From an uncultured Chloroflexia bacterium (GTDB lineage: Bacteria > Chloroflexota > Anaerolineae > CG2-30-64-16), in the NCBI GenBank assembly GCA_963810095.1, contig CAWEMM010000016.1, forward strand, positions 1-20,994: a DNA stretch of 20,994 nt, given 5' to 3'. A model generated the notes under the pieces. The model worked only from the letters and a program-made list of their open reading frames with translations, did not search any database and was not told where the DNA came from. A program made the translations under genes and the position numbers. Positions 1-20,994 of this stretch are shown one piece after another; positions within the stretch are counted from its first letter, which is position 1; each line of letters starts with the position of its first letter.

Positions 1-69
1 AGTCCACAGTTGTTCGGAGACATGGTAAACACTAGTATGGGCAGAACTGCCAAGATGCAGGAGGCGGCG

Positions 70-1248
70 ATGCCCTGGAAAGAAGTGAGTACCATGTCCC
101 TGCGGCTGGAGTTTGTGATGCTGGCGCAGCAGGAAGGGGCCAACGTGCGGGCCTTGTGTGAGCGCTTTGGCATCAGTTCGAAGACTGCCTACAAGTGGTT
201 GGCGCGGTATGCAGCGGCGGGTGCGGCGGGCTTGGCCGACCGGTCGCGGCGGCCGCACGGTATGCCACGACGGACGCCGCCGACGCTGGAACAACTGGTG
301 CTGACGGCGCGCCAGGCGCATCCGGCCTGGGGCGGCCGCAAGCTGAAGGCTTACCTGGAACGCGCAGGGCACACGGGCGTGCCAGCCGCCTCGACGATCA
401 CGGCGATCTTGCAGCGTCACGGGCGGATTGCGCGGGCGGAGAGTGTCAAGCACCGCGCTTGGCAGCGGTTTGAGCAGGCGGCGCCCAATCAGTTGTGGCA
501 GATGGACTTCAAGGGCCACTTTGCGCTCAGCGCCGGTGGGCGCTGCCATCCGTTGACGGTGTTGGACGATCACTCGCGCTGTTTGTTGGGCTTGACAGCC
601 TGCGCCAATGAGACGAGCGTCACCGTGCAGGCCGCCCTGACGGCGCTGTTCCGCCGGTATGGCCTGCCCGACCGCATTCTGTGCGACAATGGGTCGCCCT
701 GGGGCACGACGGGCGATGCGGCGCATCCGTACACCCCGCTGCACGTCTGGCTGCTGCGGCTGGGCGTGAGGTTGAGTCACGGTCGGCCCAACCACCCCCA
801 AACGCAAGGCAAGGACGAGCGGTTGCACCGGACGCTGCAGGCCGAATTGCTGACTCAGGGGCCGTGGGCCGACTTGGTCGCCAGCCAGTTGGCCTTCAGT
901 CAGTGGCGCGAGCTGTATAATCACGAGCGGCCGCACGAGGCCTTGGCGGGCCGCGTGCCGGCCGAGTGCTATTGGCCTAGCCCACGGCGCTTTCCCGACG
1001 TCTTGCCCCCGCTGCGCTATCCGCCCCAGTTGTGGTTGCGCAAAGTGCAAGGCAAGGGCGAGATCTACTATGCCGGCCGGGAGTTTCAAGTCGGGCGGGC
1101 CTTCACGGGCTACACCGTCGGCCTGCGCCAGCTCGACGAGCAAATCTTTGACGTCTACTTTGGTCCGACCGTGATCTGGCGCTTCGACCGCAGTGGTACG
1201 CTGCGCATCCCCGGCGCACCACGGCCGGATTCCTCCGGGGACGGCTGA
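70..1248 (+). CDS. IS481-family DDE transposase
   Basis: MPWKEVSTMSLRLEFV start after a CAGGAGG RBS. N-terminal HTH (LCERFGISSKTAYKW), WGGRK, and integrase core LWQMDFKG / LDDHSR / DNGSPW / PQTQGKDER / YNHERPH. ORF is intact. Confidence 0.95.
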   Translation: MPWKEVSTMSLRLEFVMLAQQEGANVRALCERFGISSKTAYKWLARYAAAGAAGLADRSRRPHGMPRRTPPTLEQLVLTARQAHPAWGGRKLKAYLERAGHTGVPAASTITAILQRHGRIARAESVKHRAWQRFEQAAPNQLWQMDFKGHFALSAGGRCHPLTVLDDHSRCLLGLTACANETSVTVQAALTALFRRYGLPDRILCDNGSPWGTTGDAAHPYTPLHVWLLRLGVRLSHGRPNHPQTQGKDERLHRTLQAELLTQGPWADLVASQLAFSQWRELYNHERPHEALAGRVPAECYWPSPRRFPDVLPPLRYPPQLWLRKVQGKGEIYYAGREFQVGRAFTGYTVGLRQLDEQIFDVYFGPTVIWRFDRSGTLRIPGAPRPDSSGDG

Positions 1249-1278
1249 GCTAACCAAGAGCTCAGCCGTCCCCGGAGG
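1232..1278. repeat. Perfect 20-bp inverted repeat overlapping the transposase stop codon
   Basis: CCTCCGGGGACGGCTGAGCT (1232-1251), 7-nt loop, AGCTCAGCCGTCCCCGGAGG (1259-1278). Confidence 0.9.
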
Positions 1279-1416
1279 TGCTTGCGTGATAGCGCGTGGT
1301 GACACCCGCCAAGTGTTTACCATGTTTCCGAACACTCGTTTACCATGTGTCCGGTCTATACAGGGTGCGGGGGCGAGCCCGCCCCCAACAAAGAAGGATC
1401 AGATGGAATACGGACC

Positions 1417-2458
1417 ATGCCACAACCACTAACCGCCCTACAGCTCGAAGCCACCGGCCCGGCCACCCTGGCCGAGGTCATGGAGGAGGTCGAGTTCCAG
1501 GCCCAGAACGGCAAAGCCGAACGCCTCCGGCCGATCCCGACCGGCTTCACGCCGCTCGACGACATCCTCAACGGCGGCCTGCGCTCGGGCGAGCTCATGA
1601 TGGTCGGCGGCACCTTCGGTGTCGGCAAGACCATCTGGGCCCTGCCAGGTGGCCCGCAATGCCGTGGTGAACGACACGACCGCCCACGCGCTGTACATCT
1701 GCTATGAGCACGACCGGCCCCACCTGCTGTCCCGCCTGCTGTGCATGGAGAGTGCCGAGCGCGGCTATCGCGAGGACGCACTGACGCTCAAGAAGCTGGC
1801 CGACCTCACCCTGTCGTCGCAGGGCGGAACAGGCGGCCTCATCGCCCGCCTGCGCAAGGTGCCGCGCTACGCGCCCATCATGCAGGCGCTCGATTCCTAC
1901 GGTGACCGCCTGGTCCTGGCCAAGGCGAGCGGCGACCACACGGGCCTCGACCAGGTGCGCACGTGGGTGCAGGACGAGGTGGCCGCCGGCGCCACCCGGC
2001 TGCTGGTCGTCGTCGACTACCTGCAGAAGATCCCCGTGCGTCTCAACACCCTCGAGCCCGAGACCGAAGTCACGACCTACCTGACCCAGGGGCTGAAGGA
2101 AATGGCCATGGCCCTCGGCGTGCAGGTGCTGGCCATCGCTGCGTCCGACCGGATGGGCCTCAAGTCGAAGCGCATGCGGCTCTCCGATCTGCGCGGCAGT
2201 TCCGCGCTCCAGTACGAGGCCGATATCGGCTTGATCATGAATAACAAATACACCATCATCAGTCGCGAACACATGGTGTATAATGTGTCACAAGCAGATG
2301 CGATGCGTGGCTGGGTAGTCATGAGTGTGGAGAAGAACCGGGCCGGCCGCAACGCGGTCGACATGGAGTTCCAGCTCGATGCGTCGCACTTCCGGATGGT
2401 GATCAAGGGCGATTTCGTCCGCGAGCGGCTGGTGGACGAAAAGGTCATCCTGGAGTAG
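1417..2458 (+). CDS. DnaB-like helicase C-terminal (RecA-fold ATPase) domain protein; frameshift near 1645
   Basis: IPTGFTPLDDILNGGLRSGELMMVGGTFGVGKT (Walker A) in one frame continues in the 1619..2458 frame with YICYE, VVVDYLQKI (Walker B), LKEMAMALGVQVL, LSDLRGSSALQYEAD and VEKNRAG. No N-terminal primase-binding domain. Confidence 0.85.
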
Positions 2459-2557
2459 TGCTGAACCTTGGGCATCCTGAGCGAAGGGCTCGGCGCAGTC
2501 GGATCCTGGGCGACGCCTGCACGCAGTCGAAGGATCGCCCACGGAGAGCGACATTAT

Positions 2558-4357
2558 ATGGCCGAATTGCTCGCAGCTGAGGGATGGGTCAAGGCAGGCT
2601 CGGCAGGGTCGTACCTGAGAGAAAACCTGCCCAGCGACTACATCGTCGTGGCAGACCGCGCGTGTCAGGCCAATCGCTGGCCGCTGCGGTCGTCGGCCAC
2701 GGCGCGCTCTTCCTCATCGAAGACCTCAACGCGGAGCCCGGTAAGGCCGCCGGTCTGCCCGCGTCCGGTGGCAAGAACGGGCACGGTCCGGTGGGCGCAG
2801 CCGAAAACTTCCTCAAGGACGAATTCCCGGCGCTCAAGCTGTTCCTCATGGCCGTGCGCGGCGCGCGCGACTGGGCCGAGGGACCCGTCACCTGGCGGGT
2901 GTCCGAACCGCTGGAGTGGGCGGATCAGCCGCTGGCCGACGTGATCGTGGCCGCCGACAAGGAAGTCGTCGCATCGCTCGACGACGACCAGCGCGAGGAG
3001 CTGGCCATTGGGCTCCGCGACCGGCAGCTGACCGCCAACCAGGCGGCCGGCAAGCCGTTCATGTTCCCCTCCGGCGGCGCATTTCGCACGGGCACCCGCG
3101 TCACCAGTGTCCGCCAGGCGATCGACCACATGGACCGCTACCCCTCAGACGGCGCGCAGGTGCTCCGCGATGGCACGCTGGCAGCCTGGTTCGAGGACGA
3201 AGGCGCGCACCATCTCGCGGGCCTGGCTCGGGATGTGACCCGCCAGTCGAAGACCGACACTCGCATCATGCTCGAGACCTTCCTCCTCGGCACCGGCCTG
3301 GTCGAACGCCCCCGCCTGGTAACCCGGCCCGCCCGGGTGGAGCTGGGGCTGGTCGTCCAGGGGCAGAAGGTGGCACACCGGCTCCGGCTTGAGAACGGAG
3401 CGCGGCAGCCGGGGCTTCCTCTTCGGCAGCGTCACGGCGTGCGGCCCGTGGTTGCGGGTGGAGCCGCGGGAGTTCGCCGGGACGCCGGTTGAATTGGTCG
3501 TGACGGCCGAAACCGGCGCCCTGCCGATTTCGTCCGCATCCTACCTCTCAGACGTCGAGATCAGCTGCAGCGGGAGCGTCGAGCCGATCTGCGTGCCCGT
3601 CACCGTGTCCGTCGTCGCAGCGCCACCCGGGTTCATCCGCCTCGGCGTCCGGCCGCTGGCCGGTTTTCTGCTCGGCGCCCTGATCGGCGCGTTGATCGCG
3701 CTGCTTTGGCGGGCCACGGGTCTCGTCGGCGACCACAACCTGCTCCTCTGGACGATCGCGCTGGCCGCCGTGTGGGGGCTGGCGGGCGGGGTCCGTGCCT
3801 TGCGCCAGCCGGGAGCCTGGCCGACCCGTGTCGCTCTGCCCCGTTGGCTGCTTAAGGTGCTCGCATGGAGCGCCGGCCTCGCCCTCCTGGCCGCGGTGAT
3901 CATGGAAGCGTGGCGTCTTGGGCTGGGCGGTGGGCTTGAGTTCGAGGGTGTGTCGCTGGCAGCCGCGGCAGCAGCCGGCGCGGCATTTGGCTTTGTGGCC
4001 GCCACGCTCGACGAGCTGGCGCACAGCCGGCATGCGAACGACGAAGACTACGTGCATGGCCGGCGGTCCAGCCGGCGGCCCGTGCTCTTCGCCGTGGCAG
4101 GCATCGTGTTGGTGCTGGCCGCGCTGCTGACCCCCCGGGTTATCACGACTGCGGTGAACCGGAGCGAGGTGCAGGCGACGGCGGCGCCCGCACGGAACTG
4201 GGTCGAGGCCCGCTGGAACGAACTGGGCGAGTCGCTGGACAAGCTGACCCGCGACCTGACGATGCGCTACTATGACCGGCCCGCCGGCGTGGTGGGCCCG
4301 ACGCCCACGCCGCCTGTGTCGGGCACGAACATCTTGAAGACCTTGAGCGGCCAGTGA
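2558..4357 (+). CDS. Multidomain membrane protein: degenerate NERD-like N-terminus, helical region, Ig/BACON-like domain, ~5 TM helices; frameshifts near 2657 and 3398
   Basis: Joined from three overlapping frames (MAELLAAEG..., ...PRVSGQSLAAAVVGHGALFLIED..., ...GSRGFLFGSVTACGPWLRVEPREF...). Hydrophobic segments lie between ~3640 and 4150. The stop lies just upstream of tadE. Confidence 0.6.
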
Positions 4358-4383
4358 TGAACGGGATGCGGCGGAGGAGACTT

Positions 4384-4791
4384 ATGAGACGCTCTGAGCG
4401 GGGTGCCAATCTCGTGGAGTTTGCGATCGTGGCGCCGCTGCTGATACTGCTGATTGCCGGTATTGCCGACATCGGCCGCGCATTTCACTCCTATATGATT
4501 ATCACAAATGCTTCACGGGAGGCTGCACGGTACGCGGCGCGCTATCCGCTCCATAACATCGGCATCTGCCAGGCGGCGCTCAACGAAACTACGGGCAGTG
4601 CAGTGACCCTGAACTGCGCGACAGACCTCGCCAAGACGTTTCCCAACGCCAGCTCGGCGGGCGGGCAACCGGTCCGCGTGACGGTCACGATCAACTTCCC
4701 GACAATTATCGGCAGCTTCATCGGGACGAACAACCTGACCTTGAGCGCCCGCACCGAGATGGCGATTTTTGGGTTGGATACTCCGCCCTGA
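4384..4791 (+). CDS. tadE: TadE/TadG-family Flp pilus pseudopilin
   Basis: RRSERG/ANLVEFAIVAPLLILLIAGIADIG class III signal (G|xxxxEF), then ITNASREAARYA. GGAGGAG RBS upstream of ATG 4384. Confidence 0.9.
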   Translation: MRRSERGANLVEFAIVAPLLILLIAGIADIGRAFHSYMIITNASREAARYAARYPLHNIGICQAALNETTGSAVTLNCATDLAKTFPNASSAGGQPVRVTVTINFPTIIGSFIGTNNLTLSARTEMAIFGLDTPP

Positions 4792-4832
4792 GTTTCAGGT
4801 AGGCCCATCCTTAAGTGCAGATGGAGGTACAA

Positions 4833-5938
4833 ATGAAGCGAATCTGGGCCACCACGGCAGAGAACGGGCAAACCCTGGTATGGGTTGCCCTGGCGATGGT
4901 GGTGCTCCTTGCCTTCGTGGGCCTGGCGATAGACGGAGGTGCGGTCTACGCTGAGCGGCGGCGGATGCAGAATGCTGCGGATGCAGGTGCTCTCGCAGGC
5001 GCGGCGGGAAAAATGCTTTGGTACGAATCAGACATGGCCGAACGTCGTTAGCGTGGCCCAGAACTACACGATCGCTCGCAATGGGGCGCAGTCCGCAGCC
5101 GTCACGCCGTTCGAAGGCACGGAGCAGAAGGTTCAGGTAACGGCAGGCACGACAATGCCGACCTCGTTCATCCGCGTGGTCGGCATCAACAGCATACCGG
5201 TGGCCGCGACCGCTGTTGCTGCATGCGGAGAGTCGACGACGCCGTGTGAACTCTGGCCAATCGGATACGACGCGAGCGCCTTCCACCCGACACACTGCGG
5301 GGAGGAATTTCTCCTCTGGGGATCCGAGAACAACAGCGACGTAAGCCAGGAGTTGTGCGGTACGCTCTGCGATTGTGATGTTGACAATGACGGCGTGCAG
5401 GAATACCCGATGGATGGGAGGACCTGGCTCGATTTTTCCAACATCATCCTTGGCGGCACGAGTGATCCGTGCGACGGGCCTGGCTGCGGTGCAGATGAAC
5501 TCAAGTCGCGGATCGTAGGATACCAGTTGCCGCACGGGAGCGCCTGCCTCTCACGCATCTCGATTCCTTCCTGCACGGCGGGTGATGGCGGCGTAATCGC
5601 AAGTGGCTGGAACACGGCCGACAGTATGACGGGTAAGGTCGTCGGCATTCCGCTATACGATGCAGCTCGATCGTATCCGAATACCACTACCTGTACCGTC
5701 ACTGGCGGCACATCTTGCGGCGCCAACCGTCCGTATTGGATTGTCGATGTCGGGTGCGTCAAGATCAAAGGTTCGTACAACCTAAAGGATTGGAGCACAA
5801 ATAAGTGTCCGGGTAACATCAGCAAGGTAATCCTGGTGGAGGTTGCCTGCGGCTCCCAGTGCACCTCGTCGTGCAGTGGCACCGATCGGCAGCCCCTGCG
5901 AGGTCGGTGATATGTGCTCGGTGAGCCTGATCAGGTGA
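4833..5938 (+). CDS. tadG: TadG-like Flp pilus pseudopilin with large Cys-rich C-terminal domain; frameshifts near 5003 and 5887
   Basis: ENG/QTLVWVALAMVVLLAFVGLAIDGG...MQNAADAGALAGA Tad N-terminus after a GGAGG RBS. Continues in the 4939..5910 frame (TMPTSFIRVVGI...AATAVA). The rebuilt end is GSPCEVGDMCSVSLIR* at 5938. Confidence 0.8.
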
Positions 5939-6700
5939 TTCGGGCGGTTGGGCTGGTCCTTGGTGTTGTAGCCGGCCTGGTCGCCGGAGCGGCGGGAAAC
6001 CTTGCGGCGGATAGACTGCCGGAGCGAGCCTCCCGCAGGCGGGCGTAGCGGGCGCCGCGGGAGCGGAAGTCGTCGTATTGGCAGACGGTGCAAGTGGGCT
6101 CCGGGTCGCATGACCGGCCACATCCTCCACTACCTCACCCTGCCCTGGTACTTCTTACCGGGGCCGCTGCCCCCACTGCGGCGAGCGCCGCCCCTTGCGC
6201 GCCCGCTCCTCGAGCTCGCCATGATCGCCGCCTTCGTCCTCATCGCCTGGCGGTTCTCGGCGGACCCGGCCCGCATGGTCCTCTACTGGCTCTACGCCTG
6301 GTTCCTGCTGACCGTGCTCGTCATCGACCTCGAGCACCGGCTCGTGCTGAACGTGATGACCCTGCCCGCCGCAGTCATGGCGCTCGCCGCGAGCTTCCTG
6401 CCCGGCGCGCCCACGCCCGTCGAGGCGCTGCTCGGCGGCGCGGTCGCGTTCGTCGTCTTCTTCCTCATCGCCCTGATCGGCCGGGGCGCGATGGGCATGG
6501 GCGACGTCAAGCTGGCCGGCGTGATCGGGCTCATGGTCGGCTACCCGCTCGTGGTGCCGGCGCTGCTCGCCGGGATCATCCTGGGCGGACTGGCCGCGGC
6601 CCTCCTGCTGATCACGAAACGCGCCACCCGCAAGACGGCCATCGCCTACGCGCCTTACCTCTGTGCCGGCGCGCTCGCGATCCTGGTGTTGATGAAGTAA
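5935..6700 (+). CDS. A24 prepilin peptidase (TadV/CpaA/PilD-like); several frameshifts in the 5' half
   Basis: GTG overlaps the tadG TGA and gives VIRAVGLVLGVVAGLVAGAAGNLAADRLP. GRCPHCG appears in an alternate frame at ~6160-6185. Catalytic aspartates in VLVIDLEHR and MGMGDVKLAG; C-terminal IAYAPYL. Confidence 0.85.
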
Positions 6701-6774
6701 GTGGGCCCGACCGCGGCGGTCCGGCCCGCAAGGGACCTGCGTTTCATGGGCATTGCGCCACGAACGCCCCCTAC

Positions 6775-7640
6775 GGCGACGCGACCCCCTCTTTATGGGC
6801 ATTAACCTGGCGAAGGGCGTAACCTTTGGGGGTTTCGGGGGCGAAGCCCCTGAAGCGGGGGGCGTTGAGGGCAAGCTCGCCCCCAACAATCTAAACCCGC
6901 TCGGCTACACACCACGATTCTGTGGCTCGCGGGATGTGCAAGGCCCGCCTCGCCGACGACCAGCGTTCTGTGTGCAACGTCCCACCAGCGCCCCCCGGTG
7001 ACGATGCGATCCCGCTCTTGACGGCGGTCAACCTCGCCAGGGGCGTCGCGATTGGGGGTCTCGGGGGCGGGGCCAGCTGGCCCCCGCCACAGGAACACCT
7101 CGGCGAGGGTGGCTGGTGCGAGCCTGCCCTCCGCCACGCACGAGACCAGCATTCGTGCCAGGCCATTACAGCAACGCCAGCGGCGCCAGCACACCTGGCG
7201 CCCACGACGGCTCAGCACCGCCAGGAGCGTGCCCTTTGGGGGTTGCGGCGGGCAGCTGGCCACCGCCACAGAGAACCCAAAGGGAGGGTGGCAGGGCCGA
7301 GCCTGTCCTCAGCCTCGCACGAGACCAGCATTCGTGCCAGGCCGTTACAGCAACGCCACCGGCGCCAGCACACCTGGCGCCCAAGCCGCGCTAGCACCGC
7401 CAGGAGCGTACCCATTTGGGGGTCTCGGGGGCGTGCCGCCGCAGCGGGTTGCCCCTGAGGCGGGGGGTGGCGGGGGCCGGCCGGCCCCCGCCGCAGAGAA
7501 GACTTTGGGACCGGGGTGGCCGGGGGCCAGCCGGCTTCCGCCGCAGAGAACCCAGAGGTGAGGGTGGCGGGGCGAGCCGGTCCCCGCCAAAAAGAAGACT
7601 TTGGGACCGGTGGTGGGGGCCAGCCGGTCCCCACCGAAAA
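6775..7640. repeat. Composite REP/BIME-like repeat region (179-bp tandem duplication plus ~48-bp palindromic units)
   Basis: 7137-7204 is near identical to 7316-7383 (period 179). A (A/T)TTGGGGGT(C/T)TCGGGGGC-like core occurs at 6825, 7051, 7235 and 7415. GGCGGGG..CCCCGCC-type hairpins at ~7066, 7247, 7469, 7518, 7566 and 7612. Confidence 0.8.
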
Positions 7641-7661
7641 GGCATAATCCCGGAGTACACC

Positions 7662-8041
7662 ATGACGCCACCAAGCAAAACCTACCAACTCGTCAACACC
7701 ACGAACGGCACGACCATCGCCGGTTGCACCCGCCTCGCCGACAACCCCTGGACCAGCTTCAAGGGCCTCATGGGCGCCGCGCCGCTGCCCGCGGGCGCGG
7801 CCCTCCTGATCACCCCCTCCTCCTCCATCCACACCCACTTCATGCGCTTCGCCATTGAGTTCTTTATGTCAATAAAGACGACACCATCGTGGGCATCGAC
7901 CGGGACCTGAAGCCCTGGCGCTTCGGCCACTTCTACAAGAGCGTCAAATACGTCGTCGAAATGTCCTCCGGCGGCGCGGGGATTGCCAGGTGGGAGACGA
8001 GAATCGACCTTCACCCCGCGCTGCCGGACGGCGAGGGATAA
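7662..8041 (+). CDS. DUF192 domain protein; frameshifts near 7865 and 7975-8000
   Basis: LADNPWTSFKGLMG...LLITPSSSIHTHFMRFAI, then in another frame IVGIDRDLKPWRF...KYVVEMSSG. These are DUF192 hallmarks, and the family is often found at Tad loci. Confidence 0.8.
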
Positions 8042-8139
8042 AATAGGACACTGATTGAACGGATCGGACTGATGATCACGATCTTTACCCAATGGACCGT
8101 GCAGATCAGTTCAATCAGTTGCATCAGTGTCCCATTTCA
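8011..8139. repeat. Copy 1 of a ~130-bp dispersed palindromic element with 9-bp periodicity
   Basis: GGACACTGAT (8046-8055) pairs with ATCAGTGTCC (8123-8132). Closely matches 10082-10211. Lies between convergent genes. Confidence 0.85.
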
Positions 8140-8201
8140 CATCAGAAGATCATGTCAATGCATCCGGGCCGCGTCATCAGCGTCCCACAACGGTTCTATT
8201 C

Positions 8202-8835
8202 CTATGCCAAGAGTGCTTTCGCCAGGCGAACGGCCGAGGACGCATCGGGGCTGTAACCGTCCGCGCCGATCTGCCTGGCAAACCCGTCCGTCACGGGCAC
8301 GCCGCCGATCATGACCTTGACTTGGTCGCGCAGCCCGGCCTCTTCGAGCGCCTTGATCGTGCCGGTCATCGACGGCATGGTCGTGGTGAGCAGGGCGCGA
8401 CATGCCAATCACTTGCGGCTTGTGCTCTTGCACGGCCTTGACGAACTTGTCAGGGGTGACGTCGGTGCCCAGGTCCACCACCTCGAACCCCGCGCCCTCC
8501 AGCATCATGGCGACCAGGTTCTTGCCGATGTCGTGCAGGTCGCCCTTGACGGTGCCGACCACGACCTTGCCGGCCGACACCGCTCCGGCATCCGCCAGGT
8601 GCGGCTTGAGGAGCACCAGTCCGGCCTGCATCGCCCGGGCCGAAACCAGCATTTCGGGCACGAAGTACTCATTTTCTTCGAACAGCCGGCCCACCTCCGC
8701 CATCGCGGAGATCAGCCCGTCGCTGAGTATGACCTCCGGCGCAACCCCGGCGCCGAGCGCGGCCTGCACACCCGCCTTCGCCGCGGGCGCATCGCCTTCA
8801 AGCACGGCCTGGTAAAGCGATTCAAGCTGTGTCAC
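8202..8835 (-). CDS. Corrinoid (cobalamin-binding) protein, MtaC/MtbC-like; frameshift near 8397
   Basis: Cap domain (GLISAMAEVGRLFEENEYFVPEML), GTVKGDLHDIGKNLV (DxHxxG), GMS-ALLTTTM, KVMIGG, IGADGYSPDA. Confidence 0.93.
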
Positions 8836-8847
8836 GTTTCCTCCTCG

Positions 8848-9980
8848 TTATTGGCTCAGGGGCGTCTCGGTGATCGTGCGGACCAGCGCCCACAGGTTCT
8901 CCATCGGCGTGTCAAGTTGCACGTGGTGCGTGGGCCCGATGATCAGGCCCCCACCTCGGCCCACGGTCGCCAGTCGCTGGCAGACCTCGTCCCGCACCTG
9001 CTCGGGCGTGCCGAACGGCAGCGTGTACTGTTCGTCGATCGTGCCCCAGAAGCACAACCGGTCCCCATACTGGCGCTTCAACTCGGCCGGGTCCATGCAC
9101 GCGGGCTGGATCGGGTTCAGGACGTCGACGCCGACCTCGATCAACTCGGGGATGATCGGCGTCATGTTGCCGTCCGAGTGGTAGGCCACTTTCAGCGCCG
9201 GGTTGATCCCTTGATCGTGCTGATGAACTCGCCATCCTGGGCTTGAGGAACTTGCGCCAGTGCCGCGGCGAGATGAGCATCCCGTGCTGCTGCCCCACGT
9301 CGTCGCCGATCCAGATCATGTCGACGCCCATCTCGGTGAGCCGCTTCGCCGCGGCAAGATGGTAGCGGAAGGGGATCTCGAGGATCGCGTCGGCAAGGTC
9401 GGGATCGCTCACGAAGTCGGACAGCAGCCGCTCATACCCGCGCAGCGCCCACGCGCACTCAAAGATCGTAGTGACCGTGACGCCGACAATCCAATACTCG
9501 TCCTTCAGCGTCCGGATGACCCGCTCGGCCTCCACGTAGAGCTCGGGCCGGTTTGGGTCGGGTGCGCGGTATTGCGAGAGCGCGCCCTTGTCCGCCAGCG
9601 GATGGCCGGTCAGCTCGGTGTATTGCCCCACCCCGTAAGGGCGTCTCGTAGGGGACATTGTGAAAGCCAATGCCCCACTCGTCCACATAGTCGTGCTCGG
9701 AGGCGTAGTACGAGTTCGCCCACCCCACCGACGTCTGGAGCATGTCCTCGTCAAGCGCCATTTCGAGCTCGTACGTGTTGCCGCCCGCCGTGCGGGTTGT
9801 GCGCCGCCGCAGGGAGACCGGCCCCATCGCTTTGAGGCCGGTCTCCCTGTGGCGCGTCCCTTTGAGGGCCAGGTCCGCACGGAGGCGCTCGGCGAACTCG
9901 GGCGTGAAGCTGATCGACATAGGGCAGCGGTCGGGACACGCGCCGTTCAGCGCAGCCCAGACCCGTTCACGATGTTTCAT
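8848..9980 (-). CDS. Uroporphyrinogen decarboxylase / MtaA-CmuA methyltransferase family protein (paralog 3); several frameshifts
   Basis: MKHRERVWAALNGACPDRCP start, DEWGI, FECAWALRGYERLL, IGDDVG, YHSDGN, LNPIQP, FWGTIDEQYTLPFGTPEQVR, GGLIIGPTH. Confidence 0.85.
9805..9854. repeat. Palindrome inside the paralog 3 coding sequence
   Basis: CGCCGCAGGGAGACCGGCC (9805-9823) and GGCCGGTCTCCCTGTGGCG (9836-9854): 19-bp stem with one G-T pair, 12-nt loop. Confidence 0.8.
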
Positions 9981-10081
9981 CGTTACCTCGAATAATCGCA
10001 TCATCCGGACCCTCGGGGGTTGCGCCTCCTAGGGTCTCGCATCTTCGCGTCAAGCCACGCGTCTGGCCCCAAAATAGACAC

Positions 10082-10211
10082 TCACCCCGCACGCCCCGAC
10101 AACGAGGGAGAGAATAGGACACTGATTGAAAGGATCTGACTGATTATCGTGATCATTCTCCCTAGGGACAGTGCAGATCAATTCAATCAGTTGCATCAGT
10201 GTCCCATTTCA
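10082..10211. repeat. Copy 2 of the ~130-bp dispersed palindromic element
   Basis: TCACCCCGC...AATAGGACACTGATTGAA...GTGCAGATCA(A/G)TTCAATCAGTTGCATCAGTGTCCCATTTCA, same orientation as 8011-8139, offset ~2071 bp. Confidence 0.85.
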
Positions 10212-10218
10212 GACCAGT

Positions 10219-11394
10219 CTAGTACCATCCGCATTCGAGTGCGGTCTTGGCATACGCCTCGACGTTCGCCTCCGGGGTGCCCCACTCGAGAAAGTCGACC
10301 GGCTGCATGATGAACTTCCCGCCCGGCTTGCCGATCTCCATCGCCTTCCGCGTCGCGGCCACGACATCGTCGGCGGTGCCGTTCTGGATGACGTTGACCT
10401 GGTCGATGCCCGAGAGCATCACGTACGCGCCGTCCACCAGCGCCCGGGCTTTGGCCAGATCCGCATCGCCCAACGGGTGGGGCGAGAATGGCTCGACGAT
10501 CTGCGCGCCCAGATCCTTGTACGACTCGACGAGCGCCATCACCAGCCCACAGTTGTGATACATGGCAGGCGTCCCGTTTGCCTGCACCAGGTCGATATAC
10601 CGTTTTTCGTACGGCAGCACGTACTTATCATAGTTCTTGCGCCCCAGCATGCCGCCCGGCACGTTGCCGCCGATGCAGTGGACGTCGACGCCGGCCTCGT
10701 CGATCGCCTTGAGATAATCTGCCACCCGGTCGATGGAGAAGTTCATCAGGCGATCGTAGTAGTCGGGCTCGGTTCGGAAGAGGCTGTAGAGTTGCTCGTG
10801 GTCTATTATCAGCGATGCCGTGTTGAAGGGTCCATGCGGCGACCAGGTGCCAAGAATACCGCTGTCGCCCAGTGCCTCGCGCACGGGCCGGATGCGCTCC
10901 TTGACCTGCGCCGGCCACGACGGCGCCATGCGCGGCTCGTACTCGATCGCGATCTCCAGGTCGTCGGGCCCGCAGACCGGTTTCTTGGTGCAGGCAAACA
11001 TGAGCGTGCCCGGGCGCAGCTCGTTGATCGAGAAATCCTGCGTCAGGGTGCCCTTTGGCGTGCGGATAGTCGACCGCTTGATCAGCGTGTTGCCGTTCTG
11101 CACGTCGACCGTCGTGACTTCCCAGTTCTCCGTCTGGTTCGTCACGTCGAGCCCGCCGTAAATCCAGTGGATCGGGTCACAGACGCCGTAAAGCAGCCGC
11201 ACGAAGACGTCGAGCCCCAACGACTTCTGGTACTCGATGACCTTAATCTGCAGGGCGGTCGAGTCCCACGGGTCGATGTCCGGGTAGAGCTGGCTGAGAT
11301 AGTGTCCCTGGTCGGCCAGGAACAGCGTGCTAGGCACGCGGTCGGGCATCTCGCCGTTGATCACCTTAAGGAAACGTTCGCGGGAAGTCATCAT
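10219..11394 (-). CDS. Uroporphyrinogen decarboxylase / MtaA-CmuA methyltransferase family protein (paralog 2), intact
   Basis: MTSRERFLKVINGEMPDRVP, IRTPKGTLT, GPFNTA, YHNCG, LSGIDQV, GGKFIM, GTPEANV. GGAGG RBS upstream. Confidence 0.9.
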   Translation of the reverse strand: MMTSRERFLKVINGEMPDRVPSTLFLADQGHYLSQLYPDIDPWDSTALQIKVIEYQKSLGLDVFVRLLYGVCDPIHWIYGGLDVTNQTENWEVTTVDVQNGNTLIKRSTIRTPKGTLTQDFSINELRPGTLMFACTKKPVCGPDDLEIAIEYEPRMAPSWPAQVKERIRPVREALGDSGILGTWSPHGPFNTASLIIDHEQLYSLFRTEPDYYDRLMNFSIDRVADYLKAIDEAGVDVHCIGGNVPGGMLGRKNYDKYVLPYEKRYIDLVQANGTPAMYHNCGLVMALVESYKDLGAQIVEPFSPHPLGDADLAKARALVDGAYVMLSGIDQVNVIQNGTADDVVAATRKAMEIGKPGGKFIMQPVDFLEWGTPEANVEAYAKTALECGWY

Positions 11395-11457
11395 GGTTGC
11401 TCCTCCATTGAGCCTGGTTGTATGAGGGCCGGCCTCGCTTTGGTCGCCGTGTCCCGG

Positions 11458-12626
11458 CTAGGCAGCCAGCGCCGACAGCATTTCCGTTCGCATGGCGTCC
11501 TGCACCTGCCGGGTCAGCTGCTCCGCATCGCGCTGGAGCACCTGGTACTTGCCGTTGTCGAGCGCGAACATTGGAGAAATGAAGCTCGCCACGATCAGGC
11601 CCTGTGGGTCGACGTGCCGGAACAGCTCGCGAAAGTACGCTTGGGGCTCGGTCGGCGCAAAATCGCACGCCATGATCAGCATGCGCTCGCCCAGCGTCTT
11701 CTGCAGGTGCGCCAACCGGGCGAAGTCGCCCAGGCAGAAGTTGTTGATCCCGATCAAGCCATCTGTGGCGGCGAAGTTCGCCAGTTGGTGATCCGCGCTG
11801 CCACAGAAATGGAGCGTGCCCCCGCCAAACGCCTGGAACACCCGGCTATTGTATGGCACGACGAACTCACGGTACAGCCGGGCCGACACCAGGCTGCAGT
11901 CGTCGTCCGAAATCCACACACCGCCCAGGCCGTCGGGCAGCCAGATGGCGTGGGGAACGCGCCCCCATCGAGCGGTTGGCCCGCGTGGAGTTTTTGCACC
12001 CGGATCCACTCGATGAGCGCCTCGGTGCAGAAGTCCATGAGGGCATGGACGGCAGGGGCGTCGTCGTACATCCACATAAACAGCTTCTCGACCCCCGCAA
12101 TCGACAGCGCGATGTTGAGCGGCCCCTGCGCGTCGGTGACTCCGACGGGCAAATCCGTCGTCGCCCGCATGTAGTCGATCGCTGCCAGGACCACAGGCAT
12201 CTGGCCGTCGCGGTACGGGTCGGGCATCTGGAGCTTGGCGATGTCGGCGGGAGAAGTGAGGATCGGGCCGCGTAGACTCGGATCGCCGTCCGGCTTGTAG
12301 ACCACTTCGCAGCCCAGTGCGGAAGGCACAACGGTCGTCCCGAACCACGGCATGAGAAACGGCACATAGTCGTCTTCGATGCTCTCGAGATGGCGCCGGA
12401 TCTTGTTCACCTGAAAGTCGGTCATGGCCGCCGGATTGGTGAAATAGTCAGCCGGAATCAGGTCGGGCACCTCCCCGTCCATCCAGTAGTTGACGTCCTG
12501 CGTCAGCAAGGGGGGCGTGCCCGGAGTGTGCCGGTACGCCTCCGCAATGCGCGCTTTTGCAGCTGCAATCCGGGCCTGATACTGGCCGGCGACGCTTACG
12601 CCAGGGGGTGCGCTGGTTGCATTCAT
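11458..12626 (-). CDS. Uroporphyrinogen decarboxylase / MtaA-CmuA methyltransferase family protein (paralog 1); frameshift near 11955
   Basis: VPSALGCEV, MPDPYRDGQMP, TDAQGPLNIA, LFMWMYDD, ISDDDCSLVS..YREFVVPY, LHFCG. AAGGAG RBS upstream. Confidence 0.85.
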
Positions 12627-12679
12627 GGCCTACTCCTTACCTCGACCGCGCTCGCATGGATTGGCCGCCGTCGACCCCA

Positions 12680-13670
12680 TCACGCTGCTTCGCCCGCCAG
12701 GTGAACGGTTAACCACCACTGTCTAGTTTCGCCGGCCGGGATGCGCGCCCACCTCGCCTGACCTGCAGGCCAGCTCCAGGCTGTCGTAGTATCCCGTGGC
12801 CGGTTCGGGGGTGACGGCAGGCTCTCCGTTGAAGGCCCCTTCGTCGATCCAGAGCCCGAGGTATGGAACTTCGGCCGGATCCCATCGCATCGTCAGCGAT
12901 CCCTCGCCCCCGGCTCGCTCGACCCGGCACCAGTCGACGCGCCGGTCGGGTGCCAGGTAATACTTGCGGCCCGCGCACGTGTCCACACCCCGCACCCGGT
13001 TGAGCTCCACCCGCTGGCCATCCGGGCCGGCCTCTTCCGGCCACCCATGCCGGGCGCCCGGCTCGCCCCACCCCCAGCTTTCGGGGAGCACGTTGTGCAC
13101 CTCGTCGACCTCGGGCGGCAGCACCAGCCGGCCCCCTTCGCCGCACGCGAACTGGGGATGCGGAGTCCAAAGATAAGCGAAGGCTTCCTCGCCCAGGTTC
13201 ACGAGGGTGTACTCGATGGTCATCTTCCGTTCGCGCCCGAGTCTGAGCCGCCGTGTAAGCCGGTAGGGCAGGACCCGCCCGGCCACGGTGAGCGACACCT
13301 CGTCTTCGGGCCCCTCTTCGAGCCCCTCGGCGACGCCCTCACCGAAGGCCCACGGCAGCGACCACGCCTCGCCATGATCCGGAAGGGCTTGACCCGTGTA
13401 GGGCCCGGGCTCGGGGTACACGCAGCTCGAGATCGTCGGGAACATCTCGTCCCAGCCGCTCATGTCGTATTCGGTGTAGGCCGCCCCGAGTGTGGCCGGC
13501 CGCACGCTCCGGTTGCCGGGCCCTGCCATCCACTCGAAACCCGTCACACAGTCGTAGATGGAAGCGATCTTGCCACCCAATTCGGGCACCATGACTACCC
13601 GCAAGGACCCGTTCTCGAGCGCCACTGCGGCAAAGCCGTGCCAAGTAGCCCGTCGTTTGGAGACGTTCAC
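12680..13670 (-). CDS. Aldose 1-epimerase / galactose mutarotase-fold protein; probable frameshift near 12750
   Basis: LENGSLRVVMVPELGGKIASI, GWDEMFPT, LPDHGEAW, YLWTPHP, PYLGLW, PEPATG. The rebuilt end is ARIPAGETRQWWLTVHLAGEAA* at 12680; the ORF track stops at 12723. Confidence 0.8.
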
Positions 13671-13710
13671 TCTTACCTCCTCGGCTCAGCGCCGAAGTTG
13701 GCCGGATGGG

Positions 13711-14721
13711 TCAGCGGGTCCGGCGGGTTTGCAGGAGCACGGCAAAGATCAGCAGCAGGCCGCGGGCAAGCATCTGGTAGAAGATCGGCACGCCGAGGAT
13801 GACCATGCCGTTGCTCAGGGTCCCGATGATCAGTACGCCGAGCATAGTCCCCCAAAGCGTACCCTTGCCGCCCGCCAACGCTGTCCCGCCCAGCACGGCC
13901 GCGGTGATTGCCTGAAAGTTAAGGTCCGTCTGGGTGGTCGTCGGGATTCCGGAATTGGTCCGCCCGGTGCTGATCACTGCGGCCAGGCCGCAGATCAGGC
14001 CGCCCAGCATGTAAACGGCCATGCGGTACTTATTGAGATTGATGCCCGCCAGCCGGGCCGCGTCCGGGTTGCCGCCGAGGGCATAGTAGTTCCGGCCCAG
14101 GTCGGTGCGCGTCAGGAAGATGGTCATCAGGGTGAACACCACGGCCAGGATGATCACGGGAATGGGAACGCCCGCCACCCGGCCGTTGCCGATCATGTTG
14201 AAGGTGTCGTTTGACACCCCGATCGCCTGCCCGCCCGTCACCAGGTACGCGAGCCCGGAAAAGACGGATACCGTCGCTAGCGTCGTGATGACCGGATTGA
14301 TCCGTCCCACGGTCACGAGTGTGCCATTGAGGCTGCCTGCGAGGACGCCGGTCAGCATTCCCGCAACCACGCCCGCAACCCAGCTGCCGGTGGTGCTCAC
14401 GGCCAAGGCGGCGACCACCGACGACAACCCCACGAGCGCGCTCATGGACACGTCGAGCCCGCCCGAGATCATGATCGTCGTCTGCGCGATGGCGGCCAGG
14501 CCCGTCACGGAGATTGCCAGGACGATGTTGAGCATGTTGACGGGGCGCAGAAACTTGCTCGGCGCCAGGATCGTAAGCAGCGCAAACAGCAGCACCAGCG
14601 CAATCAGGAGCCCCGCTTGCTCAGAGCGGAACAGCTGCCCCACGCCGGCCTTGAGTCGCGTTGCAAGCGAAGGGCCGCCAAGGTTGGAGCCGGATTGTGC
14701 CGGCCGGGTGCCATCAGTCAT
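13711..14721 (-). CDS. Monosaccharide ABC transporter permease (RbsC/AraH family)
   Basis: MISGGLDVS, INPVITTLAT, GRNYYALGGNPDAARLAGI (EAA loop), FQAITAAVLGGTALAGGKG; multiple TM helices. Confidence 0.93.
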   Translation of the reverse strand: MTDGTRPAQSGSNLGGPSLATRLKAGVGQLFRSEQAGLLIALVLLFALLTILAPSKFLRPVNMLNIVLAISVTGLAAIAQTTIMISGGLDVSMSALVGLSSVVAALAVSTTGSWVAGVVAGMLTGVLAGSLNGTLVTVGRINPVITTLATVSVFSGLAYLVTGGQAIGVSNDTFNMIGNGRVAGVPIPVIILAVVFTLMTIFLTRTDLGRNYYALGGNPDAARLAGINLNKYRMAVYMLGGLICGLAAVISTGRTNSGIPTTTQTDLNFQAITAAVLGGTALAGGKGTLWGTMLGVLIIGTLSNGMVILGVPIFYQMLARGLLLIFAVLLQTRRTR

Positions 14722-14771
14722 GGTAACGCTTCCTTCGTCTGAGCGCGGTCCGGTCGGGTGAGCACCGGCGC

Positions 14772-16304
14772 TCACTCCTGCGAACCCGCGGTCAGGTGGT
14801 CCACCATTGCCAGTCGCAGGATCGCTTCCTCGCTGGCGCCTTCGCCGGGCATCTCGCCTGTGATCCGGCCGTTCTGCATCACCAGGATCCGGTCGGCCAC
14901 CCCGAGAATCTCGGGAAGCTCCGACGAGATGAAAATGACGCCAATCCCGCGGGCCGCAAGTTGGCGGACAAGCTCGTAGATTTCGGCCTTGGCGCCCACG
15001 TCGATCCCGCGCGTTGGCTCGTCGAGGATGAGCAGTCGGGGGTTGCGCGCCAGCCACCGTCCGAGCACCACCTTTTGCTGGTTGCCCCCGCTTAACTTGC
15101 TGATGGTTTGCTGGATGCCCGTGGTCTTCACCCGGAGCTGGCGCACCTGCTCTGAGACAAGCTCAACCTCGCGCCGCCGGTTCACAAACCTGAAGCGGGT
15201 AAGCTGGCCGAGGATGGCCACGCTCATGTTGTCCTTGACGCTTAACAGCGGGAAGATGGCTTCGTGCTTGCGGTCCTCTGGCGTCAGGCCAATCCCCGAG
15301 GCCATGCCGTCCTCCGGGTTATGCAGCTCGACGGCTTTCCCGTCGATCCGAATCTCGCCCGACGTGATGGGGCTGGCGCCGAAGATGGCCCGCGCAAGCT
15401 CGGTCCGTCCTGCCCCGATCAAGCCGGCAAACCCGACGACCTCGCCGCAATTGACCTGGAATGTGACGCCGTGGACGCCCGGCGCGTGCAAGTCTCGCAC
15501 GTCGAGCACCACGTCCGAGAGGCAGTTGCTGGTGCGCTCCTCCCGGCTCAGCTGCCGGCCGACCATCAGTTTGACCAGGTCGTCCTCGCAGCAGTCGCCC
15601 GCGGGCACGTTGCCCACCAGCACGCCATCCCGCAGCACTGCCACCCGGTTGGCCACCCGCAGCACCTCGCGCAGCCGGTGCGAGACGTAGATGATCCCCA
15701 CGCCGGCCTCGACGAGCGTTTGGATGATCTTGTACAGCCGGCTGGCCTCTTCGTCGCCTAGCGACGAGGTCGGCTCGTCAAGCGCCAGCACCCGAACCCC
15801 TGTTTGAGCGCCTTGAAGATCTCCACGAGCTGGCGCTGCGCCGGGCTGAGGCGGTGGGCGGGCAGTCGAGGGGAGGATTTCACCTTCGAAGCCGAACTGT
15901 GCGATCAACGCCCGGGTGTCCTCGTGCAGCTTCCGCCAGTCGACCAGCCGGCCGTGGCGCGGCAGCTCGCCGGCGAACACGTTCTCGGCCACGCTCAAAT
16001 CCGGGATCAACTCGGGCTCCTGGTAGATCACGCGGATGCCGGCCTCGTGCGCCGCACGCGGGGAAGCAAAACTGGCGGGCGACCCGTTGAGCCAGATCTC
16101 GCCGCTGTCCGCCTGGTAGTCGCCGTTGATAATCCTGAGCAGTGTCGACTTGCCCGCCCCGTTCTCGCCGATGAGCGCCAACACCTCGCATCTGCGCACT
16201 TCCAGCGACACGTTATTGAGCGCTTGTACGTTGGGAAACGCCTTTGAAATGCCTCGAATTTCGAGAACAGGCGCCGCATCAGGTGCTGAAGCAGACATAT
16301 CCAT
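14772..16304 (-). CDS. Monosaccharide ABC transporter ATP-binding protein with two ABC domains (RbsA/AraG family); compensating frameshifts ~15800-15860
   Basis: GENGAGKST, IYQE, LALDEPTSSL, YVSHRL, GLIGAGRTE, LSGGNQQKV, ILDEPTRGIDVGAK. Start may be at 16298 instead. Confidence 0.93.
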   Translation of the reverse strand: MDMSASAPDAAPVLEIRGISKAFPNVQALNNVSLEVRRCEVLALIGENGAGKSTLLRIINGDYQADSGEIWLNGSPASFASPRAAHEAGIRVIYQEPELIPDLSVAENVFAGELPRHGRLVDWRKLHEDTRALIAQFGFEGEILPSTARPPPQPGAAPARGDLQGAQTGVRVLALDEPTSSLGDEEASRLYKIIQTLVEAGVGIIYVSHRLREVLRVANRVAVLRDGVLVGNVPAGDCCEDDLVKLMVGRQLSREERTSNCLSDVVLDVRDLHAPGVHGVTFQVNCGEVVGFAGLIGAGRTELARAIFGASPITSGEIRIDGKAVELHNPEDGMASGIGLTPEDRKHEAIFPLLSVKDNMSVAILGQLTRFRFVNRRREVELVSEQVRQLRVKTTGIQQTISKLSGGNQQKVVLGRWLARNPRLLILDEPTRGIDVGAKAEIYELVRQLAARGIGVIFISSELPEILGVADRILVMQNGRITGEMPGEGASEEAILRLAMVDHLTAGSQE

Positions 16305-16327
16305 GGACCCTGCCTGATTCTGAGAAC

Positions 16328-16352
16328 GTGGGGCGTGCCGACCGCGCCCCAC
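16328..16352 (-). other. Intergenic hairpin after the binding-protein gene (possible mRNA-stabilising or partial terminator stem)
   Basis: GTGGGGCG (16328-16335) pairs with CGCCCCAC (16345-16352); no clear U tract. Confidence 0.45.
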
Positions 16353-16367
16353 ACGATGGCTCGATCC

Positions 16368-17467
16368 TTACTTGCAGCCGACGATCGACGTCTTGTAGTT
16401 CGTCGGGTCGACGTAGCTCCCCTGGGCGATCGTGTTCTCGGGCAGCGGCGTTCCCTTGGTCAGGTACTCGTACATCGCCTTCCCGGCCAGTTCGCCATGC
16501 ACCGCAGGATTGATGTACACCGCGGACTTGAAGCCGGTGGGCTTGCCCTTGTTCCACTCGTCGCAGGCCATGTGCGCGCCCAGCCCGACGCCGATGATGT
16601 TGTCGGCCGAGACCCCGGCGTTTTCAAGGGAGCGCACCGCACCCAGCACGCCGTCGTCATTGCATGACCACAGCACCCAGTGGGTGACCTCAGGATGGGC
16701 GGTGATGAAGGCGGGGAACGAATCGACCGCGCCCTTCAGCGTCCCGTCGTAGTCCATGGTCAGCATGTTTTCCTTGGGGAAGTCGGGCAGCGCCTTCTGC
16801 CACGCCTTGGTTGCGTTGTCCGTGCGGTCCTGGCAGACCGACAGCGTCGGCAGCTGGATGGCCACAGTACGGACCACGGCTTTCGGGTCCTTGTCCCAGC
16901 CCGATGCCTGGTAGAGCTCGACGGCCTTCTCGCCCACCTGGCGGCCGATCTCCGATGCGACGATGCCGACAAACGGGGCCTGCTTCTTGGCGTCATCCCA
17001 GAGATAGTCGTCGACGGTTACGACCGGAATCTTCGCCTCGGCGGCCTTCTTAAGGACCGCGGGGCCGATTTTCTGGTCCGGGGCGACGATGACGATGCCG
17101 CTCGTGCCCGACCCGATGGCCTGGTCGACCGCGTTCATCGCCAGGTTCGCGTCCAGCTGCACGTCCTGCACGGTCACGTTCATACCGACCGACTTGCCGA
17201 AGTCCTTGAGGCCCTGCGCCTCGCCGACGAACCACGGGTTGTCGCCCATCTTGACGATGTAGCTGACCGTCAGGTCCTTCGCCGCGACCGGTTCCGGCGC
17301 CTTGGTGGGCTCGGGTGCTTTGGTGGCCTCCGGTGCTTTAGTTGCTTCGGCGGCGGGCGCCGTGGTCGGCGCGGGGCGGCGGGGGCGGGTGCGCTGGGGG
17401 TGGCACATGCTTGCAGCAGCAGTGCGGTGATGACCAGCGCCATGAGCAGATAGGTGCGCGCCTTCAT
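16368..17467 (-). CDS. Sugar ABC substrate-binding lipoprotein, L-arabinose-binding (AraF)-like; frameshift near 17385
   Basis: MKARTYLLMALVITALLLQAC lipobox after a GGAGG RBS, then an APEATK/APEPTK linker. VK....PWF, VDD, HPEVTHW, NDDGVLGAVR, IIGVG, TGF and P.VHG follow the AraF motif order. Confidence 0.88.
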
Positions 17468-17558
17468 GAGTGATCCTCCTCCGTTGGTGGTCCTGGACTC
17501 AATTGACGGTGTACCTGACCCAGGTAGACAAACGGGCGGGCCAGGTGTGGTTGAGGCG

Positions 17559-17619
17559 ATTGTAAGGCGAATGGCGCTGGAGGCGGATAGGAGAATAGAG
17601 AGAGATAGTTGGAGAATAG
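17559..17619 (-). promoter_or_regulatory. Putative AraC-activated promoter of the transporter operon
   Basis: TACAAT -10 on the minus strand (17559-17564), weak -35, and a direct repeat CTATTCTCC (minus strand) at 17590-17598 and 17611-17619, period 21 bp. Confidence 0.55.
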
Positions 17620-20600
17620 CTATGTGCCGGCCGGGGTACGCTCCCGGAACTCGCGCGGTGACACTCCCGTTTCCTGGCGGAAGACCCGGCTGAAGTAGGC
17701 GGGGTCGTCGTAGCCCACGGCCTGTGCGATGGTCGAGACGTCCTGCTGGGTCCCGCGTGAGCAGGCGCCGGGCACAGTTGATGCGGTAACGGCGGAGGTA
17801 GTCCCACAGCGAAATGCCAACCTCCCGGCGGAAGATGTTGCCCAGGTATGCTTCGTTGACCCCGACCTCCGCGGCAATATCGCCCCGCGACAGCGGCCGG
17901 CTGTAGTTCTCGTGCAGGAACTGCACGGCCTGCTTGACGATCCGGCTGGTGTGCGTCCCGGGGCGTTCGTCGTTGCGCAATACGTCTTGCAGCAGCGTTC
18001 CGAGCTCAGCCTCAGAGAGCACCTCCTTGTCCTCGAATACTACGCGGCTGTGGCGTTCGAGCCGCCGGAGGTTTTCGACGGTCAGCGCCCGCCCGCTCAT
18101 GATGATGACCGGCACGGTCCGGAAGCGCGGGTCCGCCCGCAAGCGGTCGAGGAAGTCGAACCCGTCCATCTCCGGCATCGCCAGGTCCAGAAGTACCAGC
18201 CCGGGCGCGCGTTCCAGTACGAGCGCCCATGCGGCTGCGCCGTCGCCTGCCTCGACCACCTCGTGCCCCGGCAGCGCCCTCTCCACCGCCGCCCGGTGCA
18301 GCGCCCTTGCCTGGTGATCGTCGTCAACCACGTAGATAGGCGCCGATGGCGCGTCCGCGGTAAGCGCCCGCAGCGCTTCGACCAGGGTGGCAGGTGCAGC
18401 CGGCTTCATGACGAATCCCGTATCACCCACCCGTTGCCCGGCCTCGGCCGGTCCCGGCGCATCCACCTGCCCGGCGCTGTCCGCATACGCGATGAACGGC
18501 AGCTGCGACGCCAGGGGGTGACACGACAGACGTTGGATGAGCGCCCACCCCGCGGGGCTGGCATCGCCCGCGTCCCACCCGATCGCTGCTGGCCGGTGCT
18601 CGGCCAGGAATGAGCTCACGTTGTCTCCCGGCCTGAGACGGCGCACCTGGAGACCCTGGGCGAGGGCCAGCGCCTGAAGACGCGGCGACGGCACGGCCTG
18701 CGACGAGAGCCACGCCAGCACCGGGCCGCCCTCGACGTCGAAATGCCCCAGCCGCTCCCCTACGAGCGACGGCAGCGGCAGGTAGATATGGAAGATGCTC
18801 CCGTGCCCCACCTGGCTCTCCAGCCGCATGTTGCCGCCGTGCAACGTAACCAACTGCCGGGTGATCGACAGCCCCAACCCGATGCCTTCCCCCCGGGCTC
18901 GCTGCCCCGATGTGACGAACGGCTGGAAGACCTCGTCCTGCATGTCGTCCGAAATGCCGGTTCCGGTGTCGGCCACCCATACATGGAGGTGCGGCGGCGC
19001 GACCTCCGCGCCCAGGCTGATGTGCCCGCGCTCGGTGAACTTGCCGGCGTTACTCAACAGGTTGAGCAAGACCTGGCGCAGCCGGAGCGGGTCCGCCCGC
19101 AATAGGGGCAGGCTCTCGGGTAGCTCGAGCCGCCACTCCAGGTCGTCCCGGCCCTTGCCCTCCGAGAACGCGGAGAAGACCTCGGTCATGAACTGGCGCA
19201 CGTCCATGACTTCCGGATACAACTCCAGTTCGCCCACCTCGGCCCGGGAAAGGTCGAGCAGGTCGCCGATGATGCGCCGGAGATGCTCGGCGTGGCGCTG
19301 GATGTGAACCAGGTCCGCCCGGCCCGCGTGTGTCAGCGCAGGCGCGTTCTCGGGCTGCAGCAGCGTCTGCACGTGCCCCAGGATCACGCTCAGCGGGGTT
19401 CGCAGCTCGTGGCTGACGTTCGCCAGCAGCCGGCTCTTCAGCAGGTCGGCCTTCTCGGCCGCTGCCCGCGCCTCGAGAGCGGTCGTGTACAAGTGCGAGT
19501 TCTCGACCGCGACGCCGATCTGGTCGGCCAACAACTGCAGGCCGATGAGGTCCTGGTGTGTGCGCAGCATCAACTGGTTGCTGTGCAGGTCGAGCACGCC
19601 CCACAGCTTCCCTGACACCCGGATCGGGAGCGCCACCCGGGTCCGGGTGTCAGGCGACTCGGGATCGGGCGCAAAACGGGTGCTGCGCTGGGTGTCAGGG
19701 ATGAAAACCGGTTCACCGTCGAACACGGCCCGGCCGAGCGCGCCCAGCGGGTCGAGCGAGAAGGGGCGTTCCGGCGCGCTTCCTGCCAACCCCTCGAGCA
19801 CCAGCACGCCGGGCTCCTCGAGCCAGCGGAAGATACGAATCCGGTCGTAGCCGTAGTTCGTCCGGATGGCGTCGAGGATCTCGGACGACAAGCGTTCCGC
19901 GTCCAGCGTTCCGCCCACTTTCCGGCCCATCGCAAGGCTGGTTTCCAGTTGCTTGACCCGCTCGGCCTGCTCGCGGCGTCGCTGGCCCACCAGGCGGTCA
20001 GGCAGGCTGGAGATTTCGGTCAGCTTTTGCGCGGCGACCTCGGCCAGGTTCTCCGCCGTCACCAACCCGAACTGGTACCGGAAGTGCGCCGGCAGCGGCG
20101 TGCCCGTGGCGGCCTGGATCGCCAGCTTCAGCCCGATCCGGCCGAGCCGGTCCGTGCGGATGTCTACGGTCGCGCCCATGCTGTGCTGGCTCATCGCGGT
20201 CAGGCCGGCCGGCGTGCCCCCGATGCCGACGACGATGGTGTCCGCGGCGAGGCAGTTGAGGCGCCGGCCCGCGTCCCGGGCGGCCAGGGCCACCGCGTCC
20301 GACATGCCGATGACCGCCTCGAAAGGCCGGCAAATCGCCGGCAGCCTCGCTTCGACCGCTGCAACTGCGGCGTCGTAGTTCCAACGGGTCGGGATGTGAT
20401 CCACCTGGAGGCCGGGGCACGCGGCGGCGAAATCGCGGACTCCGGCCAGCCGGTGTGCCCCGTTGTCCTGCCACCCGCTCACGCCGAGTCCGCCAACGGC
20501 CACGATATGCTTCGGGCCGTCAAGTTTCTGATAGAGGTAACTCATTGCCAGCCGCGCCATGTCGTACATGCCCTCGCCCGAGCAGAGCAAGGGGTGGCGC

Positions 20601-20887
20601 GCGTCGGTCTCGCCCAGCAGAATCAGCGGGATGCCGCGTTCGGGGATCTGGAGCAGCAGGTTCTCGGGGAGCGCCCAGACGATGAGCGCCTGGAGGTCGC
20701 TGGCGACGAGTTCTTCGAGGATAGCCTCCTGCTCCACAGGGCCAGGAATCTCCCCGTACGCCGGCACATAGACGGGAAACAGCTCGACGTGCAGCCGCTC
20801 GGCGTATTCCGATATCGCCTCACTGACCTGGACCCAAAAAGGATCGTGCGGCAGGATCGCCGATCCGATACGCAGGGTTGGCCTCAT
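17620..20887 (-). CDS. Soluble hybrid sensor/regulator: PBP/LacI-type sugar-binding, GAF, HisKA, HATPase, degenerate REC, REC, AraC HTH; frameshift near 17755
   Basis: HDPFWVQV and IGMSDAVALAA (PBP); VALPIRVSGKLWGVLDLHS (GAF); SHELRTPL; NLLSNAGKFT / DTGTGI / GIGLGL; VVDDD and LDLAMPEMDG; IAQAVGYDDPAYFSRVFRQETGVSP in the 17620..17877 frame. Confidence 0.9.
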
Positions 20888-20994
20888 CTCAGACTCCGGC
20901 GGCAATGCTCGTGTGCGGTTCAAGGGGAAGTCGACGCGTGGCAGCCGGGGCAGGTCCGCCCTTCGCACCCGCTGCGGCAGATAAGGCGAGGTTA

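Follow-up and report, generated by a model that had tools for sequence, protein, structure and literature searches.

The window analysed here is a complete contig of 20,994 bases that begins with an IS481-type transposase. Between positions 8202 and 17467, all genes lie co-directionally on the minus strand and code for an AraF-like sugar-binding protein, an AraG/AraH-like ATPase and permease, a mutarotase-fold protein, three proteins of the UroD/MtaA superfamily and a corrinoid protein with a DxHxxG motif. The run extends from the end of the corrinoid-protein stop codon (8202) to the start of the binding-protein signal peptide (17467). An earlier note, made from the letters of the sequence, had named this gene content and these ends, and both are borne out by Pfam matches and the frame map. 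It had also described the window as free of a kinase, isomerase, dehydrogenase or glycosidase, and we likewise found none in the larger frames. The features are as follows:

17620..20968, minus strand: hybrid regulator (Pfam: sugar-binding-protein-like domain, GAF, HisKA/HATPase and receiver; AraC-type HTH)
16368..17467, minus strand: AraF-like periplasmic sugar-binding protein, CUT2 (Peripla_BP_4, 97.8 bits; L-arabinose-binding protein, E 1e-39)
14772..16352, minus strand: AraG-like ABC ATPase with two ATP-binding domains (ABC_tran in two stretches, 162 bits)
13711..14721, minus strand: AraH-like permease, intact (BPD_transp_2, 129 bits)
12680..13670, minus strand: mutarotase-fold protein (alignments, predicted model, Foldseek)
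11458..12626, minus strand: UroD3, UroD-superfamily protein (URO-D, 74.5 bits for the N-terminal piece)
10219..11394, minus strand: UroD2, UroD/MtaA-superfamily protein, intact (URO-D, 89.4 bits)
10073..10211, no strand: dispersed repeat of ~140 bases, copy between UroD2 and UroD1 (83% identical to 8002-8139)
8848..9980, minus strand: UroD1, the most MtaA-like paralog (tblastn frames, alignment to MtaA 4ay7)
8202..8835, minus strand: MtaC/MtgC-like corrinoid protein with DxHxxG motif (Pfam B12-binding_2 and B12-binding)
8002..8146, no strand: hairpin repeat of ~140 bases, second copy, directly downstream of the corrinoid gene (repeat search, folding)

The repeat copy at 10073..10211 also matches other places in the genome, and the hairpin copy at 8002..8146 has 25 further matching places and a folding energy of -66.1 kcal/mol (z -4.99). 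An Rfam search of the window yielded no matches at gathering scores.

About 12 frameshifts, which had escaped the earlier note, occur within 12.8 kb, and only UroD2 and the permease are free of them. In the regulator, a shift at ~17760-17800 joins its frame to that of the next gene, and the HTH C-terminus (HTH_AraC, HTH_18) lies in the other frame. A shift at ~17370-17400 puts the signal peptide of the binding protein into another frame, while two shifts in the ATPase gene (near 15864 and at ~15810) compensate each other, with the first signature motif garbled between them. The mutarotase-like gene is hit at 12748, close to its C-terminus, UroD3 at ~11950, UroD1 at five sites (~9860, 9783, 9641, 9232 and 9211) and the corrinoid gene at 8397, its C-terminal half being open in the other frame. 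The density of shifts, the transposase at the contig start and the presence of 90-95% copies of contig parts at C12:273.8-281.7 kb of the same genome would fit a decaying, non-functional duplicate whose frameshifts are genuine and whose genes are pseudogenes, a reading to which we give hardly any credence. Short-read contigs from four public runs, in pieces of 151-351 bases with 0-1 other differences from the window, lack the indel at 8397, 9783/9784, 9860, 12748 and 15864. They have one base fewer at 8397 and 15864 (one contig each) and at 12748 (contigs of two runs), and differ by one base at the UroD1 sites 9783/9784 and 9860; these runs cover 0.06-0.15 of the words of the stretch and were used for indel checks alone. 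The indels also fall in short G or C runs, the C12 copy carries indels of its own, and split gene matches, hemE among them, are found in other contigs of the genome. Downstream of every shift, the alternate frame remains open and conserved. Since the indel is missing at these five sites from public contigs that are otherwise nearly identical, the frameshifts are most likely assembly errors.

Sugar uptake, mutarotase fold and conserved synteny

The nearest solved relative of the binding protein is the L-arabinose-binding protein of E. coli. The best NCBIfam families of the ATPase and the permease are AraG (515.7 bits, equivalog cut-off 689) and AraH (239.8 bits, equivalog cut-off 378), both scores thus lying below the equivalog cut-offs of the CUT2 L-arabinose transporter AraFGH. 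The binding proteins differ from the arabinose-binding protein at the aligned positions 107, 108, 204, 232 and 235, which we take to be sugar contacts.

The mutarotase-fold enzyme proposed in the earlier note was not recovered as such by sequence, but its fold was. The protein scores 19.3 bits against Aldose_epim (PF01263), under the cut-off of 27, an ortholog had no Pfam or NCBIfam matches, and the best sequence match in the PDB reached only E 0.13. The predicted model (pLDDT 93, pTM 0.92) has galactose mutarotase-like proteins as its top Foldseek matches (E 1e-16 to 1e-14), among them 3k25, 3q1n, 3mwx and 4bze (E 1e-16 to 4e-15, target-normalised TM 0.65-0.75), which confirms the mutarotase beta-sandwich fold at the level of the model. 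Residues H101, H192 and E310, within the motifs DHGE, HPQF and EP, are invariant in an alignment of 41 mutarotase-like sequences and may correspond to the catalytic His, His and Glu of GalM.

With the mutarotase-like protein as anchor, 80 loci were recovered. UroD-like genes are present in 44 of these, directly adjacent and on the same strand in 37, and the other 36 loci, in which no UroD-like gene was found, represent other contexts. Within the fetched DNA, 35 of the 44 UroD-bearing loci also hold a CUT2 transporter and 15 a corrinoid protein, the corrinoid gene adjoining UroD1 in 11 loci. The mutarotase-like gene is accompanied most constantly by a UroD of 389 aa (33 loci), usually without a corrinoid gene beside it, and the commonest minimal form of the cluster consists of the transporter, the mutarotase-like gene and this 389-aa UroD without a corrinoid gene. 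Matches of the 389-aa type in the ESM Atlas were unnamed URO-D clusters only. Relatives of the same family show the order binding protein, ATPase, permease, UroD, mutarotase-like, UroD. UroD2 had no match in the tblastn panel of the 80 mutarotase-anchored loci; it occurs in 8 of 201 genomes of the class at E <= 1e-40, this genome included.

The genome itself encodes 39 UroD-like genes, which cluster in a handful of loci, so that the following counts are non-independent: 16 of the 39 have a CUT2 ABC component at most 10 kb away, a distance range that takes in only 6.9% of the genome; for corrinoid proteins the figures are nine of the 39 and 2.4%, leaving 30 UroD-like genes with no corrinoid gene in that range. 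Some of those that lack a nearby corrinoid gene are found beside UxaC, UxaE, KduI, xylose-isomerase-like genes, an FGGY kinase and CUT1 transporters. The linkage between sugar ABC, UroD and corrinoid genes exceeds chance. A recurring linkage of the paralogs to sugar ABC plus corrinoid genes was an expectation raised by the earlier note; in many Chloroflexota genomes we see UroD-like genes linked to the sugar ABC transporter and the mutarotase-like gene, with or without a corrinoid gene.

Several neighbourhoods connect the cluster to galactose. GalK and/or GalT are located inside or beside it in only four of the 80 loci, namely L044 and L040 (both genes inside or just after the cluster, by Pfam), L041 (GalK) and L022 (GalT; both by tblastn, in a corresponding position). 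In L044, a UroD gene stands between GalT and the remaining cluster. Two further places add to this: the only close ortholog of UroD2 (66% identity) among 200 sampled genomes of the class is directly followed by GalT, and the region C12:334.7-338 kb of this genome groups GalK with a UroD-like gene and a LacI-type regulator. In Paenibacillus, a GH36 alpha-galactosidase precedes the mutarotase-like gene. The GalK/GalT neighbours, the GalT gene next to the UroD2 ortholog and the AraF-like binding protein point to a galactose-type sugar.

UroD paralogs, corrinoid protein and accessory genes

All three paralogs exceed the URO-D cut-off of 23.9 bits (PF01208): UroD2 with 89.4, the N-terminal piece of UroD3 with 74.5 and two pieces of UroD1 with 34.3 (middle) and 47.6, an intact UroD1 ortholog reaching 105.7. 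Against the MtaA/CmuA profile (TIGR01463) they score ~45-81 bits, far from its cut-off of 235.4 (UroD2 80.9, UroD1 ortholog 78.1, UroD3 piece 50.0). UroD2 gives 27.2 bits against HemE (TIGR01464, cut-off 302.95), and a separate full-length URO-D match of 351 bits, plus a split piece, is located at C11:71450-72468. The methylcobalamin:CoM methyltransferase MtaA is the best match of UroD1 both by sequence (4ay7, E 5e-11) and by fold (Foldseek E 5e-16), with MetE also among the fold matches. Where MtaA has its zinc ligands, which we take to be HxC...C (His-x-Cys ... Cys), the aligned UroD1 has HSD...THH (HxD...H); across 24 orthologs, H258 and H342 never vary and D260 hardly does. UroD2 (YHNCG) and UroD3 (LHFCG) retain the HxC half only of that motif and could be second-step methyltransferases. 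For this reason a further statement of the earlier note, that the window encodes no folate methyltransferase, might be softened; neither a folate methyltransferase nor a reactivase was found in its larger frames. UroD3 is distantly related (25% identity, E 1.6e-5) to a 367-aa UroD type found beside corrinoid genes in relatives.

The corrinoid protein matches B12-binding_2 (PF02607, 78.4 bits) and B12-binding (PF02310, 67.4 bits) above cut-off and carries its DxHxxG motif as GDLHDIGKN (DLHDIG) at 8518-8544. It thus has the B12-binding cap and Rossmann domains and the DxHxxG motif of MtaC/MtbC/MtgC-type proteins. An intact ortholog scores 191.2 bits against TIGR02370, slightly under the cut-off of 215.3, and 224.5 bits against MtgC_2. 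The predicted complex of UroD1 with the adjacent corrinoid protein of locus L034 obtained a score of 0.76 (best of three controls 0.00). For comparison, 58 of 80 solved complexes attain that mark, as do 2 of 110 mismatched pairs, counts that apply only approximately here because own alignments were used. At least 96% of contacts are shared between runs, the partner has a pLDDT of at least 84, and the modelled interface comprises the DxHxxG loop (94-100) of the corrinoid protein and D255 and 340-342 of UroD1. The model places the B12 face of the corrinoid protein on the HxD...H site of UroD1; the score may also mirror likeness to solved corrinoid-protein complexes instead of this particular pair.

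The remaining parts of a three-component O-demethylase, an activator and a methyl-THF methyltransferase, are present in the genome outside the window. The earlier note had called for a search for a methyl-THF:corrinoid methyltransferase, RamA/RACo and Wood-Ljungdahl genes, and this search was successful: the genome has four Pterin_bind matches, one together with corrinoid and RACo genes at C6:63-67 kb and one in the acs region, three RACo_C_ter (RACo/RamA) matches and one match to the acetyl-CoA synthase CdhC/AcsB. RACo is present in 38 of 41 relatives searched. A pterin-type methyltransferase follows the cluster in two loci, one of which, L034, has a Pterin_bind methyltransferase, DUF1638 and a methylene-THF reductase after the cluster; this adjacency is confined to one closely related group of loci.

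Proposed pathway and rival explanations

We tentatively propose, as a reading that is quite possible if short of probable, that this locus of an Anaerolineales bacterium forms an operon for taking up and processing carbohydrate, in which a methylated galactose-type sugar is demethylated by a corrinoid-dependent route that needs no O2. The AraFGH-like CUT2 transporter would import a galactose- or arabinose-configured sugar bearing a methyl ether, with a mono-O-methyl-D-galactose or a methyl galactoside as candidate substrates. The sugar would be bound at the metal site of the UroD/MtaA-superfamily enzymes, which is of the His/Asp/His (UroD1) or HxC type (UroD2, UroD3), and these would transfer its methyl group to the Co(I) corrinoid of the MtaC-like protein, held in the reduced state by RACo/RamA-type activators encoded elsewhere. 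A pterin-type methyltransferase encoded outside the locus could hand the methyl group on from the methyl-corrinoid to tetrahydrofolate, or an HxC paralog could hand it to a different acceptor, after which it would enter the Wood-Ljungdahl pathway. The freed galactose may be anomerised by the mutarotase-like protein and fed into the Leloir pathway.

The B12-dependent demethylation of a methyl sugar was the central proposal of the earlier note. It is supported in part, and each comparative check that the note had suggested turned out in its favour. Our data show the gene content, the folds, the conserved synteny, the linkage to galactose genes and the accessory genes in the genome; the methylated substrate, the direction of methyl transfer and the assignment of paralogs to steps are inferred. 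Only 15 of 44 UroD-bearing loci include a corrinoid gene in the fetched DNA. As far as the sequence goes, nothing in it demands a methyl group on the sugar, and we know of no case, methanol aside, in which a corrinoid attacks the methyl ether of an alkyl compound such as a sugar.

Clusters without a corrinoid gene, which make up half or more, and in particular those with the 389-aa UroD, would be expected if the UroD-like enzymes acted on the sugar without a corrinoid protein, by a MetE-like transfer to a thiol or folate or by a non-methyl reaction new to the fold; the corrinoid protein would then serve only UroD1 or an unrelated methyl donor. The corrinoid-free neighbourhoods with hexuronate and xylose-isomerase-like genes and the cobalamin-independent methyltransferase MetE among the fold matches of UroD1 point the same way. 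We consider this unlikely, if worth keeping in view, as the corrinoid gene does adjoin UroD1 in 11 loci, the model of the two proteins passes its controls, and the several corrinoid proteins and RACo activators of these genomes could work in trans. It is more improbable that plain galactose or arabinose is imported and that the methyltransferase module, merely co-located or co-regulated, handles a non-sugar donor such as methanol, a methoxylated aromatic or a methylated sulfur compound. The substrates known for UroD-superfamily corrinoid methyltransferases are indeed non-sugars (PMC10418091), a hairpin repeat in the window lies between the transporter part and the pair of UroD1 and corrinoid gene, and the paralogous UroD1 copy on C12 has no transporter alongside. 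Yet in 37 of 80 loci, spread over several orders, UroD-like genes either separate the permease from the mutarotase-like gene or immediately follow the latter, one lies next to GalT in L044, the thiol-type ligands of MtaA are swapped for His/Asp/His in UroD1, and the presumed sugar contacts of the binding proteins are changed.

In principle, methyl transfer by corrinoid systems can run in either direction, and enzymes of this kind have reportedly been used for shuttle catalysis. A methyl-corrinoid might thus instead serve to O-methylate a sugar, either imported or internal, as in the making of a methylated polysaccharide or osmolyte. We regard this as very improbable: the cluster centres on an uptake transporter and catabolic Leloir genes, and its annotated flanks hold no recurring glycosyltransferase or export gene. 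Decarboxylation of a uronate to arabinose by a UroD-type decarboxylase was set aside because GalK/GalT and the corrinoid protein occur in related clusters and UroD decarboxylation chemistry needs a pyrrole electron sink.

Extending the demethylation reading beyond this locus, the ~39 UroD-fold paralogs of the genome, placed in sugar and uronate uptake loci and sharing corrinoid proteins, might belong to a large unrecognised toolkit of O2-independent carbohydrate O-demethylases in Anaerolineae and related Chloroflexota, which would cleave the methyl ethers of galactose-type sugars, and possibly those of methylated uronic acids, and supply the Wood-Ljungdahl pathway with the methyl groups. This wider proposal is speculative and, on present evidence, rather doubtful. 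If true, it would constitute an anaerobic counterpart of the P450 sugar demethylase discussed below. Demethylation at the locus, if true, would give corrinoid methyltransferases a new substrate class, explain the large expansion of UroD-like genes in abundant Chloroflexota of sludge, soil and sediment, and tie the degradation of polysaccharides to C1 and acetogenic metabolism.

Polysaccharides of algae, plants and microbes commonly contain methylated sugars, which block the usual routes of sugar catabolism. A cytochrome P450 of marine Bacteroidota demethylates 6-O-methyl-D-galactose and thereby enables catabolism of the sugar (PMC6292453, PMC10033563). It likewise takes a methyl ether off galactose, but is O2-dependent, releases formaldehyde, belongs to an unrelated family and uses no corrinoid. 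It is the sole carbohydrate demethylase that we found in print. The earlier note was not aware of a sugar O-demethylase of the type proposed here, and our literature search, too, found no sugar-linked corrinoid demethylase in print.

Bacterial MtaA-like and corrinoid proteins outside methanogenesis are encoded in type 1 mlp gene clusters (Kountz and Balskus, PMC10418091). The mlp proteins share >25% identity with characterised CoM methyltransferases and have their role in methyl-sulfur or methyl-selenium metabolism; on these grounds we rejected membership of the present locus. The terms 'sugar' and 'ABC transporter' are absent from the text of that paper, the supplements of which might list similar clusters. 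It also describes a UroD superfamily that includes O-, S- and halogen-demethylases.

Compared with the methylcobamide:coenzyme M methyltransferases MtaA/MtbA (4ay7), UroD1 has the barrel and a conserved triad at the zinc-ligand positions; it differs in its low identity of 20%, in scores far under the family cut-offs and in having His/Asp/His instead of His/Cys/Cys. To our knowledge, coenzyme M metabolism is not known in Chloroflexota. With AraFGH and the GalM/GalK/GalT Leloir pathway of E. coli, the locus and related clusters share a transporter nearest to AraF/AraG/AraH, the mutarotase fold and GalK/GalT, but the transporter scores stay under the equivalog cut-offs and five binding-protein positions are changed. 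The O-demethylases of Acetobacterium, Desulfitobacterium and Moorella and the archaeal Mto systems consist of methyltransferase I, a corrinoid protein, methyltransferase II and an activating enzyme. In gene content, our locus resembles them through a UroD-superfamily methyltransferase adjoining an MtaC-like DxHxxG corrinoid protein and through the activators, pterin methyltransferases and acetyl-CoA synthase of the genome. Whereas their known substrates are aryl methyl ethers, the genes found here are accompanied by a CUT2 transporter, a mutarotase-fold protein and Leloir genes.

Gene content and integrity of the cluster

The window comprises the entire small contig C16 (20,994 bases, 65.7% G+C) of an assembly with 6.13 Mb and 16 contigs, and the IS481-family transposase at its start is the likely cause of the contig break there. 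All genes from approximately 20968 down to 8202 are located on the minus strand:

10-1248: IS481-type transposase at the contig start (rve, HTH and LZ_Tnp_IS481 domains)
after the transposase, plus strand: DnaB_C-like ATPase, then prepilin peptidase
8002-8146: 140-base hairpin repeat, second copy
8202-8835, minus strand: corrinoid protein with DLHDIG
8848-9980, minus strand: UroD1
10073-10211: 140-base hairpin repeat, copy between UroD2 and UroD1
10219-11394, minus strand: UroD2
11458-12626, minus strand: UroD3
12680-13670, minus strand: mutarotase-fold protein
13711-14721, minus strand: AraH-like permease
14772-16352, minus strand: AraG-like double ATPase
16368-17467, minus strand: AraF-like binding protein
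17620-20968, minus strand: hybrid regulator (sugar-binding-protein-like domain, GAF, histidine kinase, receiver, AraC HTH)

The gene content and coordinates that an earlier note had assigned to the cluster were confirmed, with exact ends. In agreement with that note, no kinase, isomerase, dehydrogenase or glycosidase, and no pterin methyltransferase or reactivase, was found among the window's larger frames.

Compared with intact orthologs from relatives, about 12 frame changes within 12.8 kb affect seven genes, which are as follows: the regulator, the binding protein, the ATPase (a compensating pair), the mutarotase-like gene, UroD3, UroD1 (five) and the corrinoid gene. Relative to a paralogous copy on contig C12 of the same genome, the indels fall within short runs of G or C; the C12 copy has indels of its own. 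Split matches, the true hemE among them, are also present in other contigs. Short-read contigs of four public runs have one base absent or extra exactly at 8397, 9783/9784, 9860, 12748 and 15864; these pieces of 151-351 bases show 0-1 other differences to the window, and their evidence is confined to the five sites. The remaining frame changes are at about 17780, 17390, 15810, 11950, 9641, 9232 and 9211. Because of the G/C-run indels, the split matches elsewhere and the public contigs free of the indels at the five sites, the frameshifts are most likely consensus errors of the long-read assembly, and in the organism itself these genes are probably undamaged.

Large parts of the window between 1363 and 10057 are 90-95% identical to C12:273801-281700, which carries a UroD1 copy and neither a corrinoid gene nor a transporter. 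Either a duplication within the genome, giving paralogs, or the binning of a strain variant together with it could account for this. The relatively A+T-rich repeat of about 140 bases flanks the pair of UroD1 and corrinoid gene on both sides (8002-8146 and 10073-10211) and has 25 further matches elsewhere in the genome (79-92% identity). Its fold is a long hairpin (-66.1 kcal/mol, z -4.99), and it resembles REP- or MITE-like elements. Tandem repeats occupy non-coding G+C-rich DNA at 7067-7430 and 7465-7636, with periods of 179 (2 copies, 86% matches) and 50 (3.6 copies).

Linkage with sugar transport and the nature of the sugar

After merging of 44 URO-D matches, the genome contains 39 UroD-like genes, of which 16 lie within 10 kb of a component of a CUT2 (AraFGH-like) sugar transporter and nine within 10 kb of a corrinoid protein, zones that make up 6.9% and 2.4% of the genome, respectively; the linked genes cluster in a few loci and the counts are not independent. 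A neighbourhood survey, proposed in the earlier note as a check, showed that the linkage recurs. Scanning one genome per species with an alignment of the mutarotase-like protein matched 296 stretches, 210 of which encode a relative. Among the best 80 of these 210 loci, UroD-like genes are found in 44 (directly adjacent and on the same strand in 37), UroD together with the transporter in 35, and additionally a corrinoid protein in 15, while 36 have the mutarotase-like gene without UroD-like genes. The linkage counts are lower bounds, as many loci are truncated at contig ends. Carriers are chiefly Anaerolineae, Caldilineae and Thermoflexales. In Cohnella, Paenibacillus and Cellulomonas the mutarotase-like gene is present as well, by itself. 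Within the same family the gene order is binding protein(s), ATPase, permease, a 421-aa UroD, mutarotase-like protein, UroD1 and a 389-aa UroD, with a variant that includes a corrinoid protein.

Both types of binding protein are closest to the L-arabinose-binding protein of E. coli (E 1e-39 and 8e-30), which also binds D-galactose and D-fucose. Galactokinase (GalK) and Gal-1-P uridylyltransferase (GalT) are encoded within or just past the cluster in two loci (L044, L040; Pfam), GalK likewise in L041 and GalT in L022. The sole close ortholog of UroD2 (66% identity) in 200 sampled genomes of the class is flanked by another UroD-like gene and GalT, and C12 of the present genome groups a LacI regulator, a UroD-like gene and GalK. 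In Paenibacillus, a GH36 alpha-galactosidase precedes the mutarotase-like gene, and in Cohnella a GH4 enzyme adjoins it. The structure modelled for the mutarotase-like protein (pLDDT 93) resembles those of galactose mutarotase-like proteins, and His, His and Glu are invariant in the protein. Taken together, the likeness of the binding proteins, the GalK, GalT and GH36 neighbours and the mutarotase fold point to a galactose-configured sugar.

Of the best 80 of the 210 loci, 28 encode a protein with DUF5107 and TPR domains in the vicinity of the mutarotase-like gene (e.g., L043:13553-16840). It is unusually conserved (68-85% identity over about 390 residues, Paenibacillus and Cohnella included), and its solved relative 5cd6 was also recovered in the fold search with the mutarotase-like model.

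Putative methyl transfer and possible alternative roles of the UroD-like proteins

The corrinoid protein belongs to the class that partners methyltransferases. MtaA is the top match of UroD1 by sequence and by fold (4ay7), and every UroD paralog is far below the MtaA/CmuA cut-off. In the alignment, UroD1 has HSD and THH at the positions of the MtaA zinc ligands HxC and the later Cys; 24 orthologs show no variation at H258 and H342 and almost none at D260. The 389-aa UroD keeps H252, D254, E338 and H340, the 421-aa UroD keeps H310 and H397, and UroD2 and UroD3 retain HxC. A His/Asp/His site, as in UroD1, would suit an oxygen ligand (e.g., ether, alkoxide) and not a thiolate.

A complex predicted for UroD1 and the adjacent corrinoid protein of L034 scored 0.76, compared with 0.00 for the best of three controls; as a rough guide only (own alignments were used), the score mark was reached by 58/80 solved complexes and 2/110 mismatched pairs. 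Runs share at least 96% of contacts, the partner protein has a pLDDT of at least 84, and the modelled interface involves the DxHxxG loop and UroD1 D255 and 340-342. Likeness to solved corrinoid complexes may underlie the score.

The accessory functions which the earlier note had suggested searching for are encoded elsewhere in the genome: four Pterin_bind (pterin-type methyltransferase) matches, one beside corrinoid and RACo (corrinoid activator) genes at C6:63-67 kb and one near acs genes, three RACo_C_ter matches and one match to CdhC/AcsB (acetyl-CoA synthase). RACo was found in 38/41 relatives searched (24/24 within the family). In L034, a locus of the genus Brevefilum, the cluster is followed by a pterin-type methyltransferase, DUF1638 and methylene-THF reductase, an arrangement seen in part in the related loci L068 and L031, all of which count as one lineage. 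In 11 relatives, the matches of one RACo_C_ter class are each interrupted by one in-frame stop codon, which is TGA, TAG or TAA (e.g., G034:C56:22151-22897 and G024:C3:209738-210493).

At least half of the clusters lack a corrinoid gene. The 389-aa UroD, which accompanies the mutarotase-like gene most constantly, usually stands without an adjacent one, and 30/39 UroD-like genes of this genome have none within 10 kb. Ten further UroD-like genes on C14 (64000-93000 and 264000-291000), with no corrinoid gene nearby, are accompanied by UxaC (glucuronate isomerase), UxaE (tagaturonate epimerase), KduI/IolB, xylose-isomerase-like barrels, an FGGY kinase, LacI and SorC regulators and CUT1 or Opp-type ABC transporters. 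The proposed demethylation may thus extend to methylated uronates, or these UroD-like proteins may have a corrinoid-free role. Downstream (3') of the 389-aa UroD, a 761-aa fusion of fatty-acid-desaturase-type di-iron, Rieske and FAD/NAD reductase domains (Pfam) was observed in L034:12265-14550 and L088:12212-14497, and tblastn located it in a further five loci with UroD-like genes, which brings the total to 7. This fusion could provide an alternative, O2-dependent route for the same substrate.

Comparison with known demethylases

Our searches recovered no corrinoid- or UroD-linked sugar demethylase from the literature covered, which excludes many subscription journals. With regard to the earlier proposal of corrinoid-dependent demethylation of an imported methyl sugar, the gene linkage and the accessory genes were borne out and the sugar was narrowed to a galactose-type one, whose methylation is hypothetical. 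We regard the locus as a putative, partly supported corrinoid methyltransferase system for a galactose-type methyl sugar. Corrinoid-dependent O-, S- and halogen-demethylases are members of the UroD superfamily (PMC10418091), and the only carbohydrate demethylase found in our searches is an O2-dependent P450 with 6-O-methyl-D-galactose as substrate (PMC6292453, PMC10033563).
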